Assembly: GCA_050015915.1 (NCBI GenBank)
Contig: JBEKAM010000001.1
Span: forward strand, 1 to 47,680
From: Solirubrobacteraceae bacterium
GTDB lineage: Bacteria > Actinomycetota > Thermoleophilia > Solirubrobacterales > Solirubrobacteraceae
Reading direction: 5' to 3'
DNA: 47,680 nt
A program made the translations under genes and the position numbers. Under the pieces are notes generated by a model that saw nothing but the letters and a program-made list of their open reading frames with translations, did not search any database and had not been told where the DNA came from. This document shows, in pieces, positions 1-47,680 of this stretch. Each line of letters opens with the position of its first letter. The first letter of the stretch is position 1.

Positions 1-155
1 AGTGCGACGCGCGCCACATCCGCCAACGCGAGTAGCAGCGGGATACCGATGATCACGCCGGCTACGCGCGCGGCGAGTGAGTGATCGCGGCGGAACGGTG
101 GCTCCATGCGCTGGTGGGTAGGCCCCCACGTCAGTTCATCTTTCCCGCTTGACAT
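1..155 (-). CDS. Partial hypothetical membrane protein, runs off the left edge
   Basis: Hand translation from ATG at 155: MSSGKDELTWGPTHQRMEPPFRRDHSLAARVAGVIIGIPLLLALADVARVA..., open to the window edge with a hydrophobic stretch. Confidence 0.45.
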   Translation of the reverse strand, partial: MSSGKDELTWGPTHQRMEPPFRRDHSLAARVAGVIIGIPLLLALADVARVA

Positions 156-177
156 GCGCCTCACCTTACAATAATCT
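149..177 (+). promoter_or_regulatory. Sigma70-type promoter for the wHTH-M48-xis-int run
   Basis: TTGACA (149-154), 17 nt spacer, TAATCT (172-177) in an AT-rich divergent intergenic region; AACATG repeated at 182-187 and 191-196. Confidence 0.5.
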
Positions 178-197
178 CCCTAACATGACAAACATGT

Positions 198-554
198 ATG
201 GGTTGGAGGGTGTTCGTGGCGCCGCGTAGAGCAGCGGGTCTCGGCGCGGTCCGCCAGATCCGCGCGGAACTGAAAGAGGCGACGAAGGAGCGCAAGGACC
301 TCGATCTGCGCATCAGGCGGCTGCGGGCAGCGGAAGCCGCGCTGTATGGAGGACGCAGCCCCAACGCGAAGGTCCTGCGCCGCGAGACGCTCGTCTCCTA
401 TCTGGCCGAGCATCCGGGTTCACGGAGCCTTGATATCGCTGATGCGCTCGGTGTCCCACCGGGTAGCGTGAGGACGCTGTTGAGCACGATGAAGAAATCC
501 GGCGAAGCCAGCAACGACAAACAGCGCTGGTATCTGCCGGGCCAGGACGACTAA
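198..554 (+). CDS. Coiled-coil plus winged-helix DNA-binding protein
   Basis: LVSYLAEHPGSRSLDIADALGVPPGSVRTLLSTMKKSG is wHTH-like; start may be GTG 216 after GGAGG. Confidence 0.65.
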   Translation: MGWRVFVAPRRAAGLGAVRQIRAELKEATKERKDLDLRIRRLRAAEAALYGGRSPNAKVLRRETLVSYLAEHPGSRSLDIADALGVPPGSVRTLLSTMKKSGEASNDKQRWYLPGQDD

Positions 555-567
555 CAAGGAGGGCATT

Positions 568-1449
568 GTGGAGGGCGCACGGATGAGCACGAGCACCACG
601 ACACGCGGATGGGTCTCCCAGTCACCAGCGATCGTGCTCTACGCGATCACGCTCGCCGGCCAGCTCCTCGGCGCGATCGCACGGGCGCTGATCACCGCGA
701 CCCTGCTGGAGATCGTTGGTCTTTTCACGGGCTGGCAGATCCCGATCAACCCAATCGCCCTGACCGTAGCGTTCGCTCCCCTAGCGATCTCGTTGCTGAG
801 CGTGCTGTGCCCCGTGTTGATCGCGCCGATCGACGGACGCTGGTGGGAGATGAGCACCGGCGGGCGTCCACCCGAGCCCGACGAGCGCGAAGCATTCCAG
901 GAAGCCTTCAGCGAACTGCAGGACGTTGACCCGACGCTGCGCCCGCCACGCCACTGGTTCGTCGCTGAAGAGCCCGGACGTAACGCCGCCGCCTACTCCT
1001 CCTCGCTACGCGTCGACCGCGGGCTCCTTGAAAGCCCCTACGCCGCCGCCGTCATCGCACACGAGATGGGACACCTACGCACCAGTGATGCGCACCTCAC
1101 AAGCGCACTGAACCTCATGCTCATCAGACCCATGCACACCCCCGAATTTCATCCCCTGTGGTCGCTACCGTTCAGGGGCCTGTTGTGGTTCGCGTCCGGC
1201 CAGGCAGTGCTGTGGCTGACCGCGAACACCTGGGAGATGTACTGGCGCTCACGCGAGTTCGCCGCCGACGAATACGCCGCCCGCCTCGGACAAGCACACG
1301 CCCTCGCACAATCACTCACCAGCGAATCACTCCCCTACGAGCGCTCGATCCCCGGCATGCGGTTCTCCCGCGCGACACACCCCTACACAAAGCCCCGCAT
1401 CGCACGCCTACAAGCACACCCCACACCACACGAAAGAGAACACCAATGA
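568..1449 (+). CDS. M48 family (HtpX-like) membrane zinc metallopeptidase
   Basis: N-terminal TM helices, AHEMGH zincin motif, REFAADEYA, C-terminal THPYTKPRIARL; AGGAGG upstream; alternative start ATG 583. Confidence 0.85.
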   Translation: MEGARMSTSTTTRGWVSQSPAIVLYAITLAGQLLGAIARALITATLLEIVGLFTGWQIPINPIALTVAFAPLAISLLSVLCPVLIAPIDGRWWEMSTGGRPPEPDEREAFQEAFSELQDVDPTLRPPRHWFVAEEPGRNAAAYSSSLRVDRGLLESPYAAAVIAHEMGHLRTSDAHLTSALNLMLIRPMHTPEFHPLWSLPFRGLLWFASGQAVLWLTANTWEMYWRSREFAADEYAARLGQAHALAQSLTSESLPYERSIPGMRFSRATHPYTKPRIARLQAHPTPHEREHQ

Positions 1450-1889
1450 CCGCCCCGACACGCCGCCACGGGCTCGCCGCCGCACGCCGCATCGCCGTCG
1501 AGCTCACCCCCCAAACCGTCGAGCAAATCGCCACACGCGTCGCACAACTCATGCACCACCAACAAACAAGCCCCACAGGCACGCCCGGGTGGATGACCGC
1601 CAAGGAGCTCGCCGCGCACCTCAAAATCAACCCCGCATGGGTCTACGAACACGCCCAAGAGCTCGGCGCGATCCGCACCGGCACCGGACCAAAGGCCCGC
1701 ATCCGCTTCGACCTACACACCGCCACCCAAGCACTCAAACACCAACAGCCAGCGACGGCGACGACGCGTCGCAAGCCCACACCGCGCCCCACGCCCTACC
1801 CCACCGACGCGCCGCTGCTCGAGATCCGTCGGCGCGAGATGCGCGTGCGGTCGTGTTTCGGGCCGCGACGCAGAGTGGGGGTCCACTGA
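1446..1889 (+). CDS. Excisionase-like HTH protein
   Basis: ATG 1446 overlaps the M48 stop (ATGA); WMTAKELAAHLKINPAWVYE...RIRFD is Xis/MerR-type HTH; directly upstream of the integrase. Confidence 0.75.
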   Translation: MTAPTRRHGLAAARRIAVELTPQTVEQIATRVAQLMHHQQTSPTGTPGWMTAKELAAHLKINPAWVYEHAQELGAIRTGTGPKARIRFDLHTATQALKHQQPATATTRRKPTPRPTPYPTDAPLLEIRRREMRVRSCFGPRRRVGVH

Positions 1890-3556
1890 TGGCTCCGACA
1901 TCCGGGGGCGGTATCACCGCCGAAACGCGCACGGACGGCACGCTCACCTTTCGCCTGCGCTTCCGCGCTCAGGGCAAGCGCCGGACGGTCTGTCTGCACG
2001 AGCGTCGCGACTGCGACTGCGGCTGCAGGGGCGGTTGGAACGAGCGGACCGCCGCCGTCGAGCTCGAGAACATCCTCGCCCGAGTCAAGGCCGGCGTGTG
2101 GAAGGCGCCGCAACGACAGCGGCCGCCCGATGCCATCGCAAACAGCGAGGCGCCGACGTTCCACGTGTACAGCTCGAACTGGCTGCAAGCCAAGATCGAC
2201 GGTGTGCTCGGGGAGCGGCCACTCGACACCAGCACACAGTCCGACTACCGCTGGCGGCTGCAGTGCCACCTGCTGCCGATCTGCGCCGACTACCGCATGG
2301 ATGAGATCGACCGCAAGCTCTGCCTGGCGGTCAAGACACGCCTACTGAGCGAAGCGAAGGAGCTCCGCGAAGAGATCGAAGCTGGAGCGGTGATCCGCGA
2401 CCAGCGGGGCAGACGCAGGGTCCCCCTCGGCCCATCCTCGATCCGCAAGGTAATCGATCTGCTCGCGATGATCCTCGAGGACGCCGTCGAGGACGGCCAT
2501 CTCGATCACAACCCCGCCCGGGGCAAGCGCATGCGCGTCAGGGTGCCGAAGCCAAGCCGCACGTTCCTGGAGATCGACGAGCTCGCCGCACTCATCGACG
2601 CGGCCGCCGGACAGGACATCGCGCTCGGGCAGATCCCCGCGCCCGCGGAGCTCGGCCTCACAGCCGCAATGGTCGCCCAGCTGTTCGCGCAGGGCAAACA
2701 GCCGAGCCAGATCGCAAAGCAGCTCGGGCTCGCGAAGTCCACCGTCGCCTACCACCTCTCGCGGCTCGGCCTGAAGGCGGGGCGTGGCTACGTCGGGCGA
2801 CGAGTCGTTATCGAGGTACTGGGGCGCTCAGGCGTGCGAGCAAGCGAGCTGTGCGACATCAAGATCGGTCACCTGCGCCTGCACGACCCCGCCGGCGCCC
2901 GCTTTCACATCCCCGACGCCAAGACCGAGAGCGGCATCCGCGAGGTACAAATGTCGCTCGACCTCGTCGAGACGATCGTTGAGCACCTCGATCGCCTGCA
3001 GCGCACCGGAGCCCCCACCGGGCCAGATGACTACCTGGTCCCGAACCTGCGCGGCGGAAGGATGGACCGCCAGCGGGTCGGCGAGATCGTCGGCGAGGCG
3101 GCCACCCGCGCCAGCGAGCTGCTCACCGCACGAGGTCTACCGTCGCTGCCGAACACCACGCCGCACACGCTCAGGCGCACGTACATCTCGATCGCCCTGT
3201 TGGCTAACAGCTTCGACGTGAAGTGGGTCATGGACCAGGTCGGCCACGCCGACTCGAAGATGACGATGGACGTCTACGCACAGCTGCAGCAGCGCGCCAA
3301 GCGCGACCACGGCGCCCACTTCGACGAGCTCGTGCGCCAGGCGCGCGTGCAGCTGCGCACGCCTGAGGAGACCGCCTCAAACGGGCTGATTGGGACGGCG
3401 ATTGGGACGGGAAGCCAAAAATCGCCGATTTCGGCTCCGGATCGCGCGCTGGCCGACGATCAAAAACATGCCTCTGAGCAGGCAAAAAGTGCTATGGCGA
3501 GACCGGGATTCGAACCCGGGACACCACGATTTTCAGTCGTGTGCTCTACCAACTGA
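1889..3556 (+). CDS. Tyrosine recombinase/integrase with an inserted HTH
   Basis: ATG 1889 overlaps the upstream TGA; catalytic motifs GVRASE, DAKT, HTLRR, VGHAD, DVY; ORF reads through the antisense tRNA-Phe. Confidence 0.92.
   Translation: MAPTSGGGITAETRTDGTLTFRLRFRAQGKRRTVCLHERRDCDCGCRGGWNERTAAVELENILARVKAGVWKAPQRQRPPDAIANSEAPTFHVYSSNWLQAKIDGVLGERPLDTSTQSDYRWRLQCHLLPICADYRMDEIDRKLCLAVKTRLLSEAKELREEIEAGAVIRDQRGRRRVPLGPSSIRKVIDLLAMILEDAVEDGHLDHNPARGKRMRVRVPKPSRTFLEIDELAALIDAAAGQDIALGQIPAPAELGLTAAMVAQLFAQGKQPSQIAKQLGLAKSTVAYHLSRLGLKAGRGYVGRRVVIEVLGRSGVRASELCDIKIGHLRLHDPAGARFHIPDAKTESGIREVQMSLDLVETIVEHLDRLQRTGAPTGPDDYLVPNLRGGRMDRQRVGEIVGEAATRASELLTARGLPSLPNTTPHTLRRTYISIALLANSFDVKWVMDQVGHADSKMTMDVYAQLQQRAKRDHGAHFDELVRQARVQLRTPEETASNGLIGTAIGTGSQKSPISAPDRALADDQKHASEQAKSAMARPGFEPGTPRFSVVCSTN
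3388..3410 (+). repeat. Tandem direct repeat GATTGGGACGG x2, probable integrase arm-type sites
   Basis: Exact 11-mer at 3388-3398 and 3400-3410, about 85 nt from the tRNA 3' end. Confidence 0.6.
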
Positions 3557-3567
3557 GCTATCTCGCC
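3495..3567 (-). tRNA. tRNA-Phe (GAA)
   Basis: GGCGAGATAGCTCAGTTGGTAGAGCACACGACTGAAAATCGTGGTGTCCCGGGTTCGAATCCCGGTCTCGCCA; full cloverleaf, anticodon GAA, CCA not encoded. Confidence 0.98.
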
Positions 3568-3638
3568 GCAACACTCGATGCTACCGGCTAGCCGGCTCTA
3601 CGCGGACTGTCGGGCCTCGCCGTGCATGAACGCCGCGG

Positions 3639-4652
3639 CTACGCTTCCCAAGCTTCCAGATACGGCAGCGGGTTGATCGGGTGACCGCCGGCAGCCTGCC
3701 AGCCCCCCACCCACATCTCGAAGTCCAGGTGCGGTGCGGTCGCATCGCCTGTCTGCCCGGCCCTACACAGCGCCTGTCCTGCGGCGACAGCCTGGCCGGT
3801 ACTGACCGCGAGCGAGCTCGCCTGACAGTGAGCGAACATGAAGTCGAAGCCGATCGCTGTTTCCTCAACCGCGTAGTAGCCCGCGCCGGCTTCCTGGTAG
3901 CTGGTCGTGAGGATCGTCCCCGCCAGCGGCACCACCACGGGCGTGCCTTCCGCGGTGAGGATGTCCTGCCCCTGGTGCAGGTAGCCGCCACGGGGAGCAC
4001 CGAACACGTTTTCCGGGCCTCCGAAGTTGTGAGTGCCAGCGACTGGGAACACTGCGCCGTCAGCAACAGTCTGTGCGACCGTCGGCACGCCTGCTTCCGC
4101 GACTGGGGGCGGAATGGGCGCTGAAGGGGCAACAGGCGCTGGTGTCTCGACAGGAGCCGGTGCATCGACCGTCAAGTCCGCCATGCCTGATGTGTGCGCG
4201 CCGCGCCTCAAGGTCGCCCCACGGCGATCGTGCGCGTTCACGCTCACCTGATAGCTACCCGGCGTGAGCATCGTGTTGGACGGCCACGTGACCGTCAGCG
4301 TCCGGCCTGTGCGTATCCAGCCGAGGTTGGCCACCACCACGGGCTTGTGCGTCGACAGTGCGTCAACGGCCACTTGGACATCGACACTTGCCACTCCAGG
4401 CTCGTTCACTCGCAGCGACACTCGCGGCGATCGCCCGGCAATGATCGTCTTGGGGACACTGAGGAGCGCCACGACCGGGCGCGAAGAACTTGCCGCACCC
4501 ACAGCCGCCTCCCGGCCACCGGCCGCCGCCTGCGAGGAGGACGGTGCTTGCACGCCACCAGGCGTATCCGTCACCGCCCACGCCGTCGCGCTGCCACCCA
4601 GCAACGCAAGCGTCGCCAAGACGGGCGAAGCCGCCACGCGGACCCATCTCAT
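3639..4652 (-). CDS. Secreted M23 family peptidase
   Basis: Signal peptide from MRWVRV; HQGQD (HxxxD) and PHLDFE (HxH variant); C-terminal INPLPYL. Confidence 0.85.
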   Translation of the reverse strand: MRWVRVAASPVLATLALLGGSATAWAVTDTPGGVQAPSSSQAAAGGREAAVGAASSSRPVVALLSVPKTIIAGRSPRVSLRVNEPGVASVDVQVAVDALSTHKPVVVANLGWIRTGRTLTVTWPSNTMLTPGSYQVSVNAHDRRGATLRRGAHTSGMADLTVDAPAPVETPAPVAPSAPIPPPVAEAGVPTVAQTVADGAVFPVAGTHNFGGPENVFGAPRGGYLHQGQDILTAEGTPVVVPLAGTILTTSYQEAGAGYYAVEETAIGFDFMFAHCQASSLAVSTGQAVAAGQALCRAGQTGDATAPHLDFEMWVGGWQAAGGHPINPLPYLEAWEA

Positions 4653-4720
4653 ACTGCAGTAGTCGGCTAGCGCATCGCCGACAGGAGGCGTGCGCCAGCA
4701 ATTGCACATCTGTCCGAGCC

Positions 4721-5650
4721 CTACTTGTTCTCGAATTCCTCCACGAGTGCCTCGTACGTCAGCCTCAGCCCCTCCGAGATGGGCACCTCTGGGCGCCAGC
4801 CAAGCTCCCGCTCGGCGCGACTGATGTCCAGACGGCTGTGCGTCAGCTCGCCCGGGCGCAGGTCGGCGAGCTCCGGCTCGATCTGCTTGCCTGCTGCCTT
4901 GCTCAGCTCGCTCCACACGGTCGCCACGTCCGTCTCGACGCTCGTGGCGATGTTGTACGTGCCCGAGCGTCCCGACGCGGTAAGCAGCGCGCTGACGACG
5001 TCGCCCACATACACGTAGTCGCGGGTAGGCGTGCCGTGCCCGTACAGCTTGGGCACCTTGCCTGTGTATAGGTGGTTGGAGAAGATCGCCACCACGCCCG
5101 CCTCCCCGTGAGGGCTTTGACGGGGGCCGTACACGTTGCCCAGCCGGCACACCGCGTGGGGGATACCAGACGAAAGCGACCACGTGTTCACGTACGCCTC
5201 AGCCGCCCACTTGGACGCGCCGTATGGGGACAGCGGTGCGGGGATGCGGTCCTCGGGGGTGGGCATAGGCGCGGCGTCCCCATACAGCGCGCCACCAGTG
5301 GAGGTGAACACCACCGGCGCCTCACACCGTCCCGCCGACTCGAGCACATTGAGCGTGCCGCGCACGTTGACTTCGCAGTCCAGACCCGGGTTATCGACGG
5401 ACACGACCACGCTCGACTGCGCTGCCAGGTGGAAGATTGCGCGCGGCTTCACCTCCGCGATCAGCGCATCGAGGGCGGGCGCATCGACGATGTCCAGCTC
5501 CACAAGCCTCGCTGCGTCGGCCACCCTGGCGGCATCGCCGGAGGAAAGGTTGTCGATCACCGTCACCTCGTAGCCGTCCGCGAGCAGCGCGTCGACTACG
5601 TGTGAGCCAATGAAACCGGCGCCGCCGGTGACGATCGCGCGAGAGGTCAT
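4721..5650 (-). CDS. NAD-dependent epimerase/dehydratase (UDP-glucose 4-epimerase-like)
   Basis: GGAGFIG, YGASK, NVYGPRQ, RDYVYV; -10 TAGATT 7 nt upstream of ATG suggests a leaderless mRNA. Confidence 0.92.
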   Translation of the reverse strand: MTSRAIVTGGAGFIGSHVVDALLADGYEVTVIDNLSSGDAARVADAARLVELDIVDAPALDALIAEVKPRAIFHLAAQSSVVVSVDNPGLDCEVNVRGTLNVLESAGRCEAPVVFTSTGGALYGDAAPMPTPEDRIPAPLSPYGASKWAAEAYVNTWSLSSGIPHAVCRLGNVYGPRQSPHGEAGVVAIFSNHLYTGKVPKLYGHGTPTRDYVYVGDVVSALLTASGRSGTYNIATSVETDVATVWSELSKAAGKQIEPELADLRPGELTHSRLDISRAERELGWRPEVPISEGLRLTYEALVEEFENK

Positions 5651-5660
5651 GCCCGGGAAT

Positions 5661-7208
5661 CTATACGGACGCAGTCGAAGCGGCGGTGGCGAGCAGATCT
5701 TCTACCGCTTCCACCGACTCGTCGATGCGCTCGAGCACGCGCATACCGCTGCGCTCGCGTGGCAGGCTGCCGCCCACCGCCGGGCCGCCGAGCACGATTG
5801 GGAGATCCGGGCGGTTCGAGCGCAGGTCCCGCAGCGCCAGCTCCACCGATTCAGCGGCAGTGGACACCGTGGCGCCGACGACGATCAGATCGGGGGATTG
5901 GCTGTCGACCATCTCCATTAGCCGCTGTGCGGAGAGGTCGGTGTCGAAGATCGTGTGGAAGCCGGCTGCGGCGAGCTGGTCGTGGACCATCTGCAGCCCC
6001 AGCGTGTGCTCGTCGCCTTCGACGCCCGCCAAAAGCACGCGCTCACGCGTCGGCTCAGTCGAACCTGTCATGTAGCGGTACAAGGTGGCAAGTACGCGCC
6101 GCGTGATGGTGGTCGCGCGATGCTCGCGGTCGGCGTCGATCTGGCCTGCTTCAGAGAGCACGTTGATGCGCCGCAGCGCCGGCCCGATGACCTCCGCGTG
6201 CAGCGTCGTTGGCGTGACGCCGTCCTCGATGGCCGTCGCGATCGCACCCTCGGCCATCTCTGCGTCGCCGCGTTCGAGCGCCGTAGCGAATGTCTCCAGC
6301 GTGCTCTCCACGAGCGCAGCGGGGTCTGAGCGAAGCTGTTCGCGGGCATCGGGCCCGGAGCGTCCGAGTACTTCCATGAACGCGTCAAGCAGGACCGGGT
6401 CGAAGTGGCGTCCACGCTGTTCGCGCATCATCTGCACCGCGTCCTCGACGGAGAAAGCCTTGCGGTAGACACGGTCGCTGGTGAGCGCGTCGAACACGTC
6501 CGCCACTGCCACGATGCGACCCTCGATTGGGATCGCCTCGCCCTTCAGGCCTCGCGGGTAGCCGGTGCCGTCCCACTTCTCCTGGTGGCTGAGCGCAATC
6601 GTCGCTGCCATGTCGAGGATCGAGGAGGACGAGCCGCGCACGAGGCGGTGGCCCTCCTCGGCGTGCGTCTCAACGATCGCGCGCTCCTCGGGCGTGAGCG
6701 GACCGGGCTTGAGCAGGATCGCGTCCGGAATGGCGACCTTGCCGACGTCGTGCAGGGGCGCGGCGTGCCGCAGGCGCTCACAGAAGTCGGAGTCCATGCC
6801 GATGTGTTCGGCCAGCAGCACCGAGAAGCGACCAATGCGCTCGATGTGCGCACCGGTGTCCTCGTCTCTGAACTCGACCGCCATCGACAGTCGCTGCACG
6901 GTCTCGGCTTGGGCGATCTCGAGCTCTGAAAGAGCGCGTTTGAGCTCGCTGGTGCGGTGCTCGATCTCGTCCTCCAGCGACGCCTTGGCGTTCTCTCCCA
7001 TGCGCCAGCCGAACGCGATCGCCGCACAAGCGAGCACCACCAGGCAGCCGCTCACCAACAGCGACGCACCGGCGATCACCGCCCCGGCAACTGCCGCCAC
7101 GGCGAGTACAGCCCATGGCAGAAGCGCCACGGCCGGATTGCGACGCTTGGAGCGCCTGCGGGGTGGTCGTCCGCTGGGCCCGCTCTGCATCACGCCACGC
7201 CTACGCAT
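5661..7208 (-). CDS. Membrane-anchored HD-GYP phosphodiesterase fused to a B12-binding domain
   Basis: Two TM helices, coiled coil, HDVGK and HQEKWDGTGYP, then REH helical cap and GDEHTLG Rossmann motif; start uncertain (7190, 7208 or 7310). Confidence 0.85.
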   Translation of the reverse strand: MRRRGVMQSGPSGRPPRRRSKRRNPAVALLPWAVLAVAAVAGAVIAGASLLVSGCLVVLACAAIAFGWRMGENAKASLEDEIEHRTSELKRALSELEIAQAETVQRLSMAVEFRDEDTGAHIERIGRFSVLLAEHIGMDSDFCERLRHAAPLHDVGKVAIPDAILLKPGPLTPEERAIVETHAEEGHRLVRGSSSSILDMAATIALSHQEKWDGTGYPRGLKGEAIPIEGRIVAVADVFDALTSDRVYRKAFSVEDAVQMMREQRGRHFDPVLLDAFMEVLGRSGPDAREQLRSDPAALVESTLETFATALERGDAEMAEGAIATAIEDGVTPTTLHAEVIGPALRRINVLSEAGQIDADREHRATTITRRVLATLYRYMTGSTEPTRERVLLAGVEGDEHTLGLQMVHDQLAAAGFHTIFDTDLSAQRLMEMVDSQSPDLIVVGATVSTAAESVELALRDLRSNRPDLPIVLGGPAVGGSLPRERSGMRVLERIDESVEAVEDLLATAASTASV

Positions 7209-7429
7209 CAGGGCACCTATCCGCGCATGCGGATCGTCGCCCGGGGTAGCACGAGCTGACCCGGGCTCTGCGGGTCGCCGAAGAAGGCTGGCTTGGATTG
7301 CACCTATCACTGAGAACTCTCGCGTCCGTGTCCGGTCCCAGGTTCGCGTCGTCGATCAGTCCATCGTTCGACGTCTGGAGTGTGCGGCTTGACCCGTGAT
7401 GAGAGCGGATAGACATATGGCCCAAGTGC

Positions 7430-8152
7430 TCAGCGAGCGCTCTGCAACTGGTCGATGTCGATGGCGCTGGTGGGCGGGAGCAGCGTTACGGGCTTGTTCC
7501 ACCTGTCGAAGACGATCTTGCCGGCGCCCGCCGCGGAGCCGGACTTGACGATCTCGAGTGGATATGGCGCGCCGTTGGCGGCGACATACAGGGTCCCGTC
7601 GTGTGCAGTGTCGCTCACCCCTATCGCCTTCTGGCCGTTGACCGTCGTGGTGCCCGCGCTCGTCAGCGGCCCGTGATCCTGAAGCGTGCTTTCGATCACC
7701 TTGCTCAGGTTGGCAAGCGAGGCAAACGACGCCAGCGGCCCATGCTCAGCTGAGCCCCGCAGCCATTTCCCATGCAGCAGGCGAGCGGCTTTCGCACCGG
7801 CGAAATGGGTGTAGAAGGCGTCGTTGCCCTTTACGTACACGGCTTTGTCGATCGCGATCAACTTGATCCCCAAACCCCCCAGCGTCAGCTGCCCCCGACC
7901 GCCGTTGTCGCCGACGCCGTTCTTTCCAACGAGTTCCATATCGAGTGATATCGGCTTGCCTTCGCTGAGAATTGAGCCTGCAACGTGCACAGTCGCCGCG
8001 CCTGCAGCCGCGGATTTGCTCGCGGCGACGATCTCTGCGGGCGTCTTCGACGCGACACCGTTGCCCGAAGAGGACGTCGAGGAGCAGCCCGCGAGCACGA
8101 CAATGGCAAGCACGAGCGCAAGTGTCAAAGGAGACGCAAACCGGAAGCGCAT
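7430..8152 (-). CDS. Lipoprotein (LppX/LprAFG-like)
   Basis: Signal peptide with LAGC lipobox from ATG 8152; beta-rich body ending FDRWNKPVTLLPP. Confidence 0.75.
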   Translation of the reverse strand: MRFRFASPLTLALVLAIVVLAGCSSTSSSGNGVASKTPAEIVAASKSAAAGAATVHVAGSILSEGKPISLDMELVGKNGVGDNGGRGQLTLGGLGIKLIAIDKAVYVKGNDAFYTHFAGAKAARLLHGKWLRGSAEHGPLASFASLANLSKVIESTLQDHGPLTSAGTTTVNGQKAIGVSDTAHDGTLYVAANGAPYPLEIVKSGSAAGAGKIVFDRWNKPVTLLPPTSAIDIDQLQSAR

Positions 8153-8212
8153 CGCCGCTAACGACTCTATCCCGCTAACCAGCCAGCCCAAACGCCTGCC
8201 AGCCATCCTGCG

Positions 8213-8665
8213 TCAGGTCTTCTGGCCTACCAGCTCTTTGACGAAGCCCTTGCCGAGCACGCTGAGAACGAGCAACGAGCCAAACAGCACCACAGCGTCG
8301 ATGCTCTCGCGGCCCTGCTTGCTCCAGTAGTCGTCTTCGAGGTTGAGCCACAGGGCAAACTCATCGAGCGTCAACGCAGCGCCACTGCCATAGGCAATGG
8401 AGGTCCACCGCGACGCTCCGCGCTGCTCGTTAATGCCGATCTCCAACAGCCACAGATAGCCGACGCTCAGCAGACCTGTGATCCCGAAGGTCATGTGGTG
8501 GATGTGGCGCCCTCCCGGCGTGATGTTCTTGAACGGGCCCCGTTCGGCGCGGATCGCGTGTGTTATCCCGCGCACGGCCGCAAAGGTCACAAAGAATGAC
8601 CCCGTGGAGAGCAGCTGTCGCTCCTTGCGGCGATCGCTGAAATGCTTGCGGTACAGGGAACGCAT
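8213..8665 (-). CDS. Integral membrane protein of unknown function
   Basis: About 4 TM segments; HIHH and LTLDEFALWLNLEDDYW motifs. Confidence 0.75.
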   Translation of the reverse strand: MRSLYRKHFSDRRKERQLLSTGSFFVTFAAVRGITHAIRAERGPFKNITPGGRHIHHMTFGITGLLSVGYLWLLEIGINEQRGASRWTSIAYGSGAALTLDEFALWLNLEDDYWSKQGRESIDAVVLFGSLLVLSVLGKGFVKELVGQKT

Positions 8666-8742
8666 ATCCCACGACCATAGCGACCACAGCGTCTGTGAGA
8701 CTTCATCGGATGAACGTGGGGGGAGCCCAGGCGATTGTCGAG

Positions 8743-9198
8743 GTGCCGCATTCTCGCCGAAGAGTGACGCTCGCAGCTTGTGCGGTGGCCTGCGTCCCGG
8801 GGCTGTTCGCGACTCTCTTCGTCGCTACCCGCCCAGCGGCCGCCGCCAAGGCGCATAACGCGCGCATCCACTACGCGTGCAGCTCCCCAAATAGCGCGCA
8901 CGTGCCGTGCCACTTCTCGACGCCCAGCGGCAACATCCGCTGCCTGTGGACGCCCAGCCCGAACACGATCGTCTGCGAGCTGCTGGCAACCGGACGGGCC
9001 TACCGTCTGCGGCCGACCGGCAAGGCGAAGGCGGTCGTCGTACACCTCGCGCGCCGCGGCGAAACGCTTCCTCATAGCCAGCAGCTTGTGTTCCCGGAGA
9101 GCCTCTCCTGCCAGGACACGAACACAACGATGACCTGCAACCAGGACGAAGGCTTTGGTGAATTCAAGCTCGCCCCCAAAGGCTCACACAGCTCCTGA
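8743..9198 (+). CDS. Secreted cysteine-rich protein
   Basis: Signal-peptide-like N-terminus; FSTPSGNIRC...C...C...C disulfide-type pattern; start uncertain (8695-8743). Confidence 0.65.
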   Translation: MPHSRRRVTLAACAVACVPGLFATLFVATRPAAAAKAHNARIHYACSSPNSAHVPCHFSTPSGNIRCLWTPSPNTIVCELLATGRAYRLRPTGKAKAVVVHLARRGETLPHSQQLVFPESLSCQDTNTTMTCNQDEGFGEFKLAPKGSHSS

Positions 9199-9268
9199 GA
9201 AGACAACGTAGAGCCACTCGGACGGAGATCTGTGGCGCGGGCGCCGATCATGGCACGAGGCCCCTCGC

Positions 9269-9577
9269 CTAGACGGGGAACCTCCTCGTGTTGCGGTCCA
9301 TCTTGGCATTGGCCGCATCGATCGGATCGATGCCAGCCACATCGCACAGGCGCACCAGGTAGATGAGAATGTCTGCGACCTCTTCTTCAAGTCCGCCCAT
9401 GTACTCCGCCAGATCCTCATCGGCAGTCGCCCACTGAAGGACGGCGACCAGCTCCCCCGCCTCGCCGGCAATCGCAGCTGTGAGGTTCTTTGGCGTGTGG
9501 AAGCGCTCCCACGAGCGTTCGCGTGCGAAGACCCTGAGGCGTGCTCTCAGTGCGTCGAGTGAGTCGCTCTCAGTCAT
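9269..9577 (-). CDS. MazG-like nucleotide pyrophosphohydrolase (dCTP pyrophosphatase-like)
   Basis: FARERSWERFHTPKNL, EAGEL, EEVADILIYL, KMDRNTRRFP; ATG overlaps the stop of the upstream HNH gene. Confidence 0.92.
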   Translation of the reverse strand: MTESDSLDALRARLRVFARERSWERFHTPKNLTAAIAGEAGELVAVLQWATADEDLAEYMGGLEEEVADILIYLVRLCDVAGIDPIDAANAKMDRNTRRFPV

Positions 9578-10524
9578 TGAGCGGCCTTGGCCCGGTGCCA
9601 CGCGAAGTACTGGGCGCTCGAGGTGCTGTACGCCTTGCAGGTCCTGCCGGCCAATCGTCCGACCGCGTGCGCGACGGCGGTTGTGGCGTTCGTCGTCGCG
9701 CGATCGGTCGCGCGAATCGACCCCGCAGTGTCGACGTAGATGTACCCGAGCTCAAACAGATGATCGCATCCCAGGGTGCACGCGGGCATGATGTTGGCTT
9801 CGTCCCGGCGCTCGTGCTCGCTGCATTCGCAGCGCTGCTTGATGTGCGCCGTGCGCAGACAGTCGACCGGTACCGTGTTGCCGCAGAGGGAGCAATCGCC
9901 CGTCGTGGCATTCCCGAAGAGTTTCGCGCGTAGTTTGCGCTGCTCGCGTCGCACACTGGTGAGCACTGTCGCGTCGAGCTCTCCTCCGAGGACCAGAAAG
10001 CCCGGGTCCTCGCTCTCCCCGGCTCTCAGCGCATCGAGCGTAGATAGGAGTGGCGCTCCTTCGAGCACAGGTACTGGAAGTCCTCCGATGTTGGCGGAGT
10101 AGTGCATCGCGTCCATTCCGGCTATTGCGATCCGCTCCGCGGTGATCCCGGTGAGCTGCTCGACCCCTTCGATGCCGAACCGGTGCGGATAGCTCTCATC
10201 CGGCCGGTTTGGCGGCGCCGGCCAAAGTCTGCTCGTGTCGTAGAAGTAGGGGCTGGTGACCCGCCACAGAAACCCTTCTTGGAGGGTCTCACCGGCCCAG
10301 CCGCCACGCTTGACGCGTGGCTGGGGGCCGCCACTGGCGGCTAGAACCTGGTCACCAACCTCGAGTTCCCGCAGTACCTCCAGACCGGTGCGGGATGGCT
10401 CAAGCTGGCTGAGCTGGCGTGTGACTGCTTCCTCTGTCAGACCCCAGCGACCCTCAGCGAGACCAATATCGAGGTTCCCCCGAGCTGCGCGCGAGAGGTA
10501 GAGCGCATAAAGGGTGCTTGGCAT
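9574..10524 (-). CDS. EVE/PUA-like domain plus HNH endonuclease (putative modification-dependent nuclease)
   Basis: N-terminus: GRWG...LEVGDQVL...RVTSPYFYDTSRLWP...ESYPHRF; C-terminus: CSLCG...AHIK...NIMPACTLGCDHLFELG; GAGGAG RBS. Confidence 0.8.
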   Translation of the reverse strand: MPSTLYALYLSRAARGNLDIGLAEGRWGLTEEAVTRQLSQLEPSRTGLEVLRELEVGDQVLAASGGPQPRVKRGGWAGETLQEGFLWRVTSPYFYDTSRLWPAPPNRPDESYPHRFGIEGVEQLTGITAERIAIAGMDAMHYSANIGGLPVPVLEGAPLLSTLDALRAGESEDPGFLVLGGELDATVLTSVRREQRKLRAKLFGNATTGDCSLCGNTVPVDCLRTAHIKQRCECSEHERRDEANIMPACTLGCDHLFELGYIYVDTAGSIRATDRATTNATTAVAHAVGRLAGRTCKAYSTSSAQYFAWHRAKAAQ

Positions 10525-10614
10525 GTCGTTGCTCCTCGTTCGGAGGTGACTTGGTATCGGTTGCCGCGGCTAACGGGATCCGACGCCGTAAGCGTATTCG
10601 CTCGCCCGGTCTGC

Positions 10615-12111
10615 TCAGACAGCCATCGCGACGTACTTGGTCTCCAGGTACTCGCCGATACCCTCGAAGCCGCCCTCGCGACCAAAGCCTGACTGCTTGA
10701 CGCCGCCGAACGGCGCGGCGGGATTGGAGACGACGCCCTGGTTGAGGCCGATCATGCCCGACTCGATGCCCTCGCACACGCGAAACGCGCGGGAGAGGTC
10801 TTGGGTGTAGACGTAGGCGACGAGCCCGTACTCGGTGCGGTTGGCCGCTGCCAGCGCCTGCTCCTCGGAGCTGAACGTGGCGATGGGGGCGACGGGCCCG
10901 AAGATCTCCTCGCTGAGCAGCCGTGCGTCGTCGGGCACGTCGGTGAGAACGGTTGGCTCGAAGAAGTAGCCGGGGTAGCCGGACCCCGACAGGGCGCTAC
11001 CGCCGATCAGTGCGTGCGCACCGCGCTGCGTGGCGTCATTGACGAGCTCTGAGACCTTTTCGCGCTGGGCTTCGTCGATCAGCGGACCGACGTCGACATC
11101 GGGCTGGGTGCCGCGACCGACCTTCAGCGCACCCATCTTCTCGGACAGCCGCCGCGCGAACGCAGCAGCTACGGCCTCGTGCACGTGGAAGCGGTTGGCG
11201 GCGGTGCACGCCTCGCCGACGTTGCGCATCTTGGCGAGCATCGCGCCTTCCACGGCAGCGTCGAGGTCGGCGTCCTCGAACACGAGGAACGGAGCGTTGC
11301 CACCCAGCTCCATGGATACGCGGAGGATCTGCTGCGCGGACTGTTCGATCAGCGAGCGCCCAACCTCGGTGGAGCCGGTGAAGGACAGCTTGCGCGTGCG
11401 CTCGTCCTTCAGCAGCGGTCCGATGACATCGCCAGCGCGCTTGGCGCTGATGACGTTGAGCACGCCGTCGGGCAAGCCCGCTTCCTGGAGGATCTTGGCG
11501 AGCGCGAACATCGACAGGGGCGTCTGCTTGGCGGGCTTTACGACCATCGTGCAGCCGGCTGCGATCGCGGGGGCGATCTTGCGGGTACCCATGGCGGTGG
11601 GGAAGTTCCATGGCGTGACGAACACGCACGGGCCCACCGGCTGGCGCATGGTGAGGATGCGGCCTTTGCCTGTGGTGTTGACCATGTAGCGGCCGTGTAT
11701 GCGAACGGCCTCCTCGGAGAACCAGCGGAAGAACTCAGCCGCGTAGGAGATCTCCGCGCGCGACTCGGCGACTGACTTGCCCATCTCGAGGGTCATCAGC
11801 AGCGCGAGGTCGTCGGTTTTCTCCACGATCGCCTCATACGCGCGGCGCAGGATCTCGCCACGCTCGCGTGGCGGATGGACGGCCCACTGCGCCTGCGCGT
11901 CGGCTGCCGCCGCGAGCGCAGCCAACGCATCCTGCGCCTGAGCGTCGGCGACCTCAACGAGCGGCTCGGTGGTCGCTGGATCCTCGACCGCGAGGGTGCC
12001 GCCGCCGCTGGCAGCGCGCCACTGACCGGCGATGAACAGGTCGGTGGGAACCCAGTCGAGCACATCGCGCTCGCGCTGGGAAAGGGTGGATGTGCCAGCA
12101 GCGCTCACCAT
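10615..12111 (-). CDS. gabD: NAD(P)-dependent succinate-semialdehyde dehydrogenase
   Basis: TPWNFP, FTGST, ELGGNAP, NVGEAC, EEIFGP, PFGGVKQSGFGREG; start may be GTG 12108. Confidence 0.9.
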   Translation of the reverse strand: MVSAAGTSTLSQRERDVLDWVPTDLFIAGQWRAASGGGTLAVEDPATTEPLVEVADAQAQDALAALAAAADAQAQWAVHPPRERGEILRRAYEAIVEKTDDLALLMTLEMGKSVAESRAEISYAAEFFRWFSEEAVRIHGRYMVNTTGKGRILTMRQPVGPCVFVTPWNFPTAMGTRKIAPAIAAGCTMVVKPAKQTPLSMFALAKILQEAGLPDGVLNVISAKRAGDVIGPLLKDERTRKLSFTGSTEVGRSLIEQSAQQILRVSMELGGNAPFLVFEDADLDAAVEGAMLAKMRNVGEACTAANRFHVHEAVAAAFARRLSEKMGALKVGRGTQPDVDVGPLIDEAQREKVSELVNDATQRGAHALIGGSALSGSGYPGYFFEPTVLTDVPDDARLLSEEIFGPVAPIATFSSEEQALAAANRTEYGLVAYVYTQDLSRAFRVCEGIESGMIGLNQGVVSNPAAPFGGVKQSGFGREGGFEGIGEYLETKYVAMAV

Positions 12112-12257
12112 CTCAACCTACCACCGCTCAGCCCTACGCAAACGCCAGCGATCCTGCAGCGCTCAGGCCTTTTTGGCGTACACCCGACGGGGTTTCCATG
12201 GATCTCTCGTCCATGGAGCGCGACCGTGGGTTCGCAGCTGTGTTGCTGCGGGCATTG

Positions 12258-13388
12258 ATGTGTAGCTTCTGCTCGATCAGGCGCTGCCGAGTCGCCCCCG
12301 CACCTCGCTGCTTTCGCGCCGCGCGCCTCGCGGTCGGCGGTCTTCGCCGGGCAACTCAAGCGCTTGTGCCTGCGCTTGCGGGCCTGGCGCTGTCGGCTAC
12401 ACCTGCAGCAGCCTCGACGCTGGTAATCGAAGGTGCGGGCGATGGTCATGGCGTAGGCATGAGCCAGAACGGTGCGCTCGGCTACGCGCAGCATGGCTGG
12501 ACGGACACTGCGATCCTGGCGCACTACTACACGGGCACCACGCTGGGACAAGCGCCGGCAGGCTCGGTGATCAAGGTGCTGGAGGGCTCGAAGGTGGTGA
12601 AGGTGCCGCTGGAACGGTACGTGCGCGGGGTGGTCTCCGCCGAGATGCCGTCGAACTGGCCGCTGGCAGCGCTTGAGGCACAGGCGATCGCCAGCCGTAC
12701 CTACGCGCTGACGTCCGACGCAGGCGGCTCCAGGTTCGACGTGTACTCGGACACCCGTTCACAGGTTTATGAGAGCCCGCCCACCCCGACAGCTGAAACG
12801 GCGACCACAAACGCAGCTGTGGCTGCGACGACAGGGCAGATCGTTGAGTACGAGGGTAAGCCGGCGATCACGTATTACTTCGCGAGCTCAGGAGGGATGA
12901 CGGAGGACATCCAGAACTCGTTCCTCGGCTCGACACCAGAGCCATGGCTGCAGGGCGTGCCGGACGCGTACGAAACAACATCCTCCAGCTGGAAATACAG
13001 CATCAGCTTCGCCACCGCGGCAGCGCGACTGAGCGGTCTTGTGAAGGGAAGCTTCCGCGGCATCGAGGTGCTCAAGCGGGGGGTCTCGCCGCGGATCGTC
13101 GCTGCTGAGATATTGGGCTCGCGCGGCGACAGCCACGTGAGCGGCCCGGAACTGGCGGCGCGGCTGGGACTGACGAGCACGTGGGCGTACTTCAGCGTAA
13201 AGAGCGGCGCGCGCGTCACGCCCGAGCCGGACGTGAGCGGGCAGGCGCCGTTCACCGCCCCGCCGGCAGAAAGCCCTCCGGCCACCCCGCCAGCGCCAAC
13301 ACCAACGCCACAAGGCGGCAGCCAAGCACCGACGGCTGCAGCGAGCATCGCCTCGACGGCGGGCACCGGCGGCGTCGCGGCCGAATAG
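12258..13388 (+). CDS. SpoIID/LytB domain protein
   Basis: GHGVGMSQNGA, ILAHYY, LERYVRGVVSAEMP, ALEAQAIASRTYA; start uncertain. Confidence 0.88.
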   Translation: MCSFCSIRRCRVAPAPRCFRAARLAVGGLRRATQALVPALAGLALSATPAAASTLVIEGAGDGHGVGMSQNGALGYAQHGWTDTAILAHYYTGTTLGQAPAGSVIKVLEGSKVVKVPLERYVRGVVSAEMPSNWPLAALEAQAIASRTYALTSDAGGSRFDVYSDTRSQVYESPPTPTAETATTNAAVAATTGQIVEYEGKPAITYYFASSGGMTEDIQNSFLGSTPEPWLQGVPDAYETTSSSWKYSISFATAAARLSGLVKGSFRGIEVLKRGVSPRIVAAEILGSRGDSHVSGPELAARLGLTSTWAYFSVKSGARVTPEPDVSGQAPFTAPPAESPPATPPAPTPTPQGGSQAPTAAASIASTAGTGGVAAE

Positions 13389-13480
13389 CCACCGGGCAGC
13401 CGCCACGGAATGCTTCGGGCAGCGTCCAGCCGATCGCGTAAGAGCTCGTGAAGTGGCCTGGCGTGCCGATAACTAAAGGT

Positions 13481-13919
13481 ATGAGCCCTCGCTCGCTCGT
13501 TGCCGCGCTCGCATCTGCTGGCGCATTGATGGCACCGGCAGCGCTGGTAGCGCCGGCAAGCGCATCCGCCGAGCGCTCGGTGGGCACCCCGGGACAGATC
13601 GCATGGGTGCGCAGCGCAGCTACCAGGTTCGTGACAGCAGAGCTCACAGGCAGCGGTGCGAACGCGTGCGCGGTGCTTGAACGCGCCGCTGCGCACGACA
13701 GAGCACGGCCACACGTGTGCCCAGCGCTGGAACGCACGGATCGCAAGGCTGCTGCGCGAACCAGACGGCCGGGCTGGTCTGCGGGAGCAGAAGCATGCGA
13801 TCGCCACAGCTGCGGTGGTGGTGCACGGGAACGTCGCCTCGATCGACCTGCAAACACCGCTGATGGGCGGTGCGAATCGCTTTGTGTGGAGCGAAAACTG
13901 CTGGATGCTGGCGAACTGA
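13481..13919 (+). pseudogene. Secreted hypothetical protein broken by a 1-nt insertion (or a sequencing error)
   Basis: Signal peptide and ACAVL in one frame, NAPLR...TCAQRW...CWMLAN in the next; removing one T at 13677-13678 gives a 145-aa ORF. Confidence 0.65.
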
Positions 13920-13957
13920 CCGCGCCTGCCGCGGTCGCCTGATCCATACTTCGCCCA

Positions 13958-14860
13958 GTGCCCGCCCCGCTGCTGATCGCGGATGTCCCGTGGCTGCTCT
14001 ACCGGTCGTACTTCGCGCTGCCCAAATCGATCGTTGGCACGAACGGGCAGCCGGTGAACGCACTGCTGGGCACGGTGAACGCGATTTTGACTTTTTATGG
14101 AGAGGTGGATGGCGTAGTGGCCTGCATGGGCGCAGAGCAGGCGGACTACCGCGTGCGGCTGTACCCGCCGTATCACGCACACCGCGATCCGATGCCGCCG
14201 GAGCTGAGGACGCAATGGGAGCAGGCGCCGTCACTGCTGCAAAGCCTTGGCTGGACGTATGCGACGAGCGACGATCTGGAGGCCGACGACGTGATGTTCT
14301 CTTATGCACTCGTGGAGGAGGAGCGAGGTGGGCAGGCGTTGCTGCTGACGGGTGACCGCGACCTGTATGGGGCGGTCACCGAGCGGGTGGCAGTGGCGGA
14401 GCTGCTGAAGGGCGGAGCGCACGGAGAGATCGGCCCGGTCGAGGTACACGAGCGCTACGGCGTGGAGCCCGCGCAGGTACCCGACTTCATCGCGCTGCGC
14501 GGCGACCCCTCCGACGGCCTCCCCGGCGCCCCAGGCATCGGCGCAAAGACAGCAGCAGAGCTTCTACGCAAGCACGGAACGCTCGAGGCGCTGCTGAGCG
14601 CAGCGGGTGCGGACGCAAGTGCCGAGGACGCCGATGCTGCGGCGGTCAGAGCGAGCAAGCTCATGCGCCCGCGCGTTGCTGCTGCGCTGCGGGATAACGC
14701 AGAGCTCCTACGCAAGTTCAAGCAAATCGCCACCCTGCAGCGAATCGAAGTGGCGCCGCCGAAGGACCGCACGACCGACTTCGCCGGCGGCACACACATG
14801 GCGGGCGAGCTGGGCATGCGGCGTCTGGCCGAGCGGCTGGAGCAGCTCTCTAAGGCGTGA
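13958..14860 (+). CDS. Stand-alone 5'-3' exonuclease / flap endonuclease (PolA N-terminal-like)
   Basis: LLYRSYFA, EADD, TGDRDL, LRGDPSDGLPGAPGIGAKTA. Confidence 0.9.
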   Translation: MPAPLLIADVPWLLYRSYFALPKSIVGTNGQPVNALLGTVNAILTFYGEVDGVVACMGAEQADYRVRLYPPYHAHRDPMPPELRTQWEQAPSLLQSLGWTYATSDDLEADDVMFSYALVEEERGGQALLLTGDRDLYGAVTERVAVAELLKGGAHGEIGPVEVHERYGVEPAQVPDFIALRGDPSDGLPGAPGIGAKTAAELLRKHGTLEALLSAAGADASAEDADAAAVRASKLMRPRVAAALRDNAELLRKFKQIATLQRIEVAPPKDRTTDFAGGTHMAGELGMRRLAERLEQLSKA

Positions 14861-15935
14861 ACTTCACCGTGATTACGTCCCCATCGTTCATCACGTAATC
14901 GCGACCCTCCAGCCGCAGCGTGCCGCGTTCGCGCGCGCCTGCATAGCCGCCCGCATCGACCAGCTCTTTCCAGCCGATCACCTCAGCGCGCACGAAGCCC
15001 TTCTGGATGTCCGAGTGGATCTCGCCGGCGGCGTGCCACGCGGTGAGACCGCGGCGCAGGTGCCACGACTGCGCAATCGTCGCCTCGCCCGCAGTGAAGA
15101 ACGAAATCAGCTCGAGCAGCGCAAACGCCTCACGCACCACGCGCTGCAGGCCAGACTCGCTGACGCCTAGCTCCTCGCGCATCGCCGCTGCGTCCTCGTC
15201 GTCGAGCTCCGCCAGCTCCGACTCGATCCGTGAGGACACGGCCACAGCACGCGCGCCCTGCGCGGCCGCGTGCTCGGCCACCGCCGCCGGCACCTCATCT
15301 GAGCCCTCATCCACGTTCGCCACGAACAGCACCGGCTTGCTCGTCAACGAGCCCAGGTCACGCGCGGCGTTGGGTGCGTCATCAGGCACCGGCACGGTGC
15401 GCGCTGGACGACCTTCCTGCAAAGCCGCGATCACCTCGCGTAGCCACGCCTCCTCCGCGACAGCAACACGATCGCCCCCCCGCGCCTGTTTGCCGACTTT
15501 GTCCACGCGGCGTTCAGCAGCGTCGAGGTCCGCCATCACCAACTCCGTCTCAATCGTCTCAATATCGGCCAGCGGGTCCACGCGACCCTCCGGGTGGATC
15601 ACGTTTTCGTCGTTATGCGCCCGCACCACATGCACGATCGCGTGGGTCTCGCGGATGTTCGCCAGGAATTTGTTGCCCAGCCCCTCCCCCTCGTGCGCCC
15701 CCGCCACGAGGCCCGCGATGTCGTGGAAGTCGACCGTGTCCCACACGATCTCCGACGCGCCAACCGTCTTTGCCACCTCCTCCATGCGCTCGTCGCGCAC
15801 CGGCACAACCGCCACGTTCGGCTCGATCGTCGTGAACGGGTAGTTCGCCGCCTCCGCCCCCGCTTTCGTCAGCGCGTTGAACAGCGACGACTTGCCCGCG
15901 TTGGGCATCCCCACGATTCCTATGCGCGTGCTCAC
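14850..15935 (-). CDS. ychF: Redox-regulated ribosome-binding ATPase YchF
   Basis: GMPNAGKS, ANYPFTTIEPN, DIAGLV, GLGNKFL, FFTAG, AGEIHSD. Confidence 0.96.
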   Translation of the reverse strand: MSTRIGIVGMPNAGKSSLFNALTKAGAEAANYPFTTIEPNVAVVPVRDERMEEVAKTVGASEIVWDTVDFHDIAGLVAGAHEGEGLGNKFLANIRETHAIVHVVRAHNDENVIHPEGRVDPLADIETIETELVMADLDAAERRVDKVGKQARGGDRVAVAEEAWLREVIAALQEGRPARTVPVPDDAPNAARDLGSLTSKPVLFVANVDEGSDEVPAAVAEHAAAQGARAVAVSSRIESELAELDDEDAAAMREELGVSESGLQRVVREAFALLELISFFTAGEATIAQSWHLRRGLTAWHAAGEIHSDIQKGFVRAEVIGWKELVDAGGYAGARERGTLRLEGRDYVMNDGDVITVKFTP

Positions 15936-16438
15936 CGTTCCGCCTCCATTTCGAGAATGCCCTCCTCAGCCAGCCATGTGGCACAGCGGTCTACATAGCG
16001 ATCGAGCTCGGCCAGGAGGATCTGCACACTCTCGCGCAAAGCCTTCCAACCCGCTGGCGGATAGGCATGCGCCAGATCGTCGCGCAACTCCTTCGCCTCC
16101 TGCAGGCGTGTTGCCGAACGCTGCGAGATTACCTCCAACGCGGCAAGTCGCTCCCAGGGATGGCCGGCTTCCTTCTCAAGCACACCGAGGCGCTGCCCCT
16201 CTGCGAGTGCCCGCGCGGCAAGCTCGTGCAGCCAGTTCAAAAGCACCTCGTACTCGCGCTCGACCACAGCTACCTTGTTGCGCTCTCGCGCGTCCGGTGA
16301 GCTCGCCGCACGAAGAAAAGCATCGAGATCGAACTCCGGGTCGAACTCTTCCACGGCGACTAGCAGTTGCTCGCGCGCACGAGGAATGGACTCGAAGATC
16401 GTGTTCAGCCGTCGCTGTCCCTTTGACAGTGCAGGCAT
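15932..16438 (-). CDS. HEPN (HepT-like) ribonuclease toxin
   Basis: Helical protein with the RDDLAHAY (RX4HXY) motif, directly downstream of an MNT gene. Confidence 0.72.
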   Translation of the reverse strand: MPALSKGQRRLNTIFESIPRAREQLLVAVEEFDPEFDLDAFLRAASSPDARERNKVAVVEREYEVLLNWLHELAARALAEGQRLGVLEKEAGHPWERLAALEVISQRSATRLQEAKELRDDLAHAYPPAGWKALRESVQILLAELDRYVDRCATWLAEEGILEMEAER

Positions 16439-16440
16439 GA

Positions 16441-17010
16441 CTAGGCGGCTGCCGCGATCCGCTCCCGTGCGGCCACAACCGTCTCGTGCGCGCGCTGCGC
16501 AACCTCGCGCTCTTCGCGATCGGCAGCCGCGAATATCTCGCGCCGACGCTTTTGCAACCCGTCCCACAATCCGCCTCGATCGACCAGCACCCGGCCCTCG
16601 CGCAGGATGTCAGCCAATAGCGTTGGCATCGTCTCCGCCTGTTCGAGGTCGACTACATCCACCGGACGTCCAAGCGCGCGTCGCAGGCGCATCTGCAGCC
16701 TGGCCAGAGAGCGCGGCCCCTCCCCGTCATGCACGACGAGGAGATCGACATCGGAGGAATCCTGATCCTCGCCGGTCGCGATCGACCCGAACAACACCAC
16801 CATGCGAGCTGCTCGCTCAGTGCGCAGCGCCGTCCTGAGCTTGCTGAGTAGCTCCCAGTGAGCAGCCAGATACTCCTCCTCCTCGCATGACAGCTCCAGC
16901 CGGCGCCGTGCTACCCGACGACCACGCAACAAGCCGTCGTTTACGCAGCGCCGCAGCGTGCGCTCACTACAACCAACCTTCTCTGCCGACAGCGACAGGG
17001 CTTGACTCAT
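16441..17010 (-). CDS. Minimal nucleotidyltransferase (MntA-like antitoxin) with an N-terminal HTH
   Basis: LFGSIATGEDQDSSDVDLLV and RPVDVV; N-terminal SAEKVGCSERTLRRCVNDGLL is HTH-like. Confidence 0.85.
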   Translation of the reverse strand: MSQALSLSAEKVGCSERTLRRCVNDGLLRGRRVARRRLELSCEEEEYLAAHWELLSKLRTALRTERAARMVVLFGSIATGEDQDSSDVDLLVVHDGEGPRSLARLQMRLRRALGRPVDVVDLEQAETMPTLLADILREGRVLVDRGGLWDGLQKRRREIFAAADREEREVAQRAHETVVAARERIAAAA

Positions 17011-17516
17011 GCGTCCAGTATATGTGCTGGTGTGTCCAAGTTGCGTCGCCCCACCAGCGTTCCGAGTATCGCCCCGGCCACCACATCCGACGGGTAGTGA
17101 ACACCCAGGTACAGCCGCGACAGCGCCAGCCCTGTGGCCAACGCGTAAAGCGGCGGGGCCGGCACGCCAAGGCGTGAATAGAGGCCAGCGCCGGCGAAAG
17201 CCGTCGAGGCGTGCGCGCTCGGGAAGCTCAAAGCCGTGGGGGTACCGGTCAGCGCCGGGAGATCACGCAGTTCGGGCCGGCGGCGACCCACCACCTGCTT
17301 GATCGCCGTATTGAGCGCGTACACGCCCGCCACCGTGACCGTCGCCCGACGCCACTCGCTCCTGCGCTCCGCGTCCAGCACACCGCCAGCGACCCCAATC
17401 GCGAGCCAGACACCCGCATGCTCTCCCAGCTTCGAGAACCGCGCCACAGCACGCTCAGCCGCTGGCGTGTGCCCACACGTGCGCGCGACGCGCAGCAGCC
17501 GCTCGTCCAGATTCAA
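17007..17516 (-). CDS. PAP2 family phosphatase
   Basis: KQVVGRRRP, SFPSAH, SRLYLGVHYPSDV. Confidence 0.92.
   Translation of the reverse strand: MNLDERLLRVARTCGHTPAAERAVARFSKLGEHAGVWLAIGVAGGVLDAERRSEWRRATVTVAGVYALNTAIKQVVGRRRPELRDLPALTGTPTALSFPSAHASTAFAGAGLYSRLGVPAPPLYALATGLALSRLYLGVHYPSDVVAGAILGTLVGRRNLDTPAHILDA
17017..17022 (-). promoter_or_regulatory. -10 element for a leaderless MNT-HEPN transcript
   Basis: TATACT 6 nt upstream of ATG 17010, inside the 3' end of the PAP2 gene. Confidence 0.55.
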
Positions 17517-17522
17517 CGGCGT

Positions 17523-17738
17523 CTAGCCAAAGCCAACGCGAGGCTCATCACTGTCAGCGCTGACATACACGACCTGGCCCAGATCCACACGCACCGGCCC
17601 GTCCTCGCTCTCCAGCTCGTGCCAGCCGATGCCGCCGAGCGATTTGTTGAGGTCCTCCAGCTGCTTGTCGCTGACACGCAGTGCCAACACCTGTCCTCCT
17701 TGAAAGCCAAGCGTCACACGTCGTGCTCCCGATGCCAT
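17523..17738 (-). CDS. Small hypothetical protein (DUF3107-like)
   Basis: 71 aa, coupled to mce, ends VVYV...RVGFG. Confidence 0.7.
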   Translation of the reverse strand: MASGARRVTLGFQGGQVLALRVSDKQLEDLNKSLGGIGWHELESEDGPVRVDLGQVVYVSADSDEPRVGFG

Positions 17739-18157
17739 CAGTGATCCTCCAATCCGGCCGCCGGCTGAACGATCTCCGTCAGCACACCTACCGTTGCCCG
17801 CGGGTGCATAAACGCCACACGCGACCCACGGATGCCGGTGCGCGGCTGCTCGTCGATCAGCTGCAGGCCCGCCCGCTTGAGCGCCTCGAGCGTGGCGTCA
17901 ATGTCGCTCACCTGGTAGGCCACGTGATGCAACCCCGGCCCCTTGGCCGCGAGGAACTTGCCAACCGGCGTGTCCGGGCCGAGTGGCGCCAGCAGCTCCA
18001 CATGGTTCTCGCCCACATCCAGCAGCACCGCCTCCACGCCCTGCTCCTCCACGACCTCGCGATGAGCCACCGTCAGCTCGAAGCTGTCGCGGTAGAGCTC
18101 CAGCGCAGGTTCGATCTCCTCCACGGCAACACCAATATGGTCGATGCGGCTGAACAT
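17738..18157 (-). CDS. mce: Methylmalonyl-CoA epimerase
   Basis: IDHIGVAV, VELLAP, GPGLHHVAY, FMHP...GVLTEIVQ. Confidence 0.92.
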   Translation of the reverse strand: MFSRIDHIGVAVEEIEPALELYRDSFELTVAHREVVEEQGVEAVLLDVGENHVELLAPLGPDTPVGKFLAAKGPGLHHVAYQVSDIDATLEALKRAGLQLIDEQPRTGIRGSRVAFMHPRATVGVLTEIVQPAAGLEDH

Positions 18158-18198
18158 GAGCCGCAGTCTATCGGCGGCCGGGGCAGCGACTCAGGACG

Positions 18199-19986
18199 CT
18201 AGCCCTCGTCGGGCGCCTTCGGCAGCGGAATCGGAGCCAGCCCGGGCAGAGGCGGGTGCGGCTGTGCCGCCGCAACCACACGCAGCCCCACACCCGGCGC
18301 GCGCTCCATCCGCGGCACCCCCTTCATCACCCTGTCGATCGCGTCGCGCTCCAGCACCTCGTGCTCGAGCAGCTCCTGCGCCAGCTCCTCCAGCTGGGGT
18401 CGGTGCGCGACGATCAGCTTCTGCGCCGCCCTACGCGCCTCCTCGATCAGATCCTGGCGCTCCTCGTCGCGCAGCCGCAGCGTCTGCTCCGACAGCTGCA
18501 CGTCGCCATCGGGCGAGCGTCCCACGCCGGCGGTGCCCATCGCGAACTCGTGCACCATCGAGTGGGAGATGTCGGCCACGCGCTTGAGGTCATCCGAGGC
18601 GCCGGTGGTGATCGCGCCGAAAACGATCTGCTCAGCAGCACGACCTCCGAGCAGGACGGTCATGTAGTCGAGCAGCTCCTCGCGCGTCTTCAGATAACGA
18701 TCCTCCGCCGGCAGGTTCATCGTGTAGCCAAGCGCGCGTCCGCGCGGCACGATCGAGATCTTGTGCACGCGGTCGACCGACGGCAACAGCTCGCCACACA
18801 ATGCGTGCCCGGCCTCGTGGTAGGCCACCACCCGCCGCTCGTGGGCGTTGAGCACACGTTTGGACTGAACGCCCGCGATCACCCGCTCGAGCGCCGCGTC
18901 GAAGTCCTCGTGACCGATCCTCTCGGCGCCGCGCCTGGTCGCGAAGATCGCCGCCTCGTTGCAGATATTCGCCAGGTCCGCCCCCGTCAACCCGCTCGTC
19001 TGCTGCGCCACCAACCCCAGATCGACATCGCCCATCGGCTTCGTGCGCGTGTGCACCTGCAGCACACCCAGGCGGCCTTTCACGTCTGGCGGCACCACGA
19101 ACACCTGCCGGTCAAAGCGTCCCGGGCGCAGCAGCGCGGGGTCGAGCTTGTCCAGCAGGTTCGACGCGGCGATCACAACAACGCGCCCGCTCGAGGAGAA
19201 GCCGTCCATCTCCACCAGCAGCTGGTTGAGCGTCTGGTCCTTCTCGCCGGAGATGTCCATCCCCCGCCGTCCCCCCACAGCGTCGAGCTCGTCGATGAAG
19301 ATGATCGCCGGTTCGTGCTTGCGCGCGATATCGAACAGACGGCGGATCCGCGCAGCGCCGAGACCCGCGAACATCTCCACGAACGACGCCGCCGACTGCG
19401 CGAAGAACTGCGCGCCCGACTCGTTCGCCACCGCCTTCGCCAGCAACGTCTTGCCGGTTCCAGGCGGCCCGTGCAGCAGGATCCCCTTTGGCACCTTCGC
19501 CCCCAGCGCATGGAAGGACTTTGGCTCCCGCAGGAACTCGACGATCTCCTGCAGCTCAGCCTTTGCCTCATCTACCCCCGCGATGTCAGCGAACGTCACC
19601 GACTGACCGGATGATGGCTTGATGCGCTGCGGCTTGACCCGCGGCATCACCTTCAGCATCCGCCACATCATGAAAATCAGCGCACTGAAGAACAGGATCG
19701 CGATTACCGGCTCCCAGTTGAGCGCCTGGTTCTGCAATTCCTGGGTGAACGAGATATGCGGCGCCGCCGACGCGGGCACGGTGCTACGCACGATCGCGGC
19801 GTGCGTCACCGTGCCCACTTTGCCGGCGTGCTTCAGCGCCCCAGACGTAGCGGCGGCGTGCAACGCTTCTTTCTCAGCGGCGCGCACCGCCGCGCCGTTT
19901 ATGGCAGCGCTGTGAGCACTGCCGGCGTGTGCCGGCAGCGCTTCTCCCCCGGTCGAGTGCAGTCCAGCCTTGGCCTGCTTACTCAC
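18199..19986 (-). CDS. ftsH: FtsH-family ATP-dependent zinc metalloprotease
   Basis: TM helix, GPPGTGKT, IFIDELD, LLRPGRFDR, HEAGH, GASDDL. Confidence 0.93.
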   Translation of the reverse strand: MSKQAKAGLHSTGGEALPAHAGSAHSAAINGAAVRAAEKEALHAAATSGALKHAGKVGTVTHAAIVRSTVPASAAPHISFTQELQNQALNWEPVIAILFFSALIFMMWRMLKVMPRVKPQRIKPSSGQSVTFADIAGVDEAKAELQEIVEFLREPKSFHALGAKVPKGILLHGPPGTGKTLLAKAVANESGAQFFAQSAASFVEMFAGLGAARIRRLFDIARKHEPAIIFIDELDAVGGRRGMDISGEKDQTLNQLLVEMDGFSSSGRVVVIAASNLLDKLDPALLRPGRFDRQVFVVPPDVKGRLGVLQVHTRTKPMGDVDLGLVAQQTSGLTGADLANICNEAAIFATRRGAERIGHEDFDAALERVIAGVQSKRVLNAHERRVVAYHEAGHALCGELLPSVDRVHKISIVPRGRALGYTMNLPAEDRYLKTREELLDYMTVLLGGRAAEQIVFGAITTGASDDLKRVADISHSMVHEFAMGTAGVGRSPDGDVQLSEQTLRLRDEERQDLIEEARRAAQKLIVAHRPQLEELAQELLEHEVLERDAIDRVMKGVPRMERAPGVGLRVVAAAQPHPPLPGLAPIPLPKAPDEG

Positions 19987-20074
19987 CTGTCAACCCTCTC
20001 CAGCAAATACACCATCCTTGGCATTACGTCGCATTATGCGCGTTTTTCCCGCGCTTGTCGAGCGCTGGGAATTC

Positions 20075-21412
20075 TCAACCGAGAATGCGTACCGCCACGT
20101 CCCTGAACAGCTCCGCCGCAAACGCCAAGTCGCGCACGTCGATTCGCTCGTCCGCGCCGTGGATCAGCGGCGCGCTCTCCAGCAACGTCTGGTGACGCTG
20201 CGGAAAGAAGCCGTAGGCCACACACTCGGGGAACGCCAGGCGGAAATGGCGGGAGTCGGTGAAGCCCGGAAGCACCACCGGCACGGCCTGCGCGCCGGGA
20301 TCGCGCTCGGAGATCCACGTGGAGATCGTGTCCATCAGCGACGAAGCCACCGGCGATCGATTGCCCACCACGCGCTCGGTGAACTCGATGCTCCAGGTGT
20401 TGTTTTCCGCACCAAGCACCTCAGCGATGCCCGCCCGCACCTCCTCCTCGCCCAATCCCGGAGGCACGCGGCAATCAACTTTCAACTCCGCGCGACTGGG
20501 AATCACGTTGATCTTCTCCGACGCGCTGATCCGCGTGGGCGTAAACGTAACCCCCAGCATCGGACCGAACATGATTGCCAAGCGCGGGTCAACTGCCTGC
20601 AGGCGCTCGAGCGAGCCCTGGGGGTCGTCGGGGTCCTCGCCGATCCCGCGCAGGAACGCCAGCGGCTCATCTGTCAGCTGAAACGAGGGCTGACGCGCTG
20701 CGAAGCGCTCGAGCACCGGCCCCATCTTCAACAGCGCGTTATCGCCCATCCCTGGCATCGAAGCGTGGCCTGCCACCCCGGAGGTCGACAGCGTGAAGCG
20801 GAAAACGCCCTTCTCCGCGCAACACACGCCGTAGCGGCGCGCCCCTCCATATTCGAACACCGCGCCGCCGCCCTCGTTCAGCAGCATGTCGCAGCGCACC
20901 TTCTCCGGGTAGTTCTTGGTGATCCATTCAGCCCCCAGCGAGCCACCCGTCTCCTCATCGACGACCGCCACGATCAACAACTCGCCACTCGTCGGGCGCC
21001 AGCCCGAGCGTGCCAACGACGCCGCCGCGGCGATCTCCGCCGCGACCTGAGACTTCATGTCAAGCGCTCCCCTGCCCCACAGGAAACCGTCGGCGATCTC
21101 ACCGGACCACGGGTCGTGCGTCCAGGCGGCTGGGTCCGCCAGCACCGTGTCCACGTGGCCCAGGTAGCAGAGCGTCGGACCCGCGGGTGCATCCGCGTCA
21201 GTGGGACGGAGCCTTGCCACGAGGTTCGGCCGCTCGGGCTCGGCACCCAGTAGCTCACATTCGAAGCCAGCCTCGGTCAGGTGCGCCGCGAGATACTCCT
21301 GCGCCGCACGCTCGTTGCCCGGCGGGTTGACCGTGTTAAAGCGAATCAGGCTCGCCAGCAGCTCCTCAGCCTCCGCGCCCAATCCATCGCTCTGTGATCC
21401 GTTCGTGGTCAT
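20075..21412 (-). CDS. M20/M25/M40 family metallopeptidase
   Basis: [26 protein letters not shown]; ATG 21412 overlaps the oppF stop. Confidence 0.92.
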
Positions 21413-22515
21413 CCGCCAGATCGTACGCCGATCTGCGCGACCTCCTCGCGTGTCAGCGGGAAGTGGCATGCAACGCGTGTGCCCGAGCCCTTGTCCTCCA
21501 ACGGTGGCTCCTGCTGAGAGCAGATCTCCTGCGCCTTGGGGCAGCGGGTGTGGAAGCGACACGCGCTCGGCGGGTTGGCCGGACTCGGCACGTCGCCGCC
21601 GAGGATCGTCCGCTGCTCGCCGTGGCGGCTCGGATCAGCGTGCGGCACTGCCGCCAGCAGCGCACCCGTGTAGGGGTGGCGGGGGAAGCTGTAGAGCTCA
21701 TCACCACCGCCAATCTCAACGATCTTGCCGAGATACATCACCGCCACGCGGTCGCACATGTGGCGCACAACTGAGAGGTCGTGGGCGATGAACACGATCG
21801 TCAGGCCAAACCGCCGCTGCAGGTCGCGCAGCAGGTTCAGGACCTGCGCCTGGATCGAGACATCGAGCGCCGACACCGGCTCGTCGGCGATCAGCAGCTT
21901 CGGCTGTAGCGCCAGTGCCCTGGCCACACCGATGCGCTGGCGCTGCCCGCCTGAGAACTCGTGCGGGTAGCGGTTGTAGTGCTCGGGGTTCAGTCCCACC
22001 GTCTCCATCAACCGCTGTACCTCGCGCTTACGCTCGCCCTTGTCCGGCAGCAGCCCATGGATGGCGAACGGCTCGCCGATGATCGAACCGATCGTCTTGC
22101 GCGGGTTCAGCGACGAGTACGGGTCCTGGAAAATCATCTGCACCTCGCGGCGAATCGCCTTCAGGCGAGCTCCCTTCAAGCGCGTGATGTCCTGACCGTC
22201 GAAGTCGATCTCCCCCGAGGTCGCGTCGAGCAGGCGCGTGATAAGCCGCGCGGTCGTGCTCTTGCCACAGCCCGTCTCGCCGACGAGGCCCAGGGTCTCT
22301 CCGCGTTTGATCTCAAAGCTCACGTTGTCGACGGCCTGCACCGCACCCACCTTGCGCTGGACGATGATGCCCCGCGTGATCGGGAAATGCTTCACGAGAT
22401 CGCGCACACGCACGAGCGGGCCGTCCCCGGCGGGGGTCGGCGTTGCCGGCGCCACGGATGGTGAATCCCCAGCTGATTCGCCGAACGCGGAGGATGTGGG
22501 CTCGGCGCCGCTCAC
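21409..22515 (-). CDS. Oligopeptide ABC transporter ATP-binding protein (OppF/DppF)
   Basis: [27 protein letters not shown]. Confidence 0.93.
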
Positions 22516-23582
22516 GTTGCGGGGTCTCCCGAGCCGACTGACGCGAGCGCTTCCTCGGGGGTGTTGCCCTCACGCAACTTTGCCCACAGGCTCCTGCGCA
22601 CCTCGGACTCGAGCAGACAGGCGACGTGGTGCTCGGGTTCGTCGGGCACCGGCTCCAGTGCAGGGTCGATGCGCTCGTGCTCTGGTTGCAAGTAAGGACA
22701 GCGGGGATGGAAGTGGCAGCCGGAGGGTGGGTTGATGAGACTCGGTGGCGTCCCCGGGATCGGCACGAGCTCCTCCTCGCGCGGAGCATCCAGTCGTGGG
22801 ATCGACTTCAACAGCCCCCACGTGTAGGGATGCTCGGGCGCGGCGAACAGGCGCGTCGCTGACGCCGTCTCGACGATCCGCCCCGCATACATAACGGCAA
22901 TGTCATCGGCCATCTCCGCCACCACCCCGAGGTCGTGGGTGATGATCACGATCGCCATCCCCAGCTCTTGCTGAAGGCGTTCCATCAGCGCCAGGATCTG
23001 CGCCTGCACGGTCACGTCCAAAGCCGTCGTGGGCTCATCCGCAAACAGCAGCTTTGGCTCGTTCGCCAGCGCCATCGCGATCATCACGCGTTGGCGCATC
23101 CCGCCGGAGAACTCGTGCGGGTATTGATCGACACGCCTCGATGGGTCCGGTATGCCGACAAGGCCCAACAGCTCAACCGCGCGCTCCCGCGCCTTGGCCT
23201 TGGAGACGTCACGGTGCGCGCGCACCGCCTCCGTCAACTGACGACCGACCTTGTACAGCGGATGAAGCGACGACAGCGGGTCCTGGAAGACCATCGCGAT
23301 GTCGTTGCCGCGGATCGAGCGCATCTTGTCTTCGGAGAGCGTCAGCAGATCCTGGCCGTCGAACATGATCCGCCCGGAGATCCGCGCACCTTGGCGGCGT
23401 GTGAGGCCCAGCGCGGTCAGCGAGGAGACGGTCTTGCCCGATCCCGACTCGCCGACGATCCCCAGCGTGCGACCAGGGAACACCTGGTAGGTGATCCCAT
23501 CGACCGCGTGCACGACGCCGTCCTCGCTCGGGAATTCGACGCGCAGGTCCTCAACGCGCAGCAACGCCTCGGCGGCGCTCAC
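22512..23582 (-). CDS. Oligopeptide ABC transporter ATP-binding protein (OppD/DppD)
   Basis: [27 protein letters not shown]; GTG 23582 overlaps the permease stop. Confidence 0.93.
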
Positions 23583-24538
23583 GAGTAGCGCACCCTGGGG
23601 TCGAGATAGGCGTAGGCGATGTCGACGACGATGTTCGCGACGATGATGAACGATGACGCGAGCAGCACGGTTCCTTGAATGACCGGGAAGTCCGAGGACT
23701 GAATCGACTGATAGGCGAGCCGCCCGATACCGGGGATGTTGAACACAGCCTCGACCAGGATCGCGCCACCGAGCAGCACGCCAACTTCCAGGCCGAACAG
23801 CGTGACGATCGGGTTGATCGCCGAGCGCACCCCCTGGCGAACCACGGCGCTCTCGCGAAGCCCCTTGGCGCGCGCGGTCCGGATGTAGTCCTCGCGCATC
23901 GTCTCGCTGAGGCTGCTGCGCATCAGCCGCGCGTAGATCGCCGCCGAACCGGCGGCGAGCACGATCCACGGCATGATCAGCGAGGTGAACCATTTCCACG
24001 GATCGCTCGTGAGCCCCACATAGCTACCGGCGCCCGGGAGGATCTTGAATTTGCCGATGTCAGAGGCGAACAGCAGGAGAAACACAAACCCGAGCCAGAA
24101 TTCTGGAACCGAAAGCAGCACCAGAGCCGAGCCCATCGAGAAGCGGTCGAGGAAAGTGTGCCGGCGCAGCGCTGAGATGATCCCAACGCTGAGCCCTCCG
24201 ATGACCCACAGGACGGCCGCACCGATCGTCAGTGACAGGGTGGCCGGCAGGCGTTCGGCAATCAGGCTCTTGACAGACTCCTGGCTGTAGTAGCTGAAGC
24301 CGAGGTTGAAGTGGAAGAAGAATTCCTTCATGTAGTCCCAGAACTGCACGGGCAGGGGTTTGCCGAGCCCGAGGACGGCTTCGATCTCCTTGATCAGCCT
24401 CGGCTGCGGGTCGCGCCCTGCCCGCAGCACCGCCGGGTTCGCGGTCGGGAGGACGCGAAACAGCAGGAACGTCAGCGCACAGACGATCACCAGCACCAGC
24501 ACCCCGATGAGCAGACGACGAATGATGTATCGGATCAT
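23579..24538 (-). CDS. Oligopeptide ABC transporter permease (OppB/DppB)
   Basis: MIRYIIRR, DYIRTARAKGL, YAYLDPRVRY. Confidence 0.93.
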   Translation of the reverse strand: MIRYIIRRLLIGVLVLVIVCALTFLLFRVLPTANPAVLRAGRDPQPRLIKEIEAVLGLGKPLPVQFWDYMKEFFFHFNLGFSYYSQESVKSLIAERLPATLSLTIGAAVLWVIGGLSVGIISALRRHTFLDRFSMGSALVLLSVPEFWLGFVFLLLFASDIGKFKILPGAGSYVGLTSDPWKWFTSLIMPWIVLAAGSAAIYARLMRSSLSETMREDYIRTARAKGLRESAVVRQGVRSAINPIVTLFGLEVGVLLGGAILVEAVFNIPGIGRLAYQSIQSSDFPVIQGTVLLASSFIIVANIVVDIAYAYLDPRVRYS

Positions 24539-24629
24539 CGGCGGTGGTCGCTCATCTGGTGAACGTGGTCCTCGGGTCGGTGGTCGGGAGCTTGCGCGTG
24601 GCGCATGTCAGGGGTTATCAGCGGATGCC

Positions 24630-24667
24630 GGCTGGGTGGGACCCGATGGTCGAGCCCCACCCCAGCC
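24630..24667 (-). terminator. GC-rich hairpin after the substrate-binding protein gene (partial terminator or mRNA stabiliser)
   Basis: GGCTGGGTGGG...CCCACCCCAGCC imperfect inverted repeat 17 nt after the SBP stop. Confidence 0.55.
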
Positions 24668-24684
24668 TGCCTTCTTGAATGCGA

Positions 24685-26511
24685 CTACTTCAGCGAGGTG
24701 TAGTTGTAGTCCCACTCGCCGACATTCCAGATGTCGCCGACACCTTCAACGCCGCTGCCCTCGATGTTCGCCTGCTTGTCCCAGTCGAACGGGATCGCGG
24801 CGGCGTCTTCGACGAGTTCCTTATCGATGTTTGCCCACGCCTTGGCACGAGCTTCCGTGCCGATGACGTTTTCGGCCGCCGCCATCGCTTTGTTGATCTT
24901 CGGCACGTTCGTCTGGCCCCAGTTGACGTTGCTCGTGGGGACGATCGTGGTGCCGTTGAACGTGATGTTGAGCACGGTCTGCGGATCGGGGAAGTCGGCG
25001 ATCCAGCCCACGCTCGGGCATACGGTGATCTCTTCTTTGGGGACGTTGCAGTACTTCGCGTACATCGTCGAGGTTTCCACAAGCGTCAGCTTCACCGGAA
25101 AGCCCAGGTTCTTGAGCGCCTGCTGGACGATCTCCGCCTGCTCTTCGAACGGGTCTCCGGTCGAAGCGACGATCGTGGTCAGTTCATGGCCGGTGTATTT
25201 GCCGGTGGGGTAACCCGCCAGCTTGATGTACTTTTCGGCAATCGCCGTATCGCCTTCGGGATGTTCGTTGAAGTCGAACTGCGGCCCCGTCGGCCCCTTC
25301 AAACCGCCGGCCTGTTCGAAGCCGTTGATCGTCGGGTAGATGAAGTGGGTGGCCACATTGGTCACCAGTGGGCCGCCCTTGACCTTGTCGAGCGCCGTCC
25401 TGTCGAGGCCCGCCCAGAAGGCCTTGCGCAGGTCGATGCTCTTGAACGGCCCGACCTTGTTGTTGACCCCGATGTAGTGGTCGCCGCCGCCGGGTGAGAT
25501 CTCCAGCTGGTTTTTGAACTTTTCGGCCGCGAGCACGATGTCGGGCTGAGCCACCGACGATTCGTTCTGGACGACGTCGGTCCCTTCGAGCACCTGGCGC
25601 CCGATCACGGAGCTCGTCCCGCCGATCTTGACGTCGATTTCGTTCAGGTACGCCGGCCGGTAGTCGGTCTTTGGGTTCCAGTTGGGGTTGCGCACGAGCG
25701 TGGCCGACTTGCCGGGGATGTAGCCGATACCCAGCACCTTGCCTTCGGAGTTGTTCTTGAGCATGTACGGCCCCGTCGCGACCTCATAGTCGACGTAGTT
25801 GGACGGCTTGTTCTTGTCAAATTTTTCGGCGTATTCCTTCGGCACCGCCGCAGTCAGCGGGAGCACCAGCGCGTCAGCGACGATCTGCCCTTTGGGTTCG
25901 GTCAGGTGGAAGACGATCTCGTGCTTGTTCGGCGTTTCGATGCCCTTCATCGGCGCGCCCGTCGTGTCAGTCGGCTCGCCTTCGATCGATTTGAAGTAGG
26001 ACCCGATGTAGGGGTTGGCGACATCCGGGTTGGTGCCGCGCTCGATCGCGTAGGCGACGTCTTCGGAGGTGACTTCGCGGTTCACCGGTGGGCTGAACTT
26101 GATCCCCTGCTTGATGTGAACGGTGACCGTCTTGCCGTCGCTGGAGATTTCCGGCTGGCCTTCCGCCATGTCGGGCGTCGCTTCGGTCGAGTTCGGCTTT
26201 TGCGAGTACAGCGGACGCTGCGTCGCGAACACGACTGCATAGTCGACCGAGAAGTAGGCGATCCCCGGATCGAGGTGTTCGAAGTCGATTTCCTGCAGCA
26301 CCGTCAGCGTCCCGCCGGTCTTGCCGGTCTCCGGCTCGGTCAGCGGGCTTTTGTAGCCGCCCGTGCTGAGCGCGGCGCTTGCACTTGTGGAACTGCTGCT
26401 CGAGCCGGTGCTAGTCGAGCTACTGCTCGAGTTGCTGGACCCGCACGCAGCCAGCAGCAGTGCGAGCCCGGCCACGAGCCCTGCGGCCGCGACCGATCTA
26501 ATCGACTTCAT
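24685..26511 (-). CDS. Oligopeptide ABC transporter substrate-binding lipoprotein (family 5)
   Basis: AGGAGG RBS, LAAC lipobox, LDPG, ATGPY, RNPNW. Confidence 0.93.
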   Translation of the reverse strand: MKSIRSVAAAGLVAGLALLLAACGSSNSSSSSTSTGSSSSSTSASAALSTGGYKSPLTEPETGKTGGTLTVLQEIDFEHLDPGIAYFSVDYAVVFATQRPLYSQKPNSTEATPDMAEGQPEISSDGKTVTVHIKQGIKFSPPVNREVTSEDVAYAIERGTNPDVANPYIGSYFKSIEGEPTDTTGAPMKGIETPNKHEIVFHLTEPKGQIVADALVLPLTAAVPKEYAEKFDKNKPSNYVDYEVATGPYMLKNNSEGKVLGIGYIPGKSATLVRNPNWNPKTDYRPAYLNEIDVKIGGTSSVIGRQVLEGTDVVQNESSVAQPDIVLAAEKFKNQLEISPGGGDHYIGVNNKVGPFKSIDLRKAFWAGLDRTALDKVKGGPLVTNVATHFIYPTINGFEQAGGLKGPTGPQFDFNEHPEGDTAIAEKYIKLAGYPTGKYTGHELTTIVASTGDPFEEQAEIVQQALKNLGFPVKLTLVETSTMYAKYCNVPKEEITVCPSVGWIADFPDPQTVLNITFNGTTIVPTSNVNWGQTNVPKINKAMAAAENVIGTEARAKAWANIDKELVEDAAAIPFDWDKQANIEGSGVEGVGDIWNVGEWDYNYTSLK

Positions 26512-26544
26512 CAAGACGCCTCCTATGTTGTGAACCAATCGCCC

Positions 26545-27522
26545 TCATTGGGCGTTCCTCGGGTTCAGGGCGTCCTGCAGCCCGTCGCCCAACAGGTTGA
26601 ATGCCAGCACCGTCAGCAGCAGCGCAAGGCCCGGGAAGACCATGAACCACCACGCGGTGTTGAAGATCGGTGCCGCCTGGGCGATCATCGCGCCCCAGCT
26701 CGGCGTCGGCGGGCGGATGCCGACGCCGAGGAACGAGAGCGCCGCCTCAAACAGGATGTTGGTGGGGATCAGCAGGCTCGAGTAGACGATGAGCGGCGCA
26801 GCCAGGTTGGGGAGGATCTCGCGGAACATAATCCTCGCGTCGGAGGCGCCCAGCGCGCGTGAGGCTTCGACGAACTCGCGCTCGCGCATCGACAGCACGA
26901 GCCCACGCACGATCCTCGCGATATAGGGCCACGTCGCCAGGCAGATGATGAAGATGATCAACCCCAGCCCTGGCTGGATCAGCCCTTTTACGCACCCGCG
27001 CACCGCGCACGCGGAGGCGACGCCGAGCCCCAGCAGCAGGATCGGGATCGACAGCACGACGTCCATGAACCGAGAGAGGAGCGTGTCGACCAAGCCCCGG
27101 TAGAAGCCGGCGAGCATACCCACGACAACGCCGATCACGGTCGAGATCCCGGTGCCGATCACCCCCACCTCCAGCGAGACACGGGTGCCGTAGATCACCC
27201 GCGACATCACGTCCTCGCCGAGCTGATCGACGCCGAACGGGTGGGCACCGGTGGGCCCGAGAGGCGAGCCGAAGGAGTTGGTCAGGTTGAGGTTCTGGAC
27301 ATCGGGGCCCGGGAGGCCGAGGATGCTGACGACCAGCGGCGCGGCAACCGCGATGACAACCAGGAAGACGATGAAGCCAAGCGATACGAGCGCCACGCGA
27401 TCCTGACGGAACCTGCGCCAGAAAAGCTGTAGCGGGGAGCGCGCGGCGATGTCGCCGCCCACATCCAGGAATTCGAGCGATCCCCCTCCCGTTGGCAGTA
27501 CCTCAGTCGCCCCGGCACTCAT
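26545..27522 (-). CDS. Oligopeptide ABC transporter permease (OppC/DppC)
   Basis: HPFGVD, EFVEASRALGAS, NLLGDGLQDALNP. Confidence 0.93.
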   Translation of the reverse strand: MSAGATEVLPTGGGSLEFLDVGGDIAARSPLQLFWRRFRQDRVALVSLGFIVFLVVIAVAAPLVVSILGLPGPDVQNLNLTNSFGSPLGPTGAHPFGVDQLGEDVMSRVIYGTRVSLEVGVIGTGISTVIGVVVGMLAGFYRGLVDTLLSRFMDVVLSIPILLLGLGVASACAVRGCVKGLIQPGLGLIIFIICLATWPYIARIVRGLVLSMREREFVEASRALGASDARIMFREILPNLAAPLIVYSSLLIPTNILFEAALSFLGVGIRPPTPSWGAMIAQAAPIFNTAWWFMVFPGLALLLTVLAFNLLGDGLQDALNPRNAQ

Positions 27523-27579
27523 CTCGGGACTCTCTGCTGCTGCGGATGTGGGGGTGTTTGGACGTTGACAAGCAATCTA

Positions 27580-27601
27580 CAACTTTCGCATGCAACTTTC
27601 G
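27580..27601. promoter_or_regulatory. Direct repeat CAACTTTCG x2 in the divergent opp/rarA promoter region
   Basis: Exact 9-mer at 27580-27588 and 27593-27601, beside a minus-strand TAGATT -10 (27574-27579). Confidence 0.4.
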
Positions 27602-27667
27602 ACACGAGCCATGTGCAAACCTGCCGTCTGGCAGGCCCTCGAGGCACCAGGAGCAATACTCGCTTAC

Positions 27668-29086
27668 ATGGATACCCTTTTTGATGAGGATCCGGACGCC
27701 GATCTGGCCAAAGTTTCGGCACTTGATATGGCCAAACGTCGTATTCCAGACGATCAAGTGTTACAGAGCTTGCCACTGGCAGCTCGCGCCCGTCCCCGGA
27801 GCCTCGAGGGGTTCGTCGGCCAGTCGCATCTACTCGGTCCGGGCTCTGCGCTGCGCACCGCAATCGAGCACGGACATCCCCACTCGATGCTGCTCTACGG
27901 CCCCCCGGGCTCGGGCAAGACGACCCTCGCGCGGATCGTCGCCGAGCGCTCGCAGGCGGCCTTTGAGGAGCTCAGCGCGGTGGCCGCCGGTCGCGCGGAG
28001 GTGCGCGCGGTGATCGAGCGCGCCGCGCACCGCCGCGACACCAGTGGCACGCAGACGGTGCTGTTCCTCGATGAGATCCACCGCTTCAACAAGGCCCAGC
28101 AGGATGCACTGCTGCCGGCGGTGGAGGAAGGCCTTTTGACGCTGATCGGCGCAACCACCGAGAACCCTGCGTTCGAGGTCAACGGTGCGCTGCTCTCGCG
28201 CGTGCGCGTGTATGCGCTGCAGGCGCTCACCGCCGAGGAGGTTGCACTGCTCGTGCGCCGCGCCGCCGCCGGCACCCAGGCAGGCGACGCACCAGCGGCC
28301 ACCGGCACACGCTCCGATGACACATCCGCGGCGGCAGGTGGAGGAGCGCTTGCGGTGGATGAGAACGCGATCGAGTTTCTCGCCACACGCAGCGAAGGCG
28401 ACGCGCGCACCGCGCTCAACGCGCTCGAGCTGGCCGCCGTGACCGCCCGCGAGCTGGGCGAGGAGCACGTGACGCTCGCCCGCATCGAGGACGCGCTACA
28501 GCGGCGCGCGGTCCTCTACGACAAAAAGGGCGACCGTCACTACGACTACATCTCCGCGTGGATCAAGGCCACCCGCGGCTCCGACCCCGACGCGTCGCTG
28601 TACTACCTGGCGGTCATGCTCGAGGGCGGCGAGGACGCCCGCTTCATCGTGCGGAGGATGATCATCCTCGCCTCCGAGGACATCGGTAACGCCGACCCCG
28701 CGGCGCTGTCGGTGGCCACCGCCGCCGCCCAGGCGGTAGAGCATGTGGGCCTGCCGGAGGCACGTTACGCGCTCGCGCAGGCGGCCATCTATCTATCGCT
28801 CGCGCCCAAGTCCAACGCCGCCGGGCTGGCGCTGTCCGCGGCCGAGCGCCACGTGCGCGAACACGGCGCAGCACCGGTCCCCGGATGGCTCAGGTCCGGG
28901 CCACGACCCGGCCAGGACCGCGGCGGATACGACAATCCCCACGGACATCCCGGGCATCTTGGTCCTCAGGAGCTCCTGCCAGAGGAGCTCGCAGGCGAGC
29001 GCTTTTACGAGCCAGACGACGCCGAGGCTGAGCTGGCAGCGCGCCTGCAGAAGATTCGCCAGGCACGCGGCTCCGAGAGGCGATAA
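27668..29086 (+). CDS. rarA: Replication-associated recombination protein A (RarA/MgsA)
   Basis: [45 protein letters not shown]. Confidence 0.95.
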
Positions 29087-29097
29087 TCGGCCGTGCA

Positions 29098-30723
29098 ATG
29101 AGCGTACCCCTGAGCGACAGCACCATCTCCCCCGACAGAAGCGGCGCGACAGAGGAGCTCGCCGTACGCGACCCCGCGACGGGCGCCGTCCTCGGAGCAG
29201 TCACGGCGACGGCACCCGAGCGCGTCGAAGGGGTGGTGGAGGCGGTCGCCAAGGTGCAGCCGCTGTGGGCGCTCTTGCGGGTCAAGGACCGCGCCCGCTA
29301 CATGAACAGGATGGCCCAGGCAGTGATCGATGACTTCGATGAGCTGCAAGAGGGACTCGCTCGTGAGCAGGGCAGGCCCCGCGGGGAGATCGCCGCGCTG
29401 GAGCTGCTCGCGGCCGTTGACGCGCTGAAGTGGATCGCCGAGGATGGAGCGGACGTGCTCGGCGGGCGGCGAGTGGGGATCAACCGCTCGCTGACAATCG
29501 CCAAGCGGGCACGGATCGCGTTCGAGCCATACGGCGTTCTCGGCGTGATCGGCGCCGGCAGCGCACCGTTTGCTCAGCCCCTCGGCCAGATCGCTGGAGC
29601 GCTACTGGCGGGCAACGGCGTGGTCTTCAAGCCGGCCGCGCGCGCAAGCCTCGCGGGCGAGCGGATCGCGCGCGTGCTCGCGCGCGCTGGGCTTCCCGAG
29701 GGGCTTGTGCGGGTCATCCACGGCGATGCCGGCGTGGGCGTCGCGCTGGCGCAAGCGTCCGTCGACAAGATCCTGTTCACCGGATCGCCCGCCGTCGGGC
29801 GTGTAGTGGCGCGTGCGTGCGTCTCCCGCGAGAAGGAGGTCACGGTCGAGTTGGGCGGCAAGGACGCGATGCTGGTGCTCGCTGATGCACACCTGCGGCG
29901 CGCTGTCGGCGGGGCATTGTGGGCAGGATGCGCCGGCGCCGGGCAGGCGCGAGGCTCGATCGAGCGCATCTACGTCGCTCGCGAGGTCTATGAGCGATTC
30001 CTTGCGGGGCTCGTTGCCGGCGCGCGCGCCCTCAGCGTCGGTGACCCTGTCGATCCCCGTGTGCAGGTCGGACCGCTTGCGTCTGTGCGCCGCGCCGAGC
30101 ACGTCGCGGCGTTGGTGGACGAGGCTGTCGCACAGGGAGCGCAGCTGCATTGCGGCGGGCCCGTGAGGCCGGCGGGCTGCGACGCTGGCGCCTTCTACGC
30201 ACCCGCTGTGATCACCGGCGCAACATCGGAGATGCGCGTACTGCGCGAGCCGATCGACGGACCCGTGCTTGTTGTCGTGCCCGTCGACTCAATCGATGAG
30301 GCGATCGCTGCCGCCAACGGCAGCGACTACTGCTTGGGCGCATCTGTGTGGACCGCCGACCGCTACCAGGGGATCCGTATCGCCCGTGAGCTGCACGCCG
30401 GCATGGTCTGGCTCAATGACCACCTGCCCGGGCCCACCGTCTCGCGCGGCCCTTGGGGAGCGGCCGCCGGGGGCGGCCTCGGCCGCACGCTCGGACAAGC
30501 TGGGCTCAGGGCCTGCGCGCAGGAGAAGCTCATCACCTGGGACCCACCCAACATGCGCGGGCTGTGGTGGGGTCCTTACGATTCGAGCAGCATCAAGGCG
30601 ATGCGCACCGTCGCCAAGTTGCGCTCCGCGCGTGAGTCAGATCGCGAGCACGCCTGGCGAGAGGGTGCACTTGCGCTCGCACGGGTGGGTGCGCGCGCGT
30701 TCGGGCGCGGGCTGCCGCGGTGA
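29098..30723 (+). CDS. Aldehyde dehydrogenase family protein lacking catalytic Cys and Asn (probable pseudoenzyme)
   Basis: FKPA, FTGS and ELGGKD present; GQxC reads GQAR and PWNxP reads AGSAP. Confidence 0.85.
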
Positions 30724-30754
30724 GGCACGCCGCTCCTGCACTACTCTTGAGCAC

Positions 30755-31504
30755 ATGCCCGCCCAAGCCTACGCTGGCAAGGAGTGCGTCTGCCAACTAC
30801 GCAGAGGAATCTGCGACCAGAGCTGCGTGCAGGGGATGCTCGACACCCCCTTCTACATCGCCTGCCTAAAGCTCTCCGGCCGACGCTGCCTGGTGATCGG
30901 CGGCGGTGAGATCGGCCTGGAGAAGGTCGAGGGGCTGCTCGCGTGCGGCGGCGAGGTGACGCTGATCGCCCCCGAGGCGGAGCCCGCGCTCGAGCAGTAC
31001 GCGCGCGAGGGCTCGATCCACTGGGAGCAGCGCGACTACGCGGGCGCGAGCGACCTGGAGGGCGCGTTCATGGCGATCGCCGCAACCGACAACACCGACG
31101 TGAACATCGCCGTCTACGAGGATGCCGAGCGACGGGCAATGCTCGTCAACGTCGTTGACGTCCCGCCCCTGTGCAATTTCATCCTGCCCGCGATCGTGCG
31201 CATGAGCCCGCTCGCGATCGCCATCTCCACAGCTGGCGCCTCGCCGGCGCTGGCCAAGCGCATGAAGCGCGAGATCGAAGCTCAGTTTGGCGAGCCCTAC
31301 GCGCGTCTGGCGGTGCTGCTCAACGAGGTACGCGGCTGGGCCAAGGGGACGCTCGCGACCTACCAGGAGCGCAAGGACTTCTTCGAGGGCATCGTCAACG
31401 GCGACCCCGACCCGATTGCGCTATTGCGTGACGACGAGGCCGGCGAACAGGCCGTACGCGAGCTGATCGCGCGAGCGCAGAGCGCACACGCTTTGCACGT
31501 CTAG
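30755..31504 (+). CDS. Precorrin-2 dehydrogenase / sirohydrochlorin ferrochelatase (SirC/Met8/CysG N-terminal type)
   Basis: [36 protein letters not shown]; start is leaderless ATG 30755 or ATG 30836. Confidence 0.92.
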
Positions 31505-31516
31505 AGGCTCACGACA

Positions 31517-31547
31517 CTGGTGACCTGGGGCGAGCCCAGGTCACCAG
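31517..31547. terminator. Perfect 13-bp hairpin between convergent genes
   Basis: CTGGTGACCTGGG-GCGAG-CCCAGGTCACCAG. Confidence 0.75.
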
Positions 31548-31557
31548 ATTCGCCGTG

Positions 31558-31716
31558 TTACTGATCCAGCGCCCACACGGTGCCCCACGCCGTACGGATG
31601 AATTCATACAAGAGGGCGTCGCGCTGATCCTCGTTGCTCTCGTTGAGGTCTTCGATCACGTGCCCGACGACTGTCGCCGCGGCGACAGGGTCAAGCGGCC
31701 AGTCTCTGGGTTCCAT
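31558..31716 (-). CDS. Small acidic hypothetical protein (52 aa)
   Basis: MEPRDWPLDPVAAATVVGHVIEDLNESNEDQRDALLYEFIRTAWGTVWALDQ; GGGGAGCTAAGGG upstream of ATG; ends 10 nt before the hairpin. Confidence 0.6.
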   Translation of the reverse strand: MEPRDWPLDPVAAATVVGHVIEDLNESNEDQRDALLYEFIRTAWGTVWALDQ

Positions 31717-31819
31717 CCCTTAGCTCCCCTACTACGTGATTAGCCAAAGTGCACAAGATAGTCATGTCCTAAAAACTCGAACTGACATGTATGGTTGCGC
31801 AACTCCTCAACAATTCACG

Positions 31820-31853
31820 TCCAAAACGTGTTCGCGGCTATGGACGTTTTGGA
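31820..31853. promoter_or_regulatory. 10-bp perfect inverted repeat, operator-like
   Basis: TCCAAAACGT-N14-ACGTTTTGGA in the AT-rich region between the small ORF and ccmA. Confidence 0.45.
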
Positions 31854-31994
31854 GTAGACCTCGCCACGTTGCTTAGGCCAAGAGGCGGGACCCCGCTCGA
31901 TCTTCGGCCCACGCAACGGCTGTAGAGTCGCCGGAATGGCCCAAAGCACACCTGCGTGGTCGGGCGGTAGTCCAGCCCGTCCGCGAACGACACC

Positions 31995-32687
31995 ATGAGC
32001 GAGCCAGCGCTCGAGCTGGAGGGGCTCGCTCGACACTACGGCGAACGCGAGGCGCTCAGCGGCGTGTCGCTGTCGCTCACCGCTGGACAGACACTGGTCG
32101 TGTTCGGTCCGAACGGCGCCGGCAAGACAACACTGTTGCGTGTGCTCGCCACGCTGCTTCGCCCCCATGCCGGCGATGTTCGCGTGCTCGGCTCGAGCCT
32201 TCCCAACGATGCGTGGGCGGTACGTGGCCGCGTCGGGCTGCTCGGACACGAGCCACTGCTCTACCGCGAGCTGACCGCACGCGAGAACCTGCGCTTCCAC
32301 GCGCGCCTGCACGGAGTGGGCGACGAGCGCGTGGACGAGCTGCTGCAGTCCGTGGCGATGAGCGCCCGCGGTGGCGAGCCGCTGCGAACGCTCTCGCGCG
32401 GGATGGTCCAGCGGGTGGCCGTCGCCCGCGCAGTGCTGCACGACCCCGAGCTACTGCTGCTCGATGAGCCCCATTCCAATCTCGACCCCGCCGCCATCGA
32501 GCTCGTCGCACCGCTGATCGGGCTGGGCGGGGACGGTAAAAGGCGCACGCGCGTGATCTGCAGCCACAACCCCACAGGCGACCTCGCCGAAGCTGATGTG
32601 GTGCTGGGATTGCGCGCTGGGCGTCCGGCGCTGCTGCGCGCAGCTACAGACGTAGACCCTGGTGAGATCGCGGAGCTATACCGATGA
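31995..32687 (+). CDS. ccmA: Heme ABC exporter ATP-binding protein CcmA
   Basis: GPNGAGKT, LSRGMVQR, LLLDEP; precedes ccmB and ccmC. Confidence 0.88.
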   Translation: MSEPALELEGLARHYGEREALSGVSLSLTAGQTLVVFGPNGAGKTTLLRVLATLLRPHAGDVRVLGSSLPNDAWAVRGRVGLLGHEPLLYRELTARENLRFHARLHGVGDERVDELLQSVAMSARGGEPLRTLSRGMVQRVAVARAVLHDPELLLLDEPHSNLDPAAIELVAPLIGLGGDGKRRTRVICSHNPTGDLAEADVVLGLRAGRPALLRAATDVDPGEIAELYR

Positions 32688-33418
32688 GCGTGCAAACCAC
32701 GTCGCGGGCGGTGGAGACCAGGCGCCCCGTCCAGAGCATTGGGCTGTGGTCCACTGTCCGCGCGCTGCTGCGCAAGGAGCTGCTCGTCGAGCTGCGCACG
32801 CTGGAGTCGGTTCCCGCGATGTCGCTGTTCGCGCTGAGCACATTCGTCGTCTTCCACTTCGCGCTGAACCGCAACAGCGTCGAAGGCGATCTCGGCGCGG
32901 GGATCCTCTGGGTGACGCTGCTGTTCGCCGCCATCCTCGGCATCAACCGTCTCTTTGTGGCAGATGCCGACCAGGGCGGCTTCGATGCATTTCTGCTCGC
33001 GCCTGTGGATCGCAGCGCAATGCTCATCGCCAAGGTACTTACGCTGCTGGCCTACCTCGCCGTGCTCGAGTTGGTGGCCGTCCCCGCCTTTGCGCTGCTG
33101 CTACTCGGATCGCCACTCGGCCCCGCACTGCCCTGGCTACTGGCGACGCTCGCGCGTGGTGATGTCGGCGTAGCGGTCATCGGCACGCTGGTGGCTGCGA
33201 TGGCGGTGCGCACACGCGCACGCGACCTGCTCGGGCCGCTGCTGGCGCTACCGCTACTCGTGCCGATCGTGATCGGCGGCGCACGCGCGACCTCGCCGCT
33301 GCTCGTACAGGCCCACCTGGTAGCGCCCGCGGGGCGCTGGCTGCTTACGCTTGGGCTCTATGATCTGGTGTTCGGGCTGATCGCCTTCGCCCTGTTCGAC
33401 TTCCTCCTGGAGGATTAA
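32684..33418 (+). CDS. ccmB: Heme exporter protein CcmB
   Basis: RKELLVELR, GILWVTLLFA, RARDLLGPLLALPLLVP, 6 TM helices. Confidence 0.88.
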   Translation: MSVQTTSRAVETRRPVQSIGLWSTVRALLRKELLVELRTLESVPAMSLFALSTFVVFHFALNRNSVEGDLGAGILWVTLLFAAILGINRLFVADADQGGFDAFLLAPVDRSAMLIAKVLTLLAYLAVLELVAVPAFALLLLGSPLGPALPWLLATLARGDVGVAVIGTLVAAMAVRTRARDLLGPLLALPLLVPIVIGGARATSPLLVQAHLVAPAGRWLLTLGLYDLVFGLIAFALFDFLLED

Positions 33419-33422
33419 CTAC

Positions 33423-34217
33423 GTGGAACGCTCGAGCCGACCATTCGGCTACGGAAATGGATTGCGCACGCTGAGCATCGCCACGGTCATCGCCATTGCG
33501 GTCACGCTCGGCCTGGTCTTCTTCTATGCCCCTCTGGAAGCCGAACAGGGCTTTTTGCAGAAGATCTTCTACGTGCACGTACCGCTGGCGATCATCGCCC
33601 TGTGCGGGTTCGTGCTCGGCGGCCTGCTCGCAATCCAGCACCTGCGCACACGCGATCCGCGGTGGGACATGCGCTCCTACGTGGTCATCCACATGAGCCT
33701 TATCTTTGCCGTCGGCACGCTCATCTCGGGCTCGATCTGGGCGAAGGGCTCGTGGGGGCACTGGTGGGTGTGGAGCGAGCCCACGCTCGTGTCGTTCCTG
33801 ATCATCTTCCACCTCTACGCCACCTATCAGCCACTGCGCTTTGCGATCGAGGACCCCGAGCGCCAGGCGCGCTACGCCTCCGTGTTTGCGATCACCGCCG
33901 GGGCATTCGTGCCGCTTAACTTCATCGCCGTGCGCCTTTCCACGGAATACCTACATCCACGAGTGCTCGGCAGCACCTCAAACCTCCCCGGCCCGATGGC
34001 GTTGACGTTCCTGGTCTCGCTTTGCTCGATGGCACTACTGTTCGCGACCCTGTGCAAGTACGAGCTGACCGCCAAGCACACTCGCTCACAATTGCGCGCG
34101 CTACGCAGAAGGCTGTCGGGTGAACATGCTGACGCGCCGCGAGCGCGCAGTGCCGTTCCCGCGATCCAACACGCCACAGCGACATCCATGGGCGCGGGCG
34201 TAAAGTCGGTGGGATGA
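33423..34217 (+). CDS. ccmC: Heme chaperone CcmC
   Basis: IFYVHVP, WWD-type WAKGSWGHWWVW, YLHP. Confidence 0.88.
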   Translation: MERSSRPFGYGNGLRTLSIATVIAIAVTLGLVFFYAPLEAEQGFLQKIFYVHVPLAIIALCGFVLGGLLAIQHLRTRDPRWDMRSYVVIHMSLIFAVGTLISGSIWAKGSWGHWWVWSEPTLVSFLIIFHLYATYQPLRFAIEDPERQARYASVFAITAGAFVPLNFIAVRLSTEYLHPRVLGSTSNLPGPMALTFLVSLCSMALLFATLCKYELTAKHTRSQLRALRRRLSGEHADAPRARSAVPAIQHATATSMGAGVKSVG

Positions 34218-34495
34218 TGTTCGCCGTCGTTCTCGCCCAGACGCCCGCACTGCCGCTGCACACGGCCGGCAAGTACGTCGCCGGCGCCTACATCGTGCTG
34301 TTTGCGATCGTGCTCATCTACGTGGCGATCATGGCCATCCGTCTCAGCCGCATCGAGCGCGAGCTCGGCGAGCTGCTGAGCATCTCCGAGCGCACCGGCG
34401 AGGCTGCCACGCGCTCCGCGGCAGAGCAAGCTGCCGGTGGCGCTTCAGGGGACGCGGGTCGGCAAGACCAGCAACCGGAGTCGACACTGGCATGA
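34214..34495 (+). CDS. CcmD-like small membrane protein
   Basis: YVAGAY, a TM helix and a charged tail; coupled to ccmC and hemA. Confidence 0.7.
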   Translation: MMFAVVLAQTPALPLHTAGKYVAGAYIVLFAIVLIYVAIMAIRLSRIERELGELLSISERTGEAATRSAAEQAAGGASGDAGRQDQQPESTLA

Positions 34496-35865
34496 GCGAG
34501 CTGCTGGCGCTGGGCATCTCCCATAAGACCGCGCCCGTGGCGCTGCGGGAACGCCTCGCGTTCAGCGAGCGCGAGGCGGGTGAGTTCGCACGCCTAGCTA
34601 CGGCCACAGAGGAGGTGCGCGAGGCGGTTGTGATCTCCACGTGCAATCGCACGGAGGTCTACCTCGTCGTCGGCGGGGCGGGCGGGGATCTAGTGCAGGC
34701 GGAGGCCGATGTGCTGGGCTTAATGGCCCGGCGCGCTGAGATCCGACCGACTGAGCTGGCCGACGTGATCTACTCGCCGCGCAACTGCGACGCTGCTCGT
34801 CACCTCTACCGCGTCACCGCGAGCCTCGAGTCGATGATCCTCGGCGAGGCGGACATCCAGGGGCAGGTGCGCCGCGCCCACGAAACGGCGATGCACGCAG
34901 GCGCCACGGGACCGTTTTCGAACCGGCTATTCGCCGCCGCGCTCACCACCGGCAAGCGCGTGCGCTCGGAGACCGACATCGGCTCTAGCCGCGTGAGCGT
35001 TTCCTCCGTCGCCGTCGATCTCGCGCTCAGCGTGCTCGGCGGCCTGCAGGACCGCAACGTCGTGATCCTCGGAGCGGGCGAGGCCTCAGAGCTCACAGCG
35101 CGCGCGCTCTCCGAGCAGGGCGCGGGCACGATCTTCGTCGCCAACCGCCACGCCGACCGCGCGATCAGCCTCGCGCAGCGCTTCGGCGGCTCGGTCGTCG
35201 GACTGGACAAGCTGCCGGAGCAGCTCGTGCACGCGGACATCGTGCTTGCCTCGACCTCCTCGCCCCACCCGATTCTCGGACGCGACGAGCTGGAGCTCGT
35301 GATGGGAGAGCGGGGCGGGCAGGGCGCCAGGCCACTACTCATCATCGACATCGCCGTGCCCCGCGACGTCGACCCAGCGTGTGGCGAGCTCGAGGGCGTC
35401 AACCTGTACGACATCGATGACCTGCAGGCGGTCGTCGCGCGCAACCTCAGCACGCGGGCAGAGGAGACCCCACAAGCTCTGGAGATCGTGGAGGAAGAGA
35501 TCCAGCGCTTCGCCCGCTGGATGGGCCAGCTGGACGCACTGCCGACGATCAGCGCCCTGCGTTCACACGGCGATGACATCGTGCAGCAGGTACTGACCGA
35601 GAACTCGGGGCGCTGGGAGTCAGCTTCCGAACGCGACCTCGCGCGCGTCGAGGCGATCGCGCGGTCAGTGATGAGCCGCCTGCTGCACGAGCCCACGATC
35701 CGCCTGCGCAGCCTCAGCGACGATCGCGGCCACGCCAGCCTCGAGCTGGTGCGGGAGCTGTTCGGGCTACGCGAGGATGGGGCGGGCGGGCTCTCGATCG
35801 ACGAGCAGCCGGCGGAGCTCGCAGAGGTGCACGATCTGCGCCCGCGCCGGCGCCGACCTATTTGA
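34492..35865 (+). CDS. hemA: Glutamyl-tRNA reductase
   Basis: SHKTAP, STCNRTE, SLESMILGE, GAGE, DIAVPRDVD. Confidence 0.96.
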   Translation: MSELLALGISHKTAPVALRERLAFSEREAGEFARLATATEEVREAVVISTCNRTEVYLVVGGAGGDLVQAEADVLGLMARRAEIRPTELADVIYSPRNCDAARHLYRVTASLESMILGEADIQGQVRRAHETAMHAGATGPFSNRLFAAALTTGKRVRSETDIGSSRVSVSSVAVDLALSVLGGLQDRNVVILGAGEASELTARALSEQGAGTIFVANRHADRAISLAQRFGGSVVGLDKLPEQLVHADIVLASTSSPHPILGRDELELVMGERGGQGARPLLIIDIAVPRDVDPACGELEGVNLYDIDDLQAVVARNLSTRAEETPQALEIVEEEIQRFARWMGQLDALPTISALRSHGDDIVQQVLTENSGRWESASERDLARVEAIARSVMSRLLHEPTIRLRSLSDDRGHASLELVRELFGLREDGAGGLSIDEQPAELAEVHDLRPRRRRPI

Positions 35866-35902
35866 TGCCCCACCCACCCTGCCCGCTCCGCGCGTCCCGC
35901 TG

Positions 35903-36838
35903 ATGCGCATCGGAACGCGGCGCAGCGCGCTCGCGTTGGCACAGGCAGAGCTGATCGCCCAGCTGCTGACGGGTGCCGGTCACGGCAACTGCGAGATCGT
36001 GGCGATGACCACCAGCGGCGACCGGCTGAGCGCCGCCGGTGACGACACCGCCACGGATGGGAACGACAAGTCGCGCTGGGTCGCCGAGCTCGAGGATGCC
36101 CTCGCTGAGGGGCGGATCGACCTCGCGGTGCACTCCGCCAAGGATGTGCCGGGAGCGCTAGCTGAGGGGCTCGCGCTGCATGGCGCTCCCACACGTGCGC
36201 CAGCCGAGGACGTGTTGTGCGGTGTCGCCCGGCTCGAGGAGCTAAGCGCTGGCGCGCGCGTGGGTACGAGCAGCATCCGCCGTCTCGCACAGCTGCGAGC
36301 CACACGCGAGGACCTTGATGTGGTGAGCATCCGCGGCAACGTCGACACACGCCTGCGCAAGCTCGGCGACCCAGAGGAATGCCTCGATGCGATCGTGCTT
36401 GCGCACGCCGGGCTGCAGCGACTGGGACGCGCGTCCGAGGCCGGCGGGGTGCTCGACATCGAGCGGTTCGTGCCAGCGCCCGGACAAGGTGTGCTCGCAC
36501 TCGAGGGTCGCGTCGACGACAGCGCTACGCGCACAGCGGTGGAGGCAATCACCGACAAAGACGCCTTTGCCTGCCTGCTCGCCGAGCGCGCGCTCGCGCA
36601 AGCGCTCGACGCGAGTTGCCACACGCCGCTCGGCGCTTACGCCGGGCCGGCAGGCTGTGGCTGTCTGGAGCTGCGCGCTTGGGTGGGACTGCCAGACGGC
36701 TCTGCCTGGGTGAACGACGAGCTGCTCGGCGGCTTCTACGACCCCGAGCAGCTCGGGCAGCGCGTGGCAGAGCGGATGCTTGCGGCGGGGGCTGGGGATC
36801 TGCTGCGTAGGGCGGAGGAGATGGCAGGAAGCGTGTAG
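35903..36838 (+). CDS. hemC: Hydroxymethylbilane synthase (porphobilinogen deaminase)
   Basis: IGTRRSALALAQ, AVHSAKDVP, GTSSIRR, IRGNVDTRL, ASCHTP. Confidence 0.96.
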   Translation: MRIGTRRSALALAQAELIAQLLTGAGHGNCEIVAMTTSGDRLSAAGDDTATDGNDKSRWVAELEDALAEGRIDLAVHSAKDVPGALAEGLALHGAPTRAPAEDVLCGVARLEELSAGARVGTSSIRRLAQLRATREDLDVVSIRGNVDTRLRKLGDPEECLDAIVLAHAGLQRLGRASEAGGVLDIERFVPAPGQGVLALEGRVDDSATRTAVEAITDKDAFACLLAERALAQALDASCHTPLGAYAGPAGCGCLELRAWVGLPDGSAWVNDELLGGFYDPEQLGQRVAERMLAAGAGDLLRRAEEMAGSV

Positions 36839-36896
36839 TGGCACCCAGCTATGTCAATGCCGATCCTGCCGCAGACTGTGTACTAAGTTGGTGGTC

Positions 36897-37136
36897 ATGC
36901 GTCTGCAAATAAACCTGGATGACGATCTCCCAGAGGAGCTCGACCGACGCATCGGCAGGGAGCGTAGAAACACGTTCATCGCAGAGGCAGTGCGAAGCGC
37001 CCTCAAGGACGAACGGCGTTGGGAGGACATAGAAGCCGGCCTCGGTGCACTCTCCGACAGCGGACACGCTTGGGACGCGAATCTAGCCGAGTGGGTCAGG
37101 GCCCAGCGTCGCGGCGACTCAGCCCGTATCGGCTAG
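36897..37136 (+). CDS. Ribbon-helix-helix (CopG/VapB-like) antitoxin
   Basis: MRLQINLDDDL...LDRRIG...RNTFIAEAVR, ending WVRAQRRGD; -10 TAAGTT 7 nt upstream of ATG. Confidence 0.72.
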   Translation: MRLQINLDDDLPEELDRRIGRERRNTFIAEAVRSALKDERRWEDIEAGLGALSDSGHAWDANLAEWVRAQRRGDSARIG

Positions 37137-37239
37137 GCGTGCTGCTCGCAGCCGTTCTGTCAGGTAGCCAGCCTTTGTCTAATCAGCTCGCCACAACAGG
37201 TCTCCTCGAAGTCGTGCGCGGAACGCGCGCTGTCCGAGC

Positions 37240-38775
37240 ATGACCGGCCGCGTCTACCTAGTCGGCGCGGGGCCCGGCGACCCCGGCCTGTTGACCGCCC
37301 GCGCACTGGAGCTGATCGCCACCGCGGACGTGATCTTGTATGACCGGCTGATCCCGAGCGCGGCGCTCGACGGCGCGCGTGCGGACGCCGAGCTGCTGTT
37401 TGTGGGCAAGGAGGGCGGCGGGCCGTCGGTGCCACAGGAGCAGACCGAAGCGCTGCTGGTCGAGCGCGCCCTCGACGGCAAGACGGTCGTGCGCCTGAAG
37501 GGCGGCGATCCGTTCGTATTTGGCCGCGGCGGCGAGGAGGCGCTGGCGCTGCGCGACGCCGGTATCGAGTTCGAGATCGTGCCGGGTGTAACCGCGGGGA
37601 TCGCAGCGAGCGCATACGCCGGCATTCCCGTGACCCATCGCGGCCTGTCCACCGCGGTCGCGCTCGTCACCGGCCACACCCAGGCCGGCCCCGGCGACTC
37701 CGGCGAGGGGGAGCAGGCCGCGGTCGACTGGCCCGCGCTGGCCGCCTTCCCGGGGACGCTCGTGCTGTACATGGGCGTCCGCCAGCTGCCCCACATCGCA
37801 GCCTCACTGATCGCCGCCGGCCGCCCCGGCTCGCAGCCCGCCGCCGTCGTGGAAGCAGGGACGCTACCCACACAACGCACCGTCACGGGAACGCTCGCCA
37901 CGATCGCCGAGGTTGCACGCGAGCAGAACGTGCGCCCCCCCTCGATCACCGTAATCGGGCCCGTCGCAGCACTCGCTGAGGAGATCTCCTGGCTCGCCCC
38001 GCGGCCGCTCCGCGGCCTGAGCGTCGCCGTCACACGCGCCCGCGCCCAAGCAAGCGGCCTCGCACGCCAGCTGCAAGCACTCGGCGCCAATGTCGTGCAA
38101 GCGCCCGTCATCCGCGTCCAGCCCCTGTCCGATCCCGCCCAGCCGACGCTCGACCCCTCGCCGTATGACCTCATCTGCCTCGCCAGCCCCAACGCCGTCT
38201 CAGCGCTGTTCGAACGTCTCGATGACGGGATCCACCCGCCGGGAGACGCCCGCTCGCTCGCCGCCACCAAGATCGCCGCGATCGGCCCCGGCACCGCCCG
38301 TGCACTGGCTGAGCACGGCGTCATCGCCGACGTGCTGCCCGAGCGCTTCGTCGCCGAGTCACTCGTGGGGGCACTCGCCGAGATCCCCGTCAAGCGAGCG
38401 CTGATCGCGCGGGCGCGCGAGGCGCGCGATGTACTTCCAGACGCGCTGCGCGCGCGGGGTGCCGACGTGGACGTGGTGGCGCTATATGAGACCGTCGCCG
38501 AGCCGCTCACCGAGCAGACCCTGCAGGCCGTCAAAGCAGCCGACTACATCACCTTCACCTCATCCTCCACCGTGCGCTTCTTCCTACAAGCCAGCGGCGG
38601 CGCCAAGGTGCCGTTGGATCCGAGCACGCGAATCGTCTCAATCGGTCCCGTCACCAGCCAAACCCTGCGCGAGCACGGTCTGGAGCCCCACGTCGAGGCC
38701 AATCCGTACGACGTCGAGGGTATGATCGCCGCCCTGCTCGCCGATGTGGCGTCCCGGGCAAGCGATGGCCGATAG
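37240..38775 (+). CDS. cobA: Uroporphyrinogen-III C-methyltransferase / synthase fusion (CobA-HemD)
   Basis: VGAGPGDPGLLT, RLKGGDPFVFGRGGEE, VTRARAQA, AIGPGT, FTSSSTV. Confidence 0.95.
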   Translation: MTGRVYLVGAGPGDPGLLTARALELIATADVILYDRLIPSAALDGARADAELLFVGKEGGGPSVPQEQTEALLVERALDGKTVVRLKGGDPFVFGRGGEEALALRDAGIEFEIVPGVTAGIAASAYAGIPVTHRGLSTAVALVTGHTQAGPGDSGEGEQAAVDWPALAAFPGTLVLYMGVRQLPHIAASLIAAGRPGSQPAAVVEAGTLPTQRTVTGTLATIAEVAREQNVRPPSITVIGPVAALAEEISWLAPRPLRGLSVAVTRARAQASGLARQLQALGANVVQAPVIRVQPLSDPAQPTLDPSPYDLICLASPNAVSALFERLDDGIHPPGDARSLAATKIAAIGPGTARALAEHGVIADVLPERFVAESLVGALAEIPVKRALIARAREARDVLPDALRARGADVDVVALYETVAEPLTEQTLQAVKAADYITFTSSSTVRFFLQASGGAKVPLDPSTRIVSIGPVTSQTLREHGLEPHVEANPYDVEGMIAALLADVASRASDGR

Positions 38776-39592
38776 AGCGCTCTCACCCGTCATCACGTTC
38801 CTCTCCGACTACGGCCTGCTGGACGAGTTCGTCGGCGTCTGCCACGGCGTCATGGCCCGTCGCTGCCCCAGCTCGAGGGTGATCGACCTGACCCACTCGA
38901 TCCCCCGCCACGACGTGCGCTCGGGGGCGATCGTGCTGCGCTCCGCCCTGCCGTTCCTCCCCGCTGGTGTGCATTTGGCGATCGTCGACCCGGGCGTCGG
39001 CAGGGTCGCACGCCGCGCCATCGCGATCCGCACCGTCGATCACGACCACCTGCTCGTGGGTCCCGACAACGGCCTGCTGATGCCCGCCGCGGAGCGCCTC
39101 GCGGGAGTGGCCGAAGCGGTCGACATCGGCGAGTCGCGCGAGCGCCTCGAGCCAGTGTCACGCACGTTCCACGGACGCGACATCTTCGCGCCCGTAGCCG
39201 CCGCACTCGCCGCCGGTGAGCCCCTCCTAAATGTCGGCGAGCCGCTCGAGGTCTCCCAGCTCAGGCGCATCGGCCTGCCCTCGGCGCAACTCGACGGCGG
39301 CGTGCTCACCGTGCACGTGCTGCGCGGTGACACGTTCGGAAACCTGATTCTCGACGCCACCAACGAGCAGCTGCTCGCGCTGGGCGCCATGCCCGGAGAT
39401 GTCCTCACGTTGAGCCACGCGGGCGCCGTGCGCAAAGTCCGCTACGCGGCCACGTTCGCCGAGGTGACCCCGGGGGAGCTGCTGATATACGAGGACGCCA
39501 CCCGCATGGTTGCCCTCGCCGTCAACCGCGGCTCAGCAGCCGAGATGCTGGGCGCCGGCGCCGACGACGAGCTGACGGTGCACCTCGCGTGA
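38765..39592 (+). CDS. SAM hydroxide adenosyltransferase (chlorinase/fluorinase family)
   Basis: ITFLSDYG, DLTH, VDPGVG, GPDNG, TFHGRDIFAP, DTFGN. Confidence 0.92.
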   Translation: MADRALSPVITFLSDYGLLDEFVGVCHGVMARRCPSSRVIDLTHSIPRHDVRSGAIVLRSALPFLPAGVHLAIVDPGVGRVARRAIAIRTVDHDHLLVGPDNGLLMPAAERLAGVAEAVDIGESRERLEPVSRTFHGRDIFAPVAAALAAGEPLLNVGEPLEVSQLRRIGLPSAQLDGGVLTVHVLRGDTFGNLILDATNEQLLALGAMPGDVLTLSHAGAVRKVRYAATFAEVTPGELLIYEDATRMVALAVNRGSAAEMLGAGADDELTVHLA

Positions 39593-40425
39593 GCGGCGCC
39601 CAGCCGCCGCCAGCCGCACACACCCACACCGCGCTCGGGCATCCGCGCGTACACCTACGGAGCACAGACTCCACCAACGAGCGCGCCAGAGAGCTCGCCA
39701 TCGCCGGCGCCCCCCACGGCACGCTCGTTACAGCGGCCGAGCAAACCGCCGGGCGCGGACGGCAAGGTCGGCGCTGGTCGGCGCCCGCCGGGAGCGCCGT
39801 GCTGATGTCACTGCTGCTGCGTGAGCCACCCGAACTACTTCCGCTGATGGCCGCCGTCGCCGTCTGCGACGCCGCCGGCGAGCACGCGCTCATCAAGTGG
39901 CCCAACGATGTCGTCCTCGATACCCGCAACATCGATGGTGCCGGCCCTGCGGCAAAGAGCCATGAAACCGGCGAGACGCAAGGCGCTCCCCTCGCGAAGC
40001 TCGCTGGCATCCTCGTCGAGGCGCGCCCACAGCAGCGCTGGGCCGTGCTCGGAATCGGGCTCAACGTGGCCGTGCGCCTGGAGGATCTGCCTGCCGAGCT
40101 ACGCCCCGGCGGCGCTCAGTTGCCAGGCGAGGGCTCGGGTCTGCCTGCTGCGACGCTCGGCCTGGCACCCGCCGAGGTCGAGCTCGTGCTCGCGCGCCTG
40201 ATCCAGGCACTCGAGCGCCGGCTCGCTGACGACGCAGCCACAGTGCTCGCTGCCTGGCGCGCCAAAGACGCGCTGCGCGGCCGCGAGATCGCGTGGTCGC
40301 AGGGAAACGGGCGGGCCGATGGCATCGACGGGACCGGGCGACTTATGGTCGCCCTCGCCGACGGCGGCTCGACTACGCTCGGCTCAGGCGAGGTTCACCT
40401 GCTGGAGATTGGCGAGCGACGCTAA
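39589..40425 (+). CDS. birA: Biotin--protein ligase
   Basis: STDSTN, QTAGRGRQGRRW, IKWPND, KLAGILVE, GIGLNV. Confidence 0.93.
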   Translation: MSGAQPPPAAHTHTALGHPRVHLRSTDSTNERARELAIAGAPHGTLVTAAEQTAGRGRQGRRWSAPAGSAVLMSLLLREPPELLPLMAAVAVCDAAGEHALIKWPNDVVLDTRNIDGAGPAAKSHETGETQGAPLAKLAGILVEARPQQRWAVLGIGLNVAVRLEDLPAELRPGGAQLPGEGSGLPAATLGLAPAEVELVLARLIQALERRLADDAATVLAAWRAKDALRGREIAWSQGNGRADGIDGTGRLMVALADGGSTTLGSGEVHLLEIGERR

Positions 40426-40446
40426 GAGACGCGGCGAGAGCGCCTA

Positions 40447-43230
40447 CTACGCGGGGTTGTGGTCGAGCGCCTCGCGCACGTCGCGACGCAGCTCCCTGTC
40501 CACAGCAGCCGCCTGTGCCTGCTGCTGCGCCGGTGTCTTTGCCGTCTCAGCCTTCGCCTGCCCGAGCTGCGTATCGCTTGTCGCACCGTTACCCGCGCCA
40601 CCACCGGTGCCCTTGCCTTTGCGTCTGCGGCGGGCGTTGCGCGCGCGGCGTTTGGGGAAGTTGCGCAACAGCTCCCGTGCCAGCGCCGGCGGCTTGCGCG
40701 CCATCCGCGTGCGTGCGCCGCGCAGCGCCTCCTCCGCCTCCGGCGTGTGCGCCAGCGCAGCCGCCAGCAGCGCCGCCGCCAGGCGCCGGTCCTGCTTGCG
40801 CGCCGCGTGAATCAACCGCCGCGCGTTGCGCGCGTGCGCGCCGCCCGCCGAGTTCACCAGCAGGCCCAGCAGGCGCTTTGTCTCCGGCCAGCGCTGCACC
40901 GCGTACTCCTCGTGCACGTCGCGCGTGTACTCCGCCAGGCGCCAGATCCACGCTGTGGCCTGGTCGCGGCGGCCGATACGCCGCTCCACCAGCGCCCGCA
41001 ACATGATCTTCGTCGCCTCCTTGCGCTCCTCCCGCGGCCAGCCGCCGATGATGTCGATCGCCTCGTCAAACGCGTCCGGGTCACGCAGCGCCGCGATGTC
41101 CGTCAGCGCGCGCAGGCGCAGCTGCGAGCTCTTATTGCGCTTCACAGCCGTGATCAAAAAGCGGCTCTTCAGCTCCCCCGTGCGATCAAAGTGCAGCATC
41201 GCGCGCGCCCGGCGCCAGCCATTCGGCGCCACTCGTGCGCCGGCAAGCGCCGCCCACAGGTGCTGCTCGCCGTAGTCCAGGTGCTCCACAGCGATGCGCC
41301 ACAGCTCGCGCTCGAACACCTGAAAGCGACGCTCCTCCTCCGCGCACACCGGCAGCACTCGGCGCTCCACCCGCATCCTGCGCCCACGCCCACGCCGCAC
41401 CGGACCCACCACGATCGCTCCCCCCCTATAAACATCCCTATCCAGCAGCGAGTGGAGCGTCACCACCGGGTCGTCGTGCTTGGTCGCCGGATGCACGAAG
41501 TCAACAACCAGGCCAGCCTCCTTGCCCGGGTGCCGGCGAGTCACGCGGCCGACGCGCTGCTGATAGATACGCTTGGACGCCGTCGGCGCCAGGTGCACAC
41601 ACACCGTCGCCCGCGGGCTGTTCCAGCCCTCAGCAAGCAGCTGCGCGTTGATCAGCACATCGATATCGCCGCGCTCATAGCGCGCCAGGATCTCCACCAG
41701 CTCACGCTTGGGCGTCTCCCCTGACACGCCTTCCGCCTTGATGCCCTCCGCCCGGAACGCTTCCGCGAGGTTGTAAGCGTGGCGCACGCCCGCCGCATAC
41801 ACCACTCCAGGAACGCCGTTGAAGCGGGTTTTGTACAGGTTCGCCACAGCCACGTTGAACGGCTGCTGGTCGAGCAGTTTCGCCAGCTCGTCCTGGTCGA
41901 ACTCCGTGTCCACCTCGCCCCTGCGCAGCGGCACCTTTGCGATCGTGCGCACGCCCACGCCCGGTGAGATGCGCACGCAGCGAAGCGGCGCGATCACCCC
42001 CCGCCGCGCGGCCTGCGCGAGATCGAAGCGCGAGGTCTGCGTCGGGAACAGATCCGTCACGTGGCGTGCGATCAGCGCACCCGTCGCCGTCATGCCGATG
42101 AAGATCGGGCCCGTCCACTCGCGGATCGCGCCGCTCGTCTTCTCCCCCAGCGCCGTGTGCGCCTCGTCGCAGATCACGATCGTGTACGCGCTCGAGATCT
42201 TGCCCGCGTTGCGTACGAACCACTGGTACGTCTCAACCGTCACCGGGCCCTTCACCGAGTCCTCGCCCTTCAGCAGCGGACGGCTGATGCGCTTGGAGTA
42301 GCCGCGGTCGCGCAGCTCGCCCAGGAACTGGTCCACCAGGTTGCGCCGGTGCGTGAGGATCAGCACCCCGCCCGTGTGCGTTGCCTCCACAAAGCCCAGC
42401 GCCGCCACCGTCTTGCCAGCACCCGTCGCGTGCTCGAACCAGAAGCGCTTGGCCGCGTTTGGGTCCTCCGGCTGATCGGCAAGCGACTCCTCTTCCTCCT
42501 CGTCCTCGTCCACCCAGTCGCGTGGCTCCTCCTCGGACTCGCTCTCCTGCTCCAGCTCCTCCTCGTCCTCGTCCTCGTCATCCTCGGCGGGCTCGTCCTC
42601 ATCGTCGTCATCCTCGTCCTCATCCGGCGCCGCCCGCTGAACAGGCCCGAGGTCGTCGTCCTCGTCGTCCTCGTCCTCCTCGTCGTCGTCCTCGTCCTCC
42701 TCGTCCTCATCCTCGTCCTGTGCGTCGCGTGGGCGCTCTGCCGCGCCAGCGGACGCGGAGCCGTCGCCGCTGGCCGTCGCAGCGCCGTCAGGGCCGAGGA
42801 TGTCAGCCGAAGCAAGCAACTCGGGGGATGCCGATGCGGCGCCACGACTGTTGCCATTCGCAGTTGTCCGCTGTTGCTCCTCGGCAAGCAGCGCAGTGAG
42901 GGTGCCCGACAGCGCATCCACCTGGTGTGCCGAGAGCACTGTGCCGTCCTCGAGCTTCGGCTCCTCCTCTGAGAGCAGCCGCTCCAGCCCCAGTAGCAGC
43001 GAGAACTCGCGCCGCCAGGCCGTCGACGGGTTTTTGATCTTCGGATCCGCCTTCAGCTCGGCCAGCGCCTGATCCAGCGCGCGCCTACGCGGCGTGCCTG
43101 GCGCCAACGCGACCTCGGGCACCTCGCCCTCGTGCAGGAAGCGCTCGCGCACGAACTTCTCCGCGCGCTTGATATCGGCGGAACTGGGAATGGTCGCGGC
43201 CGCGAGGGCCACTGAGGTGGGCTCGGCCAT
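40447..43230 (-). CDS. SF2 DEAD/DEAH-box helicase with a long acidic insertion and helical C-terminal domain
   Basis: HQVDAL Q motif, ATGAGKT, DEAH, MTAT, LAEGWN, QRVGRVTR; start ATG 43230 (uncertain). Confidence 0.9.
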   Translation of the reverse strand: MAEPTSVALAAATIPSSADIKRAEKFVRERFLHEGEVPEVALAPGTPRRRALDQALAELKADPKIKNPSTAWRREFSLLLGLERLLSEEEPKLEDGTVLSAHQVDALSGTLTALLAEEQQRTTANGNSRGAASASPELLASADILGPDGAATASGDGSASAGAAERPRDAQDEDEDEEDEDDDEEDEDDEDDDLGPVQRAAPDEDEDDDDEDEPAEDDEDEDEEELEQESESEEEPRDWVDEDEEEEESLADQPEDPNAAKRFWFEHATGAGKTVAALGFVEATHTGGVLILTHRRNLVDQFLGELRDRGYSKRISRPLLKGEDSVKGPVTVETYQWFVRNAGKISSAYTIVICDEAHTALGEKTSGAIREWTGPIFIGMTATGALIARHVTDLFPTQTSRFDLAQAARRGVIAPLRCVRISPGVGVRTIAKVPLRRGEVDTEFDQDELAKLLDQQPFNVAVANLYKTRFNGVPGVVYAAGVRHAYNLAEAFRAEGIKAEGVSGETPKRELVEILARYERGDIDVLINAQLLAEGWNSPRATVCVHLAPTASKRIYQQRVGRVTRRHPGKEAGLVVDFVHPATKHDDPVVTLHSLLDRDVYRGGAIVVGPVRRGRGRRMRVERRVLPVCAEEERRFQVFERELWRIAVEHLDYGEQHLWAALAGARVAPNGWRRARAMLHFDRTGELKSRFLITAVKRNKSSQLRLRALTDIAALRDPDAFDEAIDIIGGWPREERKEATKIMLRALVERRIGRRDQATAWIWRLAEYTRDVHEEYAVQRWPETKRLLGLLVNSAGGAHARNARRLIHAARKQDRRLAAALLAAALAHTPEAEEALRGARTRMARKPPALARELLRNFPKRRARNARRRRKGKGTGGGAGNGATSDTQLGQAKAETAKTPAQQQAQAAAVDRELRRDVREALDHNPA
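42485..42718 (-). repeat. Low-complexity GAG/GAC/GAT tract encoding poly-Asp/Glu
   Basis: (TCC/TCG/TCA)n on the plus strand; DEDEDEEDEDDDEEDEDDEDDD etc. Confidence 0.85.
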
Positions 43231-43410
43231 AGAGGCTCTGGACTTCGAGACAGAGCCGCCGTCGAAGCTCAGCTTCGGTGCGGCTCGAAGGATTGATGCC
43301 CAACTGGCACCGTTCGCCGGGTGCTTCCGGCACCCCGGCATGACGTACAGGGAAGGATATAGCACGCGGAGCCTCGATTGAAGTGAACGCGATCTGACAC
43401 CCTTACGGCG

Positions 43411-43998
43411 ATGACCCCCAAGAGCCTGTCCATGACGCTCGCCGGCGTGGCCGTCCTGGCGGTGCTCGTCGTCGGTCTGCTGCAGCTGCACTCCTCGCCC
43501 GCGAGCGCACCCTCGACGCTCACCCTCGGGCAGATGCGCGCCCGGCTGACAGGCTCCCCGCCGAAGCTCGCCGCCCTGCACGCGCAAGCCAACGAGCTCC
43601 TCCCCGGGGGCCTGCCCGCGCTACGCGCACGCCTCACGACGCTACGCGGGACACCCGTGGTGATCAACAAGTGGGCGTCCTGGTGCGAACCGTGCCGCGA
43701 GGAGTTCGGCGTCTTCCAACGCGTTTCTGTCTCCCGCGGACACCAGGTGGCTTTCATCGGCATCGACTCCGGCGACAGCAGCCGCGCCAACGCACTGACA
43801 TTCCTGCGCTCGTTCCCCGTGAGCTACCCCAGCTACTACGATCAGAGCGGCGCGATGGGCACGGCCATCACCGACTCCGCGAACACGCCTGTGACCGTCT
43901 TCTACAACGGTCGCGGCGGTGTGTTCATCCACCAAGGGCCATACCCGAGCGTTGCCAAGCTCGAACGCGACATCGAGCGCTACGCATTGGACGCCTGA
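43411..43998 (+). CDS. TlpA/ResA-like membrane-anchored thiol-disulfide reductase
   Basis: TM anchor, PVVINKWASWCEPCREE, TPVTVF. Confidence 0.9.
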   Translation: MTPKSLSMTLAGVAVLAVLVVGLLQLHSSPASAPSTLTLGQMRARLTGSPPKLAALHAQANELLPGGLPALRARLTTLRGTPVVINKWASWCEPCREEFGVFQRVSVSRGHQVAFIGIDSGDSSRANALTFLRSFPVSYPSYYDQSGAMGTAITDSANTPVTVFYNGRGGVFIHQGPYPSVAKLERDIERYALDA

Positions 43999-44001
43999 GC
44001 A

Positions 44002-45018
44002 TTGCCAGAACTGCGAATCGACCCCCTCAGCGGACATCGCACGATCGTCGCCGGCGAGCGCTCGCGGCGGCCAGGTGGCGAGCCCCGCTGCGAGCCACCG
44101 CAAGCGATCGACCCCCAGCAGGACCCATTCGCCGAGGGCCACGAGGACCGCACGCCGCCAGAGCTCTACGCGGTGCGTCCCGGCGGCGGACCCGCCAACT
44201 CGCCTGGATGGCAGGTACGGGTGGTGCCCAATCTCTATCCCGCGCTGTCGCCGCGAGGCAGTGACGAGGAGCGCAGTCAGGGCGCTGTAGGCGCCGAGCC
44301 AACCGACGTCCGCGGCCAGCCACAGCTGTTCACATCGCTGCCCGCCACCGGCGCGCACGAGGTGATCATCAACGGGCCCCAGTCAGTGCTGTCGCTGGCG
44401 CAGCTCCCCGTCGAGCAGGTGGTGGCCGCCGTGGAGGTGTGGCGTGAGCGGATGCGCGCCCATGCCTCAAGCGCCTACCTGCAGTTGATCGTCAACGAGC
44501 GCCGCGAGGCAGGCGCCTCGCTGCCCCACACCCACGCCCAGCTTTATGCGCTGGATTTCGTGCCCAGCACCGTCGCCCGTGAGCGCGAGCGCGCGAGCGC
44601 CCACACCACCCGAACCATGGGTCAAAGCCTGCTCGGCGATCTCGTCGCCGAGGAGGTCCGCCGCCGTGAGCGGATCGTGGCGATCGACGAGGAGGCTGTG
44701 CTGATGGCGCCGTTCGCCTCACGGCTGCCCTTCCAGCTGATGCTCGCACCGCGCACGCCGCGGGCGCGCTTCGAGGACGCGGGGCCCTCCGGTGCGGCGC
44801 TGCTCCACGACGGCCTCTGCCGACTCGCCCGCCACCTCGGATCGAGCCCGCCGCTAAACCTGTGGGTGCGTACCGCACCACTCGGCGCTGAGGACTTCTG
44901 CTGGCGCATCGACGTGCTCCCACGCCTCACCCACCTCGCCGGCCTCGAGCTCTCCACCGACGTGAACCTCAACATCGTCGCGCCCGAGGACGCAGCGGCG
45001 GCGCTCCGCGACGCGTAG
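44002..45018 (+). CDS. galT: Galactose-1-phosphate uridylyltransferase family (HIT) protein
   Basis: ELRIDPL, DPFAEGHE, RVVPNLYPAL, GAHEVII, GASLPHTHAQ. Confidence 0.85.
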   Translation: MPELRIDPLSGHRTIVAGERSRRPGGEPRCEPPQAIDPQQDPFAEGHEDRTPPELYAVRPGGGPANSPGWQVRVVPNLYPALSPRGSDEERSQGAVGAEPTDVRGQPQLFTSLPATGAHEVIINGPQSVLSLAQLPVEQVVAAVEVWRERMRAHASSAYLQLIVNERREAGASLPHTHAQLYALDFVPSTVARERERASAHTTRTMGQSLLGDLVAEEVRRRERIVAIDEEAVLMAPFASRLPFQLMLAPRTPRARFEDAGPSGAALLHDGLCRLARHLGSSPPLNLWVRTAPLGAEDFCWRIDVLPRLTHLAGLELSTDVNLNIVAPEDAAAALRDA

Positions 45019-45031
45019 GCTCACCGGCGGC

Positions 45032-45700
45032 ATGCCACCAGAAGAACGCTTCGTACCACGCTTCGCCGCTGAGCCACCCCAGGAGGAGCTCCCCTACGGC
45101 CGCTGGGCTGAGCGCCTGCGCGAGGAGTTCCTCGCCGCCTCGCTGAATCTCGACGGCGACACGAGCGACCTCGGTGAGCCTGGCCAGATCGTGTGGTATC
45201 CCGATCGCAGCTGGCACGGGCACACCTACGTGCCCGGAACGGCGCAGACCTCAGGCGGATACGAGCTGTTCGGCTACGTCCGCTTCCGACCTGCGCTCGC
45301 GTCGTCCCCGGAGGGGGACAACGGTGAGCCCAGCGACTTCTCAGCGCATGTGGACTTCACCGACGAGACCGCCGAGCGCAACCCCGACTGGAAGCTCGAC
45401 CTGTGTGACGAGATCATCGGCTCCTGGCGCGGGACACTGGGAGCCGTGGCCACCATGACGCTCGTCTGGGGACGTCCGCTCGTCTCCGGCGGGCGCATCG
45501 TCACCGCCGAGCTCGCCGACCTCGCCGTCGACCAATGCGATCTGATCGACGATCTCTTCACGCTGATCGCCCCCGACGACTACCGCCACGATCTGCTCGA
45601 GATCAAGCTGTTCGACGTCAAGGGCCGTGAGCTCGCACGCGAGTCGCTGTATGCCGGCGATGAGGACGACGAGCAGGAGGACGAGACCGCGGCCGGTTGA
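45032..45700 (+). CDS. Acidic hypothetical protein
   Basis: 222-aa ORF with genome-like GC3 bias, 13 nt after galT. Confidence 0.75.
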   Translation: MPPEERFVPRFAAEPPQEELPYGRWAERLREEFLAASLNLDGDTSDLGEPGQIVWYPDRSWHGHTYVPGTAQTSGGYELFGYVRFRPALASSPEGDNGEPSDFSAHVDFTDETAERNPDWKLDLCDEIIGSWRGTLGAVATMTLVWGRPLVSGGRIVTAELADLAVDQCDLIDDLFTLIAPDDYRHDLLEIKLFDVKGRELARESLYAGDEDDEQEDETAAG

Positions 45701-45758
45701 CCGCGGTCCCTCCGCTTACGCGCCGGCACCCCGCCCGCGCACTTGGTCCCGAGAGACT

Positions 45759-46217
45759 CTAGGTGAGCTTGCAGGCGGCTATGTCTTTTGCCTTCTGCGC
45801 AGCAGGGATCGGCGATGCGCTGATCACTTCCACGCACACTTCTTTCGCCGCCGCGCGCGCACCCGCGAGGTTGCCCGCCTCCGCTTTGCTGCAGATGCCT
45901 TCGACCTTGCTCTTGGTACTCGCCGCAAGCGTCGGCTCGCGCGCGATGATCAATTTGCAGACCGCCACATACTCCTTCACGCCTGAAGCTTCCGCAGGGC
46001 TGATCGGTATCGCGGGGGTGGTTGCAGTCGTGGTGGTCGGTTTGCTCGGCGCCGCTGTAGACGTGGTGGCGGGCTTGGCCGCGGTGGTCGCTGTCGTCGC
46101 CGGCTCAGTCGTGGCGCTCGAGCTACTCGTGGTGGAGCTGCCGCTACTTCCGCAAGCGGCGAGAAGCGCTGAGCACAAAAGTGCGACGACGAGCAGTGCG
46201 GTACGCCTTCCGATCAT
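45759..46217 (-). CDS. Lipoprotein with a Ser/Thr-rich linker and a four-Cys C-terminal domain
   Basis: AAGGGGG RBS, LAAC lipobox from ATG 46217. Confidence 0.75.
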   Translation of the reverse strand: MIGRRTALLVVALLCSALLAACGSSGSSTTSSSSATTEPATTATTAAKPATTSTAAPSKPTTTTATTPAIPISPAEASGVKEYVAVCKLIIAREPTLAASTKSKVEGICSKAEAGNLAGARAAAKEVCVEVISASPIPAAQKAKDIAACKLT

Positions 46218-46381
46218 TGATTTCCCCCTTGGTTTGTGAGAGCACTCGCCAAACGCTGTTAAGACGGCCGGCAAACGCGAGATGCCAAGACTAGCCACGT
46301 TCGCGGATACGGCATAAAATTCAGGCGCGCTCCAGGCGCTCGACGTCACCGCCGGTAATCAGCTCGAAAGGGGATCCAACG

Positions 46382-47044
46382 GTGCCACAGGTTGCGGGAT
46401 ACAGAAGCGAAGGCATGTTCGGCTCGATCGACACCGTCGGCACAGCCGGTGTCTTCGGCCAGGTGATGGGGCTCGTCGCAGTAACGCTGTGCTTCTTCAC
46501 GCTCGGGTCCTATCTCGGGCGTGAAATCGCCGAGGGCGCGTCGATCGTCTGCTTCATCGGCGGTTTCATCTGCATCATCGGATTGAACGTCGCCCGCCGC
46601 TCGGAGAGCCTGTCGATCACGCTGCTGTTTGCCGCCGGCCTGCTCCTCGGCCTCGGCATGGGTGGCGTGCTGAACCGTTACGCCGAAGCAGAGCCCGACG
46701 CCGCGTGGCAGGCGGCCGCCGCCACCGCATTGTTCGTCGGCGGGCTCGGCACCGTCGGCTATGCGATCCGGCGAGACCTCTCCGGTGGATACCGAGCGCT
46801 GTTCTTCATGCTGCTCGCGCTGATCGTCTTCGGGCTCGTGACCGTATTCGTCTCCATCCCTGGCGGCAACGTGATCTATGCGCTGCTCGGCCTCGGCATC
46901 TTTGGCGCCTACACCGTGCTCGACTTCAATCGCATGCGCCGCGCCGGCGTGCAGGAAACAGTGCCGCTCGCTGCCGGGATCTTTCTTGATGTGGTCAACA
47001 TCTTCTTGTTCTTCCTGCGGCTTTTTGGTGGCGGGCGGGATTGA
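46382..47044 (+). CDS. Bax inhibitor-1 / YccA family membrane protein
   Basis: 7 TM helices, YTVLDFNR, GIFLDVVNIFLFFLRLF. Confidence 0.9.
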   Translation: MPQVAGYRSEGMFGSIDTVGTAGVFGQVMGLVAVTLCFFTLGSYLGREIAEGASIVCFIGGFICIIGLNVARRSESLSITLLFAAGLLLGLGMGGVLNRYAEAEPDAAWQAAAATALFVGGLGTVGYAIRRDLSGGYRALFFMLLALIVFGLVTVFVSIPGGNVIYALLGLGIFGAYTVLDFNRMRRAGVQETVPLAAGIFLDVVNIFLFFLRLFGGGRD

Positions 47045-47353
47045 GCCACTGCGCCTGGTCTGCGCCAGGTGCGCGCCCACTAGGAGGGTTTGGCGAAGCG
47101 ATTGGCGAAACGCCACAACCCTGTTGGTTCGACGTCCTTCCCGTTCACCGCGTAGACGACGACACCCCGCGGCATTGGAATCCAGAGGCTTCGATTTAGA
47201 CGAAACCGAAGTTCAATCCAACGCTGCCGCGTGCGTGATGAGCGCAGCCAGTCCGGCACGTCGTCCGGTCCCAACCACTTCGTCCAACTCCTAGCTGGGT
47301 CATCGTGCATATCTCAACGGTATCCGCCGCTACGCCTGCGCCGGGAGCGGCAG

Positions 47354-47395
47354 TGCCCCCGCCAGGAGTCGAACCTGGATTTACCGCTTAGGAGG
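47354..47395 (-). mobile_element. tRNA-Arg(CCT) 3' fragment, att site of a second integrative element extending right
   Basis: CCTCCTAAGCGGTAAATCCAGGTTCGACTCCTGGCGGGGGCA has the anticodon loop, T arm and 3' acceptor strand; no D arm or 5' acceptor strand upstream. Confidence 0.8.
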
Positions 47396-47680
47396 ACGGC
47401 TCGGGCTGCGGGCGGAAGGCCAGTATTTGTAGGCGGTTACAGGGGATCGGCCCCGCCTTGACTGATCTTGATCAGGCGGGATTGGGCGCGATTCGGCGGG
47501 GTTTGGGCAGCGGAAGCGGCCTTCTGCCCAATGGTCGCGGCAGTAACCGCTGACAGAAGGCTGCATGCCGTGTCCTGACCGTGTTAGGTTCAACAAGCTC
47601 ACCGTGTTGCATCATCCAGAAGCGGGGATTACCCGTCCTGCTGGGCGCGTGCCTAAGCGGCTAGTTGAAAGGACTCAACC

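What the first reader, a model, noticed from the sequence alone, without database searches (positions are those of the whole stretch)
9269..10524. Coupled EVE/PUA-like-HNH nuclease plus MazG-like dCTP pyrophosphatase: candidate defence system against modified DNA
Seen: a two-gene cassette with an ATGA stop/start overlap sits among unrelated genes just after gabD. Gene 1 has an aromatic-rich N-domain (GRWG, GDQVL, PYFYD..LWP, YPHRF) and a zinc-ribbon HNH. Gene 2 has all-alpha NTP-PPase motifs of the DCTPP1/MazG-like type. Known: EVE-HNH fusions cut 5mC/5hmC DNA, and DCTPP1-type enzymes hydrolyse dCTP and 5-modified dCTP. Inference: the nuclease cuts modified phage DNA while the pyrophosphatase destroys modified dCTP. 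That would starve the phage or keep modified bases out of host DNA. No methyltransferase is adjacent, consistent with type IV logic.
Basis: partly seen in the sequence, partly recalled or inferred. Interest (0 to 1): 0.78.

Follow-up and report, generated by a model that had tools for sequence, protein, structure and literature searches.

The report
Modified-DNA nuclease with nucleotide-cleaning partner
Two overlapping genes encode a DNA-cutting enzyme with a pocket predicted to read methylated bases, more likely methyl-adenine than the methyl-cytosine first proposed, and a small enzyme that likely destroys modified DNA building blocks; the same pairing recurs in prophages of several distant bacteria and is probably an undescribed variant of anti-phage restriction.

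Summary
Observation confirmed; interpretation partly supported. Gene 1 (9574-10524, -) is a PUA-superfamily (EVE/YTH-like) reader fused to an intact zinc-bound HNH nuclease. Gene 2 (9269-9577, -) is DCTPP1-like. They overlap by ATGA. The pair is real but optional: adjacent in 7 of 8 loci of close relatives, 2 of 6 of a second clade in the genus, 0 of 22 actinomycete homologues. The same reader family and gene order recur in Enterobacter prophages and a Vibrio phage, among defence genes. Main correction: the nearest characterised relative is most likely ScoA3V (SCO5330; 36% identity over full length), a 6mA-stimulated nickase, not VcaM4I. The pocket maps onto the YTH m6A cage, and gene 2 lacks DCTPP1's His38, so the cytosine reading is not established. 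Best model: modification-dependent restriction plus a dNTP sanitiser that likely limits self-cutting. Precedent: SauUSI plus Nudix. This scan has reported MazG-like plus EVE-nuclease pairs before, on other DNA. New variant of a known kind; no activity was tested.

The parts
9574..10524 (-). Gene 1, 316 aa: PUA-superfamily reader fused to a zinc-bound HNH nuclease, ScoA3V-like
10057..10524 (-). N-terminal EVE/YTH-like domain (about residues 1-156); predicted base pocket N17, W27, W101, Y112
9577..9984 (-). HNH domain (about residues 181-316): H227, N244, D254, E258; four-cysteine zinc site C211, C214, C249, C253
9269..9577 (-). Gene 2, 102 aa: DCTPP1/RS21-C6-like all-alpha NTP pyrophosphatase; W23, H27, W49, E39, E42, E66, D69, Y73 kept; Leu14 at the His38 position
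9574..9577 (-). ATGA stop/start overlap (translational coupling inferred)
10532..10537 (-). GAGGAG ribosome-binding-site-like hexamer 7 nt before gene 1
   Evidence: sequence only

Best explanation
This is likely a mobile two-gene restriction cassette in which a reader-HNH nuclease of the ScoA3V group is predicted to cut densely base-modified foreign DNA, more likely through N6-methyladenine-type marks than 5mC/5hmC, while an optional DCTPP1-like pyrophosphatase likely destroys the matching modified dNTPs. Shown: the two folds, intact catalytic residues, the overlap, patchy distribution, recurrence of the pair and defence context of relatives. Inferred: (1) the N-domain flips a modified base into the N17/W27/W101/Y112 pocket and so releases the HNH dimer, as in VcaM4I; (2) base read: 6mA or another amino-methylated base about 50%, 5mC/5hmC about 30%, a hypermodified base about 20%; (3) gene 2 hydrolyses modified dNTPs arising from salvage of cut or turned-over methylated DNA, which keeps them from entering host DNA at random sites where the nuclease would cut, and may also deny them to phages that modify at the nucleotide level; (4) the nuclease works without the partner, which lowers its cost.
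For: Fold: model pLDDT 90; best matches VcaM4I (Foldseek E 4e-8; Z 12.7, rmsd 13.8, 246 aligned), EVE PH1033 (Z 11.4, rmsd 3.5, 127 aligned), TagI HNH (Z 9.0, rmsd 2.7, 91 aligned) and YTH domains (Z 8.2-8.7). H227/N244/D254/E258 align with VcaM4I H224/N241/D250/D254. P0235 is from S. coelicolor A3(2), 300 aa; SCO5330 is 903 bp, i.e. 300 aa, and converges on the 1200-aa methylase SCO5331, as homologue L010 converges on a PglX; P0001 is 36% identical to it, E 3e-61, N-domain alone 32%. ScoA3V was reported as a 6mA-stimulated nickase (PMC6765204). W27/W101/Y112 align with MJECL36 W25/F79/F90, which superpose on the YTHDC1 m6A cage (PMC6112328); N17 lies ten residues before W27, as N367 before W377. 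These four residues are in 62, 68, 67 and 57 of 68 aligned homologues. Pairing: genus nuclease 10 of 301 genomes, DCTPP1-like 12 of 301, adjacent in 5, 0.4 expected; 45 of 69 viral loci with a DCTPP1-like gene (7 of 27 clusters at 70%) have an HNH neighbour. Contexts: lysis-terminase gap, P2-type replication-portal gap, between PDC-M62 and Gabija, beside PglX, PglW and type IV enzymes.
Against: No activity was measured. The partner is absent in 0 of 22 actinomycete loci, 4 of 6 loci of the second genus clade and 1 of 8 close loci. Deleting the Nudix gene beside SauUSI did not affect plasmid restriction (PMC3312211). DCTPP1-like genes also sit beside N6/N4 methylases (7 of 69 viral loci), Schlafen-group-3 helicases and nucleotide kinases, so they are not specific to this nuclease. 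MJECL36, the closest pocket, did not bind m6A. ScoA3V data come from partly purified enzyme and its in vivo test was inconclusive. The host genome encodes two C5 and several N6/N4 methyltransferases, a possible self-conflict under either base. The window's own neighbourhood holds no other defence gene among those scanned next to it. His38 is missing in all 88 prokaryotic and viral homologues aligned (three rows have no residue there), so its loss does not mark this pair out.
Confidence: 0.6

Rival explanations
1. One reading: the nuclease reads 5mC/5hmC and the partner hydrolyses 5-methyl- or 5-hydroxymethyl-dCTP, giving two layers against cytosine-modified phages.
For: VcaM4I is the top whole-protein fold match. 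Gene 2 keeps DCTPP1's Trp47, His51, Trp73, Asp98 and Tyr102 equivalents. ScoA3V is tabulated as '6mA > A, 5mC'. An Asn could read cytosine N3 as well as adenine N1 (inference).
Against: Profiles match VcaM4I only over the HNH domain. The ScoA3V group was reported as a separate clade with 6mA-stimulated activity. His38 is absent. Removing modified dCTP would tend to leave phage DNA unmodified and so unseen by the nuclease (inference).
Confidence: 0.25
2. The nuclease is a stand-alone type IV enzyme and the pyrophosphatase is unlinked defence-island cargo that travels with it without a shared function.
For: 0 of 22 actinomycete loci carry it; the gene has many other neighbours; the SauUSI Nudix was dispensable in a plasmid assay.
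Against: Tight overlaps in both gene orders and with several unrelated nuclease clades; one pyrophosphatase clade (SH-aLRT 92, quick tree) partners two nuclease clades only 25-35% alike; 5 adjacent pairs against 0.4 expected (kin are not independent).
Confidence: 0.2
3. The pyrophosphatase is itself the anti-phage effector that drains canonical dCTP or dATP on infection, with the reader-nuclease as sensor or partner, akin to PUA-Cal-HAD.
For: PUA-like domains sense m6-dAMP and trigger dNTP depletion in PUA-Cal-HAD, and a rare form has a MazG-like domain in place of the calcineurin domain (bioRxiv 10.64898/2026.01.15.699771).
Against: Gene 2 is a bare 102-aa enzyme with no regulatory domain; that system needs a HAD gene, not seen here; its PUA motifs (VWWGWW, TPxYY) differ from this family; the nuclease mostly occurs alone.
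Confidence: 0.08

Closest known systems
ScoA3V (SCO5330) of Streptomyces coelicolor, PUA-like-HNH nickase stimulated by 6mA (Lutz et al. 2019, PMC6765204)
   Same: 36% identity over full length to the protein identified here as SCO5330; same pocket residues N/W/W/Y and same HNH and zinc residues
   Different: ScoA3V's neighbours are a PglX-like methylase and an island, with no pyrophosphatase reported or seen in its close relatives; the window gene is coupled to one and lies in another class of Actinomycetota
VcaM4I / TspA15I EVE-HNH type IV restriction enzymes (PMC7897488)
   Same: Reader-linker-HNH architecture; catalytic H, N, D, acidic residue at matching positions; no cognate methylase
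   Different: Reader 12-15% identical in structural alignment and not matched by sequence profile; this HNH has a four-cysteine zinc site; pocket resembles PH1033/MJECL36 and YTH
SauUSI plus linked MutT/Nudix pyrophosphohydrolase (PMC3141236, PMC3312211)
   Same: Type IV nuclease with a conserved adjacent nucleotide pyrophosphatase (at least 60 linked cases reported), function open
   Different: Different nuclease (PLD-helicase) and different pyrophosphatase fold (Nudix, not all-alpha MazG type)
DCTPP1 / RS21-C6 and PDB 4qgp all-alpha dCTP pyrophosphatases
   Same: E 1e-17 to 3e-23; tryptophan sandwich, His51 and acidic residues kept
   Different: His38 replaced by Leu, Tyr129 by Phe; bacterial, accessory and nuclease-linked
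PUA-Cal-HAD (bioRxiv 10.64898/2026.01.15.699771)
   Same: PUA-like reader of a methylated adenine linked to nucleotide-degrading enzymes
   Different: Reader fused to calcineurin and senses a free nucleotide; needs HAD; abortive infection; different PUA motifs

Membership tests
PUA-superfamily-HNH type IV restriction enzymes | N-terminal PUA-superfamily fold | tested here: met
   EVE 1wmm Z 11.4 (rmsd 3.5, 127 aligned), 2p5d E 1e-6, YTH Z 8.2-8.7; Atlas EVE cluster TM 0.62
PUA-superfamily-HNH type IV restriction enzymes | C-terminal HNH with intact catalytic residues | tested here: met
   H227, N244, D254, E258 invariant in 47 of 47; profile hit to VcaM4I HNH E 2.5e-6 and 3e-9
PUA-superfamily-HNH type IV restriction enzymes | No cognate methyltransferase adjacent | tested here: met
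   none among the neighbouring ORFs scanned; methylases exist on other contigs
PUA-superfamily-HNH type IV restriction enzymes | Modification-dependent cleavage or phage restriction | not testable with these tools
   needs biochemistry
VcaM4I/TspA15I group (5mC/5hmC) | Reader domain groups by sequence with VcaM4I EVE | tested here: not met
   two family profiles align to 6yex only over the HNH part
VcaM4I/TspA15I group (5mC/5hmC) | Pocket residues E15, P24, W82, Q128, Y130 | tested here: inconclusive
   fold tools gave no residue-level alignment to 6yex; an Asn stands in the first helix and Gly follows the conserved Trp
ScoA3V group | Full-length and reader-domain similarity to SCO5330 | tested here: met
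   36% full length, E 3e-61; N-domain 32%, E 3e-23 in a 68-sequence set; P0235 = SCO5330 inferred from organism, length and neighbour, not from a shared accession
ScoA3V group | 6mA-stimulated nicking | not testable with these tools
   needs biochemistry
DCTPP1/RS21-C6 dCTP pyrophosphatases | Trp47/Trp73 sandwich, His51, Asp98, Tyr102 and three glutamates | tested here: met
   W23, W49, H27, D69, Y73, E39, E42, E66 invariant in 50 of 50; metal role of the glutamates is recalled
DCTPP1/RS21-C6 dCTP pyrophosphatases | His38, second cytosine selectivity filter | tested here: not met
   Leu14 here; no His at this position in the 88 rows; 4qgp also has Leu
DCTPP1/RS21-C6 dCTP pyrophosphatases | Preference for dCTP and C5-modified dCTP | not testable with these tools
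   needs enzyme assay
Catalogued defence systems (PADLOC-DB 2.0.0) | Match of either gene to a system model | tested here: not met
   0 families at E up to 1 for both proteins; library dates from 2023; DefenseFinder was not available

The most novel reading that the evidence does not exclude
A widespread, undescribed two-gene defence module in which a YTH-type reader-HNH nuclease attacks adenine-methylated DNA and bacterial DCTPP1-like enzymes, lacking the His38 cytosine filter, are N6-methyl-dATP (or N4-methyl-dCTP) sanitisers that stop self-restriction. It would give bacterial DCTPP1 homologues a function, explain why type IV nucleases and phage amino-methylases carry nucleotide pyrophosphatases, and offer a candidate for the nuclease that cuts Pgl-methylated DNA in Streptomyces.
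Probability: 0.25. Interest if true: 0.72.

Novelty: new variant of a known kind. Interest (0 to 1): 0.52.

Why it matters
Type IV nucleases linked to nucleotide pyrophosphatases were noticed in 2011 (SauUSI-Nudix) and the partner's role is still open. This pair is small (1.25 kb), has a characterised relative, and occurs with and without the partner, so the question can be tested directly. Few DNA 6mA readers are known and YTH-HNH fusions were named as future work in 2024 (PMC11037411); a 6mA-directed member would add one and could serve as a reagent.

Tried and rejected
Pfam, PADLOC and NCBIfam give no curated hit for gene 1; only a sub-threshold PRK00809 match. A single-sequence fold of the Bacillus-type partner nuclease failed (pLDDT 35) and was not used; its N-domain is linked to ours only weakly (hhalign probability 43%, 34 columns; Atlas EVE 0.87), so 'PUA-like' for that clade is a lead only. 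The N-domain profile scores for the Enterobacter and second-clade proteins are circular, since two of each were in the alignment; the independent evidence is BLAST (E 1e-7 and 1e-6 for L090 and L087; 0.08 and 2.9 for L060 and L061) and shared motif residues. No promoter, terminator or meaningful repeat bounds the cassette. The Enterobacter pair had no DNA match in the E. coli collection. Two draws of 401 Streptomyces genomes did not hold the S. coelicolor island itself. An order-wide draw of 401 genomes found no further full-length copy. Single-protein scans of viral contigs with gene 2 and with P0235 found nothing. The careful tree did not finish; the quick tree is cited. The complex prediction was not run: the same pyrophosphatase partners unrelated nucleases, so binding is not claimed. 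Literature searches for the pair found no paper describing it.

Full report
Observation. The two ORFs, their ATGA overlap and all quoted motifs are present. The cassette is an insertion by several signs: GC3 0.74-0.75 against 0.80-0.86 in five flanking genes; the upstream aldehyde dehydrogenase gene is in 41 of 41 genus genomes searched but 12 of the 13 other loci fetched there carry other genes; a full-length close copy of gene 1 is in 4 of 301 genus genomes, counting our own. Named close relatives are Solirubrobacteraceae and Solirubrobacterales.

Gene 1. No Pfam or PADLOC family matches it, but 22 of 47 aligned homologues hit HNH_2 weakly. The model (pLDDT 90) matches VcaM4I first, then the EVE proteins PH1033 and MJECL36, TagI and YTH domains. 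H227, N244, D254 and E258 align with VcaM4I H224, N241, D250 and D254, and four cysteines are invariant.

Which reader. Family profiles match VcaM4I only over the HNH domain; the N-domain's best sequence matches are PH1033 and MJECL36 (E 0.06-0.15, weak but in line with the fold). In those alignments W27, W101 and Y112 fall on MJECL36 W25, F79 and F90, which a review superposes on the m6A cage of YTHDC1, while noting that MJECL36 does not bind m6A (PMC6112328). N17 has the spacing of YTHDC1 N367. Full-length homologues at 33-38% are in Streptomyces, Kitasatospora, Nocardiopsis and Micromonosporaceae, much the range reported for ScoA3V. One, P0235, is from S. coelicolor A3(2) and has 300 aa; SCO5330 has 903 bp and converges on the methylase SCO5331 (supplement of PMC10302056), as homologue L010 converges on PglX. 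I take P0235 to be ScoA3V (about 90%; no shared accession was seen). It is 36% identical to gene 1 and has the same four pocket residues. ScoA3V left Dam/Dcm plasmid mostly intact and degraded further-methylated DNA, and was judged 6mA-stimulated (PMC6765204). This shifts the likely ligand from 5mC/5hmC towards 6mA without settling it.

Gene 2. It belongs with DCTPP1/RS21-C6 and 4qgp rather than with other MazG types (E 1e-27 to 1e-34 against 1e-5 or weaker by profile). The tryptophan sandwich, His51, Asp98 and Tyr102 are kept; His38, which reads the cytosine carbonyl (PMC13291643), is Leu here and is not His in any of 88 rows aligned. His51 reads a ring nitrogen that cytosine N3 and adenine N1 both offer (inference), so the substrate is open.

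Is the pair conserved. Among loci with a long match of at least 50% identity, the pyrophosphatase follows directly in 7 of 8 (6 of 7 after merging the identical L004 and L028; L040, a 49-residue match, was left out). In a second clade in the genus (29-40% over partial matches) it follows in 2 of 6, and those two pyrophosphatases group with ours. In 22 actinomycete loci it is absent (two are short contigs), as in 7 of 7 loci with 1.5-kb flanks. In 301 genus genomes, 10 have the nuclease family, 12 a DCTPP1-like gene, and 5 have them adjacent, against 0.4 expected; kin are not independent. Indirectly, 16 of the top 50 nuclease homologues share a contig length with one of the top 66 pyrophosphatase homologues. 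Searching from the pyrophosphatase side, 45 of 69 viral loci have an HNH neighbour, which is 7 of 27 clusters at 70% identity; 22 of the 45 are one cluster, mostly Bacillus cereus-group prophages (neighbour labels set by me from those calls). Ten loci, from Enterobacter and Cedecea where named, have our gene order and our pocket residues, and three checked lie between lysis and terminase genes. A Vibrio temperate phage has the same pair between integrase and repressor, flanked by a type IV-like HNH and other defence-like genes. Three actinomycete plasmids carry the pyrophosphatase next to a more distant HNH.

Mechanism. Shown: folds, residues, linkage, context. Inferred: base flipping and release of an auto-inhibited HNH dimer as in VcaM4I; a target of dense rather than sparse modification, since the host has two C5 and several amino-methylases and enterobacterial hosts are normally Dam and Dcm positive (recalled); and a sanitising role for gene 2. 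I prefer self-protection to phage starvation because removing modified dNTPs would hide phage DNA from the nuclease, and because the partner is dispensable in many lineages and also follows phage methylases. Both roles may hold.

Known and new. The nuclease class is known and the nearest member has been assayed. A type IV nuclease with a linked pyrophosphatase is known from SauUSI. I found no paper on a DCTPP1-like gene paired with a PUA-HNH nuclease (searches; the word MazG does not occur in PMC6765204, PMC7641849, PMC12707154 or PMC12839542); the library lacks most subscription papers. This scan has noted MazG-like plus EVE-nuclease pairs four times on other DNA; those notes are unchecked leads, cite VcaM4I-type enzymes as closest, and the lines shown do not mention ScoA3V. 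What is added here is the ScoA3V/6mA placement, the His38 observation and the counts with and without partner.

What I saw of each paper. Passages only: PMC7897488, PMC6765204, PMC7641849, PMC4333417, PMC1934918, PMC3141236, PMC3312211, PMC13291643, PMC11037411, PMC12707154, PMC6112328, PMC12839542. Section 5 whole plus passages: bioRxiv 10.64898/2026.01.15.699771. Supplement rows: PMC10302056, PMC1934918. The supplement of PMC6765204 could not be read; it may hold ScoA3V alignments and neighbourhood tables that bear on the identity of P0235 and on whether the pairing was noticed. The bioRxiv supplement (its PUA alignment and neighbourhood table) was not seen and may cover this family.

Verdict. 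Real feature; new variant of modification-dependent restriction; interest 0.52.

Noticed in passing
L069, L070, L073 (same genus); L071: Other DCTPP1-like genes in the genus sit in operons with deoxynucleoside-kinase and adenylate-kinase-like genes (Pfam dNK in L073, ADK in L069 and L070; the rest by eye); possibly a modified-nucleotide pathway.
   Followed up: partly
L086, L092, L094, L098, L109, L112, L132: In 7 of 69 viral loci the DCTPP1-like gene directly follows an N6/N4 DNA methylase, a second hint of a link to amino-methylated bases.
   Followed up: partly
L093:412-7717: An HNH plus DCTPP1-like pair lies between a nicking replication gene and a portal gene, the position recalled as the defence hotspot of P2-like phages.
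   Followed up: partly
L010, L022, L013, L014; SCO5330-SCO5331: Partner-less actinomycete homologues lie beside PglX, PglW, DUF499/HmaC or a ScoMcrA-sized type IV gene; a 6mA-reading nuclease beside Pgl genes may bear on how Pgl restricts methylated phage (mechanism recalled).
   Followed up: partly
window 9198-10615 and L150-L162: The site just after the aldehyde dehydrogenase gene carries different genes in different genomes of the genus; L161 looks like the empty site.
   Followed up: yes
window 15932-17010 (-): Adjacent nucleotidyltransferase (Polbeta, E 2e-15) and HepT-like (sub-threshold, E 2e-4) genes, a likely HEPN-MNT toxin-antitoxin pair.
   Followed up: no
L031:5998-6939: The nuclease homologue has an in-frame stop at codon 140 while its pyrophosphatase partner is intact; pseudogene or assembly error.
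   Followed up: no
P0040; L048: P0040 (421 aa, 48% identical) carries an extra N-terminal PF26345 domain; L048 holds the nuclease inside a 741-aa open frame, possible fusions.
   Followed up: no
L077:3989-7178: Pyrophosphatase, HNH and a 618-aa Nhi/PDC-S41-like helicase form an overlapping three-gene run in a Pseudomonas locus.
   Followed up: no
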